A stretch of 64,000 nt of DNA from Thainema sp. (GTDB lineage Bacteria > Cyanobacteriota > Cyanobacteriia > Phormidesmidales > Phormidesmidaceae), in contig JBQLZK010000005.1 of NCBI GenBank assembly GCA_052168235.1, forward strand, positions 107,018 to 171,017, given 5' to 3'. The first letter of the stretch is position 1. Each line of letters starts with the position of its first letter. This document shows, in pieces, positions 1 to 64,000 of this stretch. The notes below the pieces were generated by a model. The model was not told the DNA's origin. It searched no databases and saw only the letters and a list, made by a program, of their open reading frames with translations. Made by a program: the position numbers and the translations under genes.

Positions 1-62
1 ACTAAATCGGGCTGCCCCAAAACACGACAGCCACGTAAGACCAGAGCAGCCGCAGTAGACAT
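1..62 (-). CDS. 5' end of a gene running off the window, possibly amidohydrolase family
   Basis: ATG at 62-60 reads MSTAAALVLRGCRVLGQPDL..., resembling the N-terminal beta-strand of amidohydrolases; only 20 codons visible. Confidence 0.35.
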   Translation of the reverse strand, partial: MSTAAALVLRGCRVLGQPDL

Positions 63-132
63 AGCTGAACACCTCGCAAAACGATGCCCTGACTATAGCA
101 AGAGTCGCTATGAAAAAATGTAAGTTCAGATC

Positions 133-212
133 ATATCCAAGCCTGTGTATAAGCATCCATTTTTGTGAAATGCCTGCTTCGCAGGCATTTCACAAAAACA
201 AACTAGTGTTTT
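133..212. repeat. Hairpin MITE-like element, family H copy A
   Basis: Perfect stem TTTTTGTGAAATGCCTGC-ttc-GCAGGCATTTCACAAAAA (160-198); outer stem shared with copies at 1.8, 16.7, 56.0 and 57.4 kb. Confidence 0.7.
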
Positions 213-234
213 CGACCCACCTGAACCATAAGTT

Positions 235-1710
235 TTATTCGGGAACCCAGACCGAAACTGAACCAGCCGCACAGCAAAAATCAGCCCATCCTTCATCATT
301 CGTTGTGACTGGTTCGCTGATGTGTTCTGTGATGTCGATATAGGTGCAGTTCGGCTGACCTACTTCCATCCACTTGGTTCCCGCATCGCCGTTGCTGAGC
401 ACAACCGCCATGCCGCTGGGATGTTCTTCATCACCTAACCGCGTCCAGCCAATCGTATTGGCATGGTCAAAATAGTCATACTGATCGCCATAGGCGTAGG
501 TTTGACGAGCATGAAGGAATTTATCAATCAGCCACTGATGGCTGTCAAGCCAGATTTCGTACTCATTGCCGTCGCGTCCGGTATCGGTGTAGTGAGCACC
601 ATAGTAATCAGCATAGAAAATACAGGGGTAGCCCTCGCGCCGTAGCAGAATGAGTGCATAGGCTAGGGGTTTGAACCAGCCCTCGACCACCGACTCTAGC
701 GCCTGCAATGGTTGAGAATCGTGATTATCAACCAGCGTAACGGCTAAGGCGGGCTGATGCTGCACCAGGGTGCCATCGAAAATTTGCCGCATGTCATAGT
801 TGTTGCCCTGGGTGCTAGCAACCCTGAAGTTGTAGTGCAGCGGCGCATCAAACAGCATCACATCGCCACCTGTCAGCCCGATAAAGTGGTGCAAAGCCTC
901 AACATCGTAAGACCAATATTCACCCACCGCAAAGAGGGGTCGGCCTGCTTGTTTGCGACAGTGGACTAACCACTGGGGAAAGAAACCCGCTTTGACATGC
1001 TTGACGGCATCAAACCGAAATCCGTCTACATCGGTTGTATCGACGTACCAGGCTCCCCACTGCTTTAGCTCATCCTGAACGTCAGGATCCTCCATGTCGA
1101 GATCGCAACCCATCAAATAGTCAAACGCGCCTTTTTCCAGGTCAACATTGTCATCAAATTTCTTGCCTTTAAACAGGTAAATCGCGTCTTGGCCTTCGTC
1201 ATAGGCGTTGTAATCCACGGCATCGAAATGCCACCAGTGCCACTCAAAGTCGGAATATTTGCCCTCGCGACCGGGAAAGGTAAAGTGCGTCCAAACTTTA
1301 ACGGTTTGCATCTCGCCAATGGGCTGATGGCGATCGTCAGGATTAAAGGGAGTCGCTTCTACCTCTTCCGCCTCATCTGCTCCTAGTTTGTGGTTGAACA
1401 CGACATCGGCGTAGACACGCATACCAGAAGTTTTGGCAGCCTTGATCGCAGCGAGATATTCATCTTTGGTGCCGTACTTTGTTCGGACGGAGCCTTTTTG
1501 ATCAAACTCGCCCAAATCATACAGATCGTAGACTCCGTAGCCAACATCGTATCCACCTGCTGTGCCTTTATAAGCAGGCGGTAACCAAACCGACGTGACT
1601 CCAGCATCAGCTAATTCTTGAACTCTATCTGCGAACTCATTCCAAAGACTGCCATCGGGTGGAATGTACCAATGGAAGTACTGCATCATCACGCCATTCA
1701 ATTGAGCCAT
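235..1710 (-). CDS. amyA: Cytoplasmic alpha-amylase (GH13)
   Basis: MMQYFHW, DVVFNH, GFRFDAVKH, AVGEYW, LVDNHD motifs; likely start MAQLNG at 1710 (the ORF-track extension crosses a repeat). Confidence 0.93.
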   Translation of the reverse strand: MAQLNGVMMQYFHWYIPPDGSLWNEFADRVQELADAGVTSVWLPPAYKGTAGGYDVGYGVYDLYDLGEFDQKGSVRTKYGTKDEYLAAIKAAKTSGMRVYADVVFNHKLGADEAEEVEATPFNPDDRHQPIGEMQTVKVWTHFTFPGREGKYSDFEWHWWHFDAVDYNAYDEGQDAIYLFKGKKFDDNVDLEKGAFDYLMGCDLDMEDPDVQDELKQWGAWYVDTTDVDGFRFDAVKHVKAGFFPQWLVHCRKQAGRPLFAVGEYWSYDVEALHHFIGLTGGDVMLFDAPLHYNFRVASTQGNNYDMRQIFDGTLVQHQPALAVTLVDNHDSQPLQALESVVEGWFKPLAYALILLRREGYPCIFYADYYGAHYTDTGRDGNEYEIWLDSHQWLIDKFLHARQTYAYGDQYDYFDHANTIGWTRLGDEEHPSGMAVVLSNGDAGTKWMEVGQPNCTYIDITEHISEPVTTNDEGWADFCCAAGSVSVWVPE

Positions 1711-1782
1711 GTACAGCCTCGACTTTTTAGAGAGGAAAAAGAAAACGAGATGAAAAAAGACGCGAAAACGTGTAATCAGATG

Positions 1783-1879
1783 AAATCCAGTTAGAAACCT
1801 ATTATTTGTTTTTGTGAAACGCTTGCTAAGCAAGCGTTTCACAAAAACAAACAGGGTTCTCATACACGGATTTGATATC
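1783..1879. repeat. Hairpin MITE-like element, family H copy B
   Basis: 22-bp perfect stem 1805-1851 plus imperfect terminal inverted repeats. Confidence 0.75.
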
Positions 1880-2172
1880 AGATGACTATACTCTGAGAAA
1901 ATCTTTTCCGTCTCTCTATCGGCGGGCAGAGCTAATACTATTTCTTGATGGTGCTACAGATCAGATCAGCGTTGGGTGCGTCGGAGCCAGGGAGCGAAGG
2001 AGCTTTCATTTGTAGCCACAACTGCGAAAATCGCTATATGAGTCATACAAACAGCAAAAGCTCCCATCGATACTGGAACAACGATGGAAGCTTTCTTAGA
2101 AATTATGAACGGGTTAGAAATTTAGGAATAATAGATTGCGATCGCAACCCACCAACCCATAAACTTAGCGAC

Positions 2173-3357
2173 CTAACGGTCAACCGATCCCATAATCACG
2201 TCGATGCTGCCCAAGATAGCCATAATGTCGGCTACCTTCACACCCTTGAGCAGGGTTGGCAGAATTTGCAGGTTGTTGAAATCGGGTGGACGGATCTTCC
2301 AGCGCCAGGGGAAGACATTATCGTCACCAATGATGTAGATACCGAGTTCACCCTTACCCGTTTCCATACGGACATAGTGCTCACCCGCCGGAATTTTGAA
2401 CGTCGGCGCAATTTTCTTACCAATGAACTGGTAATCAAACTCGTTCCATTCCGACTTGGGCCCAGACGCCATCCGCTTGGCTTCTAGGTTCTCAAACGGA
2501 CCACCCGGAATCATGTCGCAAGCTTGGCGAATGATTTTGACCGACTCGCGCATTTCGCGGATTCGCACGGCATAGCGAGCAAAGCAGTCGCCAGCGGTTT
2601 CCCACTGCACTTCCCAATCAAAGTCGTCGTAGCACTCGTAGTGATCGACCTTACGCAGATCCCACTTCACGCCCGAACCGCGCAGCATCGGGCCAGATAG
2701 TCCCCAGTTAATCGCATCTTCGCGGGTAATGGTGCCAATCCCTTCAACTCGGCGACGGAAGATGGGGTTGTCAGTAATCAGCCGCTCATACTCGTCCACC
2801 TTCGGCAAGAAGTAATCGCAAAAATCGCGACACTTATCCAGCCAGCCGTAGGGCAAATCGGCAGCAACGCCACCAATCCGGAAATAGTTGTTATTAATCA
2901 GACGCTGACCTGTTGCAGCTTCCCACAGGTCATAGATCATCTCCCGTTCGCGGAAGATATAGAAGAACGGCGTTTGAGCGCCAACGTCCGCCAAGAAGGG
3001 GCCAAGCCACAGCAGGTGATTGGCAATCCGGTTTAACTCCAGCATAATCACTCGGATATAGCTGGCTCGTTTCGGCACTTCAATGTCGGCCAGTTGCTCC
3101 GGCGCATTCACCGTGATGGCTTCGTTAAACATGCCCGCTGCGTAGTCCCACCGACTGACGTAGGGGACAAACATGACGTTGGTGCGGTTCTCGGCAATTT
3201 TCTCCATACCGCGATGGAGATAACCAATTACGGGTTCACAGTCAACCACATCTTCTCCATCCAGGGTGACGATTAGTCGTAAAACCCCGTGCATGGAGGG
3301 ATGGTGAGGCCCCATGTTGAGAACCATGGGTTCGGTTCGAGTCTCAATCCTAGGCAT
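2173..3357 (-). CDS. ndhH: NAD(P)H-quinone oxidoreductase subunit H
   Basis: [25 protein letters not shown]-terminal DVIMGSVDR. Confidence 0.98.
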
Positions 3358-3682
3358 AGGTGTTGTTGTGTATCGGCTAGGAAACGAATGAAATAGAGTT
3401 CAGTCCTAGATTAAAGTAGCTCAATCCGAGCCGCTGGTCTAATAAATACCGAATTCGCCAGAAAACCGAGATTGGTTTGATCATCAGAACTCGTATTGAC
3501 ACGTGAACTCTCAATTCGTATAGATTTGTTGCACTCTTTCTACTATAGGAGATCTCGGTCAAACCGTGCCGTCATCCAGTCAGCCGTCTAGCGATTTTGG
3601 CCATAGTTAATCGGATTGAAACGATGCAGAATTCTTATGGTTTGAGCAAATGATTTGAGCAAATTCGTGGAACTGGTGTTAC

Positions 3683-3788
3683 TTAGGAAGGCGGATTTAA
3701 TAAGGTGAAATCTTTGAGGTAGGGACACGGCAGTGCCGTGTCCCTACGGATGAAACGGTTTACAGGCTATTTAATCCACAATCCTTAG
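3683..3788. mobile_element. 106-bp non-autonomous MITE/REP-containing element, copy 1
   Basis: 103/106 identical to 7393-7498; bounded by TTAG; imperfect TIRs; central palindrome GTAGGGACACGGCA-N-TGCCGTGTCCCTAC. Confidence 0.8.
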
Positions 3789-4575
3789 CTGACTGCTGAC
3801 CAAACTGCTGTTCCCAGCGATCGTGATTTTCGCGAGCCACCTGCACAACGGGCGACGCGGAAACGAGCTTGAAGGCCAGCTCATTGATCCAAGACAGCGG
3901 AGGACGCAGCGGACGGGCAATATCCAGGAACAGAACCGCTCGGTAGCCGTTTGTCTCGTTCCAGACCTCGTGGTAGAAGGTGTCGTCAAAAATCAGGCTT
4001 TTGCCTTCTTCCCAGTGAGTAATTTGTCCGTTGACGCGGATACGGCATTTATCTTGGGGTTCCGGTACGCGCAAACCTAGGTGATAGCGCACCAGTCCTT
4101 TATGTTTGCCTCGGTGTTCGGGAATATGCTTACCGGGAGCCAGGATGGAGAAGAACGCCACCTTTAGTCCGGGAATGTCCTTAATTAACTCCCAGGTTTG
4201 GGGACAGCGATCGCAGTTTCCCTTGGCCACATAATCGAAGGCGCAGAAGAAGTAGGTTTTCCAGAGGTTATCACCCGCGATTCGATTTTGCCGGGGCGAG
4301 ATGTCCTGAAAGTTGGGTAGCGCATCGGCATATTCCAACACCTGATCCAGTTCTTGGCGGATCACCTGCCAGTTGTCTTCCAGAGACTGCGCCCAGGGAA
4401 ATTGTTCGGTCTCAAAAAAAACGCGATCGCCCACTTTTGAGAACGAGCAGACAAATCGCTCAAACTGGCGATATAGCGCATGGTCAAAGACCGGATGCAA
4501 AGGGGTTTGGGGATCGAGCGGGGCGATGGGTATCGCTGCCTGGGGTTCAATTTGATTAACAGTTAGGCGGGTCAT
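3760..4575 (-). CDS. Aspartyl/asparaginyl beta-hydroxylase family (LpxO/OlsC-like) 2OG-Fe(II) dioxygenase
   Basis: FSILAPGKHIPEHRG, RYHLGL, FDDTFYHEVWN, RAVLFLD motifs. Confidence 0.9.
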   Translation of the reverse strand: MTRLTVNQIEPQAAIPIAPLDPQTPLHPVFDHALYRQFERFVCSFSKVGDRVFFETEQFPWAQSLEDNWQVIRQELDQVLEYADALPNFQDISPRQNRIAGDNLWKTYFFCAFDYVAKGNCDRCPQTWELIKDIPGLKVAFFSILAPGKHIPEHRGKHKGLVRYHLGLRVPEPQDKCRIRVNGQITHWEEGKSLIFDDTFYHEVWNETNGYRAVLFLDIARPLRPPLSWINELAFKLVSASPVVQVARENHDRWEQQFGQQSAKDCGLNSL

Positions 4576-4602
4576 AGATTCGGAGAAATGCCAGATCTCG
4601 AA

Positions 4603-6309
4603 TTAAAGCAAAATGGGAGTCGGTTGAGCAAATCGAGGTAACGTCACCGTCTGTTCAACCACAAAGTCCGCCAGCAGGTTGCGATCGCAACTAATGTGCG
4701 GAAACTTGAGCTGCGAGTTTTCCACTCCCGGTCGCAGCGGACGCTGACGCAAAATGTCAAAACTGCCCGCTGCCAGAATATTCAACTGCGGTGCCGGAAT
4801 ATCGTTATTTAGACGCTTCACCTCATAGGAATGGTTGTGCTGACACATCAGCTGGTCAAACATCGCCAGAAACCGCTCCGAATGAGTCAGTATTTCACCC
4901 TCGGCTAATTCGATATTGAGGATATAGTGCGATCGCAGAATGTCCTCTGACAGCGTCACACAAAAATCTTCCAGTTGGATATCAAATTCCTGCTGGAGTA
5001 GCTTCAAAACCTGAATCACCTGATACTCAGAGGTTTTCTCGGTTGTGGCAGACAGGACACCGCCCTGCCGATAGCGAAACACAATCAAAGGGGTTTGGTT
5101 ATAGAACCCTTCAACTTGCACGACATCGCCAATATCGTAGCGATAGAAGCCCGCATAGTTTGTGATCAAAATCCGGTAGCGCTCTCCTACTTGTAATTCG
5201 TGTGGCAACAGCGTTTGGGGCTGATCTATGTCCCACTGATCTTCGGGAATGAACTCAAAAAAGTTGCTGCTGAGCGCTAAAACCGTGCCATCGGTATTGA
5301 AATTGTGGTGAACGCCATAGGTCGATTCTGATGACGCATACGTACCACCGAAAATCGGCGTCTCGCCAAAGTACTCAGGGAAGCGCTCAAAATAAAAATC
5401 AGACGTGCCGCCACGGGCCGTGATGATACAAGATAGATCCGGCCAAGCAAACTGGGGAGTTAGCCGTCCTTCTCGATTCAGCACTTGAGCCAGTTCTTTG
5501 GCCCGTTGGGGTGCTGCCCTGAACTGCCGCTGAAGTTGCGATCGCTCTTGAGGCGTCAGCGCAATATGACGTGAAATTTGACCACTAGCTAGATCCTCTA
5601 TCAGCCAATCCCCCTGACGCTCTAACTCATCACACAGTTGAAGCGCAATAAGCGGAAATGTAGCCGCAAATACACGCAGATGGGCATTCCGCAGCGCAAA
5701 CAACAGCGACGTATAGTTACGCGCCTGAGTATCCTTGACCAGCATGGTCTCAAACGGCTGGGCAAAAATCTGACGGTATAGACCATTGGCAAGCTGCACC
5801 GAGCCACCGCTGATATGACCGTAGTCAATACCACCGCTAGTCTTGCCAACTTTGCGCGCTGATCCCGTCAACAACGTCTTACCTAAGGGCAAATCCCGGC
5901 GCTGAGCCGCTTCAAACAGATAGCCCATAGCGCTTTGATTCGCTCGTCCAATAAATCGCTTTGAGCGTTTCGTTACCGGAATCATCTTTTGGCTACCCGT
6001 TGAACCACTCGTCATATTGATATAAATCAGCGGATCAGGAGTGACGACGTTTTGCTCACCAGCCGCAGCCCGTTCCAGGTAAGGCTCATAGACACCGTAG
6101 GGCAAAATTGGTACTCGCTGACGAAATTCTGCCACCGTCGTAATACGATCCACGCCAAACGTTTGCCCCAGTTCGGTTCCTGACTGAATCTTGAGTAAAG
6201 ACTGTAAAAATTGTGCTTGAGCCTCAATCGATCGATACGTTTGCCGCTCTAGGTTAGCCTTGGCCCGTTTAGCCGCTAACCCAATTAGCGAAAAGATTGG
6301 ATTTTCCAT
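4603..6309 (-). CDS. GH3 family acyl-adenylate/amide ligase
   Basis: TSGSTG (motif I), YASSE (motif II), YRYDIGD (motif III); likely start MENPIF at 6309 with GAGG RBS. Confidence 0.9.
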   Translation of the reverse strand: MENPIFSLIGLAAKRAKANLERQTYRSIEAQAQFLQSLLKIQSGTELGQTFGVDRITTVAEFRQRVPILPYGVYEPYLERAAAGEQNVVTPDPLIYINMTSGSTGSQKMIPVTKRSKRFIGRANQSAMGYLFEAAQRRDLPLGKTLLTGSARKVGKTSGGIDYGHISGGSVQLANGLYRQIFAQPFETMLVKDTQARNYTSLLFALRNAHLRVFAATFPLIALQLCDELERQGDWLIEDLASGQISRHIALTPQERSQLQRQFRAAPQRAKELAQVLNREGRLTPQFAWPDLSCIITARGGTSDFYFERFPEYFGETPIFGGTYASSESTYGVHHNFNTDGTVLALSSNFFEFIPEDQWDIDQPQTLLPHELQVGERYRILITNYAGFYRYDIGDVVQVEGFYNQTPLIVFRYRQGGVLSATTEKTSEYQVIQVLKLLQQEFDIQLEDFCVTLSEDILRSHYILNIELAEGEILTHSERFLAMFDQLMCQHNHSYEVKRLNNDIPAPQLNILAAGSFDILRQRPLRPGVENSQLKFPHISCDRNLLADFVVEQTVTLPRFAQPTPILL

Positions 6310-6754
6310 GCGAATCAAGTCCTCACACCACCTCAAACGATGCACTTGCTACTGATTGAACTGGATTTACAGAAATACATCAATTTTTGTATCTTGTAAT
6401 CCACTAGCCTTATCGATACAGCGCCCAATCATCTGAGCCTGAATGCATCACTCTGATAACCGATCACCGATTCGTCATTCCGGAAATTGTCACCTTTACA
6501 CCAACTGGGATTTGGGTTTTAGCGGGAACAATCTCAGCCGAAATAGCCAAGCACCGTACTTGAGCAGAATGGCGATACATTTCTTAAGCCTAGGGTGGCT
6601 TCAGATCAAATGAAACAAAACATGGGCCAGATAGTGAATCGTCTTTCGTTGGCCTGCTCTCTTTATTCGCTGCAATATTCCACCAGAACCGTTAGCTAAC
6701 TCAGCTAATTTGCTCTGTATGATGAAGAAATATTGCAGATACTGCGACAGCGAG

Positions 6755-7246
6755 ATGACAACAATGGCCACAACTCAGATTCAAGAATTTCTATTTAATG
6801 GTGCCAACTGGTTTGCCTTACCCTTTTGGACACTGATGATTTTTCTGCCAAAGTGGCAAGTCACGAGGCGGGTGATGGCTTCCTATCTGCCATTCGTGGC
6901 GCTGGCAAGCGTGTATAGCTATTTCTTCACTACGAGTTTGGATCCACAAACCGCCGAAGCCTTTTCTGATCCTCAGCTTCAGCTCTCAACTCTAGCTCAA
7001 CTGTTTTCTCAAGAATCAGTCATGGCAGCCGGTTGGGTACATTACATCGTCATGGATTTGTTTGTCGGGCGCTGGATTTATCAACAGGGTCAGGCAACAG
7101 GCGTTTGGACAATTCATTCACTGATTCTCTGTTTGTTTGCTGGCCCCTTGGGTTTGCTGTCCCACATTCTGACTCAGTGGATCACTCAAACGTTCTTCCC
7201 ATCCTCTACTCAAGCAGATGCTGAACCTCAAGGAGAAGCAGCATAG
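6755..7246 (+). CDS. ABA4-like (DUF4281) membrane protein
   Basis: LPFWTLMIFLPKW, AGWVHYIVMDLFVGRWI, GPLGLLSH. Confidence 0.85.
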   Translation: MTTMATTQIQEFLFNGANWFALPFWTLMIFLPKWQVTRRVMASYLPFVALASVYSYFFTTSLDPQTAEAFSDPQLQLSTLAQLFSQESVMAAGWVHYIVMDLFVGRWIYQQGQATGVWTIHSLILCLFAGPLGLLSHILTQWITQTFFPSSTQADAEPQGEAA

Positions 7247-7263
7247 CTAGGCTACTACCAAAG

Positions 7264-7310
7264 CAAAAGGGCAATTTATCACCATATCACGATGACAAAT
7301 TGCCCTTTTG
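7264..7310 (+). terminator. Inverted repeat / intrinsic terminator
   Basis: CAAAAGGGCAATTT...AAATTGCCCTTTTG just after the ABA4-like stop. Confidence 0.6.
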
Positions 7311-7392
7311 AGTTCCAAGCTCTAAATCGCAGGATGATAGAAATGGAGGTGCGGAATATGGCTAATGCTACTGACCGTCTTGCAATATCCTT

Positions 7393-7498
7393 TTAGGAAG
7401 GCGGATTTAATAAGGTGAAATCTTTGAGGTAGGGACACGGCATTGCCGTGTCCCTACAGATGAAACGGTTTACAGGTTATTTAATCCACAATCCTTAG
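7393..7498. mobile_element. 106-bp non-autonomous MITE/REP-containing element, copy 2
   Basis: Direct repeat of 3683-3788 with 3 mismatches; TTAG at both ends. Confidence 0.8.
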
Positions 7499-7531
7499 AC
7501 CGTGAGTAGATAAGCCGAATCAACAAGATCA

Positions 7532-7711
7532 TCAACGTAGCGAATCTTGGATAACAGCTTCAGGCGCGAACCGACCACCTGCACCACTTGTTCCACCTGG
7601 AAATTGATCTGGGGGACTCCCATTCGCTTGCGCAACGTTTGCACTTAAACCAACAGTAAACAAAGCAATTCCAATTCCTGTAGCCAGTAATCGACAATGA
7701 CGAACGTACAT
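7532..7711 (-). CDS. Small putative secreted peptide (59 aa)
   Basis: MYVRHCR + hydrophobic core + AQA cleavage site, then PPDQFPGGTSGAGGR. Confidence 0.5.
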   Translation of the reverse strand: MYVRHCRLLATGIGIALFTVGLSANVAQANGSPPDQFPGGTSGAGGRFAPEAVIQDSLR

Positions 7712-8351
7712 TTTTCCAAACCCGGTAGATGACCACTGAATCCTGAACATTGATCTCGACGAAATTCTCCGTGAACAAGTGGAACTTATTCAGCACCATG
7801 ACTCTTCTAAACAAGAGTATTCAGGGAGACATTTTCATCGAGTCATACAAAGTAGATGATGAAATGAGTCAGCATGTACTATTGAGTCTGTTTGGATAGG
7901 GCCCTATTCTTATTTAGACGCAATGCATCTGCTCCACATTTACAACTTAATAGTTGAAACTTATGGTAGTCAGCCGTGGCATCACCTAAACGAAATTAAA
8001 GCCTCGGCAAACTTTCTGTAAACTCGGCTGAGGTAAGTTGGACCCCAAGCAAGTTCAGCTCAAACACAATACATATGGCATATTACGTCCTGGGACAGAA
8101 TGCCAAAATGATTTTGGGTGATTGATTTTATGATTAACCTTCGGCTAATCTTGGGCAGTTAAACTTTTGCGATCGCAAAAATCCAACTCCACAACTAACC
8201 TTAAAAATCGACCACACCAATCAATTGCAACAATCATTCTGGGATTTTACTGAATCAAATTCCGTATATAAAAGCAATCTCAGACGACTGATAGTGCGAC
8301 ATTGTGAAGCTGAAATATCGTGAATGTGATGTTGTGAATATCATATTGTGA

Positions 8352-9329
8352 ATGCCAAATATAAATGCCATTCGGTTTGAGCAGGTGACGCTACAGTTTC
8401 CGTCAGCATCTCAGCCTGCGGTCAAGAACTGCACAATTGATGTGGCAAAGGGGCAACTCGTTGTTGTTTTGGGGCCGTCGGGCTGCGGTAAAACTACGCT
8501 GCTCAAAATGGTTAATCGCCTCTACGAGCCAACTGAAGGTCGCATTTACATTAATGATCAGGATATTCACCAGCAATCAGCAACCGCACTACGACGACAA
8601 ATTGGCTATGTGATCCAGCAATCTGGGCTTTTTCCGCACATGACGGTAGCCCAAAATGTTGCTGTTGTCCCCAAATTGCTCGGTTGGTCAGGTGTCAAAA
8701 CTCAGGCACGGGTAGATGAACTGCTGATGCTGGTAGGGTTAGCGCCTAAAATCTATCGCGATCGCTATCCGGCCCAACTTTCGGGCGGACAACAGCAGCG
8801 GGTCGGAATTGCGCGAGCATTGGCTGGTGACCCGGATTTGCTGCTGATGGATGAACCGTTTGGTGCCATTGATGCGATTACCCGCACCAAGCTACAGGAT
8901 GAACTGCTCGCGCTTCAGCGTCGGCTGCACAAGACAATTCTGTTTGTGTCGCACGATGTGGAAGAAGCGCTACGCCTCGCAGACAACATCTTGATTCTGC
9001 GGGCGGGAGAAGTGGTGCAGTACGATACGCCTTTCAAAATTCTGACTCAACCTGCCGATGATTTTGTGCGGCAGCTTGTAGATGCGGATGATATGGTGCG
9101 GCAGCTTAGCCTGCTACGCGTCGAAACAGCAATGATCAGTAACACTAACTATTCAGCATCTTCAAACCAACCTGCGATCGCACAAAATCAAAATTTGCGG
9201 GCGGCTCTCTCGTTGATCCTGCGGACGGGCGTTCACCAGTTAACGGTCGTTGATCCGGAGCAGGGATATCCAGTCGGTGTTCTCACACTTGAACATATCC
9301 AAGATTCGGCAGTTAATCACCATAGTTGA
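8352..9329 (+). CDS. Osmoprotectant (OpuA/ProV-like) ABC transporter ATP-binding protein
   Basis: GPSGCGKT, LSGGQQQR, LLMDEPF; IGYVIQQSGLFPH; CBS-like C-terminus. Confidence 0.9.
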   Translation: MPNINAIRFEQVTLQFPSASQPAVKNCTIDVAKGQLVVVLGPSGCGKTTLLKMVNRLYEPTEGRIYINDQDIHQQSATALRRQIGYVIQQSGLFPHMTVAQNVAVVPKLLGWSGVKTQARVDELLMLVGLAPKIYRDRYPAQLSGGQQQRVGIARALAGDPDLLLMDEPFGAIDAITRTKLQDELLALQRRLHKTILFVSHDVEEALRLADNILILRAGEVVQYDTPFKILTQPADDFVRQLVDADDMVRQLSLLRVETAMISNTNYSASSNQPAIAQNQNLRAALSLILRTGVHQLTVVDPEQGYPVGVLTLEHIQDSAVNHHS

Positions 9330-9979
9330 ACGCCCTTTCCATCAGCCTTGCAATGCTTTATCTTCTACAAAATTTTGGCACCATTCTGACCCTGACCTGG
9401 CAGCATCTCCAAATGACGCTGGTGACGCTGGCAGTTGCGATCGCAGTTGCCGTACCGCTATCGCTGGTGATTGTGCGCTATCGCTGGCTGGCTGTGCCCG
9501 TCCTGGGCCTTTTGGGAACGCTGTATACGATTCCGAGCTTAGCGCTGATTATTTTACTCGTGCCGCTTTTTGGCCTCAATCGGCTATCAGTGATTATTGC
9601 AATGGTGATCTATAGTCAGGTGATTCTCGTCCGCAATTTGACGGTGGGGTTAAACGGTATTTCCACCGCTGTTATGGAAGCGGCTCGCGGCATGGGAATG
9701 AATGGTTGGCAGCGCTGGTGGCAGGTTCAGGTGCCTTTAGTCCTACCTGTTTTTCTGGCCGGAATCCGAATTGCCGCTGTTGTCAGCGTTGCGATCGCAA
9801 CAATTGGGGCTAAATTTGGGGCCGGTGGCCTCGGCGTGCTGCTGTTTGAAGGCATCGCCCAAGCAGGTCGCTATGACAAAATCTGGGCCGGTGCGATCGC
9901 AGTTTCCATCCTGGCGTTTGCCCTTAATACCAGCCTGCTAGCCCTAGAACATCGCGTGAATCCAGCCCGAAATACGTAG
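9326..9979 (+). CDS. Osmoprotectant ABC transporter permease
   Basis: YTIPSLAL, EAARGMGM EAA loop, GAGGLG; start uncertain. Confidence 0.88.
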   Translation: MNALSISLAMLYLLQNFGTILTLTWQHLQMTLVTLAVAIAVAVPLSLVIVRYRWLAVPVLGLLGTLYTIPSLALIILLVPLFGLNRLSVIIAMVIYSQVILVRNLTVGLNGISTAVMEAARGMGMNGWQRWWQVQVPLVLPVFLAGIRIAAVVSVAIATIGAKFGAGGLGVLLFEGIAQAGRYDKIWAGAIAVSILAFALNTSLLALEHRVNPARNT

Positions 9980-10046
9980 ACACGTCTGCATGGCCGCGAT
10001 TTTATGGAGTTCAATCATCTATGACATTAACCTGCAAATTCGGAAA

Positions 10047-11102
10047 TCAAAGCCGCGCTGCATAGAGCGACGCTCCAATCAGACCAACCTGGGGATTCAG
10101 TACCACATATACAGAAACCCGCTTGAGTAAATCCGTCATCCGTCCTTTGTGCAAAAACGAAGACAGGAAGGGGCCTTCTTGAATGAGCGGCAAATTCTTA
10201 GCTGCGATTCCTCCCGCAACGTACAGGCCACCATAGGGCAGCAGCTTCAGCGCTAAATTTCCGGCCTCTGCACCATAGGCGGCCACAAACAGTTCCATCG
10301 TTCGGCGGCAGAGCGGATCGCGATTCTCAACCGCAGCTTTAGAGATCACAGCTCCCGGATCAACACTTTTTTCTGCCAGTCCGGCTTCCCGTTCCCAGAG
10401 GCGAATGGCTTTTGCAATGTCAGTCGATTCGCTCATGTGCTGGCGATCGCGCAAAAACTGATAAATGGCGACAATCCCCTGACCAGAGACCACTCGCTCA
10501 ACGGAAACACGAGTAATTTGATGACGATCCAACAGATAGTCGAGCAACTCAAACTCAACCTGGGAGCGTGGCGCAAAATCAGCATGCCCCCCTTCCGAGG
10601 GATAGACAAAATAGCGGGACTGCTGCTGAATCAAGAATCCTTGTCCTAAGCCCGTGCCCGCCCCAATAATGGCAATTGGTGCATCGGTTTTAATCACTCC
10701 AGTCTGCAAAGTGTACAGATCCTGGCTCGTTAAGCCCAATACGCCGTAGCCAACCGCCTCAAAATCGTTGATCAACTGCACCTGATTCAAGTTCAATTCC
10801 TTAGTCAGTCGGTCTGCCGATAGTGACCAGGATAGATTGGTCAAGGCTGACGTATTGTTCACCACTGGGCCTGCGATCGCAAAACAGGCCGCCTGCGGCT
10901 GTGGAGTTTGGCCCAACTGATTTGCCGCGCTTTGCAGAAAAATCTGCACCATTGGCACAAGATCAGGAAATTCTCGGCTAACATACTGCTGCTCATAAAG
11001 CGCCTGCTGTTCGAATCCAGCTTTATTCTGCGCTGGCATCGACTCCACGAGTCGAAGAATGGTCTTTGTGCCACCAATATCACCTGCAATCTGTTGGGCC
11101 AT
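10047..11102 (-). CDS. glk: Glucokinase
   Basis: GDIGGT, INDF, GAGTGLG, SEGGH, ERVVSG. Confidence 0.95.
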   Translation of the reverse strand: MAQQIAGDIGGTKTILRLVESMPAQNKAGFEQQALYEQQYVSREFPDLVPMVQIFLQSAANQLGQTPQPQAACFAIAGPVVNNTSALTNLSWSLSADRLTKELNLNQVQLINDFEAVGYGVLGLTSQDLYTLQTGVIKTDAPIAIIGAGTGLGQGFLIQQQSRYFVYPSEGGHADFAPRSQVEFELLDYLLDRHQITRVSVERVVSGQGIVAIYQFLRDRQHMSESTDIAKAIRLWEREAGLAEKSVDPGAVISKAAVENRDPLCRRTMELFVAAYGAEAGNLALKLLPYGGLYVAGGIAAKNLPLIQEGPFLSSFLHKGRMTDLLKRVSVYVVLNPQVGLIGASLYAARL

Positions 11103-11320
11103 GAATCTTCATTAATCAAGTTCTGCTTGTTATCAGGATACCTTTGCGCTCCGTAATCTACGCCGAATCTCTTCCCGATGAAGGAGTAGCGTAATTTGGT
11201 CTGATCAGCAAAACCCATAATTTAGTCTGTTTACGTGAGGCGCTTGACCTGCGGTGAAAGACTAAATTATGGGTTTTTCAGGTTGACGCACTGGGATCCG
11301 GCTGCAGCTTTAGCTCCGGT

Positions 11321-11623
11321 CTATGAGTCAGAAGACTCGCGGCGCTGGTTATCTGGAGCATCATACAGCGCATCAAGCTGGTTACGGGCATCTTCCAACG
11401 TCATAGACTTCATCACCAGCAGAGGTTCACGAATCACCGAGCCAGCATCATCTAGCATTTCTGGATGGGTCACGGTTGGCGATGCCTTACGTCGTTTGGG
11501 AGCAGCCCAATCCGATGCCGGTCGATTGACATCAGAACTAAACATCAGCAGATTGCGAATCAAATTACCAACGGCCAGAAACGCAAGTACTGTAAAAGCC
11601 AAAATATAGAGGAGCTGTAACAT
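11321..11623 (-). CDS. DUF2973 family protein
   Basis: N-terminal TM, HPEMLD, EPLLVM, ARNQLDALY. Confidence 0.75.
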   Translation of the reverse strand: MLQLLYILAFTVLAFLAVGNLIRNLLMFSSDVNRPASDWAAPKRRKASPTVTHPEMLDDAGSVIREPLLVMKSMTLEDARNQLDALYDAPDNQRRESSDS

Positions 11624-11886
11624 GGTTCTTTACTTGAGGAATGTGATGGATTTGGAGCAAGGAGCAGATCAAAATCGAGAGTTACACCCAGGAGTAGGCA
11701 AGACTTAATCCAATATCACGTTAGTCCCCGACCTCAGTTCGTCTGACTGGTCGGTTCGTCTGACTTGGAATTATTGTCTCACTGTGTATTACTGTGCGTT
11801 TAAATTGCATTTAAATTCTGCATTCAAGTTTTGTCTTATATTAATGTTTCCATTTTCTCAGATTTCTCCCTGAGATCCTAGACATC

Positions 11887-12213
11887 CTAATCCTCAATTC
11901 GCCGATTGGCTCGATGGCGCATGGCCACCTGCCAGCATTCTGTCACCAGATGATGCCATGAAAGCAGAACGGACGTATCAACTCCTGCCTGATTATCCAT
12001 TAGTTTAACCATAGTCTGCGTCGCACGAACCAGCTCTGCCGCTGACTGCACGCGATGGAGCAAATCTGTTTGTTCTGCATCAGACAAAAACTCGATTCGC
12101 TCGCTTTCCAGTAGCGATCGCGATCGGCCAAACCAATACGTAAAGTCGTCGAGCAGCGGTTCAAGCACGTTTTTTAGCAGTTCTGAGGATTCAGACGAAT
12201 TGGAATTGAACAT
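11887..12213 (-). CDS. DUF2605 family protein
   Basis: LEPLLDDFTYWF, WHHLVTECW; usual neighbour of DUF2973. Confidence 0.75.
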   Translation of the reverse strand: MFNSNSSESSELLKNVLEPLLDDFTYWFGRSRSLLESERIEFLSDAEQTDLLHRVQSAAELVRATQTMVKLMDNQAGVDTSVLLSWHHLVTECWQVAMRHRANRRIED

Positions 12214-12517
12214 AATTAACTTTGGATGATTATCTCTGACAAACAGGAGCAAAACTGAGCAATATCTTATCTATTGTTTATATTTCTTAACGTTAGTCTA
12301 GTTGTTTTTTATCAAACTTGCGACCGGCGTTGCATCGCCCGGCAGACTGAACAGAGGAAACTCGCTCGAGTCACTTTCCCCCGATGCTCTTACCGCTATC
12401 GCTATCGCCTTTTTGCTGAAAGAGTTGTTGAGATAGTTACAGTTACACCATCAACCGTTCAATTAATTGAACGGTTGATGGATTTCCCAATGTCCTAATC
12501 CATGCGAGTTGGGTGCT

Positions 12518-12766
12518 TCAACTGAGTGGCGACTGTTCTTGTTCAGAAAGTGATTGCCAACCCGCCTGCCACAGTCGTCGATTCTTTAAAAGGCTGGCAT
12601 TAATCCAAAAGCGCACCTCTGGATCACAGGCCGCCACTAGTTCCGCAAAAACCCATTTCCCCTGATTTTTACGGTTCATCACCTGAAAATGACGCCAGCC
12701 CAGCATGGTTTGGCAGGCTGTCCACTTTGAACCAACAAGATGGGGAAATTTCTTCTGCTTCGGCAT
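12518..12766 (-). CDS. TIGR02450 family Trp-rich protein
   Basis: GSKWTA...GWRHF...LKNRRLWQAGW. Confidence 0.8.
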   Translation of the reverse strand: MPKQKKFPHLVGSKWTACQTMLGWRHFQVMNRKNQGKWVFAELVAACDPEVRFWINASLLKNRRLWQAGWQSLSEQEQSPLS

Positions 12767-12904
12767 AACAAAAATAGATGGCTGGGCATACTACGGATGG
12801 AGTCTTCCCTTGGATAGATATTCCACCATTTCAAATTGCGATCGCACCACTGCACTGTCGCAACATCGTGTTCCCTGAGTCAACTTTGGATCAGATTGAA
12901 AGGT

Positions 12905-14803
12905 ATGCCCGCATTTCGAGTGCCAACGTCTCGCCAGTTTTTAGAACAAGCTGCAACGCTCACGGCTTCCATAACAACGTTGCCCAGACTATTAACAGGA
13001 GCTGTGGTTGCGATTTGTATACTGCCTTTTATCCTAAACCAGCTTGGAGTTGATTTCGGCTCAACTTCGCCGAGCGTATCAAACGGATCCATTGAGGCAT
13101 GGCTAGAGCAATCACCAGATCAGGTGATTGAGCAATTGCACAACACGCTATCGGGCAGCTTTATTCATACGATTTTAGAGTGGAGCGCATTTTGTGCGGC
13201 TCTATTCACAGCGACACTCGCCTTTTCTCACTTCAGCATTAAGCGAGACGCAACCACCCCAGTGATTGGGGTGGCGCTGCTATGTGCTGGGTTAATGGAT
13301 GCTTTTCATACGCTAGCAGCGGATCATTTAATTACCGCCGTACCTGACCCCCAGAATCTAATTCCATTCACCTGGGCCATCTGTCGCATGGCTAACGTCT
13401 TGTTGACAATTGCGGGGATTGGTATTTTCCTCATATTCAAACCTGCACGGTGGCAGCGCAGTCTGACGTTTGTATTAATCACCTGCCTGGGCTTCGGTGC
13501 GATCGCATATAGCGTTATCTATTTTTGCGCCACGAGTGAAACTCTACCAACGACGCAATTCCCCAATTCGTTGATTACTCGTCCTTGGGATGTTGCACCC
13601 TTAGTTCTGTTTGCGTTGAGTGGCCTGTTCATTTATCCCCGCTTTTATCGGCAATATCCCAGTCTGTTCTCCCATGCGCTGATGATCAGTGCAATCCCCA
13701 ATGTCGCCACACAGATCTACATGGCATTTGGATCATCCACACTGTTTGACAATGCCTTTAACATCGCCCACTTTTTAAAAATTTTGGCTTATCTGGTTCC
13801 CCTCATGGGCCTAGTGCTGGACTATTCACTGACCCACCAGCAATCCAAACTGATTACCGCTGGACTAGAGCAGGAAATCTATGAGCGTCAACAGGCCCAG
13901 CTTGCGTTGGAACACAGTGAGGCTGAAGCTCAGGAAAAATCACAGCAGCTTGAACAAGCGCTAATAGATTTGCGCCAGGCTCAAGCCCAACTGATCCACA
14001 GCGAAAAAATGTCGAGCTTGGGTCAGCTTGTGGCCGGAATTGCCCATGAAATCAACAATCCGATCAACTTCATCTACGGCAATATTATTCACGCCACCGA
14101 TTACGCCGATGATCTGTTACGGCTCATGCAGGTGTATCAAGCTGAATATCCTCAGCCCAATGCAAACCTACAGCGACAAATTGACAAGGTTGATGTGGAG
14201 TTCATTGCCGAAGATTTACCGCGACTGATGGCGTCTATGCGAGTTGGCTCCGATCGAATTCGGCAGATTGTGGTGTCACTCCGCAACTTTTCGCGGCTGG
14301 ATGAGGCCGATTTGAAGGCTGTGAATATCCACGATGGGCTGGACAACACGCTGATGGTGCTGAAAAGCCGACTCAAAGCCAAGCGCGATCGCAGATCCAT
14401 CCGCGTCATCACCCAATATGACGATCTGCCATCTGTGGAATGTTACCCAGGACAGCTCAATCAGGTGTTTATGAATCTGCTCAATAACGCAATCGATGCG
14501 CTGCGCAGTTGCCCCCAGTTAGAAGATCCCTGCATCAAAATCCAAACGCGACTGCTACCCGATAATCAGGTGCAGATCTCGATTCGCGACAACGGCCCAG
14601 GTATTCCCCAAAAGCTGCAAACACGCATCTTTGACCCATTTTTCACAACTAAACCTGTGGGACAGGGAACAGGACTTGGGTTGGCCGTTAGCTATCAAAT
14701 TGTGGTTGACAAACACGGTGGATCGTTGATCTGCTGCTCTCAACCGAATGAAGGGGCTGAATTTATTGTGCAGATTCCGTTAGCGGTCGCTGGGGTAAGG
14801 TGA
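12905..14803 (+). CDS. Membrane sensor histidine kinase (MASE3-like sensor, HisKA, HATPase)
   Basis: Multiple TM helices with conserved His; AHEINNP H-box; N, G1, F, G2 boxes. Confidence 0.9.
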   Translation: MPAFRVPTSRQFLEQAATLTASITTLPRLLTGAVVAICILPFILNQLGVDFGSTSPSVSNGSIEAWLEQSPDQVIEQLHNTLSGSFIHTILEWSAFCAALFTATLAFSHFSIKRDATTPVIGVALLCAGLMDAFHTLAADHLITAVPDPQNLIPFTWAICRMANVLLTIAGIGIFLIFKPARWQRSLTFVLITCLGFGAIAYSVIYFCATSETLPTTQFPNSLITRPWDVAPLVLFALSGLFIYPRFYRQYPSLFSHALMISAIPNVATQIYMAFGSSTLFDNAFNIAHFLKILAYLVPLMGLVLDYSLTHQQSKLITAGLEQEIYERQQAQLALEHSEAEAQEKSQQLEQALIDLRQAQAQLIHSEKMSSLGQLVAGIAHEINNPINFIYGNIIHATDYADDLLRLMQVYQAEYPQPNANLQRQIDKVDVEFIAEDLPRLMASMRVGSDRIRQIVVSLRNFSRLDEADLKAVNIHDGLDNTLMVLKSRLKAKRDRRSIRVITQYDDLPSVECYPGQLNQVFMNLLNNAIDALRSCPQLEDPCIKIQTRLLPDNQVQISIRDNGPGIPQKLQTRIFDPFFTTKPVGQGTGLGLAVSYQIVVDKHGGSLICCSQPNEGAEFIVQIPLAVAGVR

Positions 14804-15057
14804 GGCAAGAGGCGAGAGGCGTAAGAAACAAAGCAAACTTCATGACAATCCGAAATCCAACATCCAACATCTAAAATCCCCCACCGTTGGATCAAACTGT
14901 TACGAGTTGCTTAAGAGAATCCTTTAATCCGCAAGCATTACAGAGCGCAGGCTGAGAATGGAGCTAGCGATCGCAACTTTCGGTCTTTGATTAACCTGAC
15001 CGGAATGAATACGAGACTAAATGTGCGATCGCATTAGCACAGATTCAAGAGGACACG

Positions 15058-15405
15058 ATGAGCGACTTTCAAGATTTTCTACGGATTAAAACCGCTTACG
15101 TTGCTAAGGGTGAATTCAAGCCGGGTAAATTCAACGAAGCTAAGCAGCTTTATGCCGAGGCTGTTTCAACCTATGGTGCCGGATTTCAAGGAGCTTATCT
15201 CCTACAGGAACCGGGCACCGATCGCGGCATTGCCATAATTCTGTGGGAAAGCGTATCAGATATGGCAGAAAATCAGGACGATGCCCACGAAGCTGTGTTG
15301 CAAAAGATGAATCCCCTATTTGCTGGCAAACCAGAAACGGCGTTTTACGACGTTGTCTGCGATATCCAACCCAATGAAACCCATGCTGCCACTGAAGTTC
15401 GGTAG
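15058..15405 (+). CDS. ABM-like dimeric alpha-beta barrel protein
   Basis: FKPGK...GFQGAYLL...IILWES pattern; GAGG RBS. Confidence 0.7.
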   Translation: MSDFQDFLRIKTAYVAKGEFKPGKFNEAKQLYAEAVSTYGAGFQGAYLLQEPGTDRGIAIILWESVSDMAENQDDAHEAVLQKMNPLFAGKPETAFYDVVCDIQPNETHAATEVR

Positions 15406-16034
15406 CAGGAGTGATCAAAGTTGGACGATATGACAGCCGTTTGCAGTTCGCACTCCGGAATGGTCAGCACCTGGGATATCGACGGGGAAATATCAAATGG
15501 TGTGAGTTGTTGTGAGGAACTAATCATGCTTTGTGACACCTGTACTCGCCAACGTCGCTGCCCACCGTGGCAGCTTGCCCAGCGCGATCGCAAAATAGCA
15601 GCCATGCTTGAGCAACTGAAGCGCTGTGCATTGCGGATTCAAGTTGCATCCCATGTATCTCAACCTTCTCTTCATCCTCCTGCTCGATGAGTAGGCCAAA
15701 AGGGTCAAACTTGACTGCGAGGTTGACCAAGGGATAAACATTCAGCTCACTAAAAGCATCCATATGGAGGATGCGAAACAGGGGATCGGTTTGGGTAGGC
15801 TAAGAGCAGTATCGTTAAGCCAAAGGGTCTGAACTCCATATCTGACTCGATTTGAATTTTCTCATCACTCAGGTTCATCTCGCCTGATTTTATCTGGTGA
15901 CTTCATGTGGGTGGATGCTGAAATGTTTAATCTCGTGCTAATCTCATGTTAAGAAAGGTAACAATTTTACCAGCAGGACTTGATTCCGTTGAGGATACTT
16001 GTCCGCAAGTTGTTGTGGTGAGGATCAAACACTC

Positions 16035-16574
16035 GTGACTTTAGCTGTACCATTCACCCAAGTTGCAGAAACTCCGCTGATTGTCAGCTTCTTCCAGCGG
16101 TCAGAAGGGAACTGGCGTTCAGAACGTCGCTATTACACCCTGCCCGATGGCGAAACCAAGGAAATGGTAAGCCACATTACGGTGGAGTTTTTAGAACAAG
16201 GATGTCCTGAACTGCGGCATCTAGCAGAACTTCATGAATTGCAAGACCTCAATGCCATGATCTGCGGCACCAAGGTCAGTTGGCAAAGTCATGAGTCAGC
16301 CACAGGACGCAAAAAGTCCAAAGGCTCAACCCTGTTTGGCGCTTTAGGCGATACGCTCTATCGCGATCGCGGTTTTGCTACCCTAAAGCCAATCACGGCT
16401 CAGTTCTATTTCAATAATCCTGAAACACTCTGTCTCCGCACCGAGTATGACGGCTCGATGTTTGAGGAAGAACTGAAGCTTGTGGGCAGTCAGTATCGCA
16501 CCCGCCAAACTATCATTTCCCGCGCGGGTGAACAGCAAATGATTGGTCAATACCTAGAAAAGCGCGTAGTGTAA
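16035..16574 (+). CDS. Phycobiliprotein lyase, CpcS/CpeS family (CpcV-like)
   Basis: FFQRSEGNWRSERRYY, LYRDRGF, FEEE, RTRQT; GTG start assumed. Confidence 0.85.
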   Translation: MTLAVPFTQVAETPLIVSFFQRSEGNWRSERRYYTLPDGETKEMVSHITVEFLEQGCPELRHLAELHELQDLNAMICGTKVSWQSHESATGRKKSKGSTLFGALGDTLYRDRGFATLKPITAQFYFNNPETLCLRTEYDGSMFEEELKLVGSQYRTRQTIISRAGEQQMIGQYLEKRVV

Positions 16575-16580
16575 ATCCAA

Positions 16581-16631
16581 CCCCAAAAGAGCCGTAGGCC
16601 GCCGTAACGGCGGCCTACGGCTCTTTTGGGG
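16581..16631. repeat. Perfect 25-bp-arm palindrome (probable bidirectional terminator)
   Basis: CCCCAAAAGAGCCGTAGGCCGCCGT-a-reverse complement, between convergent genes. Confidence 0.8.
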
Positions 16632-16667
16632 TCTCGTACGAAATCTGCTCATAAAAAACCAGTTCTC

Positions 16668-16710
16668 ATTTTGTGCAAAAGTCAGGCTGTGCCTGACTTT
16701 TGCACAAAAT
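16668..16710. repeat. Hairpin element, family H copy C (divergent)
   Basis: ATTTTGTGCAAAAGTCAGGC-tgt-GCCTGACTTTTGCACAAAAT. Confidence 0.6.
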
Positions 16711-16719
16711 AATTCGGCA

Positions 16720-17436
16720 TTACATAGAGCCAGTTGATGAGGCAAATTCAGTCAGCGGTTTCCACATCATTACGGTGTCAAACAGCGACCGATAGCCCTC
16801 TACATTCGGATGAATTCCATCCTCACACAGCCGCGACTGCCACCAGTCATCTCCCTGACTCAGCCAGTGATCGAAGATATCCAGGTAGGGAACATGCAAT
16901 TGGCGACAAATCTGCCGCGACGCTTCCTTATAGCGATACTGATCGCGATGGGAATAGTAAAGACAACCCGCGTAAGGCATCTTACGCTCGTCCACAGGCG
17001 GCATTCCCACCACCCAAACTGGGCAAAACTGTTTTGCCTGCTCGAGTAAGCGGGACATTTCTTGCTCAAAAACATCCAGCTCGATCATTGCCCGACCGTC
17101 AGGCCGACTCACGCGCGCCGAATCATTCAGCCCAACGCCCAGTAAAATCCCGTTCGGCAACCGATTGCGTAATTCGCCCCGACAGCTAAATTCCGTCTCT
17201 AATCGCTGGGCAACCTGCTGCACACCATTACCTCGCACACCCAAGTTATAAACAATCACGCCTGGATCATTGGGGTTTTCAGCAAACATCCAGTAGCGGC
17301 GCAGCCGCTCTACCCAGCCACCGCCTTCCGGATCGCCATAGCCGTAGATCAAACTATCTCCTAAAGCAATCAGTTTGCGCGGATGGGCAATCACGGTCGA
17401 TTGAGATCGCAATGGCACAGGACTGATAAGCGTCAT
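16720..17436 (-). CDS. SGNH/GDSL hydrolase
   Basis: GDSL, NLGVRG, GLND, DGIHP blocks. Confidence 0.9.
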   Translation of the reverse strand: MTLISPVPLRSQSTVIAHPRKLIALGDSLIYGYGDPEGGGWVERLRRYWMFAENPNDPGVIVYNLGVRGNGVQQVAQRLETEFSCRGELRNRLPNGILLGVGLNDSARVSRPDGRAMIELDVFEQEMSRLLEQAKQFCPVWVVGMPPVDERKMPYAGCLYYSHRDQYRYKEASRQICRQLHVPYLDIFDHWLSQGDDWWQSRLCEDGIHPNVEGYRSLFDTVMMWKPLTEFASSTGSM

Positions 17437-17625
17437 AAGCGCGAATAATTGATTTCAACGCGACATCAGTTGGCTTGGCTCGATTAATCAAACCTACCTA
17501 GCCAAGGAGATTAGCATTTCTATGGCTAACTTTGCAATTCTTGATAATCAACTCAATTGAATTTACATCCTAGCCAACCGATGAACACACTATCAACGGA
17601 ACACCATCAACCACCAACTATCAAC

Positions 17626-18579
17626 TTATGACTCATGCCGCTCATAGGCCGCCACAATTTTCTGCACTAGCGGATGTCGCACTACGTCAGCTTGGTTCAG
17701 GTGGCAAAACGCAATTCCCTCAACGTGCTCTAGAATTCGATGCGCTACGGCCAATCCAGACTGTTGATTCAGCGGCAAATCAGTTTGGGTAACATCCCCT
17801 GTCACCACCATCTTGGATTTGAAGCCCAGCCGCGTCAGCACCATCTTCATCTGGGCTGGAGTTGTATTCTGTGCCTCATCCAGGATGACAAAGGCGTTGT
17901 TGAGCGTGCGGCCTCGCATATAGGCCAGCGGCGCAACTTCAATCACGCCCCGCTCCATCAGACTAGGAATTTTGGCCGGATCAATCAGCTCATGCAGTGC
18001 ATCGTAGAGCGGTCGTAGGTAGGGATTAATTTTTTGCTGTAGGTCACCAGGTAAAAAGCCGAGCCGTTCACCCGCTTCAACGGCAGGCCGAGTCAAAATC
18101 AGCCGCTCAAATTCCCCTGCCATCAGCGCTTGCACGGCCACCATTGCCGCCAGAAACGTTTTTCCGGTTCCGGCGGGGCCAATGCAAAACGTCATATCGT
18201 AGCGACGAATCGATTGCACATAGCGACGCTGACGAAAGGTTTTGGGCCGAATGGTATCGCCACGCCGCGTACGGGCAATGACATCTCGCTGTAAATTCTG
18301 TAAATCATCTTGCCGCTGGGTATCGAGCGCTTGCTTCGCAGTCAAAATATCAGGACTGCTAACCGTTTGTCCCTGGCCCCAAATTTCCTCCAGCGACTGC
18401 ACCAGCCGACGGCATAAATCAACCTGATTTTCCGTACCGGATATCAAAAGCTCCTGTCCCCTCATGACGGCAGTTGCGCCAGTCTGATGAGACAAGAGCT
18501 TCAGGTTTTCTTCTTGATATCCAGCCAGTGCGATCGCAGATTCTAAACTAGGCAGTTCTAGCGTAGTAGTGATTGTCAT
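17626..18579 (-). CDS. phoH: PhoH family ATPase
   Basis: GPAGTGKT, RPAVEAGERLGFLPG, YMRGRT, DEAQN, DVVRH. Confidence 0.95.
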   Translation of the reverse strand: MTITTTLELPSLESAIALAGYQEENLKLLSHQTGATAVMRGQELLISGTENQVDLCRRLVQSLEEIWGQGQTVSSPDILTAKQALDTQRQDDLQNLQRDVIARTRRGDTIRPKTFRQRRYVQSIRRYDMTFCIGPAGTGKTFLAAMVAVQALMAGEFERLILTRPAVEAGERLGFLPGDLQQKINPYLRPLYDALHELIDPAKIPSLMERGVIEVAPLAYMRGRTLNNAFVILDEAQNTTPAQMKMVLTRLGFKSKMVVTGDVTQTDLPLNQQSGLAVAHRILEHVEGIAFCHLNQADVVRHPLVQKIVAAYERHES

Positions 18580-18623
18580 GAAAGACGTCAAGCTTGTTCA
18601 AGAACATTTGAACTCATTCTAAT

Positions 18624-19049
18624 TCAGTTATCACGAGGTTTGGGTCGCGACCTGCGCCCTGAATCAGGCCGAGGTTTCGAGCGGTGGTTGGATGAACTAC
18701 GGTGCGATCGCTCCCGTGAATCACCGTCATTGCCGCTGGAAGAACTACCATGTACATCTAAGTGAGCAGAATAGCCCGATAGCTGAGCTACGGCTCCCAA
18801 AATCGTTCTCACAGCCTGAATATTGCGCCCGCCTCGGCCAAACACCCGCCCCTTATCTTCACCATCGAATGCAACTCGAATTAAAACCCTGCCTCGGGTT
18901 GCTGAAGCCTCACAGTCAATCTTCAGCGAATCAGAAGATTCAACCAGAGGCTCCAGCAAAAAGCGAGTCAAGGCCGTGAAGTCAACGGGTGAAGAAGCCG
19001 CAACAACTGAATTTTCAGCCGATTCAGGCTTTGAGTTGTTCGAAGACAC
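18624..19049 (-). CDS. khpA: KH-domain RNA-binding protein (KhpA)
   Basis: [15 protein letters not shown]xxG loop; follows rpsP; GTG start at 19049 assumed. Confidence 0.85.
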
Positions 19050-19272
19050 TAGCTTTCTCAAGAATGCTACGGACAGTATCAGTGGGCTGTGCACCCTGCT
19101 TTAAGCGGCGCACAATTGCGGGCACATCCAAACGTGTTTCGTCGGTTCTGGGATTGTAGAAACCCAGTTCTTCTAGAGGGCGACCATCGCGGCGATCGCT
19201 GCTGTTCATAGCCACAATGCGGTAGCTAACTTCCCGCTTTTTGCCGTATCGCTTGAGCCGTAACTTAATCAT
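19024..19272 (-). CDS. rpsP: 30S ribosomal protein S16
   Basis: [35 protein letters not shown]. Confidence 0.98.
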
Positions 19273-19504
19273 CCTGAATCAGACTACTCCTTAAAAATTT
19301 GCCAGTGAAGCGACAGATATTTCAGCTTCCTTCTGAATTCACAATTTTATCACAACAAACTCGACAGCTTGCCCCAATAAGCCAAGCTGTCTATTTGCCG
19401 CAATCGCATTGAGACAGAATAACCAAATATCTTAGAGGCATTCCACTATCCGGTTCTGTCTCGGTTATGTAAAGGCTCAGATACCAGTTAGAATGACTCA
19501 GATT

Positions 19505-19636
19505 TTAATCTTCATGATCTTCAAAGGGATCGCTGAGCTGCTTGGCCGGTGGGCCAAATGCCGTATAGACGCCAATTCCGGTAATAACGACCAAAATGGC
19601 TGCGATGGAAATACTAAGAACTGTTGCAGGTTCCAT
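19505..19636 (-). CDS. psbN: Photosystem II assembly protein PsbN (43 aa, absent from the ORF track)
   Basis: Translates as [43 protein letters not shown]; divergent from psbH. Confidence 0.95.
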
Positions 19637-19713
19637 AGGTTAAATGAGAAAGATAAGTGACCTTCTCCTATAATATTACGGATCATTAAAATAGATTTCA
19701 GTACAGGATAGCT

Positions 19714-19908
19714 ATGGCACAACGGACTCGGTTGGGAGATTTGCTCAAGCCTTTGAACTCCGAATACGGTAAAGTTTCCCCTGGTTGGGGCACAACGCCG
19801 TTAATGGCTGTGTTTATGTTGCTTTTCTTAGTCTTCTTACTCATCATTTTGCAAATCTACAATTCGTCGCTGCTCCTAGAATCCTTCAACATGGATTGGA
19901 GGGGTTAA
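19714..19908 (+). CDS. psbH: Photosystem II protein PsbH
   Basis: [21 protein letters not shown]. Confidence 0.97.
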
Positions 19909-20100
19909 ACCCAAGCAACGGGCTGCTTGTCTCCCCCTGCGGTGCGCCGCGCGGGGAGACTTTTTGTATGATGTCAGTGGCAAAAGCCCTAACATGGTTA
20001 TAGTGACATTTGGTGAACTGACGCTCTGCTGGGTTCTAGTGCCCTAGATGTGAGGAGCAATACACCGTAACGAGACACAGTAGCTACAGGAGGACACAGC

Positions 20101-20469
20101 GTGAATATCTTTGGCATCGGTCTGCCGGAAATGGCGCTGATTTTTATCGTTGCCCTACTCGTTTTTGGCCCCAAAAAGCTACCTGAAATTGGTCGCAGCC
20201 TGGGTAAAGCCATTCGTGGATTTCAAGATGCATCCAAGGAATTTGAAAACGAGTTCAAGCGAGAGGCGCAAGAGATCGAAAAAAGCGTGCAGATGAAAGC
20301 TACGATTGAACCACCCCAACGCAAAGCTTTACAGTCTGATGCCGTGCCCTCAGCCGAAGAGGTAGATAAGGCAGCGGAGCCTACTGCTGAAACAGTGGCA
20401 ACTGAATCTCAAGCAGATACGACAGAAGAGGTTGCTGCAACTCCATCAGAGCAGCCATCTAATACTTAG
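20101..20469 (+). CDS. tatA: Twin-arginine translocase TatA/B subunit
   Basis: FGIGLPE, FGPKKLPEIGRSLGK; GGAGG RBS. Confidence 0.92.
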   Translation: MNIFGIGLPEMALIFIVALLVFGPKKLPEIGRSLGKAIRGFQDASKEFENEFKREAQEIEKSVQMKATIEPPQRKALQSDAVPSAEEVDKAAEPTAETVATESQADTTEEVAATPSEQPSNT

Positions 20470-20488
20470 TATTTCTAAGCGATTTTGA

Positions 20489-21157
20489 GTGAAAATGATG
20501 AATGTGTCTGCTCAACCAGAATCCCAATCTATGGGCGATGCAACTGAGGCTTTAGTCATTCCTGAACTGATTGTAGGTTTGGGCAATCCAGGATCGAAAT
20601 ACGAAAATACCCGTCACAATGTTGGCTTTCAGGTAATTGATGCCTTGGCGAAACGGTGGCAGGTAAACTTATCCGAAAATCGTAAGTTTCAGGGCTGGTA
20701 TGGCGAAACGACGGTTGGCAGTCAGCGCAGTAAAGTTCGGTTGCTGAAGCCGACCACATATATGAATCGTTCCGGGCAGTCGGTTCGAGCCGTACTGGAC
20801 TGGTTCAAAGTTTCGCCTGCCAAGATCCTGGTGGTCTATGACGAGATGGATTTGCCGCTAGGTCGAATTCGGCTGCGTCTCTCGGGTTCAGCGGGGGGAC
20901 ACAACGGCATGAAGTCGATTATTTCCCATGTGAATACTCAGGAATTTCCCCGCCTGCGAATAGGCATTGGCTCACCCAAAGATGAGAATACAGTCACCAA
21001 AGATGCAGTCGGGCATGTGCTAGGCCAATTTTCCAAAGACGAACAGCCAATTTTGTCAGAAGTGCTGTATTTGGCTCAAGACAGCATTGAGCTGAGCCTC
21101 AAACAGGGCGTAGAAAAAAGCATGAGTCTCTACAACGGTCGAGCGGTTGAGATTTAG
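20489..21157 (+). CDS. pth: Peptidyl-tRNA hydrolase
   Basis: VGLGNPG, TRHNVGF, KPTTYMN, GGHNG; start may be downstream. Confidence 0.96.
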   Translation: MKMMNVSAQPESQSMGDATEALVIPELIVGLGNPGSKYENTRHNVGFQVIDALAKRWQVNLSENRKFQGWYGETTVGSQRSKVRLLKPTTYMNRSGQSVRAVLDWFKVSPAKILVVYDEMDLPLGRIRLRLSGSAGGHNGMKSIISHVNTQEFPRLRIGIGSPKDENTVTKDAVGHVLGQFSKDEQPILSEVLYLAQDSIELSLKQGVEKSMSLYNGRAVEI

Positions 21158-21172
21158 AGCATTCTCAAGCAT

Positions 21173-22909
21173 CTAGAAACCCAAGTCCGCTTTGGCTGAT
21201 TCCGCTGCTTTGAATACGGCAGCGGTCGGCATTTCTTCCCAAGCCGTATCGCCAATTTCGGCATAGAAGCTTTCGTCATAGGGACGAGTCCGCACCACTA
21301 CAGGCATCGGGACCGCGTGACCCAGAATCAGTGCTTGCTGTTTGGAATCTAACTTGGCCAGCACCGATCGTAAACTTTGGCTGCCTGCAACTCCGGTAAA
21401 AATTGCGTCAATATCTTTCTCGTCATTCAGCAATGCCGTAATTCGCGTGCCGACTTGGGACATCACTTCATTATCAATTCCAGAGGGTCGCTGATCGACA
21501 ACGAGCAAGGTGACAAAGTACTTGCGCATTTCTCGCGCAATCGTGCCGAAAATCGTTTGCCGAGCGGTCGCCGGATCGAGAAAGCGGTGGGCTTCTTCAA
21601 TCGTGATCATGAGCTGACGGGGGCGATCGCAAATATTTTTGGTTTGCAAAAACTTCTCAGCTTTACGCACATAGCTGGCGTGAATTCGCCGCGCAATCAC
21701 ATTGGTTGCTAGCATGTAAGACAGCATGTTGGACTGAGAGCCAAATTCCACTACGACATGCTTCCCTGCATCGATCGCTTCGAGAATCTGGCCGATGTAA
21801 TTATGAGGACAGGTGTTGCGGGTGTACTTCAAATCATCAAGTCGCGTCAGCTTGCGTTGAAGCGCCATAATCGATGACTTGCTGCCCATCTTCGTTTCAC
21901 AAAACTCCTGAATTTCCTCATTGTTGAGGGTCAGTAGCCGCGAAATCCAAGATTTGCCAAATTCGTTACGCAGGATAATGGCATTTTCTAAGCTGGCCTC
22001 AGAAAGATTCAGTTCTCCCCGCACCAGCATCAGATCCTCCACGTCAATTTGGTCATAGCTGATGTAAAGCTCTTGGGCATCCCGGACGCCCCGCCGCTTC
22101 GTCGATTCCGGGTCGAGCGTAAAAATCTGCACCTGTCCCGGAAAGAGCTGCCGCAGTCCTTTGACCGTGCTGAACTGCTTGCCCTCACTGGCCGCTTCCC
22201 AGCCATATTCCGAGTGCATATCAAAAATCAGATTTACCGCCGCCTGTTTGCGAATCACGCCGGATAGCAACAGACGCGTCAGAAAAGATTTTCCCGTACC
22301 CGACTTACCGAAAATGCCGTTGCTGCGCTCTACAAACCGATCGAGGTCAATACAAATCGGCACGTCCATATCAATCGGTTTGCCAATGGAAAAATTGCGC
22401 CGATGGGGGTCGTCTTCCCAGCCGAATACGACGCGGAAATCTCGCTCAGAGGCATCATAGACCTGGCTAAAGTGACTTGGAATCGTCTTGACAGGCAGCA
22501 GCTCGACAGGTTCACTACTCTGAGCTTGATATGATCCAGCCTGAGCCTTCGTTGAATGGGATTTGGATTGATTACTAGAAGAATCGCGCGACTTGTCCTG
22601 GTGGTGCTGGGTCTGAGGCGTAAACATCAGCATGGGCGACAGCGCAATCGTGCCGTAGGTGCCGGAACCGGCTAAGACTTCCTGCAAAAACAGATTATCA
22701 GGATCGGGCGGATTGGCGATAATTCGCTGGCTTGAAGTGCCGAGCGTGACGTCGGTAAGCATGCAGAAAAAGCGCGATCGCATCCCCTGCACGACCAGAA
22801 ACTTGCCTACCCGCATTTCTTCCACCGAGACATCAGCGTGTAGACGTACCTCTAGACCTTGGCTGAGAGAACCTTGAATGACAGAACCCAGCGGCTTTTC
22901 TAAATCCAT
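21173..22909 (-). CDS. HerA/DUF87 family ATPase
   Basis: HAS-barrel-like N-terminus, GKSGTGKS, FDMHSEY, IEEAHRF, AREMRK, DQRPS. Confidence 0.88.
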   Translation of the reverse strand: MDLEKPLGSVIQGSLSQGLEVRLHADVSVEEMRVGKFLVVQGMRSRFFCMLTDVTLGTSSQRIIANPPDPDNLFLQEVLAGSGTYGTIALSPMLMFTPQTQHHQDKSRDSSSNQSKSHSTKAQAGSYQAQSSEPVELLPVKTIPSHFSQVYDASERDFRVVFGWEDDPHRRNFSIGKPIDMDVPICIDLDRFVERSNGIFGKSGTGKSFLTRLLLSGVIRKQAAVNLIFDMHSEYGWEAASEGKQFSTVKGLRQLFPGQVQIFTLDPESTKRRGVRDAQELYISYDQIDVEDLMLVRGELNLSEASLENAIILRNEFGKSWISRLLTLNNEEIQEFCETKMGSKSSIMALQRKLTRLDDLKYTRNTCPHNYIGQILEAIDAGKHVVVEFGSQSNMLSYMLATNVIARRIHASYVRKAEKFLQTKNICDRPRQLMITIEEAHRFLDPATARQTIFGTIAREMRKYFVTLLVVDQRPSGIDNEVMSQVGTRITALLNDEKDIDAIFTGVAGSQSLRSVLAKLDSKQQALILGHAVPMPVVVRTRPYDESFYAEIGDTAWEEMPTAAVFKAAESAKADLGF

Positions 22910-23049
22910 CGAAAACGCCCAATTAGCTCAATACATTTGATCGCTTTGGCCTATCGTAACTCAGTTATTGTCTGTAATACGAGCGTTCTATTTGCATTTT
23001 GTAAGATATTTCCCCCTCAGCAGGCAGGTTCCGTCGCGATTTGGATTTA

Positions 23050-23143
23050 ATAGTCTGTAAGTTAAGTTTTGATGGTTGATGTGCCGCGCGGAGCGCGGCA
23101 CATCAACCATCAAAACTCATTAAAACTAAAGTTGACAGACCAT
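23050..23143. repeat. MITE-like palindromic element
   Basis: 25-bp perfect arms 23065-23117; imperfect TIR ATAGTCTGTAA / TGACAGACCAT. Confidence 0.7.
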
Positions 23144-23275
23144 TTAACGAGTTCACGGAACTTTTACCAGTGCTGTTCATAATGGAAGCTAGGAAAATGC
23201 GATCGCAGATTTGTAGTCAACGTCAGACAGGGGCGCACCGTTGCTACCTGTAACTACTAACTATTAGGAGGCTCA

Positions 23276-23824
23276 ATGTTAATCACACAGCCATTTTTGG
23301 AAACTGAGCGCCTAATCATTCGCAGATGGCAGCCTGAGCAAGATGCTCATCAAGCATTTGCCATTTATAACGATGCAGAAGTGACACAGTGGCTCAGCAA
23401 TCGCAGCGTAGCTGAAACAGTTGCCGATGTGAAAGAGCGGTTGCAGCGGTATGTGGAGCGCTTTTATGAACGCGATCGCAATTTCGGCTGTTGGGCAGTG
23501 GTTGAAAAAACATCTCAAGACATCATTGGCAACCTACTCTTAATCCCATTGCCGGATGCGGAACACGAACCAACAGATGATTACGAAATCGGCTGGCACT
23601 TTCGCCGCCAAAGTTGGGGATATGGCTTTGCCACCGAATCGGCTCGCCGCCTGATGGATTACGGATTTCAGCAGTTACATTTACCCATGTTGTATGCCGT
23701 CACCAAGCCCAATAATCTCCGCTCAATCGGCGTTATGGAACGACTCGGCATGCAGCGAATGGGCCTAACACGACAGTACTACGGCGGTCACGAGCTGCTG
23801 CTGTATTGCACTGATATGAAATAG
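23276..23824 (+). CDS. GNAT acetyltransferase (RimJ/RimL-like)
   Basis: LETERL, EIGW, WGYGFATE, NLRSIGVMERLGM. Confidence 0.9.
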   Translation: MLITQPFLETERLIIRRWQPEQDAHQAFAIYNDAEVTQWLSNRSVAETVADVKERLQRYVERFYERDRNFGCWAVVEKTSQDIIGNLLLIPLPDAEHEPTDDYEIGWHFRRQSWGYGFATESARRLMDYGFQQLHLPMLYAVTKPNNLRSIGVMERLGMQRMGLTRQYYGGHELLLYCTDMK

Positions 23825-23827
23825 AAA

Positions 23828-23857
23828 GAGAAGGGCAGTGACTGCCCTTCTCCTTTT
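23828..23857 (+). terminator. Intrinsic terminator
   Basis: GAGAAGGGCAGT-g-ACTGCCCTTCTC followed by a T-run. Confidence 0.65.
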
Positions 23858-23916
23858 AGAGGCCGTATCTTGAGTGTTGTTTGATATCGGGTGTTTTTTA
23901 TGTCATTCAGTGAAAT

Positions 23917-24114
23917 CTAGCGCAGTGCAGTTGCATTGAAATCATTCCGAATTAAACGTTCTAAGCTTGCAACCTGTAGACCACGACTCCGGCGGTGACT
24001 GAGATCGCTGGGTAAATCCGGCATTTCCTGCCAGCAGTGGGAGCAAAACCAGTAAACATCAGCGCCACGTGCATGACGGAGGAGAGAGTTAGAGCAGCAT
24101 GGACATGTTGTCAT
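23917..24114 (-). CDS. Small zinc-ribbon protein
   Basis: CPCC...LLRH...YWFCSHCWQEMP. Confidence 0.7.
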   Translation of the reverse strand: MTTCPCCSNSLLRHARGADVYWFCSHCWQEMPDLPSDLSHRRSRGLQVASLERLIRNDFNATALR

Positions 24115-24590
24115 CTTTTATTATTTCAACCTGATACTGTTGCTTAGGTGAGTTTGGAGGTAGAGAAGTCTATCGTTCAATTGATTGTTCAGTTGACTGC
24201 TTATAGAGATTTAGAGAGAACAAATCAGACTTGAATTTCTAAAGCTTTCTTCGAAGACATTCGCGTTCTTTATATAAGGTCTCAAACTTACCCTTAAACT
24301 ACAACCTGATAAATACCCGGATCAATAGGGAACTCCCCCCTTACTAAATGTAAAGCGCCTCTGTGATCATGCGGATAAACCCATTAAAAAATGTATATTG
24401 TAGCCATAAACACAATTTATTTTTAATAGTAGATTATAAGTTTTTATTCTATTCAGCCAGAAACAATAAGTACTTGTAACCCTTTAACAAAAAGAGTTTC
24501 AGCACAATCAGCGTCTCACGAATTTGTGACATTTGTTCAATCGGCTAGCTCGCATCAAGAAAATGAACCACAATTGCAATAAATATTTTT

Positions 24591-24604
24591 GTATCGCAGT
24601 TTAC
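24591..24604. promoter_or_regulatory. Candidate NtcA-type site
   Basis: GTA-TCGCAGTT-TAC (GTA-N8-TAC) in an AT-rich divergent intergenic region. Confidence 0.35.
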
Positions 24605-25047
24605 GTCTTTTGACAGATGTTTTTCTTATCTAGAAAAAGCTTTTACTAACTTTTTAGTAACTGTTGATTAGAGCTGTATTGATGGAGTTTACTTACTTAT
24701 TTATTTACTTTTATGACTTTATTCGATTTAGCTTACTCATCTAGCCCAACTGCCCATCTAAGTAACCTTTGTAACCCAGCAAAAATCCTCTCTAGGAAGA
24801 TGGGCGAATCTTTTCATCGCTCATCGCGAAACCTGAGTCTACGTTGGAGTTGACCTTCGATTCATACTCCACACGGCTGATGGGCTTTATTGCAGCAAAC
24901 GAGATAGCTGATGTCTCAACTAACCCTTTAAGTGCAATATAAGTCCAGTGGGTAATACCGAATTTTGACCGTAATCATGTCTATCTGTGTTGTATCTAGA
25001 ATTTAGTTAGATGCACAGCCCATATTCAACGAGGGTAGAAACCATAT

Positions 25048-25296
25048 ATGGCACAGCTTAAACGGTGGGAATCGCCCCGCCGCAAAGGACGGAACCGCAA
25101 AGGTCGAGGCGGTTCAGCGCGGCAGCGACAGTTAATCAAGCGACAAAAGCAGTTGCAGAAGAAGCTGAAGCAGCAAACTGACCGAGATTCATCAAACCAA
25201 GGCTCAACCCAAAATCCAAGCTCAAAGCGAAAGGCGAGAACCGAGTTCTCGCCTTTCGCTTTGAGCTTGGATTTTGAATCTGTAACTAGACTTTAG
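25048..25296 (+). CDS. Small highly basic protein, candidate alternative ribosome-rescue factor
   Basis: GAGG RBS; R/K-rich N-terminal half; last codons cross a 32-bp hairpin; function is inference. Confidence 0.65.
25210..25276. terminator. 32-bp perfect hairpin inside the ORF 3' end and downstream of cysC
   Basis: CAAAATCCAAGCTCAAAGCGAAAGGCGAGAAC-cga-exact reverse complement. Confidence 0.75.
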
Positions 25297-25837
25297 ACAT
25301 CGCTGGAAGATAGCCCATCTCTTCTAGTTTGGATAGTACCTTGCCCACACTTTCTTCCAGGGTTTCTTCATGAGTTCTGCAGTTGACCTCTGGGTTGGTG
25401 GGTGGCTCGTAGGGATCATCGATACCTGTGAACTGCTTGATTTCTCCAGCCCGTGCCCGCTTATAGAGTCCTTTGACATCTCGCTCTTCACAAACTTCTA
25501 GAGGAGCACTAACGTAGACTTCCATGAAATCGCCAACTCGCGCTCGGACTTCTTCACGGATTGCACGGTAGGGCGAAATCGCAGACACTAATACGATGAC
25601 ACCGTTGCGGGTGAGTAGATGCGAAACAAAGCCAATGCGGCGAATGTTTTCATCCCGGTCTTCTTTGCTGAACCCCAAACCTTTGGTGAGGTTGGTGCGG
25701 ACGATGTCGCCGTCTAAAACCTCTAGTTTGCAATTGCGCGATCGCAACTCTTCAGCCAGTGCCTCGGTAATTGTGCTTTTGCCTGCGCCGCTAAGACCTG
25801 TGAACCAAATCGTTACGCCACGGTGTTCTTGACTCAT
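25286..25837 (-). CDS. cysC: Adenylyl-sulfate kinase
   Basis: [40 protein letters not shown]. Confidence 0.96.
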
Positions 25838-26082
25838 AAATCGCGTCCTCTTGTGTAATGACGGGCCGAGAGCGTTCAAATCACTCCTGAGCCACTTTAC
25901 TTCCTTTTGTAAACCTACGTTAATGTTGCCCCACTGAAAAGATAAACATCAACAGAGGTTGGGCTGTGCTTCACTTAATCTTTGACTTTGAGCTGCTTTA
26001 AGCTAGCTAAATTTACGTTGCCCTAAATTTGGGCAAATTTAACATGAGTCGCCTAATTGGCGTCATCTCATTGCACCAAATC

Positions 26083-26260
26083 CGAAAAGATGATGTGCCG
26101 CCACTATGTGCTCACAACATCACCTCTTCGAGTTCTTCGTTTACGTGATGCAAGATACTCGTGATGTCACGACCACGCCACAACTTGCACCTGCTTCAAG
26201 GATCTGCGGATAACTCTACATCTAGCGTGATCATCCTCACACCCGAATCCTGAAGTGAAC
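26083..26260 (-). ncRNA. Candidate small RNA
   Basis: TACTCT -10-like box, internal stems with G-U pairs on this strand, terminal hairpin + U-run; no family recognised. Confidence 0.3.
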
Positions 26261-26427
26261 TGTTAGAGTAAAAGAGAACATCAGTGAGATCTGGTGCTAC
26301 AAGTCTAAGAGCATAAATGCCGCTAAAGCGTAGATTTCGATGGCAAAACTCATGCTCCTAGTACAAAAAATTGCTATTAGCAATCTGCATAATTTATTGT
26401 CACTAACAGACTAAGATAGGATTGTCT

Positions 26428-26790
26428 CTTGCTTGAACCTATTTCAAGCTCACTTTGAGAAAGGTTGAAAGACATTGGAATTTCCTGCACTTGTTGGATA
26501 CCCCTGGCGACCCTTGTGGTATCTGGATGTCAAATTGAAGCGCAAGCGGGAAAGCAATCCGGGTCTATCCTGGCTTGACCGATGCGAAGCTCCCAGTATG
26601 AGCTGATCAGTCCACGACGAATCATCCAGACTCGTTCAGTGGCGCTACACCTAGTAATCCCGTAGCGTCGAGTCAACTTTATTCACCACACGGATGACTT
26701 CAGGATTGATCAGTTTGCTCAGTTTTTAGTCTGACCTGAATCGGTAGGTAGTGCTTTTGGGTACTGCTGGGTAATTGACTGAAAAACTCT
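26428..26790 (+). ncRNA. Candidate multi-stem structured RNA or long leader
   Basis: At least seven nested stems; G-U pairs favour the + strand; TAGGAT -10-like box upstream; no family recognised. Confidence 0.4.
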
Positions 26791-27137
26791 GCTTATTTTC
26801 TAAACCTAGATTGGCGCAGTTTGATTTGAAGGCTCCAGTTGCTCCCAAGCGCGTGAAGCACTCCTGAGAAGGACGTTTCATGAATGCTGAGCTGAGTTTT
26901 TATGAGTGAGTTTTCATTGACAGATTGGGTTGTTCCTGCGATTGGCACAAGCTCCACATGCTGGAGGTAGGCCAATTGGATGCTGTCTAGGTATGGGATG
27001 GGCTAATAGGGATGTTTGTGAATGTGCGATCGCACATTCGATCTAGCCCTGCGTTTTGAGTCATGACACCACCGCTTCTGCGTCATGCTGTTGCCGCCTG
27101 CACGCTATTTGTCATTCAGTTTGAAAGGATCGACCCG

Positions 27138-28358
27138 ATGAAGAATTTATTCAGCAAAAAGATTGCACCCAACCCCATGCCCTCTGAGATCAGTGTGGTG
27201 GACTTGGTGAATCAGTATTTCACGGCATACAACTCGGCTCGGCTGCGGGAAGTGTGCCAACTGCTTAGCCAAGAGGTGTTCCAAGCGGGCGTGACCGTTG
27301 GCATGAGCCTCTCTGGCGCGATGACGCCCGCTGGTTTTGGCACATCTGCGATCGCGCCGCTGATGCGGCAGGGCTTTGTTGACTACATCATTAGCACCGG
27401 GGCCAATCTGTACCACGACATTCACTATGCGCTGGGACTAGACCTGTATGCCAGCCATCCCCTAGTAGACGACACGAAACTGCGAAAAGAAGGACGTGTG
27501 CGGATCTACGACATCGTCTTCGGCTATGACGTTCTGCTGGAGACCGATGCCTTTTTGCGTAAGATTCTCTGGGCCGAGCCGTTCCAGCGGCGCATGAGCA
27601 CGGCGGAGTTTCATCACCTGCTGGGTAAGTGCATTTGGGACGTGGAGCAGCAGCTAGGGATTCAGCATTCCAGCTTATTAGCAACGGCTTACGAGTGCGG
27701 CGTCCCCGTTTATACCTCATCCCCTGGCGATAGCTCCATCGGCATGAACGTAGCTGCGATCGCACTGGATGGTTCTAAGCTGGTGATTGATCCGTCGCTG
27801 GACGTGAACGAAACCGCTGCCATCGTATACGGCGCACGGGAGTCCGGCATTGAGGGTGTTACAGGTAAGAGCGCGGCTCTGATCCTCGGTGGCGGTAGTC
27901 CCAAGAACTTCCTGCTGCAAACGCAGCCCCAAATTCATGAGGTGCTGGGTTTGGAAGAGCGCGGCCACGATTACTTTGTGCAAATTACCGATGCTCGGCC
28001 CGATACGGGCGGTTTGTCCGGTGCAACCCCGAGCGAAGCCGTCAGCTGGGGCAAGGTTGATCCGAACGAATTGCCCAGCACCATCGTTTGCTACACCGAC
28101 AGCACGATTGCGCTGCCGCTGTTAACGGCCTACACCATGAATCAAACTTCTGCCCGTCCGCTGAAGCGTCTGTACGATCGCCGAGGCGAGCTGGTGCAGC
28201 GGCTGATGCAGGATTACCAACAGCAGAAGCAACTGTCAGAATTAGCCGATTCATCTACTGAGCCAGCTAAAGATTTAGTCGGTTCCGCCTCTGGATCAGC
28301 TAAGGGAGACGTACCTCGCTATCCCTGTGGGACACCGATCTCTCCCCGCGATCGCTAA
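27138..28358 (+). CDS. speY: Deoxyhypusine-synthase-like homospermidine biosynthesis protein
   Basis: SGAMTPAG, STGANLYHD, GGGSPKNF, GGLSGATPSEAVSWGK. Confidence 0.85.
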   Translation: MKNLFSKKIAPNPMPSEISVVDLVNQYFTAYNSARLREVCQLLSQEVFQAGVTVGMSLSGAMTPAGFGTSAIAPLMRQGFVDYIISTGANLYHDIHYALGLDLYASHPLVDDTKLRKEGRVRIYDIVFGYDVLLETDAFLRKILWAEPFQRRMSTAEFHHLLGKCIWDVEQQLGIQHSSLLATAYECGVPVYTSSPGDSSIGMNVAAIALDGSKLVIDPSLDVNETAAIVYGARESGIEGVTGKSAALILGGGSPKNFLLQTQPQIHEVLGLEERGHDYFVQITDARPDTGGLSGATPSEAVSWGKVDPNELPSTIVCYTDSTIALPLLTAYTMNQTSARPLKRLYDRRGELVQRLMQDYQQQKQLSELADSSTEPAKDLVGSASGSAKGDVPRYPCGTPISPRDR

Positions 28359-28369
28359 TTCAAGGCTCT

Positions 28370-28436
28370 GTATGGGCGGGTTTTGTTCATCATTTTGGGC
28401 TTCGACCAACCATTTGACGGCTAAACCTGCCCCTAC
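28370..28436. repeat. Degenerate GTAG-type REP pair
   Basis: GTATGGGCGGGTTT...AAACCTGCCCCTAC. Confidence 0.55.
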
Positions 28437-28534
28437 GCAACGTTTTAGTACGCCATTCATATTGAAATCCAGAAGGGGGGTTATGATGCCACATCGCGAC
28501 ACAATCCCCCTTCTGAGTTTTGGTGCTACCCGAA

Positions 28535-29842
28535 TCAATTGAACATTCGGCTCAGCAGTACAGGGCAGTTGGCGTGGTGAATTACATAGTCAGCCGTTGC
28601 CGTCAATCGCAGCAGCCGTCGTCGTCCAATTGGTGTAGACGGAGAGGATTTGCTACGTTTGGGGTTGGCATCGCTGCCGATGATGATCAGATTAGCCTGA
28701 CGCTGTTCCGCCACCTGGCAAATGAGCGAACCGGGTTCTCCCGTTTGTACCAGCATTTCCAGTTCCACATCCAGATCCGATAGTGCTAATTCGGCCTGCT
28801 GCAAAATGGCTTCGCTTTGTTCACGCTGAGCGGCTTGTAGGGATTGAGTTAATTGCCAGCTTGGATTCGGGGTGGCAAAGGGGCCGAAGAGATAGTGAGA
28901 TGTCAGCGGCGGTTGAACACACAGTACCGTCAGTTGCTGAATGCCAATGGGGACAAGCTGACGGGTCAGCGCGATCGCACTTTGGGTAGATAGTTCTCCT
29001 GTAACCACTAGTAAGACATGCTGCCAGTTGGGTTGAGCGGGATGCTCCGGCTCCGCGCTGCGAGCAATCAGCACATGACTGCCTGCATAGCGAGCAATCT
29101 CTGCCGAAACGCTACCGACTAGCATTTCCCGCGCGCCGCCTGTGCCGTGACAACCCAGCGCAATCAGGCCCGCTTGAGACTGACTGGCCTGTTTTAGAAT
29201 CTCAGTGGCAGGTCGTCCTTGAGCAGCCACTAGGCTAGTGGAAACCTTATGGTTACTGCGCTCTAGTTCAGCCTGTAGAACCGCCAAAGCAGGCGGTAAG
29301 TCGGCAATCGCTGGCAGAGCACCCGTGGGAGGAGTATCAGTGGCATCCACTCCAGAGGATGCTTCAGTTGGCGGTGCAGGCTCAGCAGATTCAGGAGCAG
29401 ATGCGGAAGATATCGTCTCGTCAGATGAGGCTTGAGCGGGAGTACTGCTGGATGCTGCCGAGAAAGTTGTGGTCGGTTCCGGTTCAAGTGAGGCGGCGGC
29501 GGTTTGACTCGCGGGCGGTTCTTCTAAGTTATCAGGTGTCGCTGACAATGACGTAGCTGGCGAGGTCATGGCAGACGGCTCAGGCGCTAGATCCTCTGAA
29601 CTGCCCAGACTCCGCCCAGGGCGACGAAAGCGACTGGGTTTCGGCTGCACATGGACGGCAATGAAAGCGGGTTTGGCCTCTGGTTCGTTATCTAGTTCGG
29701 CATCTGGAGTTTGGGTGGGCGATCGCAAGGCTAAATGCTGCACAATCGGCATAACCAGTTGTTGCGCTAATACGGCTGTGGGCGAACCGTCTGTCGCTAG
29801 CAGGATTGGCAAATGCAAAATAGGTGAAAAGGGTTGATTCAT
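28535..29842 (-). CDS. Universal stress protein with two USP domains
   Basis: ILLATDGS; GCHG...GSVS; second domain ADYVIHHANCPVL. Confidence 0.88.
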   Translation of the reverse strand: MNQPFSPILHLPILLATDGSPTAVLAQQLVMPIVQHLALRSPTQTPDAELDNEPEAKPAFIAVHVQPKPSRFRRPGRSLGSSEDLAPEPSAMTSPATSLSATPDNLEEPPASQTAAASLEPEPTTTFSAASSSTPAQASSDETISSASAPESAEPAPPTEASSGVDATDTPPTGALPAIADLPPALAVLQAELERSNHKVSTSLVAAQGRPATEILKQASQSQAGLIALGCHGTGGAREMLVGSVSAEIARYAGSHVLIARSAEPEHPAQPNWQHVLLVVTGELSTQSAIALTRQLVPIGIQQLTVLCVQPPLTSHYLFGPFATPNPSWQLTQSLQAAQREQSEAILQQAELALSDLDVELEMLVQTGEPGSLICQVAEQRQANLIIIGSDANPKRSKSSPSTPIGRRRLLRLTATADYVIHHANCPVLLSRMFN

Positions 29843-30318
29843 TGCGATCGCAGATAGCAGATGAGCAGATTAACGGGGCGTTTTGCCGAGTTCCAGTGTA
29901 CAGCGATTTTCAATTGCCTCAAATTCAGCCACTTGAGCAGACTAAACTTTCTAGAACGAGGAAAAACGTTATCCCAAATCCACCAGTGAGAGTTAAGTTG
30001 AATCTTTGTGAGTGTTTGTGAATCGCGATCGGCATTTGCGCTTCACAAACATGACTACATCAAAATATTTTTGATCGGTGGATTGACAGCGCTATGCACA
30101 TTGGTTCAGTACGGTGATGTGGGGCGTGTATGCCCCACATCACCGTTTTTGTACTTAATGCGGTTGCAAACCGCTATATATTTGAATCTATTTCGGCCAT
30201 ATTTGAGCCATATTTCGGTTTGGCGACAGATTTTGCCCCTCTCGTTCCACGTTAAGATGGCAAACTGCGCTTGGGCTACGTTGACCTCATCGCATCTCGG
30301 TGTACAAGGAGCAAATAC

Positions 30319-31506
30319 ATGCGGATTCTGGTGTTAGCTTGGGAGTTTCCCCCCCGGATTGTGGGCGGGATTTCTCGTCATGTCGCCGAACTGTATCCTG
30401 AACTGGTCAACTTGGGACATGAGGTGCATTTAATGACCGTTGAGTTTGGCACCGCTCCTCATTACGAAGTTGTGGATGGCATGCATGTGCATCGCGTGAA
30501 GGTAGGACCAAGCCACGACTTTTTTCACTGGGTCAACAACATGAACCAGAGCATGGGGCATCAGGGCGGCCAGCTTCTGCTCGATCAAGGCCCGTTTGAT
30601 GTGATTCATGCCCATGATTGGCTAGTGGGTGATGCTGCGATCGCACTTAAAGAGCATTTTAAAGTACCGCTCATTTCCACGATTCACGCTACGGAATTTG
30701 GTCGCTACAATGGCCTGTTTGACCCGACGCATCACTACATTGCCAGTCGAGAAGGGATTTTAATTTACAACTCGTGGCGCGTGATTGTCTGCACTGACTA
30801 CATGCGACGAGAAGTGGAACGTGCTTTAGCTTGCCCCTGGGATAAGGTAGACGTGATCTACAACGGCATCCGACCGGAGAAGAAACACACGCCACCGGAC
30901 TTTGATCACGCCGCTTTTCGAAGTAAATTCGCTGGAGCCGACGAAAAAATTGTCTACTATGTGGGGCGGATGGCCTACGAGAAAGGTGTCCATGTCTTGG
31001 TGGAAGCGGCTCCGAAAATTGTGTGGGCAATGGGCGGTCAGGTCAAGTTCGTCATTATTGGCGGCGGTAATACCGATCATCTGAAGCGCATGGCCTGGGA
31101 TATGGGCCTCTGGCACAAGTTTTATTTCACGGGCTTTATGCCGGATGATGTTTTGGACAAGTTTCAGGTCGTGGCCGACTGCGCGGTGTTTCCTAGTCTG
31201 TATGAACCCTTTGGCATTGTGGCCTTAGAGAGTTTTGCCGCCCGCGTGCCTGTCGTCGTCTCTGACACGGGCGGTTTACCGGAAGTGGTACAGCACGGCA
31301 AAACGGGTACGATTACTTACACGCATAATCCGGATTCGCTGGCCTGGGGCATTCTCAAGGTGCTGAAAGATCCGGACTATGCCCAACATCTCGTGGCAAA
31401 TGCCTACGCTGATTTGGATCAGCGCTTTAGCTGGCCGAAAATCGCCAAACAGACAGAATCGGTTTACAAACGGGTGGTAAAAGAGCGATTGCGATCAGAT
31501 TGGTAA
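30319..31506 (+). CDS. Glycosyltransferase family 4
   Basis: WEFPPRIVGG, HAHDW, PSLYEPFGIVALE. Confidence 0.93.
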   Translation: MRILVLAWEFPPRIVGGISRHVAELYPELVNLGHEVHLMTVEFGTAPHYEVVDGMHVHRVKVGPSHDFFHWVNNMNQSMGHQGGQLLLDQGPFDVIHAHDWLVGDAAIALKEHFKVPLISTIHATEFGRYNGLFDPTHHYIASREGILIYNSWRVIVCTDYMRREVERALACPWDKVDVIYNGIRPEKKHTPPDFDHAAFRSKFAGADEKIVYYVGRMAYEKGVHVLVEAAPKIVWAMGGQVKFVIIGGGNTDHLKRMAWDMGLWHKFYFTGFMPDDVLDKFQVVADCAVFPSLYEPFGIVALESFAARVPVVVSDTGGLPEVVQHGKTGTITYTHNPDSLAWGILKVLKDPDYAQHLVANAYADLDQRFSWPKIAKQTESVYKRVVKERLRSDW

Positions 31507-31553
31507 ATCATTCGACAGATAAACCCCACATTTCGATTTTCAACCCATACCCC

Positions 31554-31624
31554 GTAGGGGCGATGCATTTGGCCGATACGTTTATTTTTAGAAACGAAAT
31601 GTCGCCCAAATGCATCGCCCCTAC
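31554..31624. repeat. GTAG-type REP pair with 19-bp arms
   Basis: GTAGGGGCGATGCATTTGG-N33-CCAAATGCATCGCCCCTAC. Confidence 0.8.
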
Positions 31625-31680
31625 AGTTCTATCCTCTTTGCGTTTTAATGAGGGCAGATGCACACCGGGGGAGGTGAGCA

Positions 31681-34224
31681 ATGGAACATGCAGAACAGGT
31701 GCAGTGGCTACGAGAAAGCACCCTTTTTCAGTCGCTATCAGACGAAGCATTAGGTGCGATCGCACATTCTTACATCGAAGAAACCATTCAGGAAAATCGG
31801 CGCTTAGTCTTGGAAGACACGCTGCCGGAAGCGCTGTATATCCTCAAAGCAGGCTATTTGGAGCAATATCGCACGACGAAAGATACTCCAGCGCAGGTGA
31901 TTAACTTGCTGCCCGGATCGGTACTGTATCTCAAAGAACTGGTGCTGGATCAGGCGGCGGAGCAAACAACAGTGACGCTGACGGACTGCACGTTTTGGAA
32001 AATTCCGCGTGATGCCGTTAAAGAATTGGCGGAACAGTATCCTGCGATCGCACAAATTGTCACTCGTCAACTAGCCCAAAAATTAGATGAAGTCTCGGCG
32101 CAGCTTTCCTATGAGCAGGAGCGCCAAGCTGAGCTACGTCCATATCTGGTTCCCAAAGCGGATCGGGGCGTCGTAGGTTCTAGCCGCTACGCTAAACGGT
32201 TACGGCAGGAAATCAAGAAGGCTTCGGCTCAAGGGGAGGAACCGGGAAAGCACAACGTGCTGATTTTCGGTGAACCCGGTTTGAACAAAGATGTCCTAGC
32301 GGCGCTGATTCACTTTGGCTCGAAGCGGCGACGCGAACCGATGATCAAGCTTAACTGCGAAACGCTACAGGCCAGCGGAGCTGAACTGTTCGGTCGCGCA
32401 GGCGGCAAACCGGGGCTGATTGAATGGTTAGGTGACGGGACGCTGTTGCTCAACAATATTCAGGAAGTGCCAAAGGAGCTGCGGCCCAAGCTGCTTAACC
32501 TGTTGGAAACCGGAACCTATCAGCCTGTTGCTCGCCCCGACAGTCCACCGCCGTCAACCAAAACCTGTCAAGCCCGTATCCTGATGACGGCTGAGCGGAT
32601 TTTGCCGGATTTTGACTGCAAATCACGGGTTGAGCAAACAATTAAAGTGCCACCGCTGCGGGTTCGAAAGGCCGATATTGCCACCCAAGCGCAGTATTAC
32701 CTCAGTCTGTTTTGCCGCACCAAAAGCATTGCAAAACCCCGGATTACCCCCGAAGCGATTCGTCGTCTGCAAAGCTACGATTTTCCCGGTAATTCGTCTG
32801 AGCTAAAAAGCCTGATCGAGCGGGCAGTGATCCAGGCCGATGGCGCGACGGAGCTGACCGAAGAAGTCTTTTGGTCAACCAGTCCCAAGGGCCGCCGCTT
32901 TCGGTTCAATCTGCTCAATGGCTATCCTAAACTGCGCCAGTTCTTACGCAGCCCTTGGTGGCCGGATCGGATTAACTACTGGTTTGTCACAGTAGCGTTT
33001 GCGCTAGTCGTTGTCATTTTGTTTCTGGGGCCGCAGACCCGCGAGGCCAATATTGGCCTAAACCTGTTCTGGGCCTGGTGGTGGCCCGTGATGCTGCTGA
33101 TTTTTCCTTTTCTAGGTCGGATTTGGTGCTCGGTTTGCCCATTCATGGTCTACGGCGAAATTGCCCAGAAGGTATCGCTCAAATTCTGGCCGCGTCGGCT
33201 CAAACCCTGGCCGCGTCAGGATGCCGATCGCTGGGGCGCATGGTTCCTGGTTAGCCTCTTTGCGCTGATTTTTCTGTGGGAAGAACTGTGGAATTTGGAG
33301 AATACCGCTTACCTGTCGGCTTGCTTACTCTTGCTGATCACTGCCGGAGCCGTTATTTTCTCGCTGCTGTTTGAGCGGCGGTTTTGGTGTCGCTATCTCT
33401 GTCCTATCGGCGGCATGAATGGCCTCTACGCCAAGCTGTCGATGACTGAGCTGCGGGCACAACAGGGCATTTGCTCCGCTTCCTGCACAACTTATCAGTG
33501 CTACAAAGGTGGCTCCGAAAAAGGCGAGGGTCAGGCCACTGGCGGCTGTCCCATCTACTCCCATCCAGCGCAACTGGTGGAAAATAAGGACTGCGTTCTC
33601 TGTATGACTTGCCTGAAAGCCTGTCCCCATCGGTCAGTGGAACTGAACCTGCGGCCACCAGGGATTGAGCTGTGGACAACCCACAAGCCCACCTATGCCG
33701 AAGTGGCGCTGCTGTTTTTACTCTTTGGCGGCATCTTTTTGCATCGCCTGCCCGAAATTGAGCAGCAGTTTGGCTGGAACCTGCATTTGCAGAACTTTGC
33801 GGCTCACGCTGGGGTTTCCCTAGCCGTTTTGTTTGTCCCGGTCGCAGTTGCCCTACTGGCCTACGGCCTCATGCGCGGTGTCCAATCCAGGCCCAAACCG
33901 TTTATTGAACTCGCCTACGGCTACTTGCCGCTGGTGCTCTGCGGTACGCTAGCACATTACTTACGCTTAGGCTTATCCGAAGCTGGCCGAGTTGTTCCGG
34001 TCACCCTCGCGACGTTTGGGCTTAATGGAGTGGGAATGCCAATTGCGATCGCAGATCCAATTATCATCGCCTTTCTGCAAGGCGTAGTACTGATCCTCGG
34101 CGTTTGGCTCACCATCTTTCTCAGCCAGAAAATTGCCCGTCAATCATTCTGGCTGATACTGCCTCAGCACCTAGCTGCGATCGCGCTCGGCACAACTCTC
34201 TGGAAAATCATCGTCGGCTGGTAA
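31681..34224 (+). CDS. cNMP-binding / degenerate sigma54-activator AAA+ / membrane 4Fe-4S fusion protein
   Basis: N-terminal CAP-like domain; GEPGLNKD, ELFG, PPLRVR, YDFPGN; WCSVCP, WCRYLCP, CVLCMTCLKACP. Confidence 0.85.
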   Translation: MEHAEQVQWLRESTLFQSLSDEALGAIAHSYIEETIQENRRLVLEDTLPEALYILKAGYLEQYRTTKDTPAQVINLLPGSVLYLKELVLDQAAEQTTVTLTDCTFWKIPRDAVKELAEQYPAIAQIVTRQLAQKLDEVSAQLSYEQERQAELRPYLVPKADRGVVGSSRYAKRLRQEIKKASAQGEEPGKHNVLIFGEPGLNKDVLAALIHFGSKRRREPMIKLNCETLQASGAELFGRAGGKPGLIEWLGDGTLLLNNIQEVPKELRPKLLNLLETGTYQPVARPDSPPPSTKTCQARILMTAERILPDFDCKSRVEQTIKVPPLRVRKADIATQAQYYLSLFCRTKSIAKPRITPEAIRRLQSYDFPGNSSELKSLIERAVIQADGATELTEEVFWSTSPKGRRFRFNLLNGYPKLRQFLRSPWWPDRINYWFVTVAFALVVVILFLGPQTREANIGLNLFWAWWWPVMLLIFPFLGRIWCSVCPFMVYGEIAQKVSLKFWPRRLKPWPRQDADRWGAWFLVSLFALIFLWEELWNLENTAYLSACLLLLITAGAVIFSLLFERRFWCRYLCPIGGMNGLYAKLSMTELRAQQGICSASCTTYQCYKGGSEKGEGQATGGCPIYSHPAQLVENKDCVLCMTCLKACPHRSVELNLRPPGIELWTTHKPTYAEVALLFLLFGGIFLHRLPEIEQQFGWNLHLQNFAAHAGVSLAVLFVPVAVALLAYGLMRGVQSRPKPFIELAYGYLPLVLCGTLAHYLRLGLSEAGRVVPVTLATFGLNGVGMPIAIADPIIIAFLQGVVLILGVWLTIFLSQKIARQSFWLILPQHLAAIALGTTLWKIIVGW

Positions 34225-34250
34225 ACCCACATTTTGTACCAAAACCCGAA

Positions 34251-34291
34251 GAGAGCATTTTGCCGCCGCAATGCGGCGGCAAAATGCTCTC
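34251..34291. repeat. Perfect 20-bp-arm palindrome
   Basis: GAGAGCATTTTGCCGCCGCA-a-reverse complement. Confidence 0.75.
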
Positions 34292-34490
34292 CTGGGTTCT
34301 TAATTTGCAAAGTGCGCGATGTTAGTAAAACGAGCGTTATGAAGTGCTGAGTGCTGAGTAACTGCAATACGCCTTACTCCTCACGCTTCTCGCCTCCCTT
34401 TCTAAGCCAACAAAAAAGGACTGGCAGCGCCAGCCCAGAAGTTAGGGGATTGAAAGGAGACTTGAGTTGTTTAGGAGCATCAAGCAGATA

Positions 34491-34883
34491 TTAGATAATG
34501 CCAGTGCCTTTGCCGCGTTCATCATGGCCCATCGTCAATTCACCGTCTTTATCGGTGTCGTTAACTTCTTCCAGTTCTTGCGCTCGCCGAGCTTCGTCCT
34601 CCTGCTCTTCCTGGCGTAGATCACCGGGTTCATTGACATACATTTCCGGCTCAATCGCAAAGTTATCAATCAAGCCTTCTTTGTCCGTCGTGTAGCCATC
34701 GGTGGTATGAACGCTGTCATCATCGGCAGCGGGTTTATCGCCTTCGTTGGGAATATGTTTGTAATTTTGCCCTTCTCGCTCTCGTCGCGCAGCCGTTTCG
34801 GCTGGAGTAATATGGGGATCGTAATTTTCTTGTTGACGAGGCGTCGTACCTGCAGCTTTATCGGGTGTTTGGGCGTTAGACAT
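34491..34883 (-). CDS. Acidic hydrophilic hypothetical protein
   Basis: AGGAG RBS; PAETAAR, TTDGYT, NFAIEPEMY motifs. Confidence 0.7.
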   Translation of the reverse strand: MSNAQTPDKAAGTTPRQQENYDPHITPAETAARREREGQNYKHIPNEGDKPAADDDSVHTTDGYTTDKEGLIDNFAIEPEMYVNEPGDLRQEEQEDEARRAQELEEVNDTDKDGELTMGHDERGKGTGII

Positions 34884-35692
34884 GTATGAAACTCCTTTGG
34901 ATGTTTCGTGAATTTGTTAAACAGTTGGTGGTGTCTCGGTAATGTTTTTTGCTATGCAAGCTCAGCCTGTACAACGAAATCATTACCGATTAGAAACCAC
35001 TAAAAAGGGAGAAATAAAAGCCATTGCAAAAAATCAGCATAAGCAGTTAGGAAAAATAACTGTATGTGAGACGCAACGTATTAAATGAGCTTTTGAAAAC
35101 CAAAAGTTATTGCTTATTTCATCTTCAACAATAGGTTCTTCTACCCAAGCCATGAATCCGTGCAGCGGTAGATCCTGCCCTCTATCCTCGGATCAGATAA
35201 ATTTAGATGTCTCTATGCCTAAAGACCAGTGCGATCGCACTATCCCATCATCCGATCTGATAGCAAAAAACCGAATACATTAAGGATTACAGGGATTAAC
35301 TCAGTACAGGCTGTTGCGGAAAGGTCAACCCTTACCGTTTGCTCTGTATCCGTCCAATCTGTAGTCCTTCGGGCTGTTGAACTGCCCGTATCGGCAGCTC
35401 TCAGCAGTGGTGTCATGAGCCAATGTGCTTGAATAGGGTTATCGCCAAAGGTTGCTCCTTTACCATAGAAAGACGGGCTGTGCTTATCGCCAATGTGTGC
35501 GATCGCAATCTTTTGGGCAAACTCCAGCCCATTTGGTAACAAATCATTCAACTTTCAGGGGTTGCTTCTTGGCACTCTAGCGAGTGTCACCAACCGCTTA
35601 AGAAATCGTCATCGCAAAAAAATTGTCCTTGCCAAAAATGCTAAAGTTGACGAAATTTCTGCCTTCCTATCTATTGCCAGTTTGAATACCAC

Positions 35693-37714
35693 ATGAATGA
35701 CACTATCCTCGACGTTCGCCATCTCACGGTTGACTTCCAGACTGATGAACGCCTGGTTCGGGCGGTCGATGATGTTTCATTTCAGGTTAAACGGGGACAA
35801 ACCGTTGGCATCGTAGGCGAATCCGGTTCAGGCAAATCGGTCACGTCTCTGGCGGTAATGGGGCTGGTGCCAAATCCACCGGGACGAGTAACGAGTGGCG
35901 AAATCTGGTTCAAAGGGCTGGAAGCCGAGGGCAATGCCATCGATCTGCTGAAGCTGCCGTCTGAAGATATGCAAAAGTTTCGCGGCGGTCAGATCTCCAT
36001 GATTTTTCAGGAACCGATGAGTTCGCTGAATCCGGTCTATACCTGTGGTTATCAGCTCGCTGAGGCGATTCAACTGCATCAGGATGTAGGCAAATCGGAA
36101 GCTCGCCGCAAAGCGATCGCACTTTTACAAGAGGTGCAGTTAATCCAATCCGACGATGAGCTGTGGAAGCAGCACTTGATTGAGCGGAACTTAGTCAACA
36201 TTGCCGATGTGGATGAAAGTTTCAGTGCTGAACCGACTGCGCCAGTGGATCCGTTCGAAACTTCCGTACAAGTTGTCGAATCCGATCGCTTACAAGTCGC
36301 AATTGATCGGTTAAGCGATCGCGATCGTACCGAAATCCAGCAAGAAATTAATCGCTACAAGCAATCGTTTCTAGATCGCTATCCCCATGAGCTATCGGGG
36401 GGACAAATTCAGCGGGTGATGATCGCCATGTCGATCTCCTGCAATCCCTCGCTGCTGATTGCCGATGAGCCGACCACGGCGCTGGATGTGACCGTGCAGG
36501 CCCGCATTTTGGACTTGATGCGAGAATTGCGCGATCGCAGAGGCATGTCCCTCATGTTCATCACTCACGACCTCAGTATTGTGGCCGAAATTGCTGACAT
36601 GGTGGTGGTGATGTACCAGGGTAAAATCGTCGAGTACGGCACCGTTTGGGATATCTTCTCCAACCCTCAGCACCCCTATACCAAAGGGCTACTGGCCTGC
36701 CGCCCTCAGCCGGATAAGCGCTTGCGCTATCTGCCCACCATTGCCGACTTTATGGAAGAGGTGGAAACGCCCACGGGGAAAATCCAAATCCAAGAGCGCC
36801 AAATCTCGGTAGCCGAGGCGGAAAAACTCAACGATCCGATTTCCGAAGCCGAAACGCGCCAGCGTCTAGAAGAACTCAAAAAGCGCGAACCGCTGGTGCG
36901 AGTGGAAGATTTCAAAGTAGCCTTCCCCGTACGTGGCTTGTTTGGGCAGGCCAAGCGCCACATCATGGCCGTCGATGGCGTGTCGTTCCAGGTAAATCGC
37001 GGTGAGACGCTGGGACTGGTGGGCGAATCCGGCTGCGGCAAAACTACGCTGTCTCGCGCCTTACTAAAGCTGGTGCGACCGTCCGGTGGCCGAGTCTGGT
37101 TTGAAGGACGAGAAGTCACCAACGTCAGCGGACGGGCGCTGCGGCAACTGCGGCGCGATATGCAAATCATTTTCCAAGATCCATTTAGCTCTCTCGATCC
37201 GCGCATGACCGTTGGTGCAGCCATCATGGAGCCACTGCGGATTCACGGTGTCGGTAAAAGCAAGCGCAACCGTAAAGAACGCACCGCTTATTTACTGGAG
37301 CGGGTCGGGCTAAACCCAAACTGCATGAATCGCTACCCCCACGAGTTTTCCGGCGGTCAGCGGCAGCGAATTTGTGTGGCGCGAGCCTTGGCGCTCAATC
37401 CCAAATTTATTATCTGCGACGAATCCGTATCAGCTCTAGACGTATCAGTGCAGGCCCAGGTACTCAACTTGCTGAAAGAACTCCAGCAGGAGTTTGACCT
37501 CACCTATATCTTCATCTCTCACGATCTGAGCGTCGTCGAATTCATGAGCGATCGCATTATGGTGATGAACGATGGCAAGATTGAGGAAACTGGCCCCGCA
37601 GGCGAGATTTACTATCATCCCAGCCAGCCCTATACGCAACGGCTGATTGCCTCCATTCCAGTCGGCAGTTTAGAGCGCATCAAAGAACAGCAGATGGGCC
37701 GCATGGTGAGCTAA
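35693..37714 (+). CDS. Peptide/nickel ABC transporter double-ATPase subunit
   Basis: Two NBDs ([16 protein letters not shown]), two YPHE-SGGQ motifs, HPYT motif. Confidence 0.93.
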
Positions 37715-37757
37715 TCGAAGTATGTGCTGCCGCGACGCGGCAGCACATACTTCGATT
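37713..37757. repeat. Perfect 22-bp-arm palindrome
   Basis: AATCGAAGTATGTGCTGCCGCG-a-reverse complement. Confidence 0.75.
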
Positions 37758-37885
37758 TTGGGTTTAAGTAGACTGGAGATACCGCAGGACGATAAGCCCT
37801 TCGACCTCCTTTACGATTGGTGCCAGTCCGATTTTGACGCTTTTACCCGACTGACTCTACAGCTCAATTGGCTCTGGCAAGACAG

Positions 37886-38344
37886 CTAGCGAATAAAACG
37901 ATCGAGCGCTGCTTTCAGTTCTTCGATTTCCGCTTCGATATTTCCTTCAGCGGCAGCGCGACCAATACACTCAGAGAGGTGCTCGTCGAGAATGATTCGC
38001 GCCACCCGATCGAGGGCACCGCGCACTGCCGCAATCTGCACCAAGATATCCGGGCAAGGACGACTTTCTTGCACCATTGTCTTAATGCCGCGAATATGTC
38101 CTTCTACGCGCGATAGGCGATTGACGATTTGCCGCAGCGATTCCTCGCTGTGAACATGGGGATGGGTATGGGAATGATGACCAGTCTCATCCTGCCCAGA
38201 GTCAGCATGGATGTGATCAGCAGAGACTGTGCGTTCTTGCCGATCTATAGATTTTGTAGATTTTATGGATTTAGATTTAGCTGAGGATGCACCACTCCGA
38301 GTGGAGGCGATGCGCTCAGATTCGGACGATTTTGAGGTGGTCAT
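37886..38344 (-). CDS. CsoR/RcnR family metal-sensing repressor (InrS-like)
   Basis: His-rich HHSHTHPHVH, RLSRVEGH, C..ILVQIAAV, EHLSEC. Confidence 0.9.
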   Translation of the reverse strand: MTTSKSSESERIASTRSGASSAKSKSIKSTKSIDRQERTVSADHIHADSGQDETGHHSHTHPHVHSEESLRQIVNRLSRVEGHIRGIKTMVQESRPCPDILVQIAAVRGALDRVARIILDEHLSECIGRAAAEGNIEAEIEELKAALDRFIR

Positions 38345-38391
38345 AGAAGGCAGAAAGAGGGTAGGAAAGAATCGGCAGGCCAGATGGGGTG

Positions 38392-38880
38392 CTAGTTGCG
38401 CTGGATCTCGTAAGCGGTTTCAGGAATTTCGCCCGTAAAGCCAGAGAGTTCTGCCAGTTCTCCGAGCGACTTCACCCCTGGCGAGAGCTGACCGTTAACT
38501 TCCCAGGTGGGATAGCCCTGAATATTCTTGGCTTGACACAACTCGGGCTGAGCATTTTCGCCTTCTGGGTCGCACTCGACGTAGGGAATTGCATCAACGG
38601 CATTGCCAAACTGCGCCTTCTGAGTTTGGCAGTGGGGGCACCAAAATGCACCGTACATTTGGGCTCCGCTTTCGCTGAGATGGGTCGCCAACTGCATGGG
38701 GAATGAATCACCACCAGCTGTTGAGGAGCCGCTAGCGGAACAACTAGCGACTAACCCAATGGCAAAGCCAAGGCTCAAGCCCAAAAAGCGCCGCCGCGTT
38801 TGGCTTTGCCGTCTCGCAGAGAATCGCACATTCAATCCCAGTCGCGAGGGTTGATTGGGGGGTAGTGGGTTCATCTTCAT
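38392..38880 (-). CDS. Thioredoxin-like (CPHC) putative Tat lipoprotein
   Basis: TRRRFL, LVASC lipobox, MYGAFWCPHC, YVEC, GYPTW; start uncertain. Confidence 0.75.
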   Translation of the reverse strand: MKMNPLPPNQPSRLGLNVRFSARRQSQTRRRFLGLSLGFAIGLVASCSASGSSTAGGDSFPMQLATHLSESGAQMYGAFWCPHCQTQKAQFGNAVDAIPYVECDPEGENAQPELCQAKNIQGYPTWEVNGQLSPGVKSLGELAELSGFTGEIPETAYEIQRN

Positions 38881-39084
38881 CAGAACGTAGTTGGGCGTAA
38901 TTGGGCGTAGTTGGACATCGACCAATGGCGGCAACAATGGCGGAAATCCGAATTGGACGGGTTGCCCATTGATTTGCTATCCAAGTCAATATGTTTATAT
39001 CTTGCACCTTGTTATACCCAAGACTGCTACTTTACCGCCGCGTTGCAGCGGCAGAGCGGCCCTCCTGGGTTTTAGGGCAAGATG

Positions 39085-39195
39085 TGAGTAGGAAGTGAAT
39101 AAGTAAGCTACACATATGACCTAAGAAGCCGGGGGAGCGCCCCGGAGGAGAACTCCCCCGGTTTCTTAGATGCGTTTATTTATGCAACCTACTTA
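39085..39195. repeat. MITE-like element with internal hairpin
   Basis: Imperfect TIR TGAGTAGG / CCTACTTA; inner stem CTAAGAAGCCGGGGGAG / CTCCCCCGGTTTCTTAG. Confidence 0.6.
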
Positions 39196-39265
39196 GGTTC
39201 ACTTGCATTTCTTTCTTAGACTATCGTACTGAATAGTCTCGGGTTCTTACTGAATCGCAACTGAG

Positions 39266-40504
39266 ATGACGAAGATGATAACGAAACAACGGGCTGGAAC
39301 GCTGTACAGTATGGGACAACTACTAAAACTTGCAACTATGGCAACTCGGTTTCGTCGATGGGTCAGGATGAGCGTTTTGGTGCTGATGGTTGCGATCGCA
39401 ACTCTATGCAGCCCTAGCACAGCACAAGCGCAGGTATTAGGCGCAGAAACAAACCCTGAGGCGGCACCGATTGTCCAAGATAGCTTTGTGGCTGCCGCCG
39501 TGCGTCGCGTTGGCCCCGCCGTTGTCCGCATCGATACAGAACGCACCATCACCCGTCAACCGAATCCGCTGTTTGACGATCCATTTTTTCGAGGCTTCTT
39601 TGGCGCGCCCGAAGGATTCAACGTTCCTCCTCAAGAGCGTACCCTGCAAGGCCAGGGTTCCGGTTTTATCGTGGATTTGAACGGTGATATCCTCACCAAC
39701 GCCCACGTGGTGAATAATGCTGATAAGGTGACCGTCACACTCAAAGATGGCCGCACGTTCGAGGGCACCGTGGAAGGGGTAGATCAAGTCACTGATTTAG
39801 CTGTGATTCGCATCCAAGCCGATGATCCAGATTTACCGATTGCACCACTGGGTGATTCCGACACGATTGAAGTGGGTGACTGGGCGATCGCAGTTGGCAA
39901 TCCTCTCGGTTTGGACAATACCGTTACTCTCGGCATCATCAGCACGCTCAAGCGCTCCAGTGCGACGGTCGGCATCCCCAATAAGCGTCTCGAATTTATT
40001 CAAACCGATGCGGCAATTAACCCTGGTAACTCTGGTGGCCCGCTTCTGAATGACCGAGGCGAGGTGATTGGCATCAACACCGCCATTCGCGCCGACGCGA
40101 TGGGAATTGGCTTTGCGATTCCCATTAACAAGGCGAAGGAAATTTCGTCTCAACTGATTGAAGGCAAACAGGTTGACCATCCTTATCTCGGTGTACAAAT
40201 TGCCACGCTGACGCCCGATGCGGCCAAGCGCAATAATGACGATCCCAATGCGGCCATGATGCTGCCAGAAATTGAAGGGGTTCTAGTCGTGCGCGTTTTC
40301 CCCAATACGCCTGCCGCCGAAGCCGGGATTCGTCGCGGCGATGTGCTGCAATCGATTGACGGGACACCCACTAAAAATGCTGAAGATCTGCAAAGTCTAA
40401 TTGATCACAGCCGCGTGGGTCAGCGCCTCCGAGTCCAAGTGCGTCGCGGCCAGCAAACCTTACAAGTCTCGGTTCGCACTGCAGCGTTAGAAGCCGATAG
40501 TTGA
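39266..40504 (+). CDS. hhoA: HtrA/DegP family serine protease with PDZ (HhoA-like)
   Basis: [27 protein letters not shown]; start may be 39311 or later; orthologue assignment tentative. Confidence 0.85.
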
Positions 40505-40548
40505 TGATTAGTCTCCAATCACCAAATCTGATTAGCGCATCGCCCCCC

Positions 40549-40599
40549 GTAGGTTGGCGTTGAGCCTGCGAAACCCAACAGTTCGTGGCTGTTGGGTTT
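40549..40599. repeat. GTAGGTTGG-type REP with truncated partner
   Basis: GTAGGTTGGCGTTGAGCCTGCGAAACCCAAC...GTTGGGTTT. Confidence 0.55.
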
Positions 40600-40699
40600 T
40601 AGTTTATCAAAATCGCAAATGCGGTTTTTGAATATTAAAACTGCGAACTACACTAGGGCTAGTTCCTCAATGGGAAACTATCAATGGGAAACTATAGGT

Positions 40700-41074
40700 A
40701 TGACTTTAGAGGTTAATCAAAACCCAACAATTATTCGTACAGAGCGTGGTCTAACCGTCTCAGGAACACGTATCACTCTTTACGATGTGATGGAATATAT
40801 CAAAGCGCAATATCCGCCAAAGTTTGTCCGTTCTTTGTTTGATTTAACAGAGGAGCAAATGAATACAGCTTTAGCGTATATCGAGAAGAATCAGGCTGAA
40901 GTTGAAGCAGAATATCAAGTTGTTTTGCAGCAGGCCAAGGAAACTCGGCAGTATTGGGAAGAACGCAATCGTGCTCATTTTGCTCGTATTGCAGCAATGC
41001 CTCCTAGCCCAGACAAAAACGTTCTCAGAGCCAAACTTGAGGCACAGAAGGCTCAACATGAACTAGAAGTATGA
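40700..41074 (+). CDS. DUF433 family putative antitoxin
   Basis: GTRITLYDVM, EQMNTALAYI; ATGA overlap with the next gene. Confidence 0.85.
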   Translation: MTLEVNQNPTIIRTERGLTVSGTRITLYDVMEYIKAQYPPKFVRSLFDLTEEQMNTALAYIEKNQAEVEAEYQVVLQQAKETRQYWEERNRAHFARIAAMPPSPDKNVLRAKLEAQKAQHELEV

Positions 41075-41466
41075 TCTTCCTTGTTGATCACAATTTAGGG
41101 GGACATGCAGAGATTTTACTTGGCAATATTGCTAGTCAAGGTTGGTTAGACTTACTTCCAATTCGCTTTTTGACTTTCAAGGAAATGAATCTGCCAATTG
41201 ACAGCAGCGATCGCGCGGTTTAGAGAACTGCTCAGTCAAACCGAATGGTTTTGCTGACAGCTAATCGCAGCATGAAAGGTGAAGAATCATTGGAACAGGT
41301 TCTGCGTGAGGAAAATACGTCAGAGTCTTGGCCGGTGATCACAATTGGCGATCCTAACCGTTTTCTGGACGATCGCGTTTACCGTAACCATTGTGTTGAC
41401 CGTATCCTAGAAATTTTGATTGATGCTGAAAATTTTATGGGAGCTGGTCGTCTTTTTGTTCCATAA
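41071..41466 (+). pseudogene. DUF5615/PIN-like toxin with an in-frame amber stop at codon 51
   Basis: MIFLVDHNL...SSDRAV*RTAQSNRMVLLTANR...GAGRLFVP; TAG at 41221-41223. Confidence 0.8.
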
Positions 41467-41577
41467 GCGATCGCAGTTTAAAGTATTGACGATAAACGAA
41501 TCAAATTGCTTGTGTGGATCAAGGCGAAACAAGCTATAAGATGTCGCGTCAATAGGTTTATGTTTGAGTGATCGGAG

Positions 41578-42111
41578 GTGCAAGTGGTACGAGTAAACGC
41601 TACAGCCTTGGTACTGGGAACATTAGCGCTCTCTGCTTGCAGTTTATCGCCGCAAAATGAAGCGGATACTAGCCCTGTTGAAACGGTACTACCGAGGGCT
41701 GCGAATCCAACCGATACACAGGACAGCAATCAGGAGGACAGTGTATCGTTTTGGACGTTCAAAGACATTAATGGCACGACGACTGCGATCTATGGCTATG
41801 AGGCCAGTGATGCAGTCTTTTCGGTCAGTTGCGATGATTTGGCTGAAGAGTTGGTGTTTTATCGGGCGGCGAATGCACCTGAAAACAGCGTGATTAACAT
41901 GAACCTGTTGTTGCCGGAGGGGAACACACTGCTGCGAGCCACTGATACCAGTTGGGAGCTGCCAGGCTACACAGGCCGCATGGCGAACACCGATCCGTGG
42001 TTAGAGCAGCTAGCTGAAGCGGATACGCTAACTGTTGATCTTCAGGGTGAAGATGCGCTGACAGTGGCCGTATCGCCTAAACTGAAGCGAGTGATTGCAA
42101 GCTGTAAGTAG
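41578..42111 (+). CDS. Hypothetical lipoprotein
   Basis: GGAG RBS, GTG start, LSAC lipobox. Confidence 0.65.
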   Translation: MQVVRVNATALVLGTLALSACSLSPQNEADTSPVETVLPRAANPTDTQDSNQEDSVSFWTFKDINGTTTAIYGYEASDAVFSVSCDDLAEELVFYRAANAPENSVINMNLLLPEGNTLLRATDTSWELPGYTGRMANTDPWLEQLAEADTLTVDLQGEDALTVAVSPKLKRVIASCK

Positions 42112-42150
42112 AAGATCAACTACTGCTTTCATCAGTTACAGGTTAGTCTT

Positions 42151-42660
42151 CTAATGCTGAATTTCCAGGTTCAACACGTAGTGGCCCAGATGAAGCTGAT
42201 TAGCCCATAGCTCATACTCTAATCGCAGATGCTCTGGCAGCGGCTCACCGCTCACCGTCAGGCTACGGGTGTAGTTCCGCATACGAATCTGCTCAACGTC
42301 TTTTAGCTTGGGATGCTGGAGCCAGTAGCGGCTGAGGCCAAAAATTCCCGGCCCCCAAAGATGGCGATAGCTGAAGCGACCATTGCCCTGCATGGTCATG
42401 ATGACTCGATAGGGCGAGATCTCAAACCACAGGAGCCGAGGCGTTTCAACCGTAGAAGTGAGGCCAAAAGGAGTGACTGCCGCATCGTTGAGGTGATCTT
42501 GACCGAGGCTGGCCTCTTTGATCACAGGTTCAGTTAGCAGTAGATGAAACCGCTGCTCGTCTTTTTGGTAGAGCGTGGCTGCCGTTTCAATCGTTGACCA
42601 GACGGGCAGATCAAACGACAGCAGAGACAAGCTGACGGGCCGATGGCGATGGGTTAGCAT
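42151..42660 (-). CDS. Conserved-looking hypothetical protein
   Basis: Long ORF with PRLLWFEISPYR, SYRHLW, RNYTR motifs. Confidence 0.7.
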   Translation of the reverse strand: MLTHRHRPVSLSLLSFDLPVWSTIETAATLYQKDEQRFHLLLTEPVIKEASLGQDHLNDAAVTPFGLTSTVETPRLLWFEISPYRVIMTMQGNGRFSYRHLWGPGIFGLSRYWLQHPKLKDVEQIRMRNYTRSLTVSGEPLPEHLRLEYELWANQLHLGHYVLNLEIQH

Positions 42661-42758
42661 GGGCAAATATTTAGGAGTGTGAGGAGCAGAATTTGTCGCG
42701 AGAGGTGGCTCAAAAACGGGGTAGGATGGCTAGACGAATGCTTGCCTAATTTAGCCTA

Positions 42759-44108
42759 ATGCGATCGCACAAGACTGTCACCCTCAATTCCGCTGAATCT
42801 CATCAATCTTTAGTAATTCATCCACCCACAACCGGATTGGCGCTACGGGGACGCATCCGGGTGCCGGGTGATAAGTCAATTTCCCATCGGGCGCTGATGC
42901 TGGGCGCACTGGCTGAGGGCGAGACAATTATTCAAGGCTTGCTGCTAGGCGAAGATCCGCGCAGTACGGCTGAGTGCTTTCGAGCCATGGGAGCGCAGAT
43001 TTCGCCGCTGAATGAAACCGAAGTGCGGGTGCAAGGGCTTGGTCTTGGCCAACTGCAAGAGCCGATAGACGTGCTGAATGCGGGCAATTCCGGCACCACG
43101 CTGCGGCTAATGCTGGGCATTTTGGCATCTCATCCCGATCGGTTCTTTACGGTGACGGGCGATGACTCACTGCGATCGCGGCCTATGTCACGAGTCGTTA
43201 ACCCGTTGCGGTTAATGGGAGCCAATATTTGGGGCCGCTGTGGCAGCACATTGGCACCGTTGGCGATCCAAGGCACAGCGCTGAAAGCAATTCACTACCA
43301 GTCACCAATTGCGTCTGCTCAGGTAAAATCCTGCGTCTTACTGGCAGGATTGATGGCTGAGGGGGCAACAACGGTGACTGAGCCAGCGCGATCTCGGGAT
43401 CACAGTGAGCGGATGCTGGCGGCGTTTGGGGCCAATATCCAGGTTGATGAGGAAACCTGTAGCTCGACAGTGATTGGGCCTGCCAAGTTAAACGGACAAA
43501 CCGTTGTTGTTCCCGGTGACATCAGCTCTGCCGCATTCTGGCTGGTGGCGGCGGCAATTGTGCCGGATTCGGAGTTGGTGATTGAAAACGTTGGCGTTAA
43601 TCCCACCCGCACAGGCATTCTAGAAGCCCTGGCGCAAATGGAAGCTGATATCACGCTGGAAAATCAGCGGGAAGTGGCGGGAGAACCCGTGGCCGATCTG
43701 CGGGTGCGCTACAGTCCGCTGAAGCCGTGCCACATTGCTGGGGATCTGGTGCCGCGCCTGATTGATGAAATTCCAATTATTGCGGTGGCGGCGGCTTTTG
43801 CTGAAGGGACAACCGTGATTGAAGACGCAGCAGAACTGCGGGTGAAAGAGAGCGATCGCTTAGCGGTGATGGCAAAACAGCTCACGGCGATGGGTGCCAA
43901 GGTAGAGGAACGACACGACGGCCTAGAAATTACGGGCAAAACGTCGCTCAGCGGGGCCGCACTGGATAGCTACACCGATCACCGAATTGCGATGAGCCTT
44001 GCGATCGCAGCTCTAGCGGCCTCGGGTTCAACCACCATTGCCCGCGCTGAAGCCGCATCAATTTCCTATCCGGATTTTGTGGCAACCTTAGAAGGGATCT
44101 GTCATTAA
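42759..44108 (+). CDS. aroA: EPSP synthase (class II)
   Basis: [38 protein letters not shown]. Confidence 0.97.
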
Positions 44109-44118
44109 TGCAGGTCAC

Positions 44119-44146
44119 GTAGGGGCGAATGGCCATTCGCCCCTAC
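44119..44146. repeat. 28-bp GTAG REP palindrome
   Basis: GTAGGGGCGAATGGCCATTCGCCCCTAC. Confidence 0.85.
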
Positions 44147-44168
44147 AGATAGGTATAGATGGATTGAA

Positions 44169-45059
44169 TTAACGCCGATAGTGAACGCGGGCATCCATGC
44201 CGAAGGCGCGCAGGTAGTTCTCCCAGTTTTGGGCGGTGCCGCGATCGCGGAAGGGGCCAACGCGGACGTGGGAACCCAGATGGCTACCGATTTGCACCCC
44301 GCTAGCTGGGGCATCTAGGGCTAGCTGGGCAACATACTGGCTCATTACTTCCACACTCGCGCCGTTGCTGGGCACGACTACAAAGTAATTAGCGGAGTCC
44401 TCAGAGTCCTCGTCACTTTGATTGGCGGGAATGGGCACACCCGAACTCGGTGCAACCGCGACCGTTGATTGGCCAAACTCCACCTCGCGCGGCGCAGAAC
44501 CACCCGTACCCGCGAACGAATTAGTTAATGCACCGCTAGCGGCAATTTCGACCCGATCCAAACCTGCACCAATGCCGCGCGATTCAAGCTGGGCGATTTG
44601 CTGATTGGCGTCGTCCTGCTGCTGAAACACGCCAGCATCGATCACAGTGCGGCCCTCATGCTCTCGATAGTCGGCAGACGGAACGATAGCTCGCACCTGC
44701 TGGAGCATCAGCGGACTATCGCCGTTGACAAAGACAAGGTAGGCGTCCTGTGTAGCGGCTCGACTCGAAGCTGAGCTGCTGCGATAGGGAACGGGGGTGG
44801 CGGTTGGCAGCGTTTCGCCAAAGGTGACATTCGGCGGTGGCGGTAGCTGCTCCATGACTTGAGCAGCGGCTGGATTGGCTCCCGACACGCTGGCTGCGAT
44901 CGCAACTCCGGCTAGCCAGCCGTAGGCAACTGGCGCATCATTCAATCGCAACGAAAATCGAGACGAACGGTTAGACAGCAGCATGGCATCAAGCTCGCGG
45001 GTAGAGGAATTCATGATGTCTCCGATGCGATCGCGATTGAAGGTTACGGTCGGGGACAT
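44169..45059 (-). CDS. Hypothetical exported protein with SPOR-like repeats
   Basis: Signal-like AAA-Q segment; YLVFV...IDAGVF; HVRVGPF...DARVHY; start uncertain. Confidence 0.65.
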   Translation of the reverse strand: MSPTVTFNRDRIGDIMNSSTRELDAMLLSNRSSRFSLRLNDAPVAYGWLAGVAIAASVSGANPAAAQVMEQLPPPPNVTFGETLPTATPVPYRSSSASSRAATQDAYLVFVNGDSPLMLQQVRAIVPSADYREHEGRTVIDAGVFQQQDDANQQIAQLESRGIGAGLDRVEIAASGALTNSFAGTGGSAPREVEFGQSTVAVAPSSGVPIPANQSDEDSEDSANYFVVVPSNGASVEVMSQYVAQLALDAPASGVQIGSHLGSHVRVGPFRDRGTAQNWENYLRAFGMDARVHYRR

Positions 45060-45364
45060 TTGACAACAATATTAAGACTTTTTCATGACAAATTCCACCA
45101 GGGATAGCGCTTTACATATCGCAACATAGGCTTTATACCCTAAATGCAGATTGGGTTGTGATGACCGTAGTTACATCGGTTGAGTCTATTGGAAAACTCT
45201 GAAAACAGGCAAGCGCTGGATTTCGTAGAGGTCTCAATCAAAATGGCAACGGCTATAATGGCGTGTTCTAGATGCAGAGCAATGGTTAAACTGGATCATA
45301 GATGCTGCAACAATTTTTCATCCTGCAAGCTTTCAATACGTGGCGGATTGCGTGACCACAAGGC

Positions 45365-46234
45365 ATGATGCTGGTCTCAATCCGTAGCACACCCCCACAA
45401 CCCAACGCTATGACCGTTCCTGAATTACCGAAAGTCCGCTTCCTAACTCCCACAACGTTAAAACCCAGTCATCCCCTGTTTATCTTTTTGCCAGGGATGG
45501 ATGGCACAGGCGAATTGCTGCGAACTCAGCTAGATGGACTGGAGCGCAGTTTTGATATTCGCTGTCTGTCTGTGCCGGCAGACGATTTGACGAATTGGGA
45601 CGGGCTGGTTGAGCAGGTGGTGCGTTTAATTCGACAGGAAGTGCGATCGCACTTGAAGCGCCCCGTGTATCTCTGTGGAGAATCCTTCGGCGGCTGTTTA
45701 GCGCTCAAACTTGCGGTCGCCCATCCGACCATTTTTGACCGGATGATTTTAATTAATCCGGCTTCTTCCTACGGCCAACTGCCCTGGATGCACTGGGGTT
45801 CGGGCTTAACGCCGCTGATCCCGAGTCCGCTATACCAGTTGTCTACCTACGGACTCTTGCCGTTTCTTGCGGCCCTGGAGCGGATGGATGAGCATGCACG
45901 TCAGGCGCTGCTGGAAGCCATGCAGTTTGTTTCGCAGAAAAGTTCGGCTTGGCGGCTGTCGCTGCTGCGCGATTTCCATTTGCCCAAAACGCAGCTAAAA
46001 GCGATTACGCGTCCGGTATTGCTGGTTGCGGGACAGGCAGATCGACTCTTGCCATCGGTGTTAGAAGTGCAGCGCTTGGCTCGATATCTGCCCAACGCGA
46101 AAACTCGGATTTTGCCCAATAGCGGTCATGCTTGCCTGTTAGAAAAAGATGTCAATCTGCACCAGATTTTGCAGCAAGAGGCGTTTTTAGTGAGATCGCG
46201 CCAGTCACCGTCGTCAACGGCTAAATCGGCCTAG
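45365..46234 (+). CDS. Alpha/beta hydrolase
   Basis: LPGMDGTG, GESFG nucleophile elbow, DRLLP, SGHACL. Confidence 0.9.
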   Translation: MMLVSIRSTPPQPNAMTVPELPKVRFLTPTTLKPSHPLFIFLPGMDGTGELLRTQLDGLERSFDIRCLSVPADDLTNWDGLVEQVVRLIRQEVRSHLKRPVYLCGESFGGCLALKLAVAHPTIFDRMILINPASSYGQLPWMHWGSGLTPLIPSPLYQLSTYGLLPFLAALERMDEHARQALLEAMQFVSQKSSAWRLSLLRDFHLPKTQLKAITRPVLLVAGQADRLLPSVLEVQRLARYLPNAKTRILPNSGHACLLEKDVNLHQILQQEAFLVRSRQSPSSTAKSA

Positions 46235-46261
46235 TAGGGGCAAATGGCCATTTGCCCCTAC
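46234..46261. repeat. 28-bp GTAG REP palindrome
   Basis: GTAGGGGCAAATGGCCATTTGCCCCTAC; spans the whole gap between convergent genes. Confidence 0.85.
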
Positions 46262-47310
46262 TCCTGCACAACGTATTCTGACTCGACGGGTTCAGCCTGG
46301 CCAATTTGCACCAGTCCCTGATAGACCATTGCTGCAATATCGGCGCGGGTAGCGGGCTGACTCGGTTCGAACTGATTGAGATCGGGATAGTTGCTGATCA
46401 GCCCTGCCTGGGTTGCGGCTGCGATCGCACCACGGGCATAGTCTGGAATCTGATCAGCGTCGCTGTAGCGATTTAGGATGTCATCTGGATTTTCAGGGGG
46501 CTGCAAATCCAGACCATTGGCGAGGGCAACGATGGCCTCGGCTCGCGTCAAATTCGTATCAGGCCGAAACTGGTTACCGGGATAGCCCTTGAGGAATCCA
46601 GAAGAAGACGCTTCTGCGATCGCATCTTGCGCCCAAAAATCGGCTGAAATATCGCCGTAGTTAGTTGCCGTCTGCGACTCAGATGGCTGGTCAAATGCGC
46701 CCGCCAAAATAGCGGCATATCCGGCACGACTGACGGGCTGATCCGGTGAAAAGCTGCCATCGGGGAATCCAGAAATCACATCTCGCTCAGCTAGTTCAGC
46801 GATGAACGGAGCAGCCCAGTATTCACTTGAAACATCGGGAAATGTGACAGCAACTTGGCTCGGTTCTTCAGGAGCCGTTTCGGTAGTAGCCTCACCTTCG
46901 GGAGATGCGGCGGTTCTGGCAGGTAAGACCGTTTCGGTTTCAATTTCATCTGCCTCAGAACGGGTTGGCCGAGCTCCAATTAGCGGCAGTGCTGAAGTGC
47001 GGCGCGACGTTGAAACATTTTCTTCTTCTTCCTCTGGAGCTGGAACTGGAATCAGCGTTGGCAAAGCGGCTTCAGGCTCCTCAGCTTCTGCGTCCTCGTC
47101 ATCTTCGGTAATAAACGGCGCAAACAAGCCATCCTGTAGTGAGTCAGATTGCCCAGATAATGGCCCCATAGACAGCAGCGAACCCGTCGGTCGCCCCATG
47201 CCCCACCACAAAATCGCACCCATGATGGGAAAGGTCACTGCGATCGCAATTAGCTCATCAATGCTTAAGCGACGATTAGATTGTGGATCGGGAGGAGGGG
47301 ATTGGGTCAT
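46258..47310 (-). CDS. S-layer homology (SLH) domain protein
   Basis: Three SLH repeats (FPDV..YWA..I; GYPG..FRP..TRAE; ATRAD) after a TM helix and acidic linker. Confidence 0.9.
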   Translation of the reverse strand: MTQSPPPDPQSNRRLSIDELIAIAVTFPIMGAILWWGMGRPTGSLLSMGPLSGQSDSLQDGLFAPFITEDDEDAEAEEPEAALPTLIPVPAPEEEEENVSTSRRTSALPLIGARPTRSEADEIETETVLPARTAASPEGEATTETAPEEPSQVAVTFPDVSSEYWAAPFIAELAERDVISGFPDGSFSPDQPVSRAGYAAILAGAFDQPSESQTATNYGDISADFWAQDAIAEASSSGFLKGYPGNQFRPDTNLTRAEAIVALANGLDLQPPENPDDILNRYSDADQIPDYARGAIAAATQAGLISNYPDLNQFEPSQPATRADIAAMVYQGLVQIGQAEPVESEYVVQE

Positions 47311-47487
47311 GATTAGTTTAGGGCAACTTTAAAGGGCTACGCTTAGGCATAGCGTACAGCATGATTTTCTCGATCCGGCTAAAAAAAGGCAAGATCTGGT
47401 CAGTAAGATCTGACTTCCGATAGAAAGCGCTATCATGCAAGTCGCCTTCGACAGTATCTAATCATCACTCAACCGTAAACCGATCCT

Positions 47488-47847
47488 ATGACTTTAGAAA
47501 TGGATCAAGAAACGCGCCAGTGGGCAATGGCCTGTCATCTCATTTCCCTAATTGGCTTCGCCGGAGTTCCTTTCGGCAATATCATTGGGCCGTTAGTGAT
47601 TTGGTTGATTAAGCGAGAAGAGTCGTCGTTTATCGACGCCCACGGCAAGGAATCGCTGAACTTTCAGCTCACGATGACGCTGTATGCCTTTGCCTCGATT
47701 ATTTTATTTATTTGTGGCATTGGCATTTTGACGCTGATTGGTGTCATCATTGCCGGACTCGTGTATTCCATCAAGGCAGCCATTGCTGCGAATCAAGGCC
47801 GAACCTACTCTTATCCCGATTTCCTACGATTACGTTTTATTGATTAG
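47488..47847 (+). CDS. DUF4870 membrane protein
   Basis: WAMACHL, GPLVIWL, HGKESLNFQ, YSYP. Confidence 0.85.
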   Translation: MTLEMDQETRQWAMACHLISLIGFAGVPFGNIIGPLVIWLIKREESSFIDAHGKESLNFQLTMTLYAFASIILFICGIGILTLIGVIIAGLVYSIKAAIAANQGRTYSYPDFLRLRFID

Positions 47848-47930
47848 TTTGACTCCGTTTTATGGATGAAACGCGCCAAAAGCGCATCCTCTAGTTTTCT
47901 AAATCCCGATTGCATCAGGAGCGGAAATCT

Positions 47931-48311
47931 ATGACGACATCAGAACTCACGCCATCTGCCCGTATCTGGAGCATGATTTGCCACCTGAGTGCCCTGTCGC
48001 TGTACTTGGGCATTCCGTTCAGCAATATTTTGGTGCCATTTGCGATCTGGTCGCTGAAACGGGCAGAATCACCGTTTGTCGAACAGCAGGGACGCGACGT
48101 AGTGAACTTTCAGCTCACTGTTACCCTGGCGCTGTTGGCGGTTGGCATTCTCATGCTGCCGCTATTGGGATCGCCCCTATTTTTGCTGCTGGCGGCTATG
48201 CTGATCGGGGGATTAATTGGGAATTTAGTGGTCGTGATTTTAGGTGCGATCGCAGCTTTCAAGGGAGAACCGTATCAGTATCCGTTGGCGATTCGATTTA
48301 TTGACTGGTAG
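47931..48311 (+). CDS. DUF4870 membrane protein (second paralogue)
   Basis: WSMICHL, QGRDVVNFQ, YQYPLAIRF. Confidence 0.85.
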   Translation: MTTSELTPSARIWSMICHLSALSLYLGIPFSNILVPFAIWSLKRAESPFVEQQGRDVVNFQLTVTLALLAVGILMLPLLGSPLFLLLAAMLIGGLIGNLVVVILGAIAAFKGEPYQYPLAIRFIDW

Positions 48312-48335
48312 GGGTGAATGGTTATTCACCCTCAC
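48308..48335. repeat. Degenerate GTAG REP
   Basis: GTAGGGGTGAATGGTTATTCACCCTCAC. Confidence 0.7.
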
Positions 48336-48337
48336 GT

Positions 48338-49231
48338 CTACAGCCGATACTCAGATGCCACAATCATTGAGCCAATGCCCATATCGGTAAAGATTTCTAG
48401 CAGCAGGGCATGGGGAACGCGACCATCGACGATGTGGGCCGCTTTAACGCCTTGGGCTAGCGATCGCACGCAGCAGGTAACTTTGGGAATCATGCCACCT
48501 CCAACAATACCGTCGTCAATCAGCTTGCGAGCTTGCTGAATGTCTACGCGTGGAATTAGTGTTGAGGGATCTTGGTAATCTTTGAGAATGCCAGCTGTAT
48601 CGGTCAGCAAAATCAGCTTTTCGGCTCCCATTGCCGCTGCAATTTCGCCAGCCACCGTATCGGCGTTGATATTGTATGCCTGCCCCGTCTCATCGGCAGC
48701 TACGCTGGAGACAACTGGTATATAACCCGCTTCGACCAGTTCCTCTAGCAGCCGCACATTAGTGCTGGTCACTTCACCCACAAAGCCGATCCCTTCTTGC
48801 CCTTGGGGACGAGCCATAATCAGGTCGCCATCCTTGCCGCAGAGGCCAACAGCGGAGCCACCTGCCTGGTTAATTAGCGACACAATTTCTTTGTTGACGC
48901 GACCAACTAGCACCATCTCCACCACGTCCATTGTGGGGGCATCGGTGACGCGTAAACCGTTCTTAAACTGCGGTTCGATGCCTAGCTTCCCAAGCCAGGA
49001 GTTGATTTCCGGCCCGCCGCCATGCACCAAAATGGGCCGAATGCCCACACAGGCCATGAACACGACATCGCGAATCACTTTGGCCTTGAGGGACGAGTCC
49101 TTCATGGCCGCACCGCCATATTTGACGACAACAGTGCGCCCCCGAAATTGCTGAATGTAGGGTAGCGCTTCACTGAGTACCCGTACCCGTGTGGCTTCGG
49201 TTTCTTGGATGTATTCGCTCTCGCTGCTCAT
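48338..49231 (-). CDS. argB: Acetylglutamate kinase
   Basis: [33 protein letters not shown]. Confidence 0.97.
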
Positions 49232-49354
49232 GGGGCCGTTCTGCTTTTAGTATCTTGAATATCTATCGTGTTGCCAAGCTGACAGCAGTGTAAGGGAGGC
49301 TACTCGCGATCGCAACGTTATCTAGACGAGAATTCAATCAATGTCAGGAAATGA

Positions 49355-49924
49355 TTATAGATTGGAGTTGGTTTTGCCTTCGGTCACTTCAGGCCGGAGA
49401 ACGTGGGGCAGTTCGGTGAGGATGCGATCGCAAGTTTCGCTTGGCGATTCATGCGGCTGAATGGTTATTGTCAAATCGGCTTGGCTGTAAAGATGTTCGC
49501 GCTGTCCTAAGATGGTTTGCAGTGTCTTCTGGGGATCAGGGGTTTGTAGGAGTGGACGGGTCGCATCATCTTGCAGACGTTCGTACAGCAAATCCACCGC
49601 GACATCAAGCCAAACGACAATGCCGTGACGCAAATAGCTCCAGTTCATGCGCTCTAAGACAATGCCGCCGCCCGTGGCAATCACCAGATGCGTATAGGCG
49701 GAGAGCTGAGAAAGCACCTGAGTTTCAAGCTGGCGAAACGCGACTTCGCCCTCGGTGGCAAAAATGTCGCGAATCGGACGATGGGCGGCCTGCTCAATCA
49801 CGGCATCGGTATCAAAGAAACGATAGCTGAGCTGTTCAGCTAAAAGTTGGCCCACCGTGGTTTTACCCGATCCCATCATGCCAATGAGAAAGAGGTTCAC
49901 ACCTTGAAGCAAATCAGTAGTCAC
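49355..49924 (-). CDS. aroK: Shikimate kinase
   Basis: GMMGSGKT, DTD, GEVAFR, ATGGG, RPLL. Confidence 0.95.
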   Translation of the reverse strand: MTTDLLQGVNLFLIGMMGSGKTTVGQLLAEQLSYRFFDTDAVIEQAAHRPIRDIFATEGEVAFRQLETQVLSQLSAYTHLVIATGGGIVLERMNWSYLRHGIVVWLDVAVDLLYERLQDDATRPLLQTPDPQKTLQTILGQREHLYSQADLTITIQPHESPSETCDRILTELPHVLRPEVTEGKTNSNL

Positions 49925-50025
49925 GCGCTTGGTCTTGAATCACTGCACCTGCCTATTGTTGCAGATTGCCTGCACCAAAACCCAATTACCTAATCCGCTC
50001 AACATTGCACTTTGATATCGATTCC

Positions 50026-50112
50026 GTAGGGACACGGCATGCCGTGTCCCTAATCCAGGTGTTGGGTAGGGAGAGGTTAGTTGTATAGGAACACGGAGTG
50101 CCGTGTCCCTAC
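50026..50112. repeat. Two GTAGGGACACGG-type REP palindromes
   Basis: 50026-50052 and degenerate 50086-50112; same core as the 106-bp element. Confidence 0.8.
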
Positions 50113-51047
50113 TTGACGCGCATGGCCTTGAGCATGTGATAGGTAATCAAGAGCTGGGTTAGTGCCAGTGGATAGCTTTGCAGAATTTCGCCCGTGGTGC
50201 CGACGACTTTACCGATATCGTCATTGCCATCCAAGCTGCAAAACTGGCCCAGATAGGGAACTTCATTGCAGAGCACCTTTTCTAGCTCCTGCACCTGCTC
50301 TTTATTAGCGTGACCATCGACCTGCAACACATCGACGGGTTTACCCATGTCGCGATCGAGTTCGAGTCGAATGGCATCACCTAAATGACTACCGCTGGCA
50401 TCTAGAAAATGAGTAAAGTCCGGGTGAGGAATCGTGGGCCGCAAAACCAATCGCACATTGAGCAACAAATCATCTTGTCCTGACCCCTCGTCGGGTGGAT
50501 AGAAGGTCACAACGACGTCAGCCCACTGCCGCTGATGTCGGATATAGGCTTCTGAATCCGATTCTCGCTTGCGGAGTTGTTCCATAACTTGTTCGGGTGT
50601 GTAGCCCCGCTTACGCGTGTCGCGCTTGATTTTCCAGTTTGCCCGTAAATCTTCGGGTGGAGCAAGGTAAACGCGTACGTCATAGGCTTCTCGCATGCCG
50701 CGTGTGGAGTAGCCCAGCAGTCCTTCCACGATCACAAACTTGGCTGGTTTGATATATTCGGGCGGATCAAACTCACCTGTACTGTGGTTATAAATCGGCT
50801 TGAGGATGGACTGTCCGGTTCGTAGCAAGCCCAAATGCTGCTGAATAATATCCAAATAGTTACAGTCAGGATGAAGCGCAGAGATCCCCATCTCAGCTCG
50901 CTGCTTTCGATCGTAGCGATGATAGTCATCCGTGCAGATAATCGTGACGCTGTCTTCGCCGAGAATCTTGGCGATGCCTCGGGTAAGGGTCGTTTTTCCG
51001 GCTGCACTGTCACCAACAATGCCGAGAATGATGGGGCGCTGAGACAT
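50109..51047 (-). CDS. Phosphoribulokinase-family protein (non-canonical paralogue)
   Basis: GDSAAGKT, DDYH, KPIYNH, EGL, WKIKRD..RG. Confidence 0.85.
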   Translation of the reverse strand: MSQRPIILGIVGDSAAGKTTLTRGIAKILGEDSVTIICTDDYHRYDRKQRAEMGISALHPDCNYLDIIQQHLGLLRTGQSILKPIYNHSTGEFDPPEYIKPAKFVIVEGLLGYSTRGMREAYDVRVYLAPPEDLRANWKIKRDTRKRGYTPEQVMEQLRKRESDSEAYIRHQRQWADVVVTFYPPDEGSGQDDLLLNVRLVLRPTIPHPDFTHFLDASGSHLGDAIRLELDRDMGKPVDVLQVDGHANKEQVQELEKVLCNEVPYLGQFCSLDGNDDIGKVVGTTGEILQSYPLALTQLLITYHMLKAMRVK

Positions 51048-51249
51048 AGGTTAAAACCCAGGTGAGGAAAGGACGAAGGATTGTAGAGTGACCTCATTAT
51101 CTCAGGGCAATGCTGAACATGCATCTTTTCGGGAACGAGAAATGCGATCGCGTAATTTTTCGCAATATTTAACAGTTTCACATCTGTCCTAAAAACGTGA
51201 AGGTCTGCCACCACATCGCGATGACAGACCGTCACAAATTCTGGATTGC

Positions 51250-51483
51250 TTATTCTTTGACTTTGGGCTGGGGCTTTTCAGTATCTGCACTACCCACCAA
51301 GTACGTCATCTGATAGGGATTATCCACTCGCTGCGAAGCTTTCCGCACTTCCAGTCCAATCACCCGCCCGTCTTCGTCATAATCCAGCACGAACCCTGGA
51401 GCCATCTGCGTTGTCTCGTATGCCGCGTTGGGCGAAAACGTAATCTGGAGAATGTCTTTGTCGGGGTCGTAGATGATTTTCAT
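51250..51483 (-). CDS. DUF2283 family protein
   Basis: MKIIYDPDKDIL, LDYDEDGRVIGLEV. Confidence 0.85.
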   Translation of the reverse strand: MKIIYDPDKDILQITFSPNAAYETTQMAPGFVLDYDEDGRVIGLEVRKASQRVDNPYQMTYLVGSADTEKPQPKVKE

Positions 51484-51585
51484 GACGTGACGGACGAGGC
51501 AAGTGAATCTGCTGAATGTTAAGCATATAGTTGAGCGGCGACCATGTGCATGACCGCCGCTCAAATGTCATCGAACCATCACACC

Positions 51586-53388
<1,803 letters not shown>

Positions 53389-53764
53389 GGTTCTTCAAAC
53401 TAAATTCTGTAGTAAATAAACGGGTTGACTTAAAAATCGAAAACCTCTCCATTATCGAGGATTGTTCGGCATCTTGAACATCGATTTTTGCAAATTGGTC
53501 ATGATTCGATCTGATCTCGTTTTAGCGCTAATGGCAGTCTGCAAAATGCGTCTTCTGGGTTCCGGTTAGAGAGAGTGGGTCTGCCCAAAGCGTGATGTGA
53601 ACGGTTACAACCGCTACTTAGGATATCGATATTCCGTTACGGGATTGCCTGATCTAGGTGTGGAGTGAGCGGCGAGACACTGTTCTCAGGTTTTAACACT
53701 TCATGCTCAGAATCGTAATTGCAATCAACCACTAACAATCAACTACTAACCACCAATAATCACG

Positions 53765-54316
53765 ATGGTTTTGCCCGATCATCAACAGGCATCAACAGAT
53801 TCTAAATCTCTACTGGGGATAGTTATGCAGGCGCAAAGCCCTAGCGAAGCCCTTGGCTCTGCGTTGCCTGTTTTAGGACAGCAACTAAGCTGCGATCGCA
53901 TTTTTCTGTACCTGCGTCACCCGGATTTGAATCAGGGGCGTGTGCCATTCTGCTGGTGCGATCGCGCCGATGTTCCACCCATCTATGACCGGACGTGGAA
54001 AGAAGAACCTGCATCGCTGGCTGACGATGATCCGATGTTTGCAGCGGCTCTTAATGCCGAACCCAGCATTTTCGTTGCTGATGTAGAAATGGCTAGCCCG
54101 GATACGTTGAATCGCGAGTTCGAAGCACAAACCTTTGGCCATCGAGCCTTGGTACATGCTCATCTCTGCCGCGATCAGCAACTCTGGGGCATCCTGCAAC
54201 CCGAAGTCTTTGATCATCCTCGCCTCTGGAGTTCTACCGATCGCCATTTGATCAACCAAGCGGTTAATTTACTGACGCCTTTGGCTGTGGACTATGTGAA
54301 TCAGGCGCTGCGGTGA
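53765..54316 (+). CDS. Stand-alone GAF domain protein
   Basis: LSCDRIFLY, ALVHAHL, LWGIL, PRLW GAF pattern. Confidence 0.8.
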   Translation: MVLPDHQQASTDSKSLLGIVMQAQSPSEALGSALPVLGQQLSCDRIFLYLRHPDLNQGRVPFCWCDRADVPPIYDRTWKEEPASLADDDPMFAAALNAEPSIFVADVEMASPDTLNREFEAQTFGHRALVHAHLCRDQQLWGILQPEVFDHPRLWSSTDRHLINQAVNLLTPLAVDYVNQALR

Positions 54317-54351
54317 TTTCTTAATTTCAACTTATTCGCACAACACCAAAT

Positions 54352-55080
54352 ATGATCATCAATTTACAAGAAACCGGATGGGAAGTGATTTACCATCGCG
54401 CTCATGCTCTGCTGGCTGCTCAGATTGCGGGATATTGGGACTTTGGTGATGCTTCGCACCGACTGTATGAAACAATTGTTGCGATTTCGCACCACGATGA
54501 TTTGGAGAAAGAGTGGGAAGGCGATCAGCTCACGGAAGCGGGTGCGCCGCTGGATTTTATGCTAGAGCGTGACCCCAAAATTGAGGACTTGCGTCGTCAT
54601 GCCGACGAAGCGCTCTATCGGGGGCGCTGGGTGGCCATGTTGACCTCCATGCATTTGTCTTTTCTCAATGCCGGGAAAGCCAGTGATGATCCAGAGATGG
54701 CCGAATTTCTGGACGAACAGCGAGAACATCAGGCTCAGTGGCGTAAAGAACTGGGCATCAGTAAAGACAAAGCCGCTTCGGTGTATGACTTTATGCGCTG
54801 GTGCGATCGCATGTCGCTCATCCTCTGTCAGCGGCAGATTCCAATGGGCGATCGGTCATTGGAAGTCACGACTGGCCCGGATGGACAAGATTATTTTGTG
54901 CGGCAGCTCGATTCTGGCGATTTAGCGGTTGAGCCTTGGCCGTTTAAGCCCGATACGTTCACAGTTGAAGTGGAAGCCTGCATCCTGAATCAGCTCAAAT
55001 TTCAGGATCAAGAAGAGTTAAGTAATGCGTTGAAAAATGCGCCCCGTCAGCAGTTGACTTGGACATTTAGGCAAAATTAA
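54352..55080 (+). CDS. DUF3891 family protein
   Basis: HRAHALLA, SHHDD, GAPLDF, SMH, CDRMSL, PWPF. Confidence 0.8.
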   Translation: MIINLQETGWEVIYHRAHALLAAQIAGYWDFGDASHRLYETIVAISHHDDLEKEWEGDQLTEAGAPLDFMLERDPKIEDLRRHADEALYRGRWVAMLTSMHLSFLNAGKASDDPEMAEFLDEQREHQAQWRKELGISKDKAASVYDFMRWCDRMSLILCQRQIPMGDRSLEVTTGPDGQDYFVRQLDSGDLAVEPWPFKPDTFTVEVEACILNQLKFQDQEELSNALKNAPRQQLTWTFRQN

Positions 55081-55121
55081 GGAGTGGATGTCGTTTTCTC
55101 TCTATTTTGAGGAGCGTAAAG

Positions 55122-55415
55122 ATGTCAATCCTTGAGTTGCTAATTTTGCTGCTGATTGCTGCCATTTGCGGCGGCATTGGGCAAGCAATTGTGGGATACA
55201 CGGTTGGTGGCTGTCTCGTTTCGATTGTGATTGGCTTAATTGGGGCGTTTCTGGGAACTTGGTTAGCTCGTGAATTGGGTCTGCCTTTGCTACTGCCTAT
55301 CAGCATCGGCGGCAACACGTTTCCTGTGCTGTGGGCTGTGATTGGTTCAGCAATTTTTGCTGCGATCGCAGGTCTCATCAACAAGCTGCTGCGTACTCCT
55401 CCAAGGCGTTATTAA
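55122..55415 (+). CDS. GlsB/YeaQ/YmgE (transglycosylase-associated) stress membrane protein
   Basis: Three Gly-rich TM helices, SIVIGLIGAFLG; GAGGAG RBS. Confidence 0.8.
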   Translation: MSILELLILLLIAAICGGIGQAIVGYTVGGCLVSIVIGLIGAFLGTWLARELGLPLLLPISIGGNTFPVLWAVIGSAIFAAIAGLINKLLRTPPRRY

Positions 55416-55583
55416 CTTTGCGTCACGGGAGAAGTGAGGCGAGAGGAGTATTTGCTGCGTCTGGATTAGAGGTCTAGCGATTTTTACTGCGATCGCAGGT
55501 TTCCATCGACCTTATTAAGAACGTGATTTGTGGCGAAACTATCAGGAGCAGCAAGAGGAGTAGTTGCGAGCACGTTGAAAACT

Positions 55584-55616
55584 AAAAAGGATTACCGATT
55601 CGGTAATCCTTTTTTG
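55584..55616. terminator. Bidirectional intrinsic terminator
   Basis: AAAAAGGATTACCGA-t-TCGGTAATCCTTTTT between convergent units. Confidence 0.7.
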
Positions 55617-55677
55617 GTTTTGATTAGGCTAAACAGTCCTCAAAGATAGAGCAGTCGGCAAACAGATGGACAGAAAG

Positions 55678-55721
55678 CTCCCTTACTCCCTTACTTCCTT
55701 GCTCCCCTGCCCTCTCACCCC
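55678..55721. repeat. Short tandem (STRR-like) 8-mer repeats
   Basis: CTCCCTTA/CTTCCTTG/CTCCCCTG units. Confidence 0.55.
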
Positions 55722-55984
55722 TTCTGCTTCTTCCTCGACGAATTCGGATTATCCGGGCCAACCGCATCTGGGTCTGGAGCATTTGCCGAAGGAATATCAG
55801 TCGCTTCTGGTTCTGAACTACTCGGCACGCGGTCATCAACTGTACTGGGGGTTTCAACACCGCCAGCCCCGGTCGGACTTTCTTCCGCCTCTGCATTCTG
55901 GGCTTCGTGGTCGAAAACCTTTGGATCGTTGTGGATGCTTGCTTTTCGAGCTTGATCTTTACGATCAGCTTGTTGGTTTGCCAT
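55715..55984 (-). CDS. Small hydrophilic hypothetical protein
   Basis: AGGAG RBS; 89 aa, acidic/Pro-rich. Confidence 0.65.
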   Translation of the reverse strand: MANQQADRKDQARKASIHNDPKVFDHEAQNAEAEESPTGAGGVETPSTVDDRVPSSSEPEATDIPSANAPDPDAVGPDNPNSSRKKQKG

Positions 55985-56000
55985 CGGTTGTATCTCCTAC

Positions 56001-56098
56001 ATATCAAGTCCGTATGTGAAAACTCAGTAATCCATTTTTTGTGAAAGGCTAACCGAGCCAGCCTTTCACAAAAATAAACTTGGGTTTTAACCGGACTT
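56001..56098. repeat. Hairpin MITE-like element, family H copy D
   Basis: TTTTTGTGAAAGGCT...AGCCTTTCACAAAAA core; AAGTCCG / CGGACTT ends. Confidence 0.75.
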
Positions 56099-56105
56099 TG
56101 TGTAA

Positions 56106-57281
56106 CTAGGCTGCAAAGGGTTTGAGGACAACCTTGATGCAGTTCTCTTCTTTGTCGCGGAAAATGCGATAGGCGCGGGGCGCTTCTTCGAGCGGTAGCG
56201 TATGGGTAATCAAAAACGAGGGATCAATTTCACCTTGCTGAATCCGATCCATCAGCGGTCGCAGATACTTATGGATGTGGGTTTGACCGGATCGCATCGT
56301 CAAGCCTTTATTAACGAATGATCCCATTGGCACCTTGTCAATAAAGCCGCCATACACGCCGGGTACAGAGACTTTGCCGCCTTTGCGACAGGCCACAATC
56401 GCTTGACGCAGCACCATTGCCCGACCCGTTTCCATCCGAATGGCTTGCTTCACCGTGTCATACAGCGCCATGACGCCCGTACCGTGGGCTTCCATTCCTA
56501 CGGCATCGATACAGCAGTCCGGCCCGCGACCGCCCGTCATTTCCTTGAGCGCTACTCCGGCATCAAACTCCTCGTAATTAATGGTTTCGGCCCCACCCGC
56601 TTTGGCCAGTTCCAGCCGTTCGGGAATGCGGTCAATCGCAATCACCCGTTCAGCTCCTAGCATGAAGGCGCTGCGAATGGCAAACTGTCCAACTGGGCCA
56701 CAACCCCAAACTGCGACCACTTCTCCTGGCTGAATGTCGCAGTTTTCGGCGGCCATGTAGCCTGTAGGGAAGATATCGGTTAAGAAAAGAACCTGTTCAT
56801 CTGTTAGGCCATCGGGCACCTTTAGCGGGCCAACATCGGCAAAGGGCACTCGTACATACTGCGCCTGTCCGCCAGCATAGCCGCCGAGTAAGTGAGAATA
56901 GCCAAACAGGCCAGATGGAGAGTGTCCATAGAATTTTTCGGCCATCCAGGCATTGGGATTTGAGTTATCGCACAGCGACCAGAGATCCCGATTGCAAAAA
57001 AAGCAGTTGCCGCAGGAAATCGTAAAGGGCACAACTACGCGATCGCCGATTTGCAGATTTTTGACTTCAGGGCCGACTTCGACCACTTCACCCATAAACT
57101 CATGGCCCAGGATATCCCCTGACTGCATGGTGGGAATATAGCCGTCATAGAGGTGCAGGTCAGAGCCACAAATGGCCGTTGACGTGACTTTGAGAATGGC
57201 ATCGCGCGGGTTCAAAATTTTGGGGTCGGGCACATTATCCACCCGCACATCCTGGGAACCATGCCAGCAAACAGCTTTCAT
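56106..57281 (-). CDS. Zinc-dependent dehydrogenase (formaldehyde-dehydrogenase-like)
   Basis: ICGSDLH, GHEFMG, CGNCFFC-x7-C, GCGPVG. Confidence 0.92.
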
Positions 57282-57336
57282 CGTAATTCTCCCTAATATT
57301 CCTATGTCTTCATGAAGCGAGGCGCTAAGTTATCCG

Positions 57337-57430
57337 AAGTCCGGTTGGAAACCTAATGATTTATTTTTTGTGAAAAGCTGAGTCAGCTTTTCACGAAAAA
57401 TAAACTGGTTTTTTGTACTCGGACTTGGAT
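57337..57430. repeat. Hairpin MITE-like element, family H copy E
   Basis: Core 57361-57403; AAGTCCG / CGGACTT ends. Confidence 0.75.
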
Positions 57431-57431
57431 G

Positions 57432-57869
57432 TTACTGTTGCTCGTCGGTATAGCGCAGGGTTGGATTTTTCTCGGGATTTACATCAGATGAGGATGTTCC
57501 AGAAAAGGTCTCTTTGATCTGATCGGTAATCCGTTCCAGCGGCGTTCTGTCCTCTTCCATCTGGCGAGCCTGTTGGTTTTGATGCTCATAAACCACCGAG
57601 GGATCAACGCCGCCGTTGTAGTTTTCTTTGCTGATGGGATTATGAGTCTGACGCACTGGGCCATTCTCATAGGCTTTTGCCTCAGGCGTCATAGCAGCTT
57701 GGGCAGGCTGTAGATAGGCGCTTGCGGCTCCAAACCAGAGCACAATAGCCAATACGCTAACCCCAAACAGGCGCGTCAGTCGGCCATGTTTGAAAGCAGA
57801 CAAGAATGAAGAGATAGCCTGCACAGCGTTCATGCCGGGAATTGAAAAGCGAAGACGAGAAAGTTGCAT
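57432..57869 (-). CDS. Hypothetical exported protein
   Basis: Hydrophobic segment + AQA site, MTPEAKAY; start uncertain. Confidence 0.65.
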   Translation of the reverse strand: MQLSRLRFSIPGMNAVQAISSFLSAFKHGRLTRLFGVSVLAIVLWFGAASAYLQPAQAAMTPEAKAYENGPVRQTHNPISKENYNGGVDPSVVYEHQNQQARQMEEDRTPLERITDQIKETFSGTSSSDVNPEKNPTLRYTDEQQ

Positions 57870-58013
57870 AGTAATTAGTTAATGGTTGTTGATTGTTGGT
57901 TGATTAATGAGGATTGAATGGGGTGGTTAGTACACGGCCTGCACCACCGACCATCAGCAATCTATCTGCATTCACGAACAAGAACAGATTGCTAATGGAA
58001 CAATTTGAGAGAC

Positions 58014-58706
58014 TTAAGCGCCTTTAGGTTGGCCTTCAATGGTGGCGATTTCGCCCGCTTCCATGAGCTGCTTAAAGCGGTTCAGCTCATCGCCAATCTG
58101 CTGCTCAGGTTCTTCCCCGAACAGTTTTGCGATCGCAGCCGCTAAAACTCCACCCGGTGGCTGATATTCCATCACCACTTTGACCTCCGTGCCGCGATTG
58201 CCAGTGGTGGGTTGGAACCGGACAAAACCAGAATTTTCGATGTCGGAACCCTCTTCGGATGCCCAAGCAATCAGGTGATCTGGCTCATCGTTGATAATTA
58301 CCGCATCCCATTCGATCGTTTGATTCAGCGGCGCATTAGCCACCCAGTGAGAACGATTGGCATCGATATTTCGCACTGACTGGAGATGCTTCATAAAGCG
58401 GGGCAGATTTTCGAAATCACGCCAGAAGCTGTAGAGTTCTGAAGCAGGTCGATTAATCGTGACGGTCTTTTCTACGCGAAGCGCATGATCCAGGCCGACC
58501 GCATCTTCTACCTGCTTCAGGGTGCTGTTGCCCTGTGTGCCTTGATAAACTAATCCACCACCTGCGATCGCCATCAAGATGCCACGTAGCGATCGCTGTT
58601 GCAGCCCAGTGAGGACTAGTGCGCCGCCGCCAATTAACGACGCCCAACGCTCCAAATCACCAGCCTTTTGTGTGACTGGAGTTTGTGTGCTCATAGAGTT
58701 TTCCAT
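58014..58706 (-). CDS. SRPBCC (cyclase/dehydrase) family protein with N-terminal membrane segment
   Basis: ERWAS, VTINRP, FWRDFENLPRFM, SHW, FKQLMEAGEIAT. Confidence 0.9.
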   Translation of the reverse strand: MENSMSTQTPVTQKAGDLERWASLIGGGALVLTGLQQRSLRGILMAIAGGGLVYQGTQGNSTLKQVEDAVGLDHALRVEKTVTINRPASELYSFWRDFENLPRFMKHLQSVRNIDANRSHWVANAPLNQTIEWDAVIINDEPDHLIAWASEEGSDIENSGFVRFQPTTGNRGTEVKVVMEYQPPGGVLAAAIAKLFGEEPEQQIGDELNRFKQLMEAGEIATIEGQPKGA

Positions 58707-59194
58707 ACTGGCATCTCCTGATAACAGTGCTAATAGGTCGGCTAGAAGTGGGTGATGTAGCTAAGTCTCAGTGCTGTTCTTCAAGGTTGTTCTTCAAGAT
58801 TGCTAAAGCAGACTTAGCTCAGCTATTTGTTGCAGTTGTTGATGAAGCTGATCGAAATAATTTTGCAGAAGATATTGAAGAAGATTAGCGCCCAAGTTTT
58901 GGCCACATTGCCAGGATAGAAAGCCAGCGTTTTGGCTCCTTCACTCATAAGGTAGAGAGTTAGAAATGAGCGGGATCTGCTTTAGGAAGAGATTAATAAA
59001 TACGTTTTTGAGATAAAAAAATGGATTGCCTTTGGCACTCGAAACCGTGAGTTGCAGCCCAATATGAACTGAATCAATGGCTCATCTATAGATTTGTTGC
59101 AAATGAGCAGATTACTGGCTTACTGTTCTTTGGATAGATGAGATTTCGTTCTTGGAGTTGCCACATTTAAAGGCGAAGATTTGGAATTTTTACT

Positions 59195-59425
59195 ATGCCA
59201 ACAAGTCCACAAACCCAACAAGTTGTTAGCGATTTGGAATATGATTGGCTAACTGTAATGCACAACAAAGCTGAAGCACTACAAGCTTACGATCAGTATA
59301 TTGAAGATGCGCGTAGTGCAAATGCTCAACCTTGTGTTGAACTGTTTTCAAAGCTGAAGCAAGCTGAAGCAGAGCATATTCAAGAAATTCGTAAGCATCT
59401 CATGGATGTTATGCAAAATAGCTAA
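59195..59425 (+). CDS. Small ferritin-like/helical hypothetical protein
   Basis: DLEYD...AYDQYIEDA...ELF...EHI pattern. Confidence 0.7.
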   Translation: MPTSPQTQQVVSDLEYDWLTVMHNKAEALQAYDQYIEDARSANAQPCVELFSKLKQAEAEHIQEIRKHLMDVMQNS

Positions 59426-59451
59426 TCATCGCTATTTGAGTGCTTCAAAAC

Positions 59452-59489
59452 ATTTGAGTTCAGGACAAGAACCTGTCCTGAACTCAAAT
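59452..59489. terminator. Hairpin after the 76-aa gene
   Basis: ATTTGAGTTCAGGACA...TGTCCTGAACTCAAAT. Confidence 0.55.
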
Positions 59490-59647
59490 AATATTATTTT
59501 TAGAATTAAATTTGCTTGAGCGCGATCGCATATTCAGAAGCATGTAATCATGTATGGGATGTGCGATCGCACAATCGCTACAGGATCGATATAAATTCAA
59601 TAAAATTAAATTTAGACATTCTTGGGCGCTTTCACCCGTGTTTTGCC

Positions 59648-60718
59648 ATGACTCGATCTTGTCAAACCCGCCGCAACTTCTTACTCAGGGCGCTCAGCAC
59701 GATGGGCGGAGTTATTGGAGTTTCTGCCTGTCAGCAGACCATCAATCACGTGCAAATGGCTCAACCCAACGCTTCGATAACGCCATCTCCCCAATCCGCG
59801 TCTACGGCATCAACCGAAACATCAACAAAGGCAACACCAGCGACTACTGAACAACCCCCTGCACCGACTTCGATGCCAGAACGTCTGCTGGGTAAAACGG
59901 GGCAAATGCTGCCCGTGCTGGGTTTGGGCGGTTCCGCGTCGCCGCTCTCGCAACCGAGTCAGGAAGCGACAGCGCTGGCCATCATTCAGCGGGCGGTGGA
60001 GTTAGGGATTCGCTACTTTGATACAGCGGCCAACTATGGCCCCAGTGAAGATTTTCTCGGTAAGGTGTTGCCAGCCCATCGCGAGAACGTGGTGATCGCG
60101 ACGAAGACCAGTAAGCGGGACTATGACGGCGCATGGCGCGAACTGGAGCGATCGCTCCAGCGACTCAAAACCGACAGCATTGACCTCTGGCAGTTCCATG
60201 CACTCACCTATGATTGGGATGTGGATACGCTCTTGCAGCCGCAAACGGGAGCAATTAAAGCCGCTCAGGAAGCGCAGGAGCAGGGATTAATTCGCTATGT
60301 CGGGGTCTCAGGCCATCACGATGCCAACATTATCGCTACTGCACTGCGGCGCTATCCGTTTGACACGGCTTTAGTGCCAATCAACGCAGCCGATAAGCAT
60401 ACCGACCAACCCTTCATCACCACATTACTACCTGTGGCTCAGGAGCAGAATGTAGCGGTGATTGCCATGAAGGTGCCTGCTTATGGCAAGTTATTCAAGC
60501 CCGGAGTGCTGTCGGGAATGCCGGAAGCGCTGGGCTATACGCTGTCTCAACCCGGTGTACAGCTCTGCATCATTGCCGCTGATACGGTAGCTCAGCTAGA
60601 GGAAAATGTTGCCGCTGCTCAAGACTTTCAACCGCTGGATGCAGCAACGATGGCCGATATTGAACAGCGCACAGCCAGCGTATGGCAAGAAAACAGCTTC
60701 TTTCGCCGCTGGACATAA
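59648..60718 (+). CDS. Aldo/keto reductase with Tat-like signal
   Basis: TRRNFL; LGKTG, YFDTAANYG.SE, IATKT, QFHAL, IAMK. Confidence 0.88.
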   Translation: MTRSCQTRRNFLLRALSTMGGVIGVSACQQTINHVQMAQPNASITPSPQSASTASTETSTKATPATTEQPPAPTSMPERLLGKTGQMLPVLGLGGSASPLSQPSQEATALAIIQRAVELGIRYFDTAANYGPSEDFLGKVLPAHRENVVIATKTSKRDYDGAWRELERSLQRLKTDSIDLWQFHALTYDWDVDTLLQPQTGAIKAAQEAQEQGLIRYVGVSGHHDANIIATALRRYPFDTALVPINAADKHTDQPFITTLLPVAQEQNVAVIAMKVPAYGKLFKPGVLSGMPEALGYTLSQPGVQLCIIAADTVAQLEENVAAAQDFQPLDAATMADIEQRTASVWQENSFFRRWT

Positions 60719-60722
60719 TTAA

Positions 60723-60754
60723 CCAAAAGGGGCGCGATATCGCGCCCCTTTTGG
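60723..60754. terminator. Bidirectional terminator
   Basis: Perfect palindrome CCAAAAGGGGCGCGATATCGCGCCCCTTTTGG. Confidence 0.7.
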
Positions 60755-60772
60755 CTGAAACTATGAAATTGA

Positions 60773-61201
60773 CTAGCGGGTGTGGTTGCGATCGCGGGGT
60801 TCGGTTAGCACTTCCCATGCGGCCTTGGCAGCATCGGATAGGCGATCGCCAAGGGACTGAATTTCAGTCAAGATTGAATTCCAGTTTTGCTCAGCATCTT
60901 CCTGGAGATGTCTGACGGCAGTTTCAATGCGATCGGGATCAATCAGTCGATTCTCTTCCAAGGCCAAGCGGGCATTTTTGATCGCCGTGAGATAGGTTTC
61001 CCGACCTGCCGCTTCAGCAGCCTGAACCTCGGCCTGAGCGCGCTTTTTGATCGCTTCAATCAGCGCATTGGTCTCAGCCTGCATGTCGGCTTCTCGGGTG
61101 CGGGTCGTTGTTTCAGGGGTCATATCTGTTTCAACTAGTGCTTTTGATTCATCCGTTTCAACAATTGCCGAAGTTACAGGAACTTGATTTTCTTCGCTCA
61201 T
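60773..61201 (-). CDS. Helical hypothetical protein
   Basis: GGAGG RBS; amphipathic helices, AAKAAWEVLT. Confidence 0.7.
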   Translation of the reverse strand: MSEENQVPVTSAIVETDESKALVETDMTPETTTRTREADMQAETNALIEAIKKRAQAEVQAAEAAGRETYLTAIKNARLALEENRLIDPDRIETAVRHLQEDAEQNWNSILTEIQSLGDRLSDAAKAAWEVLTEPRDRNHTR

Positions 61202-61242
61202 GATGCCTCCTTGGGGGCTAGATGTTCAGGGTTGTAGACGTA

Positions 61243-62124
61243 TTAAACGAGTGCACCGGGCCGGGTAATGCCACTACCGTTGATCTGGCGATCAAGCTGG
61301 AGCAACCGCTCAACCCGGAGATCCGTAGCCGGGTGAGTGGAGAATAGACCCGACAGTCCTCCCTTCAGGTTATTCATAATCAGCAGGGGTTCAAAGGCCG
61401 GATTGGCTTCCAGTGGCATTTGACGAGCACCTGCTTCCAGTCGCTTCAGCGCCCGAGCTAGGGCTTTGGGATTCCCCGTAATCTGTGCTGCTCCAGCGTC
61501 GGCAGAGAATTCACGCGTTCGGGAAATACCCATTTGAATGACGCTAGCCGCCAGTGGTGCCAGGATCACGGTTGCTAACAGGCCAATCGGGTTGGGGCCA
61601 TTGTCGTCTCGACCGCCACCACCAAACCACAGGCTGTAGCTGAGAATTTGCGCCAGGAAGGAAATCGCGCCGCCAATCGTGGCTGCAACGGCTTGGGTCA
61701 ACGTGTCGCGATTACGGATGTGGGTCAGCTCGTGGGCAATGACGCCTTCTAACTCATCGGCTGGCAGCATCCGCATGATGCCCTGAGTGACTGCAACTGC
61801 CGCATGTTGGGGATCGCGGCCCGTTGCAAAGGCATTAGCGGATTGAGTTGGAATAATGTAAATCCCCGGCATCGGCAGGTCGGCCTTTTGGCTAAGGCGC
61901 TGCACCATTGCATAGAGTTCAGGGGCTTGTTGCGGGGTCACGGGTTGGGCGCGATAGGCTTTCAGGGCTATCTGATCAGAATAGAACCAGGAGCCAAAGT
62001 TCATGACGGCTGCGACTCCCACGCCGAGCAATGCTCCGCCTGTGCCGCCAAAGATCCAGTAGCAGATGGCAATTAACAGGCCACTGAGCAGTCCGAGTAA
62101 TGCTGCTGTTTTGACTTGGTTCAT
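61243..62124 (-). CDS. htpX: Zinc metalloprotease HtpX
   Basis: NAFATGR, AHELTH (HExxH), SRTREF.AD, FSTHP. Confidence 0.95.
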   Translation of the reverse strand: MNQVKTAALLGLLSGLLIAICYWIFGGTGGALLGVGVAAVMNFGSWFYSDQIALKAYRAQPVTPQQAPELYAMVQRLSQKADLPMPGIYIIPTQSANAFATGRDPQHAAVAVTQGIMRMLPADELEGVIAHELTHIRNRDTLTQAVAATIGGAISFLAQILSYSLWFGGGGRDDNGPNPIGLLATVILAPLAASVIQMGISRTREFSADAGAAQITGNPKALARALKRLEAGARQMPLEANPAFEPLLIMNNLKGGLSGLFSTHPATDLRVERLLQLDRQINGSGITRPGALV

Positions 62125-62587
62125 AGGTAAATTCGTCCTTTTTATGAGGTGCAAAGTGGATAACCCGATTGCCCATCAGGACTCCGCCTTGCAATTAATG
62201 TTTGTTTACAAACCTTGTTTAAATTTTAGGCAGACTTTTTAAAAAGCATGAGGGGAGACTGCGACGTTTGCGGTACGGATTCACGCACTCTCCAGGTTGA
62301 CGACTGTCAATACTTGTGCATTATGTATACCTTGCAACATAACTTGTAAGGCCAAAGCGGTTAAGCCAACCGAATTCCACGTCTATAACCTACTAGACGG
62401 ATCGGCTGATCTAAATCGTGATTTGGGTTGATTTGTCGTAGATTGTCGTAGATTTATGCTGTTTCCTTGGGATTCCCAGGCCATCCAGGTTATTTTTGTG
62501 AAGGCTATGTTTTAAGCGTGTTTCGCCAGCGCGATCGCACTTTTCACCATTCACTTATCACCTAAACGAGCAATGAGGAGACAGGCT

Positions 62588-64000
62588 ATGCGGCACCAGC
62601 AGTTCAGCCATTGGCAGACAGGACTACTTGGCAGTGCGATCGCAGTTCCCTTCGCTCTTTCAATGCTTGCTCTGCCTGTCTTCGGCCAGTCTGCTGAGCC
62701 GCCTGACTCAGAGCAGGAGATTGACTCGACGATCGAACTGGACATGGAATCGAACGGAGAGATAGAACCTGAGCCTGAACTGGATGCCGCCACAGAGCCT
62801 GCATTTGATCCGGATGTCGATGAGACGAATGCCGAACTGTTACCCGATGAATCGTTAGCCGAAGCGCCTGCCATTGTGCCCAGCGTCGCAACCATTTTGC
62901 CTGCGGACGTGGCGGCAGTCATCCTGCTCAGTACCCAGGAAGAACAGTGGCAGTCTCTGTTGCAATATCAAATGGTTCGCCTATTTGAGGAAAGCTTTGG
63001 CGCTGTGCCCCTAAATCCCGGCAGTCTCAGCTTTGTGCCCTATCAAGTGGATTATGAAACTGCGATCGCACCTTGGATTGGCGACTACGCGGCTACGGTA
63101 ATCATGCCTGCTCGTCCCAATAGCGAAGCGACTATTGCCAAAAACAGCATGATGGTCGCTCCGGTAACGGATGCCAGCGCTATCCCACAGTTTCTCGATG
63201 CTATTCGGGCGACGCGGGATGAACTCCCGACGGAGATGACCTATCGCGGTATTCCCATTCTGGCCTGGGCAGAAATCGCGCCAAGCTTTCCACAGGAAGA
63301 GTTTGAGCCTATTCCATCTGAACCAAGCTCGGTGCCGCTGCCTGTAGTGCCGCCAGATCCGCAACCCTCCAGTGATTTGCCTGAGAACAACGTGCCAACC
63401 CTAGAAGCTCACGACGCATCTCCGGATTGGGAAATTGCCGATGCTGATGTTGTTGAACCCGACACGAATCGACCGTCCATCGTCAAAATTGAAGTAGAGG
63501 TCGATGGTGAGGTGATCACGGTCAAGACAACAGAATCGGGAAGTCGCCCATTTGAGCTAGATTTGCCGGATGGATTGGAAACTCAAATTCAGGGATTAGA
63601 AGAACTTGAATCCTCTGAAATGGAACCACCTCCAGTCGAACCGTTCGGCATAGAACCCTTTGAACCGGGTTCTCCAGAGATCGAAACAGGCGAAGATTTT
63701 CCCTTGGATGAGAGCACTCTGCCGCCAATTCCGGGACTTGCGATCGCAGTTCTACCCGATTTTATCGCCCTCGCCGCCTCCCCCGAACCCATCCAGCAGT
63801 GGCTCGACAACCCTGTCACCCACACATTCGGCGTCGAATCTGCGATCGCACCCCCAACACCAGCAAATCCGACCACAGACGCTCTAGCTCCTAACTCTAC
63901 CCCCCTGCCCCCCACCTCCCCTACTCCCTCCGACTCCCTACCCCCCAACTCCCTAACCCCCGACTCCCTAACCCCCGACTCCCAAACTTCCAACTCTGCA
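62588..64000 (+). CDS. Large acidic exported protein (DUF3352-like), partial; runs off the window
   Basis: GAGGAG RBS, signal peptide, then ILPAD...DYETAIAPWIGD; absent from the ORF track, consistent with no stop inside the window. Confidence 0.65.
   Translation, partial: MRHQQFSHWQTGLLGSAIAVPFALSMLALPVFGQSAEPPDSEQEIDSTIELDMESNGEIEPEPELDAATEPAFDPDVDETNAELLPDESLAEAPAIVPSVATILPADVAAVILLSTQEEQWQSLLQYQMVRLFEESFGAVPLNPGSLSFVPYQVDYETAIAPWIGDYAATVIMPARPNSEATIAKNSMMVAPVTDASAIPQFLDAIRATRDELPTEMTYRGIPILAWAEIAPSFPQEEFEPIPSEPSSVPLPVVPPDPQPSSDLPENNVPTLEAHDASPDWEIADADVVEPDTNRPSIVKIEVEVDGEVITVKTTESGSRPFELDLPDGLETQIQGLEELESSEMEPPPVEPFGIEPFEPGSPEIETGEDFPLDESTLPPIPGLAIAVLPDFIALAASPEPIQQWLDNPVTHTFGVESAIAPPTPANPTTDALAPNSTPLPPTSPTPSDSLPPNSLTPDSLTPDSQTSNSA
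63924..63996 (+). repeat. 15-bp tandem repeat within CDS
   Basis: CTCCCTAACCCCCGA-like units encoding SLTPD-like pentapeptides. Confidence 0.7.

Follow-up and report, generated by a model that had tools for sequence, protein, structure and literature searches.

Why should a small open reading frame (ORF) for a strongly basic protein carry, inside its coding sequence and just ahead of its stop codon, a long and perfect hairpin? The locus that raises this question lies in a stretch of 64,000 nucleotides of cyanobacterial DNA, the whole of which is called the window below, and a preliminary description of it proposed that a ribosome rescue factor in the manner of ArfA and BrfA is made here from non-stop mRNA. 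The answer depends on whether the ORF is a gene, on whether its transcripts would end before the stop codon, and on what the encoded protein may do.

The ORF occupies positions 25048..25296 of the forward strand and consists of 82 codons and a TAG, with an ATG start and a Shine-Dalgarno-like GAGGG on the same strand (25031-25035), 12 nt 5′ of the ATG. Codons 1-41 (25048..25170) form a conserved domain, made of a basic unstructured stretch and then a basic helix, and codons 42-54 (25171..25209) form a variable polar linker, in which neither sequence nor length is conserved among relatives. The hairpin follows, and a short tail ending in the TAG (25277..25296) closes the frame; domain, linker and tail are read on the forward strand. 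The ribosome-binding site and the very basic N-terminus pointed out in the preliminary description are both present, the latter with 17 Lys/Arg against 2 Asp/Glu in residues 1-45. AlphaFold2, run on an 81-row alignment, models a single helix (residues 22-49) and no strand, with block-mean pLDDT values of 82 for residues 21-30 and 95 for residues 31-40; both ends around the helix are low-confidence and unstructured, and the mean pLDDT is 67. No family in Pfam, the ArfA profile included, and none in NCBIfam matched the small protein at E<=1, and a profile search of all PDB chains at E<=10 returned Nop14 as the sole match (E 0.92) and no ArfA or BrfA chain, so that the echo of an ArfA motif suggested earlier finds no backing in these searches.

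Judged by its conservation, this ORF is a real gene, belonging to an unnamed family that was found in this analysis only in cyanobacteria. A protein search returned 62 relatives of 60-123 aa, a profile search 2905 clusters at 90% identity (among 8000 candidates scored), and an exhaustive search 451 representatives at 50% identity, 391 of them with E<=1e-10; when a Nostocales member served as the query, 1539 relatives were found. Where one genome per species was searched, a relative was encoded in at least 494 stretches. All family records that bear an organism name are cyanobacterial, the record names among the matches listed are "hypothetical protein" except for three automatic JGI labels, and a search of the ESM Atlas returned unnamed cyanobacterial clusters only. 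The best 80 tblastn matches of these at least 494 (L001-L080) were taken for analysis at the DNA level and make up, together with the window, a set of 81 sequences. Their titles include Leptolyngbya, Phormidesmis, Phormidium, Oscillatoria, Spirulina, Chamaesiphon, Gomphosphaeria, a Microcystaceae genome and many Nostocales, for example Anabaena, Calothrix and Scytonema. Literature searches on cyanobacterial rescue factors, on in-coding terminators with trans-translation and on the motif string, which covered mainly open-access main texts, found no description of the family.

The pattern of conservation within the 81 sequences is that of a protein whose N-terminal part is under selection. Specifically, 17 columns are invariant and the first ~41 residues are almost fixed, with the motifs LKRWESPR and GRNxKGxGGSA in the conserved N-terminal domain. 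In 20 columns with one residue in at least 95% of sequences, the nucleotide entropy at codon positions 1, 2 and 3 is 0.20, 0.02 and 1.35 bits; synonymous sites are thus scrambled and the protein sequence is kept, and therefore selection acts on a protein. Beyond residue ~41, both sequence and length vary. A conserved basic N-terminus and a variable C-terminus had both been predicted for homologues, and both are found. A loosely defined purine motif lies 5′ of the start in 57 of the 81 members, and the 150 representatives listed (of 451) are 66-172 aa long, with the domain at or near the N-terminus.

The hairpin of the window was located by an inverted-repeat search and has two 32-nt arms (25210-25241 and 25245-25276), 100% complementary and separated by a 3-nt loop. 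It extends from codon 55 one base into codon 77 and ends 17 nt before the stop codon, which is the geometry that had been described at the outset. A short U tract, read from the sequence as TTTT (25272..25275, forward strand), lies at the 3′ end of the stem. The predicted folding energy is -59.6 kcal/mol on the forward strand and -65.8 kcal/mol on the reverse strand (z about -11), and none of 200 shuffles folds as well. Among 29 short-loop inverted repeats within the 64 kb this one is the longest, although other perfect hairpins of considerable length exist, of 26 bp (16580-16632), 25 bp (23065-23117), 23 bp (1805-1851), 22 bp (37713-37757), 20 bp (16668-16710) and 18 bp (160-198), all with A/T-rich outer ends. 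Because long perfect stems recur elsewhere in the genome, hairpin length alone is not unusual, and the distinctive feature of this hairpin is its position inside a conserved ORF. Many palindromes centred on GCGATCGC also occur in the window. A reading of the hairpin as a repeat element was ruled out, as its core is found only at this site in the window. In an Rfam search at E<=1, all matches were sub-threshold and concerned animal microRNA precursor models: the best reached 44 bits where the gathering score is 98, and the others were weaker. Models built on hairpins are taken to react in this way to long hairpins of any kind.

The closest relative of the window locus, L039, shares 87% nucleotide identity with it and also has a perfect hairpin, of 30 bp, in which the core is identical to that of the window and the outer stem has changed on both arms. 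Indels of 16 and 1 nt shift the frame of the core between the two loci, and therefore the encoded residues differ.

In the rest of the family the structure is more conventional. The set was scanned with a finder that looks for a stem followed by a T-rich tract, from 100 nt past the motif to 200 nt past the stop. A hairpin with a T tract was flagged in 80 of the 81 sequences, and in 79 of these 80 both elements end ahead of the stop codon. The sole exception is L039, whose TAA overlaps the last hairpin base, and the one sequence missed by the finder, L013, has a bulged hairpin and T tract inside its ORF according to RNAfold; overall, 80 of 81 sequences thus have an in-ORF terminator made of a hairpin and a T tract. 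Stems have 8-32 pairs (median 12), T tracts mostly have 5-8 T per 8-nt window, and the hairpin begins 18-147 nt (median 39) after the K41 codon. By these features, the terminators of most relatives read as textbook examples, a GC-rich stem followed by a U tract. The window itself stands somewhat apart, with a stem well above the usual length and a U tract of just UUUU, which is part of the base-paired stem and weaker than the tracts of most relatives; a simple scan nevertheless lists it as terminator-like. The 32-bp hairpin is also a possible RNase III substrate, and since a long perfect duplex is combined here with only four U, the window form may rely on RNase III, as arfA can.

The position of these terminators is not what ordinary genes of the same loci display. 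As a control, 299 ORFs of at least 200 aa were examined for a terminator-like site within 120 nt of the stop, and 27 had one, 26 after the stop and 1 before it. Under identical criteria, the family has 66 before the stop, 0 after it and 15 without a site. Nor does the encoded peptide explain the conservation of the hairpin. The semi-conserved residues of the C-terminal part (Gly/Glu, then Pro and Phe-Phe) correspond to the purine-rich arm, the pyrimidine-rich arm and the T tract read in frame, and hairpin sequences are nearly all different (79 distinct in 80) and are read in all phases (27/34/19). On these comparisons, selection falls on the RNA structure and not on the peptide that it encodes. 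The preliminary description also predicted an in-ORF hairpin whatever the neighbouring gene, and this is what the 81 sequences show: in 43 of them the next ORF downstream has the same orientation, in 34 it is convergent, and 4 have none, and the terminator is kept in each arrangement.

How far the frame itself is maintained can be read from the distribution of stop codons. The interval that starts where the conserved domain stops and runs through the T tract averages 72 nt. Within it, frame 0 has 0 stops in 1893 codons, whereas frame +1 has 25 in 1861 and frame +2 has 132 in 1846. In 80 of 80 sequences frame 0 stays open through the T tract, and none of them has an in-frame stop in the variable linker. 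Homologues with stop codons upstream of the hairpin, which had been named beforehand as a finding that would speak against a non-stop gene, were thus not seen in these 1893 codons. In the 150 nt past the T tract, stops per codon are 0.058 in frame 0 and 0.053 and 0.058 in the other frames. The mean distance from the T tract to the first stop is 18.2 codons, where the density predicts 17.8 (KS p 0.07), and this stop falls anywhere from 1 to 222 nt beyond the tract. These counts indicate that the frame is protected as far as the terminator and no further, and that the family gene has no selected stop codon; the post-hairpin tail and TAG of the window ORF are, by the same statistics, probably not selected as coding sequence. 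From such a gene a non-stop mRNA is expected, as for arfA and brfA. Predicted non-stop products have 57-102 residues (median 66), and a transcript ending at the U tract of the window would encode residues 1-76. In a wider protein sample, a short form was also sought: 427 of 429 proteins carry the motif and none ends less than 55 residues past the motif start. A loose peptide signature of a translated terminator is present in 418 of the 427, which is counted as weak evidence.

A model in which these features belong together can be outlined as follows. A terminator hairpin lies inside the frame, as a GC-rich stem and U tract in relatives and as a 32-bp stem with UUUU in the window, and the frame is kept open exactly to this terminator, with the first stop beyond it at random. 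Transcripts would then end at the hairpin by termination, and the long duplex of the window might in addition be cut by RNase III. Ribosomes would run to the 3′ end of the resulting non-stop mRNA, and tmRNA-SmpB would tag the product of ~57-102 residues (76 in the window) for degradation, so that, unless trans-translation were saturated or lost, the protein would not accumulate. If the analogy to ArfA and BrfA extends to function, the N-terminal ~41 conserved residues could associate with ribosomes in which the mRNA channel is empty and stimulate release of the peptide, probably through recruitment of a release factor, thus serving as a back-up for rescue. The parts of this model differ in strength. 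The comparative evidence for a terminator ahead of the stop codon strongly supports the non-stop interpretation put forward in the preliminary description, for which the transcript ends themselves are predicted from sequence, and a non-stop, tmRNA-gated design of the gene is considered highly probable. Ribosome rescue as the function of the protein, which is argued by analogy, is held only tentatively, as a proposal a little short of an even chance. The combination of both, a non-stop, tmRNA-gated gene whose product is a back-up ribosome rescue factor, is the best explanation of the whole locus, and it too stays just below the point at which it could be called probable.

The most serious alternative accepts the gene design and questions the protein. 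A non-stop, tmRNA-gated gene could instead encode a regulator that binds ribosomes or RNA, a factor of the hibernation type or a sensor of trans-translation capacity, and all of the evidence for the non-stop layout fits such a protein as well as it fits a rescue factor. No evidence connects the family protein with release factors or with the mRNA channel, its architecture is unlike that of ArfA and BrfA (the basic part is N-terminal and the Lys-His pair is missing), and other rescue routes are common in cyanobacteria (PMC11633108). On the other hand, the genes with such a layout that are named in the passages of PMC6881298 and PMC8012679 drawn upon here are rescue factors only, and a short, very basic and, in the model, mostly unstructured peptide would suit a binder of the ribosomal channel. 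A function other than rescue is regarded as the less likely reading.

More conservatively, the gene could be taken to encode an ordinary small basic protein with a leaky or regulatory internal terminator (an attenuator), whereby proteins are made in full length, with tails of arbitrary sequence, and tmRNA has no special part. Every ORF does, after all, meet a stop 1-222 nt past the T tract, the U tract of the window is short, and translation close behind RNA polymerase can suppress terminators, as a translating ribosome is described to do with a nearby terminator in the relevant part of PMC4824070. However, the position of that stop looks random and the tails are unconserved, and a canonical stem with 5-8 T is kept in nearly all relatives. 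Moreover, the next gene is convergent in 34 of the 81 sequences, and therefore there is nothing downstream to attenuate in those loci. An ordinary protein behind an attenuator is, on balance, improbable.

The preliminary description had itself named a further alternative, in which the hairpin is merely the terminator of the convergent cysC gene (or a bidirectional one) and its overlap with the ORF is accidental. This gene, for adenylyl-sulfate kinase (APS kinase), lies on the reverse strand at 25286..25879 (PF01583, E 2e-66; NF002059, E 6e-94); its last 11 nt lie within the small ORF, and the hairpin starts 9 nt after its stop codon. Both this proximity and the other long perfect hairpins of the genome speak for such a role, and the hairpin of the window probably does terminate cysC as well. 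As a full explanation it fails, since 80 of the 81 sequences have their terminator inside the ORF, 43 are followed by a same-strand gene, and cysC lies downstream in no more than 1 of 76 loci, namely L039, so that cysC termination cannot account for a family-wide hairpin. The other downstream genes come from widely varying families (WD40, MerR, WecG, MscL and many others), and an accidental overlap with a cysC terminator can be given very little credence.

On the upstream side, 38 of 80 loci have a tRNA-Leu(CAA) gene ahead of the small gene and in the same orientation (for example L012:3898-3979 and L044:3884-3967), and the gap from this tRNA to the ATG is at most 30 nt in 8 and at most 100 nt in 18 of the 38; co-transcription is implied by the short gap. 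An HtpX-like Peptidase_M48 is the upstream protein-coding neighbour in 33 of 78 loci. Neither is found upstream at the window site. A reading of the locus as chiefly the trailer and terminator of a tRNA-Leu(CAA) unit, with an incidental ORF, would suit the same-strand tRNA in 38 of 80 loci and the gaps of at most 30 nt in 8 of them, but it is scarcely credible in view of the strong purifying selection on the amino-acid sequence and of the 42 of 80 loci, and the window, that have no tRNA-Leu(CAA) upstream.

Several other features were recorded around the family members. The ribosomal protein L7/L12 gene (rplL) lies directly upstream on the same strand in L023, L025 and L030, and three Nostocales loci have a same-strand tRNA-Gln(TTG) 3′ of the small gene (L066:4287-4360, L074:801-874 and L075:4441-4513). 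A shared same-strand downstream gene of ~155-199 aa was seen in 14 loci (L003, L009, L010, L013, L017, L019, L022, L030, L033, L038, L043, L047, L049 and L071); in the two that were scanned, L003 and L017, it is weakly similar to REP-associated tyrosine transposases, below the curated cut-off, and its recurrence looks like clade synteny. Neither the window nor any of the 80 loci contains a tmRNA gene.

Within the window, a gene for peptidyl-tRNA hydrolase (pth, 20489-21154, forward strand) lies 3.9 kb upstream of the small gene, and a HerA-like ATPase gene with DUF87 and HAS-barrel domains (21173-22909, reverse strand) lies between the two; linkage to pth was considered and set aside, as pth and the HerA-like ATPase are common only to the near-identical L039. 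A Cys-rich ORF of 65 aa (23917-24114, reverse strand), 97% identical in L039 and matching no Pfam or NCBIfam family, is possibly a small zinc-ribbon protein. The ~930 nt immediately upstream of the small gene (24115-25047) contain no ORF of at least 60 aa and no Rfam match, and a simple scan of the forward strand of this interval found no promoter-like site.

If the proposed model of a tmRNA-gated rescue factor is correct, cyanobacteria gain a candidate rescue factor that is open to direct testing. A survey of 162 cyanobacterial genomes listed arfB in 90, rqcH in 161 and arfA in 0 (PMC11633108, Table 1), and it is in this group that the family described here is widespread. The gene could also serve as a natural reporter of trans-translation capacity in the cyanobacterial lineage. 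It is from this lineage that plastids derive. The signature of a terminator before the stop codon can be used to search genomes for tmRNA-gated genes, and a conserved gene without a selected stop codon is unusual even if its protein does something else.

To our knowledge, the known back-up rescue factors that depend on a release factor (RF) come from three narrow groups only, namely ArfA, BrfA and ArfT. The closest parallel to the family in gene layout is BrfA (YqkK) of Bacillus subtilis, an RF2-dependent factor. The small brfA gene contains a rho-independent terminator in its coding sequence, and the product of ~62 aa is SsrA-tagged and accumulates in an smpB mutant, as far as the relevant passages of PMC6881298 go; the corresponding median in the family is 66. 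Disruption of the brfA hairpin by synonymous changes is reported to remove the dependence of accumulation on the loss of tmRNA. Both BrfA and the family protein are basic, largely unstructured peptides. However, no sequence relation between them was detectable in the Pfam, NCBIfam and PDB profile searches, and BrfA is mainly confined to Bacillus, whereas the family is present in at least 494 species genomes, all named ones cyanobacterial. Their architecture is also different. In the portions of PMC6881298 used here, the basic extensions of ArfA, BrfA, SmpB and ArfB are C-terminal, that of ArfA and BrfA carries a Lys-His pair contacting 16S rRNA, and both recruit RF2 via a short strand added to the RF2 sheet. 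In the family the basic part is N-terminal, and a conserved Lys-His pair was sought in the 81 sequences and is absent; position 17 is His in 19 of the 81, ahead of the invariant K18, which gives the order His-Lys. The AlphaFold2 model of the peptide alone contains no strand for docking to RF2, an interaction that forms on the ribosome.

The arfA gene of Escherichia coli (PF03889) likewise has a stem-loop inside the ORF and upstream of the stop; this stem-loop leads to termination or RNase III cleavage, and ArfA is repressed by trans-translation, according to the parts of PMC8012679 consulted. Loss of ssrA makes arfA essential. For the family the layout is known at the DNA level, and the 32-bp duplex of the window resembles the RNase III route of ArfA more than the short terminators of its relatives do. 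ArfA nevertheless has no Pfam match to the family at E<=1, and architecture and taxon differ. The very small RF-dependent factor ArfT of Francisella tularensis, which works with RF1 or RF2, is described in the same part of PMC8012679 as unrelated in sequence to ArfA and BrfA, which shows that small RF-dependent rescue factors arose repeatedly, and this review expects more of them, beyond the reach of sequence similarity. A looser likeness exists to the C-terminal tails of SmpB and ArfB, which are Lys/Arg-rich, probe the empty mRNA channel (PMC6881298, in the passages available) and may be likened to the basic stretch of the family. These tails are attached to folded domains, and ArfB has a catalytic domain of its own, whereas the family protein is a stand-alone peptide without one.

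Given that there is no sequence relation and that the architecture differs, the family is not filed as a member of ArfA or BrfA. It has their gene layout and, by analogy, may do the same job. With somewhat more reserve than for the rescue function itself, it can be proposed as a fourth, independently evolved class of trans-translation-gated rescue factors and the first with a wide phylogenetic range, one that would be spread over several cyanobacterial orders, use an N-terminal basic probe, dispense with a selected stop codon and often form the trailer of a tRNA-Leu(CAA) gene.
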